12,492 nucleotides of DNA from Deinococcales bacterium (GTDB lineage: Bacteria > Deinococcota > Deinococci > Deinococcales > JAAFIG01). The stretch spans positions 1 to 12,492 of the forward strand of contig JAYWGM010000100.1 of the NCBI GenBank assembly GCA_043778225.1, given 5' to 3'. Position 1 is the first letter of the stretch; every line of letters begins with the position of its first letter. The position numbers and the translations under genes are program-made. Positions 1 to 12,492 of this stretch are shown in pieces. The notes below the pieces were generated by a model. The model saw nothing but the letters and a program-made list of their open reading frames with translations. It did not search any database and was not told the origin of the DNA.

Positions 1-20
1 GAGCTATGCGAGTGAACACA

Positions 21-98
21 AAGTACATTGTTGACGAGTGCGGAGACTCTTTGGAGCGAAGCGGAAAATAGTCAAAGCATTTAGTAAACAATGTACTT
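21..98. repeat. Long imperfect inverted repeat/hairpin directly downstream of the aldolase gene (REP-like element and/or terminator)
   Basis: AAGTACATTGTT (21-32) is the exact reverse complement of AACAATGTACTT (87-98). Pairing continues inward with mismatches, and a GCGAAGC mini-hairpin lies near the apex (56-62). Confidence 0.7.
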
Positions 99-978
99 AA
101 ACTAAATCAGCCACACTTTGCAGCAATTTTTCGATGGCAATGTTGGTCTCGGCATCGACATCCAAAAGCGGCGCTCGAGGATAGCCAGCACTGACCTCAA
201 GTAAACGTAAAGCAGCCTTTAAGCCGGGGACACCAAAATCTCGAGTTACGGCATACGACAGTGGGTTGCTGAGGCGTTGAAGCTCGAGGGCGCGTTCCAA
301 GTCCTTAGCATCATAAGCTGCCATAATCGCCTGAAAGACTTTAGGAATGATATTCCCAGCCGCCAGAATTGCGCCATGCGCTCCTACCGATAAGGCGGGC
401 AAAAGGGTTGGCGCATTGCCCGTTAATAGATTAAAACCATTTGGAGTGACTCGAGCAATTTCGGTAAAATTCATGATGTCGCCGCTTGAATCCTTGACCC
501 CAGCCACATTGGGGTGCATTCCCATGCGGCTAAACCAAGCGGGCGCATGGCTAATTCCAGAAACTTGTGGAATGTTATAGACATAGACTGGAATCGGACT
601 CGAGTTCGCCACCGTCATAAAATGGGTCTCGAGAACATTGGGGGTCATGCTGCCACGATTATAAAACGGGGCAATCACCAAGGCGGCATCTGCGCCAGCC
701 TCAGAGGCATCACGGCAGCGTTCAATCACATGAGCCGTGGCTTCGCCACCAGCCCCAGCAATCATGGTTTTATGGGCTGGAATGGCTTCTCTGGCGGCAG
801 CCAGCACCAGTTGGCGTTCGGCTTCATCGAGGTAGGCAGCTTCGCCGTTGCTGCCAAGAATCAAGAAGCCATCGACATTTGGCTCGAGCCATGCAATCAA
901 GTTTTGCAGCGCGGGCAAATCGAGCGAACCATCTTTTTTGAAGGGCGTGGGAACAGGCGGGAACAGTCCTTTTAGCAT
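97..978 (-). CDS. DapA/DHDPS-family class I aldolase, 4-hydroxy-2-oxoglutarate aldolase (HOGA)-like
   Basis: 293 aa with GLFPPVPTPF, GSNGE (HOGA-type, not the DHDPS GTTGE), YNIP, Schiff-base Lys in GVKDSSGD, and C-terminal VTRDFGVPGLK...PRAPL. Confidence 0.88.
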   Translation of the reverse strand: MLKGLFPPVPTPFKKDGSLDLPALQNLIAWLEPNVDGFLILGSNGEAAYLDEAERQLVLAAAREAIPAHKTMIAGAGGEATAHVIERCRDASEAGADAALVIAPFYNRGSMTPNVLETHFMTVANSSPIPVYVYNIPQVSGISHAPAWFSRMGMHPNVAGVKDSSGDIMNFTEIARVTPNGFNLLTGNAPTLLPALSVGAHGAILAAGNIIPKVFQAIMAAYDAKDLERALELQRLSNPLSYAVTRDFGVPGLKAALRLLEVSAGYPRAPLLDVDAETNIAIEKLLQSVADLV

Positions 979-984
979 TTTTGT

Positions 985-993
985 AGTCTAGCA
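985..993 (-). promoter_or_regulatory. Extended -10 element (TGcTAGACT) of a probable leaderless promoter
   Basis: TAGACT ends 6 nt before the ATG at 978. No Shine-Dalgarno is visible. Confidence 0.65.
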
Positions 994-995
994 TT

Positions 996-2072
996 TTATC
1001 TCGCGTTCTCGAGTCTGGCTTGGTCTATTTGCAGGGTCAATACATCCGTCATGTCTAAATATCCATGCTCGAGTTTGGGCAAGCGGGCAGTAATATCCGA
1101 CTCGAGTTTCAAAAAGAACGCCAACTCGTTGGGGTAAGTCACTTCGGGGCGACTGGCAAGCATCGCCGCATGGCGAATTCCTGTGCTGGTGCTGGCTTGT
1201 GAGCCAATCATGATGCCTTTTTGGGCGCTTTGGGCTAGGCTAATCATCTCGAGGCTTTCGGTAAAACCATTGCGTGCTGTTTTGATGTTCAAAATATCGA
1301 AAGTGTCAAAATCGAGTTCGCGCTCCAAGTCGAGCCGTGTAAAACAAGAATCATCAGCAATTATCGGCAAAATTGCTTGGCGTTTTAATTCGGCTCTGGC
1401 TTTGATTTGCCGCACAGGCAGAGGCTCTTCGACATACAAAAGTCCAGCTTTCTGCATGGCTGCTAAAGCCAGAGCAGCTTTTTCTGGCTCGAGTGTTTCG
1501 TTGCTGTCGGCATAGAGCTTGACCATTTCGCCAAACTCGGATTTTAAGGTTTTAATTATCTCGAGATCGCTTTTGGTGTTGCGCCCAACCTTAACTTTTA
1601 AGACCCGCACCCCAGCTTGCACGACTTCCTTGGCTTCTTGCAGCATTGTGTCAAAACTAGCAATACCCAAAATAAAACTGGTCTCGAGTTTGGTTTGTAC
1701 CCCACCAAGTAACGCCAAAAGTGGTGTCTCCAAAAAGGCGGCTCGAGCTTCCCAGAGTGCCATATCGAGTGCGCCTTTGGCGCAATTGTTGTTTGGTAGG
1801 CTCGAGAGTATATTTTGCAGTCCTGCCACATCAGTAATCTCGAGTTCACACAGCCGTGGCTCGAGTAGTCGAATCGCGGCTTTGATGCTGTCGATTGTTT
1901 CGCCATAAATCGTTGGGCGTGGTGGCGCTTCGGCTGTACCAATCATGCCATTTTCGAGGTGAACCCGAATTAAACAATGCTCGGCTCGAGCCAACTGCCC
2001 ATGTTTACCCCAAGCTAGAGGACTTTTGAGGCGCAAAGAAAATGGAGTCACCTCGAGTTTAGAGATTTTCAT
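996..2072 (-). CDS. Enolase superfamily, muconate lactonizing enzyme (MLE) subgroup protein; substrate unknown
   Basis: N-terminal capping domain (GTAEA..P, AKGALDMALWE), KVK motif, metal ligands D (YADSN), E (EEP) and D (ADD), second Lys in NIKTAR. Start placed at ATG 2072 because it forms an ATGA overlap with the upstream stop. Confidence 0.88.
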   Translation of the reverse strand: MKISKLEVTPFSLRLKSPLAWGKHGQLARAEHCLIRVHLENGMIGTAEAPPRPTIYGETIDSIKAAIRLLEPRLCELEITDVAGLQNILSSLPNNNCAKGALDMALWEARAAFLETPLLALLGGVQTKLETSFILGIASFDTMLQEAKEVVQAGVRVLKVKVGRNTKSDLEIIKTLKSEFGEMVKLYADSNETLEPEKAALALAAMQKAGLLYVEEPLPVRQIKARAELKRQAILPIIADDSCFTRLDLERELDFDTFDILNIKTARNGFTESLEMISLAQSAQKGIMIGSQASTSTGIRHAAMLASRPEVTYPNELAFFLKLESDITARLPKLEHGYLDMTDVLTLQIDQARLENAR

Positions 2073-2791
2073 GTTTGCATCCAATCGCGGATATGCTGGG
2101 CGATTTTATCGGCTGGCTCGAGGGTCGTGTCTTGGTACAGCACACGGCGTGGCTCGAGGGTTTGCAAAAACGTATTGGCGGCTTTTGGGTCATAATTTTG
2201 GCGCTCGGTCACGACAATTCGCACCTTGGCTTCGAGTTCGGCTGGGTCAGCCTTGATTGCCTCGAGTTGAGAAATTTCTTGGACTGAAAAAATGTTTTCG
2301 ATTCCTGCTATTTGTGCCAAATTGGTGTTGCGGCGTTGCACCGCATCAAAACCATCGTTGCGCCCTAAAAGACGCTCGACTCGAGTCAGGTCTGGGGCAT
2401 CGAGCGCAATAAATCTGGCTTGAGGAAAGGCTTTGGCGGCATATTCGACTTCGTTTAAGCCGCGCAAACCATCAAATAAAATCGGCGCAGCCAGTGCCAC
2501 ATAAATCTGCTCTAAAGCCTGTGCCATGCCGCCGGGGTGGGTCTGGCGGTAGGTAGCGGTGCGTTCAAAACGGCTTTCGCGGTCAGAAATTTTTTCGCCA
2601 CCAAAAATAACCGCATCAGTCACAACCCGTCGGTCGGGCAGGCTCGAGAAATGAACCCCAAGCTGGTGCAGCGCTTCTAAAGTGGTGCTTTTGCCAACCC
2701 CAGTTACGCCAACCAAAATATAAAACTCGAGGTTTTTCAGGCTCGAGTGATTTGGGGCTAACCCTAAATGCACCCCAGCACTAAGCTGCAT
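2069..2791 (-). CDS. P-loop NTPase / nucleoside-monophosphate-kinase-like protein
   Basis: Walker A GVTGVGKST, ILFDGLRG strand and LDAPDLTRVERL motif typical of the NMP/CoA kinase fold. Start placed at MQLSAG (2791); the track's longer N-terminus is a shadow of the upstream gene. Confidence 0.78.
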   Translation of the reverse strand: MQLSAGVHLGLAPNHSSLKNLEFYILVGVTGVGKSTTLEALHQLGVHFSSLPDRRVVTDAVIFGGEKISDRESRFERTATYRQTHPGGMAQALEQIYVALAAPILFDGLRGLNEVEYAAKAFPQARFIALDAPDLTRVERLLGRNDGFDAVQRRNTNLAQIAGIENIFSVQEISQLEAIKADPAELEAKVRIVVTERQNYDPKAANTFLQTLEPRRVLYQDTTLEPADKIAQHIRDWMQT

Positions 2792-3122
2792 CGCTTTTGA
2801 CCGTTGGGGCTGGAGTTGGTGCGGCGGCTGGTGCTTCGGCTGGTTTGCTGCTTTCGGCTGGTTTACTTTCGCTTTGGGTGTTTGGCTCGCTCGGGCTTTC
2901 GGTTTTGGCTTCCGGTTTGGCGGCTTCGGGCTTGCTGCTGGCGGTGTTTTTTGAGTCGTTGGCATAAAAGCCAGAACCCTTAAAAGAAATCGCAGGTTTG
3001 CCAATCAAGCGCTTGACCGGTTCGCCAGTCTTAGGGTGATGGGTCAGGGCAGCTTCACTGATACGCTGCTCGAGGTTAAAGGTGTCGCCACTTTCGATTC
3101 CTTGGTACAAATAAACGGGCAT
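2781..3122 (-). CDS. FmdB-family (CxxC_CXXC_SSSS-type) putative regulatory protein, Cys-less variant with a Pro/Ala/Ser/Glu-rich tail
   Basis: MPVYLY...F...Q...LTHHPKTG.PVKRLI..PAISFKGSGFYANDS matches the FmdB family pattern. Confidence 0.85.
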   Translation of the reverse strand: MPVYLYQGIESGDTFNLEQRISEAALTHHPKTGEPVKRLIGKPAISFKGSGFYANDSKNTASSKPEAAKPEAKTESPSEPNTQSESKPAESSKPAEAPAAAPTPAPTVKSDAA

Positions 3123-3161
3123 GGTCTAGTTGTAGCATTGATTGTTTTTCTTGCCAAGAGC

Positions 3162-3167
3162 TAAACT
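3162..3167 (+). promoter_or_regulatory. -10 element TAAACT of a probable leaderless promoter
   Basis: Ends 7 nt before ATG 3175. Confidence 0.6.
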
Positions 3168-3174
3168 GCTTTCT

Positions 3175-3414
3175 ATGCCGATTGTTGTTGCGTTTTTGGT
3201 GGTTGGATTGCTGTTTTTGCTTTTGCTGCGCTATGAGCAAAAAAAAGGCTTAAAAGTCAAACGAAGCGAAACCGACTTACAAGCCATGGACGATGGGGCA
3301 ACCTTTGGTGGCTTGGTTGGACAAGCCCAAATGGCAAAAATGGGCATCGAGCCAGATGATGTCCGCCAACGCGAGGATACCGAATTCAAGAAATTTAAGT
3401 TTGACGATGAGTGA
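3175..3414 (+). CDS. Small single-pass membrane protein, hypothetical (79 aa)
   Basis: N-terminal hydrophobic helix (IVVAFLVVGLLFLLLL) followed by a basic patch and a charged tail. It has a -10 box at leaderless spacing and a hairpin after the stop. Confidence 0.7.
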   Translation: MPIVVAFLVVGLLFLLLLRYEQKKGLKVKRSETDLQAMDDGATFGGLVGQAQMAKMGIEPDDVRQREDTEFKKFKFDDE

Positions 3415-3425
3415 AGGTTAAAGCG

Positions 3426-3501
3426 AAGGTTAAAAGGGAAAAAGTAGAAAAGGTCAAAAGCTAAGACCAACTTTTAACCTTTTAACCTTTTAACCTTTTC
3501 C
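3426..3501. terminator. Hairpin built from inverted 8-bp tandem repeats between convergent genes (probable bidirectional terminator)
   Basis: Left arm AAGGTTAA/AAGGGAAA/AAGTAGAA/AAGGTCAA/AAG (3426-3460), loop 3461-3470, right arm CTT(TTAACCTT)x3 TTCC (3471-3501). Confidence 0.7.
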
Positions 3502-3503
3502 AC

Positions 3504-3872
3504 TCACTCCAAAGGTGCATGATAACGAACCTCAGCCTCGAGTCGGCTAAGTGCCAAAAACGCTTCTCGAGTCAGGTGCTTGTGACTTCGCCACGGGCGG
3601 TACTCGCGTTTGCCTTCCATCAGTCCGTAACCTCGCATTCCAAGCTCGAGCCAGCGCACAGTCTTGTTTTCGAGCAGGGCTTGTAGGGTCTCGAGGGCGT
3701 TTTGATGGTCGGTGTCGCCGTAAATCCGAATCGCTCGGGTGTGGGTCTGGTCGTGGGGGTACAACTCGAGTTTGCAAGGCTCGAGCGGGTTTAAAATGGT
3801 GTTTGTCGCTATGGGTTGGACAAAAACCAAGTAGGCATCCAGTTCTGTACCGTGGGTAAAGCGTGGTTTCAT
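3504..3872 (-). CDS. Hypothetical protein (122 aa), translationally coupled to the HD-GYP gene
   Basis: ATGA overlap with the upstream stop (3869-3872), globular composition, ends at the convergent hairpin. No family recognised. Confidence 0.7.
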   Translation of the reverse strand: MKPRFTHGTELDAYLVFVQPIATNTILNPLEPCKLELYPHDQTHTRAIRIYGDTDHQNALETLQALLENKTVRWLELGMRGYGLMEGKREYRPWRSHKHLTREAFLALSRLEAEVRYHAPLE

Positions 3873-5584
3873 GTTTTGGCTCGCTCTCGATTGAGTTTTT
3901 GGCTGATTTTTGTCAGGGCAGCCACAACGCTTGGGTCAAATAAATAATTGCTGTGGGCTTCGATTTCGCCCAAGGCATCTTCAAAAGTCCAAGCGGGCTT
4001 ATAGGGACGCGGGCTGAGGAGGGCATCAAAAGTGTCCGCCACGCCAACAATTCTGCCCACCAAAGGGATTTCTTCGCCGCGTAAACGCCTAGGATAACCC
4101 GAACCATTCCAGCGTTCGTGGTGTGTCAGGGCAATGATTCGTGCCATCTCAAGGAGCGGCGAACCACTGCCCTCGAGCATCTGCGCCCCGAGGGCTGCGT
4201 GGGTTTGCATTAAAGTCCATTCTTCGCGGTCGAGTCCAGATGGCTTAAACAAAATCGAATCTGGAATGGCAATTTTACCAATGTCGTGCAGCCGAGCCGC
4301 AAATTTTAAGCGCTCGGTTTCTTCGTGGCTGAGTCCAAGTTCTTGGGCAATCGCTCCCGAGATTTCACCAACGCGGCTGGTGTGCAAAGAAGTTTCGTTA
4401 TCCCGAAATTCGGCAACTCGAGCCAAGCGCTCAAACAATTCTAAGCGGGTGGCTTCTAAACTCGCCTCGAGTTCGATGTTGCGAAGCCGTTCAATTCGGG
4501 CTTCGAGTTGGGCAGTTTGGACTTTGGTGATTTCGACTTGATTGAGGCTGGCGTTGATTTGCTTTGCCAATGCCCCGAGTTCGTCTGCGCCGCGCACCTG
4601 AACGCGGTGGGTGACATCGCCCGAAAGGGCAATTTGCCCGAGTTCTTGATGTAAGCGGGTTAGCCTCGAGAGTAAGCCAAATTCCAAAAGGGCAAAAATC
4701 AGGGCGGTCACCAGAATCCCAGCAATCAATAAAGACCAGCGCAGGCGCTCGAGGTTATCCTGTGCCGACTGAAAAGTAGTTCGCTCGGTTTGCACCTCGA
4801 GCAACAAAACATTGTCTTGGTTGGGGTCGGTCAGAAGGGTATAGCCGTCTATTTTGGCTTGGCTGATTGGGTCAAAAATTTGTTGTTCTCCATTGCGTAA
4901 ACGTGCCACAATGGCTTGTTGGATTGGACTGAAATCTGGCATTTGTTGTTCGACCAATTGAATTTTAACTTGGGTCAGTTCAGATAATTTTTTCAAGGCT
5001 GCCAAATCGAGTTTTCTGACCATGGTCAGTTGCCCAATGGCAGGGCGCATTTGACTCGAGGGAATAATCGGGGCTTGGGCAACAAAATAAAGGGCATCTT
5101 GGAAAGTCACCAAACCGCTTTTGATTGGCATTTTGGTCATGCGCCGTAAATTTCGGGTGGTTTCGTGCCAAAGCCAGCGCTCTGGGTGAATAAATACCCC
5201 CAAGGCTTCGTAGGAGGCGCGATACTCGGTTAAATTTAAGCGTTGGCGGGTTAATAAAATACGGTCACGCTTTTCGATGATAAAAAATTCAACATTGAGT
5301 ATCTGTAGATTAGAAGTCAGGTTGCGCTCGACAAAGCGAGGATTTTGACCAAGCACATACTCGTAAGCCTCATCAAAAACCGACCAATCAAGGGTGGTGG
5401 TCTCGAGTTGCTGGAGTTCGCCAGTCACAGCATTTTTGGCACGGGTTAAATTGCGGCTCAGGTCGTCGCGCTCGAGTTGCAGAGCGGCACTCAGGCTGCG
5501 TTCTGCCAATAAAGCGTAAACGGTCAGCATCAGGATACAAACACCGATGCTGACCGTTAGAATTGTTTTCAGACGCAAGTTCAC
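3869..5584 (-). CDS. Membrane-bound CHASE4-HAMP-HD-GYP cyclic-dinucleotide phosphodiesterase
   Basis: Two TM helices flank a CHASE4-like sensor (DWSVFDEAYEYV). HAMP (RL..L...GD...RV...GADELGALA), HTSRV, LHDIGK, HHERWNGSGYP, RIVGVADTFDAL and FDP are present. GTG start. Confidence 0.92.
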   Translation of the reverse strand: MNLRLKTILTVSIGVCILMLTVYALLAERSLSAALQLERDDLSRNLTRAKNAVTGELQQLETTTLDWSVFDEAYEYVLGQNPRFVERNLTSNLQILNVEFFIIEKRDRILLTRQRLNLTEYRASYEALGVFIHPERWLWHETTRNLRRMTKMPIKSGLVTFQDALYFVAQAPIIPSSQMRPAIGQLTMVRKLDLAALKKLSELTQVKIQLVEQQMPDFSPIQQAIVARLRNGEQQIFDPISQAKIDGYTLLTDPNQDNVLLLEVQTERTTFQSAQDNLERLRWSLLIAGILVTALIFALLEFGLLSRLTRLHQELGQIALSGDVTHRVQVRGADELGALAKQINASLNQVEITKVQTAQLEARIERLRNIELEASLEATRLELFERLARVAEFRDNETSLHTSRVGEISGAIAQELGLSHEETERLKFAARLHDIGKIAIPDSILFKPSGLDREEWTLMQTHAALGAQMLEGSGSPLLEMARIIALTHHERWNGSGYPRRLRGEEIPLVGRIVGVADTFDALLSPRPYKPAWTFEDALGEIEAHSNYLFDPSVVAALTKISQKLNRERAKT

Positions 5585-5592
5585 GTGAAGCT

Positions 5593-5598
5593 ATTGTA
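5593..5598 (-). promoter_or_regulatory. -10 element TACAAT of a probable leaderless promoter
   Basis: Ends 8 nt before GTG 5584. No SD. Confidence 0.6.
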
Positions 5599-5604
5599 CC
5601 TTAT

Positions 5605-5673
5605 ACCGAATTGACTTCATCACTTTCGTTTGACTAAAAAACAGTCAAACTGTCGTTCTTGTGCCAATTCGGT
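5605..5673. repeat. Nested inverted repeats (MITE/REP-like palindromic element)
   Basis: ACCGAATTG (5605-5613) / CAATTCGGT (5665-5673) enclose GTTTGACT (5628-5635) / AGTCAAAC (5643-5650). Confidence 0.6.
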
Positions 5674-5733
5674 TTTGTTATCACTCCTGTTCTTGACCTA
5701 AACGCGCACCTGACGGGCAAGGTCGCTTCGTCG

Positions 5734-5764
5734 GTCAATCAGTCAAAATACACGACTGATTGAC
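5734..5764 (-). terminator. 11-bp perfect hairpin downstream of the RND gene
   Basis: GTCAATCAGTC-N9-GACTGATTGAC, 11 nt past the RND stop. There is no U-tract on the minus strand, so terminator function is uncertain. Confidence 0.5.
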
Positions 5765-5775
5765 ATAATTTTGAA

Positions 5776-8700
5776 TTAATCTCCAAAGACCTCGAGCATT
5801 TGCTGTTGCTTGGCGGCTTGGGCTTCTAACCCTTTGGATTTGCGTCTGCCGTAGACCGCCAAATACAGGGCTGGCACAACAAATAGGGTCAACATCGTGC
5901 TGGCGGTCAAGCCACCAATCACGGTTAAAGCCAGTGGTTTACCAACAATGCCAGAGCTTGGTCCAAATAACTCGAGTGCGGCTGGCGACAAGGCTAAAAT
6001 GGTGGTTAAAGCAGTCATCACAATTGGACGAACCCGTCTCGAGCCACCTTCGATGATTGCTTGACGTAAATCCATGCCTTTTTGCTGTAATGTGTCCACC
6101 AAGTCTATTAACACAATTGCGTTGGTCACAACAATACCGACCAGCAGCAAAAATCCAAAGAAAACGGCTAAGTCAATCGGTGTTTGGGTGATAAACAACA
6201 ACGGAAACGCCCCAATCACGACCAATGGAATCGAAGCCAGCAACAAAAACGGCGTTAAAAGACTGCGGAAAGTCGCCACCATAATCACGTACACAAGCGC
6301 AATTGCTGCCAGAATCGCCACGCCAAGGGCTTGGAAAGATTCGGCTTGAGCCGCACTGACTCCACCGATTTTCCAAGTTGCGCCTTCGGGCAGGGTTAAA
6401 GCGGCTACGGCTTCGCGTAATTTGCTGGTACTCGAGCCGACGTTATTGCCGACAGGTTCTGCCGTTACAATTGCGGTGCGCTCGCCATCGATACGGCGCA
6501 CACTGCTTGGGGCGGGTTCTTGGGTGACTTCGGCAACTTCGGAAAGTCGAATGCTTGTCCCACCTGAAATCGGACGGAGTTTAAGGTTTTTAAGTTGCTC
6601 GAGCGTCTGGTATGCGCCTCTTGGAGCGCTCAATAAGACCTCGACACTGCTTTCGTTGACACTTAAATTGATGCTCTGAGCGCCTTGCAGTGCCTGACGC
6701 ACTGTGCCACCAACCGCCACTGGAATAATACCTTTTTCGTAAGCCAGTTTTTGATTGACTCGGACTACAAATTCTGGATTGACGGCATCAAGGTTACTCG
6801 AGGGATTCCGTACTTCGGGGACTTTATTAACCGCTGCCAGCACTTGTTCGGTGGCTAACCGCAGGGTTTTGTTGTTGGCGGCTTGAATTTGCACTTCTAA
6901 ATTCTGCGAGAAACCACCGCCACCCGCCCCAGCTTGCACACTGAGTTTGGTATTCGGCACGATTCCAGCCAGTTCTTTTTCGAGCAGTGGCACAAGTTCT
7001 TTGCGGATATTGATTTTTTTACCGTTTAATTCGCCCGGTAAAATCGTAAACGAGGCACTTGAAGTTCCGCCGCCGCCGCCACCCAAGCCATTGTTTCCGC
7101 CAGCACTGCCAATGACGGTTTGGTAGGCTTTGATCTGACCACTTTGGCGCAACGCCTCGAGTTTGGTTTCGACTGCCACAGAACTCTGGTTAATCCGTGC
7201 CAAACGTGTGCCATCTTGGAATTTAAGGCTGACTTCGGCGGTTGCTGCTTCGCCACCACCAACAAAATTGGTTGGAATACCACTCACTAAGGCACTTGTA
7301 CCAATTAAAAGCACCACGGCGGTAATCAGCACAATGGCTTTATGACCAGTTGCCCAAGTGATGGCAGCGCGGTAGGTGCGGGTAAATTTGTCCTCGTCGG
7401 TTTCTTTGGGTGCAGTTTTTAAGAACAGACTCGAGAACAACGGAATGACCGTAAAAGCAACCACCAAACTTGCCAGAATCGAATAGGTTACGGCTAACGC
7501 CAGTGGTCGGAAGAACTCGCCAGCGATTCCCCCCACGAAAGCCAAGGGTAAAAACACGGCAACGGTCGTAATCGTACTGGCAGTAATCGGCACAATCACT
7601 TCTCGAGCGCCTTCATAAGAGGCTTTGAGGGGTGCATCGCCCAGTGCCAAGCGGTGATAGATATTTTCGATCACCACAATTGCATCGTCAATCACACGAC
7701 CAATCGCAATCGCTAAACCACCAAGGGTCAAAACGTTCAGGGTAAAGCCTTGAATTCCTAAGAACAATAAGCCCACCAGAATCGAAAGTGGAATTGAAAT
7801 GGCAGTAATCATCGTGCTGCGTAAATTGCGTAAAAAGATAAAGACGACCAAAACCGCAAACAAACCACCGGCGATACCTTCTTTAATTAAGGATTCGACA
7901 CCTTTGGCAATCGGTTCGCCTTGGTCAGATAAAACCGTAATTTTGCCATCCAAGGCTTTCTCGAGTTCCGCAATTTCTTTTTTGACCGCATTGGCAACGG
8001 TTAAAGTATTGCCCTGTTGGGTCTTAAAAATGCTCAGACCAACCGCCGTCACACCATTGAGGCGGGTATACGACTTAGGGTCTTCGGTGGTCAGTTCAAT
8101 TTTGGCAATTTCGGCGAGTGTGACTGGCACAAGTTTTATACCAGAAGCTGTCGTTGTTCCACCAAAACCACTTGGCGCACCACCAAAGCCGCTTGGAGCG
8201 CCACCGCTCGAGAGACCACTAGGAGCGCTAAAACCACTAGGAGCGCCACCGCTTGGCAATTGAAAAGCTGGCTGAGTGGCAACACTCGAGAAACCACTGG
8301 GAGCGTCACCACTTGGCATTTGAAAACCTGCGGGTGGCTGCCCTGTCGGGGCTTGTCCAGCAAATCCAGCAGAAGCCTGTCCAGCAAAACCTGCTGGCGG
8401 CTGCCCTGTTGGGGTTTGTCCAGCAAAATCTGCTGGTGGCTGCCCTGTTGGGGCTTGTCCAGCAAATCCGGCTGGGGGCTGACTGGTTACTGGGGCTTGA
8501 CCCACTCCACCATCTGGACTTTGAGCAGCTTTCAAAGCCGCCGTGGCTTTGGCATCGGCAGCTTTAGCAGTGGCTAAGGCTTGCCCAGCAATGGCTGTGG
8601 CTTTACCGGCGGCAGTGGCTGCACCTGTGGCAATGCCTCGAGCCGCACTTGCCTGTCCAAGGGCTTGACCCGCTAAACCAGCCGCTTGCCCTGCGGCGGC

Positions 8701-9645
8701 GGCTGCACCCGTGGCAATGCCACGCGCTGCGCCAGCTTGCCCAAGAGCTTGACCTGCTAAACCGGCGGCTTGCCCGGCAGTCTGTAAAGCTGTACCCGCC
8801 AACTGGGCGATACCTTGGAGCGCTTGGGCTTGGGCTTTGGCGGCAGCAATTGCGGCTTCTCGAGCTTGCTTAGAAAGTTTCTCGACTTCTTTGGGGTCTG
8901 GCTGGGCGGTCACGACCACACCTGCCAAGGAAGCCACACTTTGCGCCACGCTATCAAGTTTAACTGGCACATTTAAGCCGCCATCCTGAACGCTGCCGAC
9001 AGGAAACGATAAACTCGAGGCGCGAAGGGCTTGGTTAATCCCATTGGCATCGAGTTTGTACTTGCTCATTTTTTGTTCGTCCAATGTAACCCGAATTTGA
9101 GCTTTGGGCGCTCCAGTCACATCGACCCTCGAGACCCCAGCAATCCCCTCGAGTTTTGGCAGTACCCGAGTGTCCACCCGTTCTTTAAGTTGGGTGACTG
9201 GGATATTGCTCGAGAGTGCCAAGCGCATCACGGGAGCATCGCCAAAGCGAATTGCTGAAACATTGGTTTCTTGGACACCATCTGGGAAATTACCGCGCAC
9301 CCGATTGATGGCTTGTTGAATCTGCTGTTCTTTTTCACGTAAGTTGGCACTGAAGGCAAAACCCAGCACCACCACCGAAACATTGGGGCTGCTGGTACTG
9401 GAAATAGATTCAAGGTCGGCGATGCCTTGCAAGGCAGTTTCGATCGGGCGAGTGACTTGCGATTCCACAATTTCAGGACCCGCCAAAGGATACGGCGTAA
9501 TGACCGTAATGACTGGAAAACGAATTTCGGGCAGTAATTCTTGTTTGATGCTAAAACTGGTAAAAACCCCAGCTAAAACAATCAAAACTGTTACCAGTAC
9601 AAGCACACTGGCGTTTTTGAGCGAAAATTTAATCAGCGAATTCAT
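5776..9645 (-). CDS. RND-family efflux transporter (AcrB/SwrC-like) with a large low-complexity insertion
   Basis: ELLPEI.FPVITVIT.YP.A.PE.VE..VT.PIE, TM4 GRVIDDAIVVIENI, TT.AVFLP, TM10 GIVVTNAIVLID, R.RPI.MTALTT, PLA.TVIGGL..ST.LTLFVVP. SD AAGGAG lies upstream. Confidence 0.95.
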   Translation of the reverse strand: MNSLIKFSLKNASVLVLVTVLIVLAGVFTSFSIKQELLPEIRFPVITVITPYPLAGPEIVESQVTRPIETALQGIADLESISSTSSPNVSVVVLGFAFSANLREKEQQIQQAINRVRGNFPDGVQETNVSAIRFGDAPVMRLALSSNIPVTQLKERVDTRVLPKLEGIAGVSRVDVTGAPKAQIRVTLDEQKMSKYKLDANGINQALRASSLSFPVGSVQDGGLNVPVKLDSVAQSVASLAGVVVTAQPDPKEVEKLSKQAREAAIAAAKAQAQALQGIAQLAGTALQTAGQAAGLAGQALGQAGAARGIATGAAAAAGQAAGLAGQALGQASAARGIATGAATAAGKATAIAGQALATAKAADAKATAALKAAQSPDGGVGQAPVTSQPPAGFAGQAPTGQPPADFAGQTPTGQPPAGFAGQASAGFAGQAPTGQPPAGFQMPSGDAPSGFSSVATQPAFQLPSGGAPSGFSAPSGLSSGGAPSGFGGAPSGFGGTTTASGIKLVPVTLAEIAKIELTTEDPKSYTRLNGVTAVGLSIFKTQQGNTLTVANAVKKEIAELEKALDGKITVLSDQGEPIAKGVESLIKEGIAGGLFAVLVVFIFLRNLRSTMITAISIPLSILVGLLFLGIQGFTLNVLTLGGLAIAIGRVIDDAIVVIENIYHRLALGDAPLKASYEGAREVIVPITASTITTVAVFLPLAFVGGIAGEFFRPLALAVTYSILASLVVAFTVIPLFSSLFLKTAPKETDEDKFTRTYRAAITWATGHKAIVLITAVVLLIGTSALVSGIPTNFVGGGEAATAEVSLKFQDGTRLARINQSSVAVETKLEALRQSGQIKAYQTVIGSAGGNNGLGGGGGGTSSASFTILPGELNGKKINIRKELVPLLEKELAGIVPNTKLSVQAGAGGGGFSQNLEVQIQAANNKTLRLATEQVLAAVNKVPEVRNPSSNLDAVNPEFVVRVNQKLAYEKGIIPVAVGGTVRQALQGAQSINLSVNESSVEVLLSAPRGAYQTLEQLKNLKLRPISGGTSIRLSEVAEVTQEPAPSSVRRIDGERTAIVTAEPVGNNVGSSTSKLREAVAALTLPEGATWKIGGVSAAQAESFQALGVAILAAIALVYVIMVATFRSLLTPFLLLASIPLVVIGAFPLLFITQTPIDLAVFFGFLLLVGIVVTNAIVLIDLVDTLQQKGMDLRQAIIEGGSRRVRPIVMTALTTILALSPAALELFGPSSGIVGKPLALTVIGGLTASTMLTLFVVPALYLAVYGRRKSKGLEAQAAKQQQMLEVFGD
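8324..8502 (-). repeat. Intragenic 39-bp (13-aa) tandem repeats GQAPTGQPPAGFA
   Basis: Units at about 8324-8362, 8386-8424, 8425-8463 and 8464-8502, plus one truncated unit. Confidence 0.9.
8617..8778 (-). repeat. Intragenic 84-bp (28-aa) tandem duplication AGQAAGLAGQALGQAxAARGIATGAA
   Basis: GGCTGCACC.GTGGCAATGCC starts at 8617 and at 8701 (period 84). The copies differ mostly at synonymous positions. Confidence 0.9.
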
Positions 9646-9676
9646 AAGTCTCTCCTTGAAGCTATTGTGGCTCGGC

Positions 9677-10195
9677 TTATTCAGCGTTGCGTCTTTTGTC
9701 GGTGCTTTGACGGTACTCGAGCATTCGATTAAGCATCGTTTGGTACATTCGTTCTAAAAGCAGCAATTCGGTTTGGTCGAGGTCGTGCATCGCCATGTGG
9801 TACTGGTTCATCAGGTGTGTCCGGATTTGTGCCACGTAATCAAAACCAGTCTGGGTTAAACGCACCCGTACAATTCGTCGGTCATCGGGGTCAGAAAAAC
9901 GCTCGATGGTTTGGCGTTCGACCAGTCCATCTACCAAACCAGTCAGGCTCGAGGGTGGCATTGCCAGCACTTCGGTCAGTTCGCGCATGGTTTTGGCAGC
10001 CTCCGAAAGCTCCTCGAGAATCATCCAGTGTGACAAAGACAATTTATCGCGCCCTAACCCTTCGATAAACATCTGCCGTCCATGATGCGAAATCTGATGC
10101 AGCAAGGTCACAATGTTGCTCTCGAGCGCCCCTCGAGGCTCTGGTGGGTCAAGGATTGTTCGAGTTACGATTTTTTCGTAGTCTGAATCATTCAT
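9677..10195 (-). CDS. MarR-family transcriptional regulator
   Basis: LS..HW.IL..L...T..EL...L....SSLT.LVD.LV...IER..DPDDRR...V.LT..G winged helix. Start placed at MNDSDY (10195), 7 nt after a TACTAT box. Confidence 0.92.
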   Translation of the reverse strand: MNDSDYEKIVTRTILDPPEPRGALESNIVTLLHQISHHGRQMFIEGLGRDKLSLSHWMILEELSEAAKTMRELTEVLAMPPSSLTGLVDGLVERQTIERFSDPDDRRIVRVRLTQTGFDYVAQIRTHLMNQYHMAMHDLDQTELLLLERMYQTMLNRMLEYRQSTDKRRNAE

Positions 10196-10202
10196 ACCTA
10201 GA

Positions 10203-10231
10203 ATAGTACGAAACTCGAAATAAATAAACAA
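10203..10231 (-). promoter_or_regulatory. marR promoter (-35 TTGTTT, 17-nt spacer, -10 TACTAT) with overlapping imperfect palindrome
   Basis: TAGTACG-N5-CGAAATA at 10204-10222 (5/7 match) overlaps the -10. Confidence 0.55.
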
Positions 10232-10273
10232 GGGAATAAGTCACAATTTCATGCTAACTTCAAACACCCAAGG

Positions 10274-10279
10274 TAAACT
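10274..10279 (+). promoter_or_regulatory. -10 element TAAACT of a probable leaderless promoter
   Basis: Ends 6 nt before ATG 10286. Confidence 0.6.
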
Positions 10280-10285
10280 GCCCTA

Positions 10286-10630
10286 ATGCGGGGTTTAGGA
10301 TTTAGGTTATTCAAGTGGTGGTGCGCTTTTGTTGCTCGGTGCTTTGAATCTCGAGACCACTCCCAAATACCCATTGGCAAACTCAAAAACATCAACCCAT
10401 GGCTGACTCAAGAACTCGAGAAAATTGGCATCAAAACCCGCACCGACTTGATTGAACTTGGTGCGCTCGAGACCTATCATCGTTTACTCCAAGCTAAGTC
10501 TCGAGTGAGTCACAATGCCCTGTTGAGGCTGCACGGCGCAATCACCGACCAGCCAATCGAAGAAATTTCGGACAAAGAAGTTGCTTATTTGCTCGAGGAA
10601 GCCCAAGCGCTTACGCCATTACTTTCTTGA
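10286..10630 (+). CDS. TfoX C-terminal-domain (helix-hairpin-helix-like) protein
   Basis: I..LKNI.P.L...L..IGI.T..DL..LGA..TY.RL.......N.L..L.GAI resembles TfoX_C, with an extra basic/hydrophobic N-terminal segment. Confidence 0.8.
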   Translation: MRGLGFRLFKWWCAFVARCFESRDHSQIPIGKLKNINPWLTQELEKIGIKTRTDLIELGALETYHRLLQAKSRVSHNALLRLHGAITDQPIEEISDKEVAYLLEEAQALTPLLS

Positions 10631-11173
10631 GAGTAAATCAATGCTGCTGCCGTCTTCGTTGATCGTGCGGACTGTGCCAATGCTTGGTACAAAATATAAA
10701 TCGGTGGTTGTGCTGCTGCCGTCGGCTTGATAAAAAGTCGAACGAATAATAAAAGCATTAAAACGCCCAGCCTTGACCTTGACCCCAGCCGTGCCGATGA
10801 CTTGGGTTGCCATCGTGATTTTTGCGCCACCGACATCAGAAACACTCTGCCACTGCATCCCCACTTTTAAGGGTGCTTTTGGATAGAGTATGAGCGGCGG
10901 GCTAAACTTATTGATTTGCTGCCCGACTTTGTTGCCCAAAAACGTTACCCCACTGGCATTGGAGACAATATAGTCTTCGCCAGCTAATTGGTCTTTGATG
11001 GTGGTTTGTAGAACCAAAACTTTGGTGTTAAAAACTGTGTCCTCGCGGGAATACTCTTTAATTTCGCCACTCGAGTAAACCCAGCGCATTCCAACTCGGG
11101 TTGGATAATAATTATTTTGGGCTTGGCTCGAGACCAATAAAAAGCCCAGCAACACGATTAAAGCTCGTTTCAT
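10619..11173 (-). CDS. Secreted beta-strand-rich protein of unknown function
   Basis: Signal peptide MKRALIVLLGFLLVSSQA; YYP...G..WVY, PL.VG..W, V.V.AG.F.A and YFVP.IG.V motifs; ATGA overlap with the proC stop. Confidence 0.8.
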   Translation of the reverse strand: MKRALIVLLGFLLVSSQAQNNYYPTRVGMRWVYSSGEIKEYSREDTVFNTKVLVLQTTIKDQLAGEDYIVSNASGVTFLGNKVGQQINKFSPPLILYPKAPLKVGMQWQSVSDVGGAKITMATQVIGTAGVKVKAGRFNAFIIRSTFYQADGSSTTTDLYFVPSIGTVRTINEDGSSIDLLSRK

Positions 11174-11958
11174 TTGTCTGCTCCTAATGCTTCTCCGCGC
11201 TCGGTGGCTGCCCGAACCGCCTCGATAACGGCAGCCCGAAAAGTATAGCGCTCGATTTCGGCAATCCCAGCGATGGTCGTGCCGCCCGGACTGGCGACTT
11301 CATCTTTAAGGATACTTGGATGCACCCGCCGCAACAACAATTCGCCAGTCGTAATCAGTAGTTTACCAGCTAACTCGATGGCCAACTTTCGACTCAGCCC
11401 CATGCGAACCCCGCCGTCTGCCAGTGCCTCAGCAAAAATCGCGGCATAGGCTGGACCTGAACCAACCATGCCCGTAAAGGTATTAAACAGTGTCTCGGGT
11501 AAATCGTAGACATCGCCAACCGCCGCAAATAAAGCCTGTGCAAACTCGAGGTCGCCGCTCTCGGCAGCTTCGGGCATACCAACCACGGCAGTCGCACTTT
11601 TATGGATGGTTGCGCCCAAATTTGGCATGGCACGCACCACCCGTCTCGAGCCGATGCGCTTGGACAACGAATTGAGGTTCACACCTGCCATGATGCTGAT
11701 GTACCCCGCGTTGGGGTGAGCAATCCACTCGGCAACTTCGGGGAAAACCTTGGGCTGGACGCAAATTAAAACCCGTTCGGCACTGCGAATATCGCTTCGA
11801 GCCAACAGTTTTACGCCGTGGCGTTCGGCAACTTCTGCTGCTTTACGGCTACTGCCACCGACCACCCCAACCTCCGAGACCTCGAGCAACCTCGAGCCAA
11901 TTACGCCCTCGAGAATTGCCTCGCCCATTTTGCCGACTCCGACCACGCCTAGTTTCAT
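11170..11958 (-). CDS. proC: Pyrroline-5-carboxylate reductase
   Basis: GVGKMG Rossmann motif, ISIMAGV, VRAMPN, GSGPAY, DGGV..GL, V.SPGGTT..G. Start at MKLG (11958), 7 nt after TATAAT. Confidence 0.96.
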   Translation of the reverse strand: MKLGVVGVGKMGEAILEGVIGSRLLEVSEVGVVGGSSRKAAEVAERHGVKLLARSDIRSAERVLICVQPKVFPEVAEWIAHPNAGYISIMAGVNLNSLSKRIGSRRVVRAMPNLGATIHKSATAVVGMPEAAESGDLEFAQALFAAVGDVYDLPETLFNTFTGMVGSGPAYAAIFAEALADGGVRMGLSRKLAIELAGKLLITTGELLLRRVHPSILKDEVASPGGTTIAGIAEIERYTFRAAVIEAVRAATERGEALGADK

Positions 11959-11965
11959 TGCGGGC

Positions 11966-11971
11966 ATTATA
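11966..11971 (-). promoter_or_regulatory. Consensus -10 TATAAT of a leaderless proC promoter
   Basis: Perfect TATAAT 7 nt upstream of ATG 11958. Confidence 0.72.
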
Positions 11972-12167
11972 GCCCCCAATCCGCCATTTTACGCATCACA
12001 ACCAGAAGGGTAGATGATAAATTTATGGGGTTGCTCTTTATTGAACGCCCTCCCTCGAGCAACCAAAAAACTTGCCAAATGTACGAGCGCCACCAAAAAA
12101 ACTTTACTCCGGCAAAATCCTCTCGTTCGAGTTTATGGTCTCGAGCTAAAAATCATGTTGCCAAAAA

Positions 12168-12398
12168 ATGTTCAAATGCCAAATTTGTGGTTCAAACACC
12201 ACCAGCCGCACCCCAGCCAAGCGCATCACCCTCGAGTCTCGAGTACACCAATTCCCAGAGCGCAAAAAAGTCCATTTCGTACCCGAGCATAAACGCAAGA
12301 AAAACGCTCCAGAATATGCCGACGACCCCGGTGGTACTGGAATGCAGATTGTACGAGAAGCACTGGTTTGCCCGCAGTGTGCGGCGGCTCGAGGCTAA
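12168..12398 (+). CDS. Small Cys4 zinc-ribbon protein (CxxC...CPxC), hypothetical
   Basis: 76 aa, MFKCQICG at the N-terminus and DPGGTG.QIVRE..VCPQC at the C-terminus; basic. Confidence 0.72.
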   Translation: MFKCQICGSNTTSRTPAKRITLESRVHQFPERKKVHFVPEHKRKKNAPEYADDPGGTGMQIVREALVCPQCAAARG

Positions 12399-12492
12399 GA
12401 GCGTGTTTATAAAGTGGGTAAAGTCGGTCAGAATTAAGCTGTGAAACAAAAAACCTATACCAGTAGCCTTACCCGTGAACAGTTTAAGCGTC

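Follow-up and report, generated by a model that had tools for sequence, protein, structure and literature searches.

A highly iterated CTCGAG palindrome in a Deinococcales genome and its order

Results

CTCGAG sites and genes in the window

The window, meaning the whole stretch of 12,492 nucleotides of a Deinococcales genome that was analyzed, carries exactly 83 CTCGAG sites (6.6 per kb), the first at position 174 and the last at 12388-12393. All but one of these (82/83) fall within 11 listed open reading frames (ORFs), the exception being the site at 3069. Because CTCGAG is palindromic, the field formed by the sites has no strand. The features are as follows.

174..12393, no strand: CTCGAG field, 83 sites listed, with the bare hexamer as its unit
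97..978, minus strand: DHDPS-family gene (Pfam PF00701), 7 sites (frames 0/1/2, 3/3/1)
996..2084, minus strand: MR/MLE enolase-superfamily gene, 13 sites (10 Leu-Glu, 2 in frame 1, 1 in frame 2)
2069..3004, minus strand: AAA_18-domain gene, 7 sites
3069..3074, no strand: lone CTCGAG outside the listed ORFs
3504..3872, minus strand: hypothetical ORF of 122 aa without a Pfam family, 6 sites (16 per kb)
3869..5584, minus strand: CHASE4-HAMP-HD-GYP signalling gene, 9 sites, none in 3786-4171
5776..9645, minus strand: AcrB-type RND transporter gene, 18 sites (frames 0/1/2, 6/3/9)
9677..10231, minus strand: MarR-family regulator gene, 5 sites
10286..10630, plus strand: TfoX_C-domain gene, 5 sites
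10619..11173, minus strand: hypothetical ORF of 184 aa, 2 sites
11170..11979, minus strand: pyrroline-5-carboxylate reductase gene, 5 sites
12025..12444, plus strand: hypothetical ORF of 139 aa, possibly not a gene, 5 sites including the CTCGAGNCTCGAG doublet at 12231/12238

An earlier note on this DNA, which proposed a HIP1-like palindrome outside cyanobacteria, had estimated about 83 sites, nearly all genic, and the exact count agreed with it. In 200 dinucleotide-preserving shuffles of the window, CTCGAG occurred 1.76 times on average and six times at most, and none of the 200 reached 83. The example sites of the note were all in the frames given, namely 174 (PRA), 240 (TRD) and 450 (ARV) in frame 1, 599 (NSS) in frame 2, and 883 (LE) in frame 0. 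Its local counts of 13 sites in the MR/MLE gene, six in the 369-bp ORF and none in 3786-4171 were also exact; however, the uneven density that it read from these counts was sampling noise, as judged from the genome-wide spacing and gene-to-gene counts given below.

Genome-wide enrichment independent of coding and flanking sequence

The enrichment of CTCGAG is real and extends through the genome, which is 89% complete and comprises 107 contigs. CTCGAG was the top-ranking hexamer of all, with 24,877 occurrences (6.2 per kb, or about one per 160 bases) against about 930 expected from base frequencies, an excess of approximately 27-fold. Each of the 60 contigs listed among the 107 carried 4.2-10.6 sites per kb, so that the pattern is not an artefact confined to the contig of the window.

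Synonymous shuffles preserving both protein sequence and codon usage left the enrichment standing, with 22,156 sites in ORFs against 2,390 expected (9.3-fold). All three frames exceeded the shuffle expectation: 13,056, 4,468 and 4,632 sites were found in frames 0, 1 and 2, compared with 1,667, 391 and 332 expected, representing a 7.8- to 14-fold excess overall and an 11- to 14-fold excess in frames 1 and 2. ORFs and intergenic DNA were equally dense in sites (6.17 and 6.15 per kb). The bases flanking the word carried at most 0.035 bit per position genome-wide, bearing out the hexamer with variable flanks as the unit. Hexamers one substitution away from CTCGAG occurred at 0.22-1.63 times the level of matched hexamers, with no absolute depletion. 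Shuffles, intergenic density, flanks and the conservation described below thus agree on a dispersed, frame-independent word that does not arise from codon or amino-acid bias, and point to a process at work across the whole genome that creates or maintains it.

The pressure acts on the DNA itself rather than on protein, and it even alters proteins. CTCGAG spells 69% of Leu-Glu pairs, although elsewhere CTC makes up 9% of Leu codons and GAG 23% of Glu codons, and Leu-Glu dipeptides numbered 18,909 against 8,143 expected (2.3-fold), with Glu-Leu at 7,858. An origin of the word in codon or amino-acid usage, or in faulty assembly or adapter sequence, has next to no probability. It is refuted by the shuffles, the intergenic density and the recurrence of the pattern across many records whose genomes were assembled independently, even though Leu-Glu accounts for 59% of coding sites and a baseline of 0.6-1.6 per kb, near that of the reversed-word control, exists in genus g9 because CTC and GAG are common codons in high-GC relatives; contigs of two public runs, each a possible source of this DNA, also contained the window at 100% identity.

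Dispersion, conservation and turnover of the sites

The sites behave independently of one another. Their genome-wide spacing had a coefficient of variation of 0.998, 1-kb counts had a variance-to-mean ratio of 1.00, and gene-to-gene counts gave a χ2/df of 1.19 over 1,272 genes; at scales above 1 kb the counts were over-dispersed. No periodicity of 4-50 kb was detected in 13 of the 14 contigs of at least 80 kb (the longest being 154 kb), and the single contig with a signal was the one holding a 5.6-kb site-free island. Among close pairs, spacings of 8-20 bp occurred at 0.3-0.5 of expectation and the 7-bp doublet was not avoided. Some doublets make terminator-like stems.

The sites are maintained yet turning over. 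In a congener of 72% identity, 716 of 1,250 sites (57%) were kept, compared with 16.6% of flanking hexamers, and conservation amounted to 61% in frame 0, 57% in frame 1, 48% in frame 2 and 56% (28/50) in intergenic DNA. Site presence and absence was compared in four congeners using the AcrB-type RND transporter gene (5776..9645), where 14 of the 36 site columns (39%) were private to one species and eight were common to all. One-off differences between species were spread evenly over the four C/G positions (23, 22, 27 and 21), so no single mismatch stands out as being corrected.

Sites are nearly missing from acquired islands of low GC, from tRNA genes and from 23S rRNA, and they saturate resident phage DNA. 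There were 11 CTCGAG-free gaps longer than 2 kb against 0.1 expected, and those examined were blocks of 28-40% GC with EPS and defence genes; across genes, the density climbed with GC content from 0.43 to 7.9 per kb. The tRNA genes held six sites against 34.9 expected, and the 23S rRNA gene one site in 2,933 nt, with 18-22 per 3,000 nt in its flanks. Resident phage DNA in the family carried 3.9-6.4 CTCGAG per kb, without GGCC or GAGCTC. The pressure depends on the time for which DNA has resided in the cell and extends to resident phage DNA, and constraint opposes it in the tRNA genes and 23S rRNA.

Distribution across the order

CTCGAG enrichment is a graded trait at the level of the order, shared by the whole family and more weakly by much of the order, and is not special to one lineage. 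All 19 genomes of the family carried 4.3-6.8 sites per kb, and other families of the order showed a weaker enrichment in all frames. One Deinococcus-like genus had very few sites, and sister lineages either lacked the enrichment or avoided the word. A published account of CTCGAG hyper-abundance in Deinococcales was not found in the literature.

Methyltransferases, nucleases and competence genes

Five methyltransferase Pfam families were searched in a panel of 43 genomes, 32 of them motif-rich. No family was present in all 32, many of which are incomplete; C5 was missing from nine, the beta class from four, the gamma class from two, the alpha class from six and N6_Mtase from four. Two nearly complete motif-rich genomes, G128 (99% complete), with one beta-class enzyme only, and G285 (96% complete), with only one C5 and two large gamma-class enzymes, have disjoint sets, so that the motif-rich genomes have no class of methyltransferase in common. 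Specificity is not readable from sequence, and different classes could share one specificity. The genome under study has many methyltransferase genes, several of which sit in low-GC, site-poor islands. The alpha-class enzymes examined belonged to ordinary restriction-modification pairs, one with an EcoRV-family nuclease.

Vsr (PF03852) was not found in the 89%-complete genome, the control search matching in three genomes. RecC was found in none of the 43 panel genomes, its control matching in E. coli, and the XhoI family (PF04555) likewise matched in none of the 43, its control also matching in none of 14 control genomes. The AddAB-type nuclease domain PDDEXK_1 was absent from the genome under study and from the closed genome G033, and AddAB-like pairs were present in the motif-poor G283 and G141. 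The competence genes encoded by the genome include ComEC, DprA and a PilQ-type secretin.

Discussion

Comparison with known iterated words

The closest counterparts of CTCGAG are the cyanobacterial word HIP1 (GCGATCGC) and its alternates, the other HIPs, which in the available text of Elhai 2015 (PMC4390886) and of Xu, Lawrence and Durand 2018 (PMC5861425) are likewise GC-rich palindromes tens-fold over expectation. CTCGAG and the HIPs alike are scattered over coding and intergenic sequence irrespective of frame and flanks, and are kept between genomes more than their surroundings within and between ORFs. Each is found across a large clade, apart from some members, and the genomes concerned avoid other palindromes. 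Unlike HIP1, CTCGAG is a hexamer rather than an octamer and occurs in another phylum, and it is denser, at about 6,170 per Mb compared with the 300-2,700 per Mb given in Table 2 of the former source (PMC4390886). As far as the accessible portions of these works go, a word-specific methyltransferase was present wherever a HIP was abundant (PMC4390886), and HIP1 was 15-300 fold over-represented with periods of 10-90 kb (PMC5861425). For CTCGAG, no Pfam methyltransferase class was common to the 32 motif-rich panel genomes, although one specificity may be spread over several classes, and no 4-50 kb periodicity was seen here on contigs up to 154 kb. A strong protein effect, with Leu-Glu at 2.3 times expectation, is a further difference.

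The uptake sequences of Pasteurellaceae (USS) and Neisseriaceae (DUS) are asymmetric words of 9-12 nt with a flanking consensus, found at roughly one per kb; they lie scattered over coding and non-coding sequence and are uncommon in acquired DNA, and their spread is attributed to molecular drive. CTCGAG resembles them in its genome-wide dispersion, its rarity in acquired DNA and the presence of competence genes, but it is a palindrome of just 6 nt, its flanks are uninformative, and its density is 6 per kb. Very-short-patch repair by Dcm/Vsr, which requires a C5 methyltransferase and Vsr, raises CCWGG in E. coli to a small extent. Such sequence-specific mismatch correction, shifting word frequencies genome-wide, is the kind of process proposed here, although Vsr was not found and a C5 methyltransferase was missing from 9/32 motif-rich genomes. 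Chi, the word of RecBCD and AddAB, is also short and over-represented, marking resident DNA and acting during recombination, but it is asymmetric and orientation-biased with a modest excess, whereas CTCGAG is palindromic without orientation, RecC was found in 0/43 genomes, and AddAB-type domains do not track the motif. A Chi-like role has been suggested for HIP1, according to the available text of a preprint (bioRxiv 10.1101/2024.09.10.611283). The same word, CTCGAG, is the target of an orphan methyltransferase in Nocardia, tied there to a non-restriction function, with local site clusters near dnaA at the replication origin region rather than the genome saturation seen here (Blow et al. 2016, PMC4752239, in the part available). 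CTCGAG is also the site of XhoI/PaeR7I-type systems; in this genome it is enriched and not avoided.

Explanations for the enrichment

As the leading but still tentative reading, we propose that CTCGAG, as a true highly iterated palindrome, is kept by a fixation bias acting on DNA site by site, with biased mismatch correction as the likeliest mechanism. Weighing against it, the searches turned up no agent: neither a shared methyltransferase class, nor Vsr in this genome, nor an XhoI-family nuclease in the 43 panel genomes, where the control search matched nowhere either. Conservation above the flanks would be equally expected from selection for function. One-off neighbors were not depleted in absolute terms and no mismatch stood out, which speaks against biased repair, and recent HIP1 work favors transformation rather than repair, as far as the text available shows (bioRxiv 10.1101/2024.09.10.611283; PMC13756078).

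A possible though rather unlikely alternative is that CTCGAG, perhaps methylated, marks kin DNA in transformation or stimulates recombination, so that fragments bearing it would be taken up or integrated preferentially and the word would accumulate by molecular drive, a process proposed for USS/DUS and now also for HIP1. Drive on an uptake sequence predicts sites that are randomly dispersed irrespective of frame, missing from acquired islands and conserved, as was seen here; ComEC, DprA and the PilQ-type secretin are encoded, and a single word across the order would suit exchange among relatives. Nevertheless, a 6-bp word without flanking consensus offers little discrimination per site, and an advantage at the level of the fragment would be expected to level off and make the spacing more regular, whereas 1-kb counts were Poisson and those at larger scales over-dispersed. 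Neither Deinococcus nor Thermus, both competent, is known to prefer particular sequences, and the panel genera g7 and g9, which we take to be these two, lack CTCGAG enrichment. The absence of RecC from the panel, together with AddAB-type nuclease domains missing here and in G033 and present in motif-poor genomes, argues against a Chi-type version. In the accessible text on HIP1, transformation of Synechococcus PCC 7002 rises more than 100-fold with methylated HIP1 (bioRxiv 10.1101/2024.09.10.611283), and its abundance co-varies with pilus and competence genes, HIP1 methyltransferases missing significance there (PMC13756078); both findings favor this alternative.

It is improbable that each site is selected for a function of its own, for instance because an abundant protein (nucleoid, chromosome-organizing or protective) binds there or because the site shapes RNA or DNA structure. 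Conservation roughly threefold that of the flanks, in intergenic DNA as in each frame, would fit, and Xu et al. inferred selection from the same pattern in HIP1, in the part of their paper available (PMC5861425). Close pairs that could fold into tight hairpins are avoided, terminator-like stems arise from some doublets, and the resident phage DNA of the family is saturated too. However, near-Poisson spacing without periodicity argues against a spacing-dependent chromosome organizer, genes and spacers have equal densities despite very different constraints, 39% of the site columns in the four-congener comparison belong to a single species, sister lineages avoid CTCGAG or do without it, and no candidate binding protein was identified.

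Still less probable is a model in which strands are marked by a methyltransferase cognate to CTCGAG, probably an orphan, and methyl-directed mismatch repair then turns near-sites step by step into full ones. This is the published HIP model (PMC4390886), CTCGAG-specific methyltransferases are known elsewhere (an m5C enzyme in Halorubrum, PMC8112702, and that of Nocardia, PMC4752239), as these sources state in their available parts, and the many methyltransferase genes of the genome could include different classes sharing a specificity. Yet every class was missing from some of the 32 motif-rich genomes, with none shared by G128 and G285, Vsr was not found in the genome, the alpha-class enzymes examined sat in ordinary restriction-modification pairs, and several methyltransferases lay in site-poor islands, leaving the agent named by the earlier note, an orphan methyltransferase with biased repair, unsupported. 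A position-specific C-to-T excess, which an m5C site would show, was not seen, and 6 per kb lies far above the saturation of about 1 per kb predicted by the model in the available text (PMC4390886).

Returning to the fixation bias, we infer a directional pressure that would act on each site separately in all DNA staying in the cell, such that alleles with the full hexamer would be fixed more often than one-off neighbors. Its rough strength, from the approximately 105-fold odds of Leu-Glu being spelled CTCGAG, would be S ~4-5, and it would be balanced by ordinary transition decay and, in inflexible sequence such as rRNA and tRNA genes, by purifying selection. We conjecture that mismatches are corrected with a bias towards the complete hexamer, in repair or in recombination (gene conversion) between genome copies or with incoming DNA. 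The enrichment in several families spanning 45-70% GC points to a conserved reader, which may be a protein maintained across the order and need not be a methyltransferase.

Abundance of CTCGAG in the window and its genome

By exact count the palindrome CTCGAG occurred at 83 sites in the window, as an earlier note had estimated, and 200 dinucleotide-preserving shuffles of the window gave a mean of 1.76 copies and a maximum of 6. The peptides that the note had read at positions 174, 240, 450, 599 and 883 were all correct, and its local counts (13 sites for the MR/MLE gene, 6 for the 369-bp ORF, 0 for 3786-4171) were reproduced. The assembly of the window's own genome (G000; 107 contigs, 4.03 Mb, 48.7% GC, 89% complete) contained 24,877 copies, or 6.17 per kb, a ~27-fold excess over the ~930 expected from base frequencies. 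CTCGAG was the commonest hexamer in this genome, followed by its own one-base extensions. Confinement to the window's contig, which the note had allowed for as an artefact, was not seen, with 4.2-10.6 copies per kb on the 60 of 107 contigs listed. A maximal-order Markov expectation was uninformative as a measure of enrichment (observed/expected ~1.16), and CTCGAG was not among its top words because most copies of CTCGA, TCGAG and TCGA are themselves parts of CTCGAG sites. The ten positions on each side of the sites carried at most 0.035 bit of information genome-wide, and the unit is therefore the bare hexamer.

The window also contained short, non-coding dispersed repeats at 1-100, 3420-3500, 5597-5780 and 12388-12492. 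With 72-100% identity they matched dozens of places in G000 and its congeners, many of these at the ends of contigs, and they had a 3- to 8-fold higher contig depth in public runs. These repeats probably break the assembly. In the public runs the window was present solely in contig form, and both runs containing it may be sources of this DNA; they yielded no polymorphism or methylation data and no independent confirmation.

Independence from coding and imprint on proteins

A crude gene call in G000 (3,500 ORFs of at least 100 aa, covering 89% of the DNA) gave densities of 6.17 per kb in ORFs versus 6.15 in the remaining 448 kb. The 22,156 coding sites fell into frame 0, read as Leu-Glu, and the other two codon phases as 13,056, 4,468 and 4,632. 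When synonymous codons were shuffled inside each gene in five replicates, keeping protein and codon usage, only 2,390 sites were expected (1,667, 391 and 332 by frame), and a shuffle of codon order yielded 994. The excess thus persisted in all three frames under the codon-preserving shuffle that the earlier note had proposed. CTCGAG enrichment is not a product of codon or protein usage.

The reverse dependence was visible in the proteins. Amino-acid frequencies predicted 8,143 Leu-Glu pairs and 18,909 were present; Glu-Leu pairs numbered 7,858. CTCGAG spelled 13,056 of the 18,909 Leu-Glu pairs; outside this dipeptide CTC made up 9.2% of Leu codons and GAG 22.6% of Glu codons, and from these fractions the odds ratio for the CTCGAG spelling was ~105. 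The word has altered the proteins of G000, and any reading of Leu-Glu frequency or codon choice in this clade should allow for a DNA-level force that shapes both.

Spacing of the sites

The 24,770 spacings in G000 had a mean of 160.6 and a coefficient of variation of 0.998. The variance-to-mean ratio of counts was 0.88 at 500 bp, 1.00 at 1 kb and 1.5-1.6 at 5-20 kb. A comparison of 1,272 genes with typical GC gave a chi2/df of 1.19, and the uneven density within the window is therefore sampling noise. No period of 4-50 kb was found in 13 of the 14 contigs of at least 80 kb, the one excepted being the holder of the largest site-free island. At short range, a spacing of 6 never occurred because it would create GAGCTC, the reversed word, which had only 24 copies in G000. 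Spacings of 8-20 bp stood at 0.3-0.5 of expectation and recovered by about 21 bp, a shortage suggesting that tight hairpins are avoided. The 7-bp doublet CTCGAGNCTCGAG was present in 123 copies with unique flanks, some of them within terminator-like stems.

Conservation and turnover

Alignment of 400 kb of the same-genus genome G006 to G000 retained 190,553 columns at 72.4% identity. CTCGAG was kept at the homologous place in 716 of 1,250 cases (716 of 1,169 in the reverse comparison), and as baselines, hexamers overall reached 19.6% and those in the flanks 16.6%. Conservation reached 61%, 57% and 48% in frames 0, 1 and 2 and 56% (28/50) in intergenic DNA, with other hexamers of the same class at 19-22%. 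Single-base differences were mostly transitions; the four C/G positions shared them evenly (23, 22, 27 and 21), T2 and A5 had few, and there was thus no single hyper-mutable base of the type expected of an m5C site. Across four congeners, a 4.5-kb AcrB-MarR region held 36 CTCGAG columns, of which 8 were shared by four genomes, 7 by three and 7 by two, and 14 were private. The sites are protected, yet gain and loss continue.

Distribution across Deinococcales

At loci carrying orthologs of the MR/MLE gene, 15 Deinococcales MAGs had 5.5-9.1 CTCGAG per kb at 45.6-60.5% GC, Deinococcus had 0-0.29, and five Truepera or Trueperaceae loci had 1.4-4.1. Whole-genome counts were then made for 301 genomes of the order using rounded genome sizes, with genome G250 not used. 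All 19 genomes of the window's family, from five genera, contained 4.3-6.8 copies per kb. The 86 genomes of genus g7 had at most 0.27, and their family-mate G285 had 3.6. Genus g9, with 2-Mb genomes, showed 0.6-1.6, close to the control with the reversed word. Densities were 1.4-3.5, with few GAGCTC, in the sister genera of g9 (g13, g22 and g24) and 0.3-2.8 in a fourth family (f2). In 80-kb samples from five moderately enriched genomes, frames 1 and 2 held 12-40 sites versus 0.8-11 in protein-preserving shuffles, and intergenic DNA held 2.0-3.0 per kb at 61-70% GC. These excesses indicate the same phenomenon in a weaker form, beyond Leu-Glu codon usage.

The Leu-Glu imprint scales with CTCGAG density. 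The observed/expected ratio was 2.3-2.6 in the family and 1.7-1.8 in G285, G200 and G206. It stood at 1.2 for G056, for G147 and for the Truepera(ceae) loci, and at 0.97 for the loci named as Deinococcus. The latter loci (L015-L035 and L055) contained 0.05 CTCGAG per kb in 325 kb, and just 2% of their Leu-Glu pairs were spelled CTCGAG. At the GC of these loci, CTC and GAG would be expected to be frequent codons. The genus Deinococcus avoids the word, and sister lineages follow opposite regimes for it. One order thus offers a natural dose series, from 4.3-6.8 per kb in the family through 1.4-3.6 in sister genera to very few in a large genus, and this contrast provides the basis for a phylogenetic-profile search for the agent. 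Genomes with the weaker forms include near-complete ones in few contigs, which may be isolates, so the agent could be found by phylogenetic profiling and then tested at the bench.

Site-poor DNA

Gaps longer than 2 kb between sites numbered 11 in G000, against 0.1 expected. The 16 gap regions examined were mostly sharp-edged blocks of 28-40% GC. They encoded EPS and O-antigen enzymes, a NACHT NTPase, a KAP NTPase, an IrrE-like regulator, and GmrSD, HEPN and methyltransferase proteins, and included parts of two giant genes. Genes below 35% GC had 0.43 sites per kb, and density increased with GC to 7.9 per kb in genes of 53-56%. In these genomes CTCGAG sharply distinguishes resident DNA from DNA acquired recently. 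Two of the gap loci, L105 and L109, are parts of giant ORFs and not ORF-free DNA; they are no arrays and require no other genetic code. Other large genes of G000 had 5.5-7.6 CTCGAG per kb, and the two giant ORFs were:

G000:C93:9-15548, giant ORF of 5,180 codons, 45% GC, 2.4 CTCGAG per kb
G000:C34:21834-33437, giant ORF of 3,868 codons, 43% GC, 1.6 CTCGAG per kb

In two site-free, low-GC islands a GmrSD_N-domain protein adjoined a RiboL-PSP-type HEPN protein, a pair that is a recurring defence cassette:

G000:C40:7694-11074 (L103), GmrSD_N and HEPN island with an N4/N6 methyltransferase
G000:C86:24232-26127 (L113), GmrSD_N and HEPN island

Rfam searches at gathering thresholds gave no match in the window or the 16 gap loci, which ruled out rRNA operons as the large gaps. 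RNA genes elsewhere were poor in the word. The 69 tRNA and tmRNA genes found by Aragorn in G000 contained 6 copies versus 34.9 expected, and in a closed family genome the 23S rRNA contained 1 in 2,933 nt, with 18-22 per 3,000 nt in its flanks. Constrained RNA genes resist the word. Four of the six CTCGAG-bearing tRNA genes (Ser, Cys, Glu and Met) were clustered at G000:C19:9937-12769, possibly an array of tRNA genes with an origin of its own.

Phage DNA

No prophage was detected by an HK97 capsid search in G000 or by a TerL_ATPase search in five genomes; a Terminase_6N search found two. These phage modules within family assemblies, in which PHROGs identified a major head protein, portal, large terminase, primase, DnaB-like helicase and replication initiator, carried CTCGAG at or near the host level, with 78 copies in 12.1 kb in one and 1.1-7.5 per kb by gene in the other. 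Both had no GAGCTC and almost no GGCC. Relatives of their terminases in a viral collection were distant (25-36% identity for near-full-length matches, higher only across short C-terminal stretches), and 18 of 19 loci holding them had 0-1.3 CTCGAG per kb, L307 having 2.8. The word also marks phages living with these genomes. Among the matches listed, viral contigs with three close CTCGAG sites were mostly high-GC, and GAGCTC was common in them too. Five high-GC viral contigs (L179, L180, L163, L188 and L189) combined 2.7-3.9 CTCGAG per kb with 0-2 GAGCTC; as this is the usage of the moderately motif-rich high-GC lineages, they may be phages of those lineages.

Search for an agent

Overlapping sets of DNA methyltransferase matches were found in G000 (8 Eco57I-type, 6 C5, 6 N4/N6, 8 N6_Mtase and 4 D12). 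Five Pfam families were profiled across 43 genomes, some incomplete, of which 11 were motif-poor and 32 motif-rich (the 19 of the family, G285, six of family f5 and six of f2). Among the 32, C5 was not found in nine, among them the family member G010 and two closed genomes, G056 and G147; beta-class N4/N6 in four, including G285 and the closed family genome G033; gamma-class Eco57I-type in two (G128 and G002); alpha-class D12 in six; and N6_Mtase in four. G128 (99% complete, 3.4 CTCGAG per kb) had a single beta-class match and no other class, and G285 (96% complete) had one C5 and two large gamma-class matches, with no overlap with the set of G128. At the level of these Pfam tests, which give enzyme class and not specificity, the phenomenon is separated from any single methyltransferase family, and an enzyme of a novel family may be responsible.

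A beta-class N4/N6 match, putatively shared at 162-174 bits in ORFs of 293-524 aa, was observed in the six f5 genomes G206, G152, G067, G116, G200 and G128, and was missing from two g9 genomes. The alpha-class genes examined in G000 neighboured an EcoRV-family nuclease in one case (GATATC has 13 copies), and in others a PD-(D/E)XK nuclease in a low-GC island and a low-GC ORF without assignment. The last of these lies near dprA:

G000:C89:21218-24828 (L290 2719-6329), dprA region with an opposite-strand glyoxalase-family gene, then a 277-aa ORF, then a D12 methyltransferase gene

The 277-aa ORF is low in GC and of no known family. The D12 adenine methyltransferase is 380 aa long and lies 1.6 kb from dprA; its likely orthologs, matches of comparable score and length, are confined to two further panel genomes. 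It was set aside as agent, being with the ORF probably a restriction-modification insert. Vsr was not found in G000, and an XhoI-family nuclease was matched in 0 of 43 genomes by a search in which the positive control likewise went unmatched.

Palindrome avoidance was extreme in G000, where GGCC had 131 and GATC 2,061 copies in 4.03 Mb. Fewer than 100 copies were found for 33 of 64 hexamer palindromes, GGGCCC, GACGTC and AGGCCT occurring once each, and 16 of 19 family genomes contained 0-25 GAGCTC. This avoidance fits many restriction systems, such as the EcoRV-family nuclease with GATATC at 13 copies. The window itself encodes a TfoX C-terminal domain (PF04994, E 2.3e-15), known from competence regulators, in a small gene at 10286-10630 (+).

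Possible origin and significance

The observations speak for a directional pressure exerted directly on the DNA, one that acts site by site, independently of coding and of neighbours beyond about 20 bp. They likewise point to its accumulation with residence time, its opposition by strong constraint and its action across the order whatever the GC. Our tentative preference is for a fixation bias, most likely one in which a conserved reader would favour the full hexamer during mismatch correction or gene conversion. Use of CTCGAG as an uptake or recombination watermark appears doubtful; ComEC, DprA and a secretin are encoded in G000, no RecC was found in the 43 genomes, and the AddAB-type nuclease domain does not track CTCGAG density. 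Selection of each site for a binding or structural role is unlikely, and conservation by itself cannot tell drive from selection. A classical methyltransferase-directed repair ratchet is slightly more improbable again: Elhai's model (PMC4390886) saturates at roughly 1 per kb, and the Poisson statistics together with a density far above that level favour a site-autonomous process.

A fuller version of the fixation-bias reading, that a non-methyltransferase reader conserved in Deinococcales drives CTCGAG to saturation by biased mismatch correction or gene conversion, is held with low confidence. HIP1 has, to our knowledge, had no accepted mechanism for three decades and is known from one phylum. 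The closest known system is HIP1 with the alternate HIPs (PMC4390886, PMC5861425); the CTCGAG case lies in another phylum and is simpler and stronger, with a bare hexamer, about 6 sites per kb and visible protein remodelling. CTCGAG-specific methylation is reported for Halorubrum (PMC8112702) and for Nocardia, near dnaA (PMC4752239). No report of CTCGAG hyper-abundance in this phylum was found in a search whose reach stopped at supplements, most subscription journals and REBASE, and publications pairing Meiothermus with CTCGAG concerned other subjects by title and abstract. If true, the fuller reading would be the first mechanistic solution to a HIP problem that has stood for 30 years. It would establish a sequence-specific molecular drive able to rewrite about 10,000 dipeptides per proteome and tunable by lineage, from avoidance through 1-3 to 6-7 sites per kb, with resident phages imprinted too.
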